The notes beneath the pieces are model-generated. The model had not been told where the DNA came from, ran no database searches, and saw only the letters and a program-made list of their open reading frames with translations. Below are positions 1 to 6,187 of a stretch of 6,187 nt of DNA, in pieces (the stretch's first letter is position 1; the number at the start of each line of letters is the position of its first letter). Origin of the DNA: a virus (taxonomy: Duplodnaviria; Heunggongvirae; Uroviricota; Caudoviricetes); the IMG/VR virus record IMGVR_UViG_3300013903_000058; one strand, 5' to 3'. Made by a program: the position numbers and the translations under genes.

Positions 1-1275
<1,275 letters not shown>

Positions 1276-1296
1276 TGGCGTTAACAATGCGAGCGT

Positions 1297-1325
1297 GCCT
1301 GATGCGCTACGCTTATCAGGCCTAC
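1297..1325. repeat. REP (repetitive extragenic palindromic) element copy
   Basis: GCCTGATGCGCTACGCTTATCAGGCCTAC: imperfect palindrome of the classical enterobacterial REP type, just downstream of the gyrB stop. Confidence 0.7.
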
Positions 1326-1360
1326 GAGACTCCTGCAATATATTGAATTTGCATGTTTTT

Positions 1361-1396
1361 GTAGGCCGGATAAGGCGTTCACGCCGCATCCGGCAA
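1361..1396. repeat. REP element copy (with the previous copy, a BIME-like pair)
   Basis: GTAGGCCGGATAAGGCGTTCACGCCGCATCCGGCAA: canonical REP core GCCGGATAAGGCGTTCACGCCGCATCCGGC. Confidence 0.8.
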
Positions 1397-1411
1397 GAAG
1401 CTATAAGAAAA

Positions 1412-1441
1412 GGGCGGAGATCATCTCCGCCCTTTTTATTT
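1412..1441 (+). terminator. Rho-independent terminator closing the gyrB transcript
   Basis: Perfect 9-bp GC-rich stem GGGCGGAGA / TCTCCGCCC (1412-1420 / 1424-1432), 3-nt loop TCA, followed by TTTTTATTT (1433-1441). Confidence 0.8.
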
Positions 1442-1514
1442 CTGCAATCCGCAATTATCATCCCGCAGATCTATACTTTTTGGGTCAACACGTAACGCTT
1501 TACAGGTGATTATC

Positions 1515-1913
1515 ATGGGGCTTTTTGATGACGTTGTCGGTGCCTTTCTGAAAGGCGATGCGGGGAAATATCAGGCCATTTTGAGCTGGGTTGAGGAACA
1601 GGGCGGCATTCAAGTGCTGTTGGAAAAACTGCAAAGTGGCGGCTTAGGGGCCATTCTCTCAACCTGGCTGAGTAATCAACAGAGCAATCAATCAGTTAGC
1701 GGCGAGCAAGTGGAATCGGCGCTCGGCACAAATGCGGTGTCCGATCTCGGGCAAAAACTTGGCGTGGATACCAGTACAGCTTCCAGTTTACTGGCAGAAC
1801 AATTGCCGAAGATTATTGATGCGCTCTCACCGCAAGGTGAAGTGTCACCACAAGCCCATAACGATCTGCTTTCCGCAGGCATGGAACTGCTGAAAGGGAA
1901 ACTTTTCCGCTAA
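1515..1913 (+). CDS. yidB: Conserved small protein of unknown function, YidB family (132 aa)
   Basis: ATG at 1515 preceded by SD AGGTGA (1504-1509, 5-nt spacing); product MGLFDDVVGAFLKGDAGKYQAIL...LKGKLFR recognised as YidB. The ORF-track start at 1506 is a GTG three codons upstream and less likely. Confidence 0.9.
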   Translation: MGLFDDVVGAFLKGDAGKYQAILSWVEEQGGIQVLLEKLQSGGLGAILSTWLSNQQSNQSVSGEQVESALGTNAVSDLGQKLGVDTSTASSLLAEQLPKIIDALSPQGEVSPQAHNDLLSAGMELLKGKLFR

Positions 1914-1919
1914 GCAAAA

Positions 1920-1953
1920 GGGGAGCACGCAATGCGCGTTGCATCCCCCTTTT
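1920..1953 (+). terminator. Probable intrinsic terminator after yidB (imperfect hairpin + T-tract)
   Basis: GGGGA (1920-1924) pairs with TCCCC (1944-1948) around an imperfect inner stem GCAC-GC / GCG-TTGC, followed by CTTTT (1949-1953), 7 nt after the yidB stop. Confidence 0.5.
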
Positions 1954-2027
1954 CCCTCGGGTGTTGTACTGATTTTTGAGCGGAATCGCGTTAGCATGGG
2001 TCAGGAACCAATCTACCTGGGGAACTC

Positions 2028-2840
2028 ATGGCTATCAAACTCATTGCTATCGATATGGATGGCACCCTTCTGCTGCCCGATCACACCATTTCACCTGCCG
2101 TTAAAAATGCGATTGCCGCAGCTCGCGCCCGTGGCGTGAATGTCGTGCTAACGACGGGTCGCCCTTATGCAGGTGTTCACAATTACCTGAAAGAGCTGCA
2201 TATGGAACAGCCGGGCGACTACTGCATTACTTATAACGGCGCGCTGGTACAGAAGGCCGCTGATGGTAGCACCGTGGCGCAAACCGCTCTCAGCTATGAC
2301 GACTACCGTTTCCTGGAAAAACTCTCTCGCGAAGTCGGTTCTCATTTCCACGCGCTGGACCGCACCACGCTGTACACCGCCAATCGTGATATCAGCTACT
2401 ACACGGTGCATGAATCTTTCGTTGCCACCATTCCGCTGGTGTTCTGCGAAGCGGAGAAAATGGACCCCAATACCCAGTTCCTGAAAGTGATGATGATTGA
2501 TGAACCCGCCATCCTCGACCAGGCCATTGCGCGTATTCCGCAGGAAGTGAAAGAAAAATACACCGTGCTGAAAAGTGCGCCGTACTTCCTCGAAATCCTC
2601 GATAAACGCGTTAACAAAGGTACGGGTGTGAAATCACTGGCCGACGTGTTAGGTATTAAACCGGAAGAAATCATGGCGATTGGCGATCAGGAAAACGACA
2701 TCGCAATGATTGAATATGCAGGCGTCGGTGTGGCGATGGATAACGCTATTCCTTCGGTGAAAGAAGTGGCGAACTTTGTCACCAAATCTAACCTTGAAGA
2801 TGGCGTGGCATTTGCTATTGAGAAGTATGTGCTGAATTAA
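2028..2840 (+). CDS. yidA: HAD-superfamily (Cof-type) sugar-phosphate phosphatase (270 aa)
   Basis: ATG 2028 with purine-rich SD TGGGGAA (2018-2024). HAD motif I DMDGT (residues 9-13), motif II VVLTTGR and motif IV GDQENDIAM are present; recognised as E. coli YidA. Confidence 0.93.
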   Translation: MAIKLIAIDMDGTLLLPDHTISPAVKNAIAAARARGVNVVLTTGRPYAGVHNYLKELHMEQPGDYCITYNGALVQKAADGSTVAQTALSYDDYRFLEKLSREVGSHFHALDRTTLYTANRDISYYTVHESFVATIPLVFCEAEKMDPNTQFLKVMMIDEPAILDQAIARIPQEVKEKYTVLKSAPYFLEILDKRVNKGTGVKSLADVLGIKPEEIMAIGDQENDIAMIEYAGVGVAMDNAIPSVKEVANFVTKSNLEDGVAFAIEKYVLN

Positions 2841-2848
2841 TCAGTGAA

Positions 2849-2877
2849 CGGGCAAACGGCATGAATGCGTTTGCCCG
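2849..2877. terminator. Strong hairpin between convergent yidA and yidX (candidate bidirectional terminator)
   Basis: CGGGCAAACG / CGTTTGCCCG 10-bp stem (2849-2858 / 2868-2877) with an extended inner stem and small loop, lying in the 43-bp gap between the two stop codons. No strong U-tract on either strand. Confidence 0.5.
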
Positions 2878-2883
2878 CAGCGA

Positions 2884-3540
2884 TTAACAATTTCTGGTCG
2901 TGCATAAAATCAGGAACTGGAGTGGTGACGTTACTATATCCAGCGTAAGAGTGACTGGCAGCAGCGCATTAACGAGGCCGTGCGGGACGCCATCTGTTGC
3001 TTTGTACTCATAAAATCCCACCGTAAAGGGTTGATGGAAAACCATCACGTTTGAGTAATCCGCTTTTTTATTTTTCTGGTGGATTGAGCCTTTCAAACCG
3101 TCCAGCATCCATGTACAACGCCGGGTATCACAAATAAAACCATATTGTGTTGCCAGTGCCTTATCTTCTTCGTTGTTCCAGTCGTAATAGAGCGTAATAG
3201 CACCAGAGAAATTCTTATTACTGCTGCTTAAAATAAATTTCGCGTTATCAGAAACGGTGATTCTTTCACCATGGATTGCCGGATCGTTCAGCATTTTAAC
3301 CACCTCATCGCCGCCGGTGGTCAACAGATAGTCCAACGATTCACCAACAAAAACATAGCCTTTCGTACCGTTACTATCTTCTGCCAGCGATAAACCCTTA
3401 ATCGTGTCTGACCGCCATTGCTCGGCATGTGGACGGCTTGCAGTATTGGAAACCAATCCCCAGGTGATACATCCGGTCAACGCAAATGCCAAAGAACACA
3501 AACTGGCAGCCTTGAAAAATCCCTTAAGATTCAACTTCAT
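2884..3540 (-). CDS. yidX: Predicted lipoprotein of unknown function (218 aa)
   Basis: Minus-strand ORF with stop TAA at 2884-2886. Preferred start is ATG at 3538-3540 with SD AAGGA 6 nt upstream; the ORF-track start at 3558 is TTG. N-terminus [24 protein letters not shown] has a basic n-region, hydrophobic core and lipobox LTGC; recognised as E. coli YidX. Confidence 0.88.
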
Positions 3541-3678
3541 GATTAATCCTTTAAACAAGAGTACTAAGCCGTTGAAAGCATACTCTTCTTTCCCCCCAGT
3601 TTAGCGCCTGATCTCCCTTTTCAGATTTTTGCCCGACGTAGAACATTTTCTTATGGATTGTTCTTTTTGTGATCTAAA

Positions 3679-3709
3679 TTGTAGTACAACAATATAACTT
3701 TGTACTACA
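3679..3709. promoter_or_regulatory. Pair of near-palindromic DgoR-type operator sites flanking a candidate -10 hexamer
   Basis: TTGTAGTACAA (3679-3689) and TTGTACTACAT (3699-3709), both matching TTGTA(G/C)TACA(A/T), bracket TATAAC (3693-3698). The palindrome type fits a dimeric GntR/FadR-family regulator. Confidence 0.75.
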
Positions 3710-3742
3710 TTAGGCGCACAGCAAACGCGAACGTCATCACGC

Positions 3743-3754
3743 TGGTACTACAAA
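3743..3754. promoter_or_regulatory. Third copy of the GTACTACA operator-like motif in the dgoR leader
   Basis: TGGTACTACAAA shares the GTACTACA core with the two upstream sites; it lies about 65 bp before the dgoR ATG. Confidence 0.55.
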
Positions 3755-3818
3755 ATTGCCGCGTTATGCATCGATCGGGGTAAAGTAGAGAAGAACATAC
3801 AGAGCACAAGGACTCTCC

Positions 3819-4508
3819 ATGACTCTCAATAAAACCGATCGCATCGTTATTACGCTGGGTAGACAGATCGTTCACGGCAAATACGTGCCAGGCTCGCCGC
3901 TTCCGGCTGAGGCAGAACTCTGTGAGGAGTTTGCAACCTCGCGCAACATCATCCGTGAGGTATTTCGTTCGCTGATGGCGAAGCGGCTGATTGAAATGAA
4001 ACGTTATCGCGGGGCGTTTGTGGCTCCGCGTAACCAGTGGAATTACCTCGACACTGACGTACTGCAATGGGTGCTGGAAAACGACTACGACCCACGGCTT
4101 ATCAGTGCAATGAGCGAAGTGCGAAACCTGGTAGAGCCGGCGATTGCCCGTTGGGCAGCAGAGCGCGCGACCTCCAGCGATCTGGCGCAGATTGAATCGG
4201 CGCTGAACGAGATGATTGCTAACAATCAGGACCGCGAAGCGTTTAACGAAGCGGATATTCGCTACCACGAGGCGGTGCTGCAGTCGGTACATAACCCGGT
4301 GTTACAGCAACTGAGCATTGCGATCAGTTCGCTGCAGCGGGCGGTTTTTGAACGAACCTGGATGGGCGATGAGGCCAACATGCCGCAAACGCTCCAGGAA
4401 CATAAGGCGCTGTTCGATGCGATAAGGCATCAGGACGGCGATGCGGCAGAGCAGGCGGCGCTTACCATGATCGCCAGCTCGACACGAAGGTTAAAGGAAA
4501 TCACATGA
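3819..4508 (+). CDS. dgoR: GntR/FadR-family transcriptional repressor of D-galactonate catabolism (229 aa)
   Basis: ATG 3819 with SD AAGGA (3808-3812). Typical GntR N-terminal winged HTH (LPAEAELCEEFATSRNIIREVFRSLMAKRLIE) and FadR-type C-terminal domain; recognised as DgoR. Stop TGA at 4506-4508 overlaps the dgoK start. Confidence 0.95.
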   Translation: MTLNKTDRIVITLGRQIVHGKYVPGSPLPAEAELCEEFATSRNIIREVFRSLMAKRLIEMKRYRGAFVAPRNQWNYLDTDVLQWVLENDYDPRLISAMSEVRNLVEPAIARWAAERATSSDLAQIESALNEMIANNQDREAFNEADIRYHEAVLQSVHNPVLQQLSIAISSLQRAVFERTWMGDEANMPQTLQEHKALFDAIRHQDGDAAEQAALTMIASSTRRLKEIT

Positions 4509-5383
4509 CAGCTCGCTACATCGCAATTGACTGGGGATCGACCAATCTGCGCGCCTGGCTTTATCAGGGCGACCACTGCCTGGACTGCAGGCAATCAGAA
4601 GCAGGCGTCACGCGCCTGAACGGAAAATCTCCGGCTGCGGTGTTAGCAGAAGTGACGACCGACTGGCGTGAAGAGAATACGCCAGTGGTAATGGCAGGAA
4701 TGGTCGGCAGCAATGTCGGCTGGAAAGTTGCGCCGTATTTATCCGTTCCAGCCCGTTTTTCGTCTATTGGCGAACAATTAACATCTGCTGGCGACAATAT
4801 CTGGATTATTCCCGGATTATGCGTCTCTCATGACGATAACCACAATGTGATGCGCGGCGAAGAAACACAATTGATCGGCGCGCGCACTCTCGCTCCTTCC
4901 TCTCTTTATGTCATGCCCGGTACGCATTGCAAATGGGTGCAGGCCGATAGCCAGCAAATTAACGATTTTCGCACCGTGATGACCGGTGAATTACATCATT
5001 TACTGTTAAATCACTCATTGATTGGCGCAGGTTTGCCGCCGCAGGAAAACTCTGCCGATGCTTTCGCGGCTGGTCTTGAGCGTGGCCTTAATGCTCCCGA
5101 CATATTGCCGCAGCTTTTTGAAGTTCGCGCCTCGCATGTGCTGGGAACACTTCCCCGCGAACAGGTCAGCGAATTTCTCTCTGGTTTGTTGATTGGCGCA
5201 GAGGTCGCCAGTATGCGCGACTATGTGACCCATCAACAAGTCATCACCCTTGTCGCCGGAACATCGCTGACCGCGCGCTACCAGCAAGCCTTTCAGGCTA
5301 TGGGTTGCGACGTGACGGCGGTGGCAGGCGACACGGCATTTCAGGCTGGTATAAGGAGCATCGCTCATGCAGTGGCAAACTAA
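4505..5383 (+). CDS. dgoK: 2-dehydro-3-deoxygalactonokinase (292 aa)
   Basis: ATG 4505 in an ATGA overlap with the dgoR stop; SD AGGA (4495-4498) inside the dgoR 3' end. Product MTARYIAIDWGSTNLRAW... recognised as DgoK. Stop TAA at 5381-5383. Confidence 0.93.
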   Translation: MTARYIAIDWGSTNLRAWLYQGDHCLDCRQSEAGVTRLNGKSPAAVLAEVTTDWREENTPVVMAGMVGSNVGWKVAPYLSVPARFSSIGEQLTSAGDNIWIIPGLCVSHDDNHNVMRGEETQLIGARTLAPSSLYVMPGTHCKWVQADSQQINDFRTVMTGELHHLLLNHSLIGAGLPPQENSADAFAAGLERGLNAPDILPQLFEVRASHVLGTLPREQVSEFLSGLLIGAEVASMRDYVTHQQVITLVAGTSLTARYQQAFQAMGCDVTAVAGDTAFQAGIRSIAHAVAN

Positions 5384-5984
5384 ACTCCCGCTGATCGCCA
5401 TTTTGCGCGGCATTACGCCCGACGAGGCACTGGCACATGTTGGCGCGGTGATTGACGCCGGGTTCGACTCGGTTGAAATCCCGCTGAATTCTCCACAATG
5501 GGAGCAGAGCATTCCCGCCATCGTTGATGCGTATGGCGACAAGGCGTTGATTGGCGCAGGTACGGTACTCAAACCTGAACAGGTCGATGCGCTCGCCAGA
5601 ATGGGCTGTCAGCTCATCGTTACGCCCAATATCCATAGTGAAGTGATCCGCCGTGCGGTGGGCTACGGCATGACCGTCTGCCCCGGCTGCGCGACGGCGA
5701 CCGAAGCCTTTACCGCGCTCGAAGCGGGCGCGCAGGCGCTGAAAATATTCCCGTCATCGGCTTTTGGTCCGCAATACATCAAAGCATTAAAAGCGGTATT
5801 ACCACCGGACATCGCAGTCTTTGCCGTTGGCGGCGTGACGCCAGAAAACCTGGCGCAGTGGATAGACGCAGGTTGTGCAGGGGCGGGCTTAGGCAGCGAT
5901 CTCTATCGCGCCGGGCAGTCCGTAGAACGGACTGCGCAGCAGGCAGCAGCATTTGTTAAGGCGTATCGAGAGGCAGTGCAATGA
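5367..5984 (+). CDS. dgoA: 2-dehydro-3-deoxy-6-phosphogalactonate (KDPGal) aldolase (205 aa)
   Basis: ATG 5367 with SD AAGGAG (5353-5358), overlapping the dgoK 3' end by 17 nt. Product [21 protein letters not shown]... recognised as DgoA. Stop TGA at 5982-5984. Confidence 0.93.
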
Positions 5985-6187
5985 AAATCACCAAAATTAC
6001 CACGTATCGTTTACCTCCCCGCTGGATGTTCCTGAAAATTGAAACCGATGAAGGCGTGGTCGGTTGGGGCGAGCCCGTGATTGAAGGCCGCGCTCGCACT
6101 GTGGAAGCGGCAGTCCACGAGCTGAGTGACTATTTGATTGGTCAGGACCCGTCACGCATCAACGACTTATGGCAAGTGATGTATCGG
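5981..6187 (+). CDS. dgoD: D-galactonate dehydratase, N-terminal 69 codons (3' end cut by window edge)
   Basis: ATG 5981 in an ATGA overlap with the dgoA stop; SD GAGAGG (5968-5973). Translation [69 protein letters not shown] runs open to the window end. It is absent from the ORF track only because no stop falls inside the window. Confidence 0.9.

What the first reader, a model, noticed from the sequence alone, without database searches (positions are those of the whole stretch)
3679..3754. Three copies of a GTA(C/G)TACA palindrome in the yidX-dgoR divergent region (DgoR operator array)
Seen in sequence: TTGTAGTACAA (3679-3689), TTGTACTACAT (3699-3709) and TGGTACTACAAA (3743-3754). The first two are 10 bp apart and bracket an AT-rich TATAAC hexamer (3693-3698) that could be the -10 element, so repressor binding would occlude the promoter. 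Established knowledge: DgoR is a GntR/FadR-family repressor of the dgo operon, released by D-galactonate, and binds inverted repeats of this type. Inference: the third, more degenerate copy could be an auxiliary site; I am unsure whether it is a described operator. This is the main regulatory structure in the window.
Basis: partly seen in the sequence, partly recalled or inferred. Interest (0 to 1): 0.45.

Follow-up and report, generated by a model that had tools for sequence, protein, structure and literature searches.

The report
Known DgoR operator array upstream of dgoR
The three palindromes are real and form the control region of the E. coli D-galactonate operon: two are the experimentally proven binding sites of the repressor DgoR and the third was already predicted in 2015, so the finding is correct but ordinary.

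Summary
The window is E. coli chromosome (gyrB-yidB-yidA-yidX / dgoRKAD). They are the only matches with at most one mismatch in 6187 bases (3 found, 0.08 expected).

Copies 1 and 2 are the published DgoR operators IR1 and IR2.

Copy 3 appears in the supplementary table of a 2015 comparative-genomics paper as a predicted DgoR site. No paper I could read tests it.

My own analysis shows copy 3 is strongly conserved. Nine of its 11 positions are invariant or nearly so (seven strictly invariant) in 80 species representatives. It sits a fixed 38 bp upstream of the -10 element of a second, downstream promoter. It always carries exactly one mismatch, in either the left or the right half-site.

I conclude this is a three-site DgoR array. 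IR1 and IR2 shut the inducible promoter. Copy 3 is probably a deliberately weak auxiliary operator next to the basal promoter. Novelty is low; only the role of copy 3 remains open.

The parts
3668..3683 (+). CRP site core (TGTGA-N6-TTGTA). The left half, TGTGA, is at 3668-3672. The degenerate right half overlaps IR1 and the -35 region of the inducible promoter P1 (class II arrangement).
   Evidence: Sort-Seq and Reg-Seq in E. coli K-12. TGTGA lies a fixed distance upstream of IR1 in 86 of 86 loci. The block 3664-3678 carries 1.74 bits per position.
3679..3689 (.). DgoR operator IR1, the perfect palindrome TTGTAGTACAA.
   Evidence: Identical to published IR1. Mutations in this region raise expression, and DgoR was pulled down on it. 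Identical in 78 of 80 species representatives, 1.97 bits per position.
3693..3698 (+). Not supported as the main -10.
   Evidence: Poorly conserved spacer (0.69 bits per position). This position varies among the sampled E. coli and close relatives, reading TATAAA, TATAAG or TATAAT. It lacks the final T of a -10 hexamer. The published -10 is TACATT.
3700..3710 (.). DgoR operator IR2, TTGTACTACAT, with one mismatch at position 11.
   Evidence: Published IR2, described as having 'one mismatch'. The start-to-start distance to IR1 is 21 bp in 86 of 86 loci. 1.81 bits per position.
3706..3711 (+). -10 hexamer TACATT of the D-galactonate-inducible, CRP-dependent promoter P1. The inferred transcription start is about 3717-3718.
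   Evidence: Named as the wild-type -10 in Belliveau 2018. Reg-Seq coordinates (CRP at -50..-30, DgoR at -37..-28) place the start at about 3718. The start itself is an inference, not mapped here.
3743..3753 (.). Third DgoR-type palindrome, TGGTACTACAA. It has one mismatch at position 2 but fits the FadR-subfamily TKGT-N3-ACMA signature. Probable weak auxiliary operator.
   Evidence: Present at the same place in 78 of 80 species representatives. Seven positions are invariant, 1.70 bits per position against 0.71 in the flanking spacer. Predicted as a DgoR site in PMC4494728 S1 File. No binding experiment found.
3756..3761 (+). Probable -35 hexamer TTGCCG of the downstream (basal) promoter P2. 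It starts 2 bp after copy 3 ends.
   Evidence: It lies inside the RNA polymerase site at -30..-70 relative to the ATG reported by Sort-Seq. T3757 (76 of 80), G3758 (80 of 80) and G3761 (77 of 80) are conserved. The hexamer assignment and the 19-bp spacer are my inference.
3781..3786 (+). Probable -10 hexamer TAAAGT of P2, inside the near-invariant block GGTAAAGTAGAG (3779-3790).
   Evidence: 1.97 bits per position. It lies within the published RNA polymerase site. The distance from the start of copy 3 is 38 bp in 77 of 79 loci.
3819..4508 (+). dgoR coding sequence (229 aa, GntR plus FCD domains), the first gene of dgoRKADT.
   Evidence: ORF list, RefSeq annotation, homologues with PF00392 and PF07729.
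2884..3540 (-). yidX, the divergent neighbour.
   Evidence: RefSeq annotation 'YidX family protein', mapped from L001.

Best explanation
This is the cis-regulatory region of the E. coli dgoRKADT (D-galactonate) operon, and it holds three DgoR-type operators.

IR1 (3679-3689) and IR2 (3700-3710) lie 21 bp apart centre to centre, on one face of the helix. IR1 overlaps the right half of a class II CRP site and the -35 region. IR2 contains the -10 hexamer TACATT of the inducible promoter P1, whose transcription start is about 3717-3718. Two DgoR dimers bound here exclude CRP and RNA polymerase. D-galactonate releases DgoR, and cAMP-CRP then activates P1. These steps are shown by published experiments in K-12.

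The third copy (3743-3753) is inferred to be a conserved, deliberately sub-optimal DgoR site. It lies at about +30 relative to P1 and about -45 relative to a second, weak promoter P2 (-35 TTGCCG at 3756-3761, -10 TAAAGT at 3781-3786). P2 supplies basal dgoR and dgo expression. DgoR bound at copy 3 would most likely dampen P2 by touching its -35 region, giving negative autoregulation of the basal repressor level. It might also tighten repression of P1, because copy 3 sits about four helical turns from IR2.
For: Shown in the literature:
- The IR1 sequence is identical to the published operator, and the two inverted repeats are required for DgoR binding and released by D-galactonate.
- Sort-Seq found a repressor region at -140..-110, DgoR pulled down from it, the effect lost in a dgoR deletion, a class II CRP site with TGTGA, the -10 hexamer TACATT, and a second RNA polymerase site at -30..-70.
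- Reg-Seq confirmed CRP and the upstream DgoR site.

Shown here:
- Only these three sites match with at most one mismatch in the window.
- All three occupy the same positions in 78 of 80 species representatives of Enterobacteriaceae and Erwiniaceae, and in weaker form in Serratia, Tatumella, Pantoea and Shimwellia.
- Copy 3 carries 1.70 bits per position against 0.71 in the spacer, and seven positions are invariant.
- Its central base varies C or G, exactly as the operator consensus allows.
- It satisfies the FadR-subfamily TKGT-N3-ACMA box.
- Mismatches at positions 2 and 8 are mutually exclusive in 80 of 80 sequences, with about 7 switches on the dgoR tree. Independent evolution reproduces this in at most 7 of 17,944 simulations.
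- The distance from copy 3 to TAAAGT is 38 bp in 77 of 79 loci. It is kept in 4 of the 5 loci where the IR2-to-copy-3 distance changed.
- SNPs in the sampled E. coli fall in spacers and never in copy 3.
- An independent 2015 study predicted copy 3 as a DgoR site.
Against: - No experiment I could read shows DgoR binding to copy 3. The experimental papers describe two inverted repeats and use a 55-nt probe carrying only those.
- The Sort-Seq text reports a repressor-like signal only at -140..-110, although its three 60-bp windows should have covered -76..-66. It also reports P2 as active in glucose with DgoR present. Any repression through copy 3 is therefore weak, or was masked on a 5-10-copy plasmid.
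- The P2 hexamers and their 19-bp spacer are my reading. The simple sigma-70 scan found nothing.
- In many genera copy 3 reads TTGTACTGCAA, which breaks the AC of the GT-N3-AC signature.
- One lineage that keeps IR1 and IR2 has lost copy 3 (L092).
- The count of about 7 switches depends on a 687-nt neighbour-joining gene tree.
Confidence: 0.8

Rival explanations
1. Copy 3 is a downstream auxiliary operator for P1 only. DgoR bound at +30 cooperates with the dimers at IR1 and IR2, through protein contacts on one helix face or a small loop, or blocks elongating polymerase. It has no role at P2.
For: Centre-to-centre distances are 21 bp (IR1 to IR2) and 43 bp (IR2 to copy 3), about 2 and 4 helical turns, and are conserved at 42-44 bp in 85 loci. 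From my own knowledge: upstream-plus-downstream operator pairs are known for the FadR-family regulator LldR and for the lac and gal repressors.
Against: DgoR is reported as a dimer, and no tetramer is known. Loops of 43-64 bp are very tight. Where the IR2-to-copy-3 spacing changes by one base pair, the distance from copy 3 to the P2 -10 stays fixed, which ties copy 3 to P2 rather than to IR2. The 55-nt probe without copy 3 binds DgoR and responds to D-galactonate.
Confidence: 0.2
2. DgoR bound at copy 3, centred near -45 of P2, activates P2. This would guarantee a basal supply of repressor and transporter while P1 is shut, as FadR activates fabA from about -40.
For: P2 is the polymerase site seen in glucose when DgoR is bound. 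Copy 3 keeps a rigid 38-bp distance to the P2 -10. P2 has a weak -35 and a 19-bp spacer, typical of promoters that need help (my inference). From my own knowledge: FadR, the family prototype, is a dual regulator.
Against: No DgoR activation has been reported. A dgoR deletion gives strong constitutive dgo expression according to the authors' summaries. The Sort-Seq text does not describe an activator site there.
Confidence: 0.1
3. Copy 3 does not bind DgoR. Its conservation reflects another function, such as an UP-like element or -35-proximal part of P2, a site for another regulator, or an RNA element in the P1 leader.
For: There is no binding experiment. The A-rich right flank ACAAAATTG adjoins the -35 of P2. 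Sort-Seq annotated the neighbouring stretch as a polymerase site.
Against: The conserved letters are exactly the DgoR palindrome, with GTA.TAC.AA invariant and a free C/G centre. The compensating mismatches at positions 2 and 8 only make sense for a dimer on a palindrome. There is no Rfam match, and the leader folds no better than shuffles (z = -0.70). With a P1 start near 3718, IR2 is not transcribed, so it cannot pair with copy 3 in RNA.
Confidence: 0.12

Closest known systems
Published DgoR operators IR1 and IR2 of the E. coli K-12 dgo promoter (Singh et al. 2019, J Bacteriol 201:e00281-18, as cited and reprinted in PMC11705089 and PMC12288454)
   Same: Copies 1 and 2 are these operators, base for base. 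The consensus is the same, 5'-TTGTA(G/C)TACA(A/T)-3'. IR1 is perfect and IR2 has one mismatch, and both overlap the inducible promoter.
   Different: Nothing differs for copies 1 and 2. The published model has two sites, and copy 3 is not part of it. The 2019 paper itself was not available to me.
Comparative-genomics DgoR regulon of Suvorova, Korostelev and Gelfand 2015 (PMC4494728, S1 File)
   Same: It lists all three sites for E. coli, including CACGCTGGTACTACAAAGTTG, which is copy 3. It also lists three sites for E. fergusonii, Enterobacter 638, Cronobacter, Klebsiella, Shigella, Salmonella and Serratia.
   Different: It is a prediction only and makes no statement on the role of the third site. 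It does not note the alternating left-or-right mismatch or the fixed distance to the downstream -10.
Sort-Seq / Reg-Seq architecture of the dgoRKADT promoter (Belliveau 2018, PMC6003448; Ireland 2020, PMC7567609)
   Same: The class II CRP site, the DgoR repression region at -140..-110, the -10 hexamer TACATT and the second polymerase site at -30..-70 all map onto the window without change in these elements.
   Different: These papers do not annotate a DgoR site at -76..-66. The Reg-Seq data held cover only -55 to about +5.
Auxiliary weak operators in other repressor systems: lac O2/O3, gal OE/OI, LldR O1/O2, and FadR at fabA (recalled from my own knowledge, not tested here)
   Same: A strong primary operator at the promoter is combined with a weaker, conserved, helically phased extra site downstream of the start.
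   Different: DgoR is known only as a dimer. The distances (43-64 bp) are shorter than in classical loops. Here the extra site also abuts a second promoter.

Membership tests
DgoR operator (GntR/FadR-type inverted repeat) | Matches the published operator consensus 5'-TTGTA(G/C)TACA(A/T)-3' | tested here: met
   IR1 matches 11 of 11 and IR2 11 of 11 under the A/T rule. Copy 3 matches 10 of 11 (G for T at position 2). These are the only such sites in the window.
DgoR operator (GntR/FadR-type inverted repeat) | FadR-subfamily signature: TKGT and ACMA boxes with 3 nt between GT and AC (PMC4494728) | tested here: met
   TTGT-AGT-ACAA, TTGT-ACT-ACAT (the last base deviates) and TGGT-ACT-ACAA. Copy 3 in E. 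coli fits the signature fully.
DgoR operator (GntR/FadR-type inverted repeat) | Lies upstream of the operon that encodes the cognate regulator and its catabolic genes | tested here: met
   All three lie 66-140 bp upstream of the dgoR ATG, followed by dgoK, dgoA and dgoD.
DgoR operator (GntR/FadR-type inverted repeat) | Conserved in position and sequence in orthologous dgo promoters | tested here: met
   Matching with at most one mismatch at the expected position: IR1 in 79 of 80 fetched species loci, IR2 in 73 of 80, copy 3 in 78 of 80. Information content is 1.97, 1.81 and 1.70 bits per position against about 0.7 in the spacers. The sites are also found in Erwiniaceae and Serratia.
DgoR operator (GntR/FadR-type inverted repeat) | Bound by purified DgoR and released by D-galactonate | not testable with these tools
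   Published for the IR1 plus IR2 fragment. Nothing found for copy 3.
DgoR operator (GntR/FadR-type inverted repeat) | Mutation of the site derepresses the promoter in a DgoR-dependent way | not testable with these tools
   Published for -140..-110. The text reports no such signal at -76..-66. The raw Sort-Seq data are not held, and the Reg-Seq data stop at about +5.
Class II CRP-dependent promoter | CRP site centred near -41.5, overlapping the -35 region, with a weak -35 and a recognisable -10 | tested here: inconclusive
   The geometry fits. The centre of TGTGA-N6-TTGTA is at 3675.5, which is 41.5-42.5 bp before the inferred start at 3717-3718, and the -10 is TACATT. Function is taken from the literature. 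No transcription start was mapped here.

The most novel reading that the evidence does not exclude
The third palindrome is a functional DgoR operator held by selection at sub-maximal strength. Across Enterobacteriaceae it always has exactly one mismatch, which switches between the left and right half-sites by paired substitutions. It is also locked 38 bp upstream of the -10 of a second, basal promoter. This would make it a homeostat that sets the resting level of DgoR, and of basal DgoT and enzymes. That would add a second regulatory layer to the published two-operator model, and it would be an unusually clean natural example of stabilising selection on operator affinity.
Probability: 0.4. Interest if true: 0.35.

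Novelty: already known. Interest (0 to 1): 0.2.

Why it matters
D-galactonate use affects gut colonisation by E. coli and Salmonella, and mutations in dgoR and its control region are selected in the host. The two main operators, the CRP site and the repressor mechanism are established, so the finding adds nothing new there. The only open point is the third site. If it sets basal DgoR and transporter levels, it would affect induction lag and leakiness of the operon, and it should be included in quantitative models and in DgoR-based biosensor designs.

Tried and rejected
- The sigma-70 and terminator consensus scan of 3540-3830 found nothing. The real promoters are sub-optimal: P1 depends on CRP, and P2 has a 19-bp spacer, outside the scan's 16-18 range.
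- Singh et al. 2019 (PMC6351737) is not held. The SI of the PNAS paper is not held either, and the bioRxiv version has no SI text.
- The Reg-Seq supplement was read in the hope of per-base data on copy 3, but the dgoR column covers only -55 to about +5.
- A literature search for the site sequences returned only the two papers that print IR1, plus unrelated hits.
- A search for genome-wide DgoR binding data (ChIP-exo, SELEX, DAP-seq) found nothing specific.
- An RNA-element reading was rejected. There is no Rfam match at E up to 1, and the 113-nt leader folds no better than shuffles (z = -0.70).
- The pattern search at 2 mismatches was not informative: 9 matches against 3.1 expected, reached by 8 of 200 shuffles.

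Full report
**Observation**

- TTGTAGTACAA at 3679-3689.
- TATAAC at 3693-3698.
- TGGTACTACAAA at 3743-3754.

The 8-mer GTASTACA gives 5 strand matches against 0.10 expected. The 11-mer TTGTASTACAA with at most one mismatch hits exactly these three places in 6187 bases against 0.08 expected, and no shuffle of 200 reached three. At two mismatches the pattern loses significance. The repeat finder shows the same relations.

**Context**

The window is E. coli chromosome. A 601-base stretch is 100% identical to several RefSeq genomes and is found in 5425 of 5426 complete genomes. The annotation reads gyrB, yidB, yidA, yidX (minus strand), then dgoR, dgoK, dgoA, dgoD (ORFs). The three motifs lie 140, 119 and 76 bases upstream of the dgoR ATG at 3819.

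**What is already known**

Two recent papers from the Chaba laboratory print the IR1 oligonucleotide 5'-CTAAATTGTAGTACAACAATAT-3', which is window 3674-3695. [quoted passage not shown] These overlap the dgo promoter and are bound by dimeric DgoR, which D-galactonate releases. An independent structural paper says the same.

Belliveau et al. 2018 mutagenised three 60-bp windows of this intergenic region. They reported:
- A repressor-like region at -140 to -110 from the ATG, which corresponds to IR1 plus IR2.
- DgoR pulled down from that region, and loss of the effect in a dgoR deletion.
- A class II CRP site whose TGTGA lies at -160 to -140.
- The wild-type -10 hexamer TACATT.
- A separate RNA polymerase site at -30 to -70 that is visible in glucose.

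In the window these elements are TGTGA at 3668-3672, TACATT at 3706-3711 (inside IR2), and a stretch of about 3749-3789. Reg-Seq places CRP at -50..-30 and DgoR at -37..-28 from the presumed start. That puts the start near 3718.

It lacks the final T, sits in a poorly conserved spacer, and its last base varies among the sampled E. coli and close relatives.

**The third copy in the literature**

The experimental papers never mention copy 3, and a text search for its sequence found nothing relevant. However, the S1 File of Suvorova, Korostelev and Gelfand 2015 lists three predicted DgoR sites for E. coli, the third being CACGCTGGTACTACAAAGTTG. It lists three sites likewise for E. fergusonii, Enterobacter 638, Cronobacter, Klebsiella, Shigella, Salmonella and Serratia.

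That paper also gives the FadR-subfamily signature: TKGT and ACMA boxes with 3 nt between GT and AC. E. coli copy 3 (TGGT-ACT-ACAA) fits it fully. So the whole three-site array has been described before, two sites by experiment and one by prediction.

**My own test of copy 3: conservation**

I fetched 80 orthologous dgoR loci, one per species, all with DgoR at least 90% identical.
- A match with at most one mismatch sits at the copy 3 position in 78 of 80.
- In an alignment of the 230 bases upstream, information content per position is 1.97 (IR1), 1.81 (IR2) and 1.70 (copy 3). The spacers between the sites carry 0.69 and 0.71.
- Seven positions of copy 3 are invariant.
- The centre of copy 3 is C in 73 sequences and G in 7, exactly the freedom the operator consensus allows.

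More distant loci keep a weaker site at the same place: Serratia fonticola, Tatumella, Pantoea and Shimwellia. One metagenomic lineage has lost it while keeping IR1 and IR2. In a spread sample of six E. coli genomes, plus Shigella flexneri and Escherichia whittamii, SNPs fall in the spacers and none falls in copy 3.

**A pattern not in the literature I read**

The only variable positions of copy 3 are position 2 (window 3744) and position 8 (window 3750), and they are mutually exclusive.
- 26 sequences have a non-T at position 2 with A at position 8.
- 54 sequences have T at position 2 with a non-A at position 8.
- None is perfect and none is mismatched at both positions.

On a neighbour-joining tree of dgoR the mismatch changes sides about seven times. 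Simulating the two positions independently on that tree reproduces the pattern in at most 7 of 17,944 runs. This points to selection for a site of constant, sub-maximal strength. The count depends on a short gene tree and should be repeated on a species tree.

**Geometry**

- The distance from TGTGA to IR1 is fixed in 86 of 86 loci.
- IR1 to IR2 is 21 bp in 86 of 86 loci.
- IR2 to copy 3 is 43 bp in 78 loci, 42 in 4 and 44 in 3.
- Copy 3 to the near-invariant TAAAGT (3781-3786) is 38 bp in 77 of 79 loci. It stays 38 in four of the five loci where the IR2-to-copy-3 distance changed.

TAAAGT, together with TTGCCG at 3756-3761, fits the published downstream polymerase site. The hexamer assignment and the 19-bp spacer are my inference, and the simple promoter scan found nothing. 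Copy 3 thus ends 2 bp before the probable -35 of this basal promoter. It is centred near -45 of that promoter and near +30 of the inducible one.

**Mechanism**

Shown by others: DgoR dimers on IR1 and IR2 cover the CRP right half, the -35 region and the -10 of the inducible promoter. D-galactonate releases them, and cAMP-CRP then activates transcription.

Inferred here: copy 3 is a weak DgoR operator. Most likely it dampens the basal promoter, giving negative autoregulation of the resting level of DgoR and of the operon. It may also help repression of the main promoter, since it lies about four helical turns from IR2.

The rivals are:
- A pure auxiliary or roadblock role for P1.
- Activation of P2 from about -45, as FadR does at fabA (my own knowledge).
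- No DgoR binding at all.

The main argument against any strong role is that the Sort-Seq text reports no repressor signal at -76..-66 and sees P2 active in glucose. That assay used a 5-10-copy plasmid. An RNA explanation is unlikely: there is no Rfam match and no excess folding of the leader.

**Verdict**

The structure is already known, so interest is low. The only open question is the function of the conserved, always-imperfect third site.

Noticed in passing
window 3779-3790 (GGTAAAGTAGAG): This is a near-invariant 12-base block across 80 species, 30-40 bases upstream of the dgoR ATG. I read it as the -10 (TAAAGT) of the downstream basal promoter reported by Sort-Seq, but no transcription start has been mapped here.
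   Followed up: partly
window 3657-3667 (ATTGTTCTTTT), just upstream of the CRP TGTGA: This is a strongly conserved T-rich block (conservation 8-10 out of 10). It extends beyond a normal CRP site. It could be an UP-like contact for the alpha subunit at the class II promoter, or part of the divergent yidX promoter.
   Followed up: no
IR2, window 3700-3710, in loci L038, L059, L067, L074, L077, L078: IR2 shows the same kind of compensation as copy 3. Most species have TTGTACTACAT (mismatch at position 11), while some have TTGTACTAC[G/C/T]A (mismatch at position 10, consensus A at position 11). In Serratia fonticola and Tatumella the perfect palindrome is IR2 and IR1 is degenerate.
   Followed up: partly
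L004 (Shigella flexneri CP182556.1), positions equivalent to window 3669 and 3685-3686: Shigella flexneri has IR1 spoiled (TTGTAGCGCAA) and the CRP half-site changed from TGTGA to TTTGA. The same IR1 variant is in the 2015 table (SF3769). Truncated Shigella DgoR proteins appear in the homologue list (P0100, P0115). The regulon looks as if it is decaying.
   Followed up: partly
L087 (E. coli ECCTRSRTH03, NZ_CP041110.1), equivalent to window about 3806 onward: Similarity to the window breaks off 12 bases before the dgoR ATG, and no dgoR is annotated there. This is probably an insertion or rearrangement that removes the repressor gene from its promoter.
   Followed up: no
L085 (E. coli SCU-104), equivalent to window 3707: This is a natural A-to-G change inside IR2 (TTGTACTGCAT). 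It also alters the P1 -10 from TACATT to TGCATT, so it could affect both repression and promoter strength.
   Followed up: no
L002 and L007 (CP169086.1, CP170191.1, titled Enterobacter hormaechei): These two records carry a dgoR and upstream region identical to E. coli, unlike all other Enterobacter loci. The records are probably mislabelled E. coli, or the locus was transferred.
   Followed up: no
window 3650-3820 against E. coli genomes: Only 5022 of 5426 complete genomes match this 171-base promoter by megablast, whereas 5425 match the 601-base query. Most genomes are 96.5% identical, so the window strain belongs to a minority promoter haplotype. There are 11 matches on plasmids, and up to 3 copies per genome.
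   Followed up: no
window 3541-3558, minus strand: The mechanical ORF for yidX starts at a TTG at 3558 (224 aa). RefSeq annotates the ATG at 3540 (218 aa). Some records call the product only 'hypothetical protein'.
   Followed up: no
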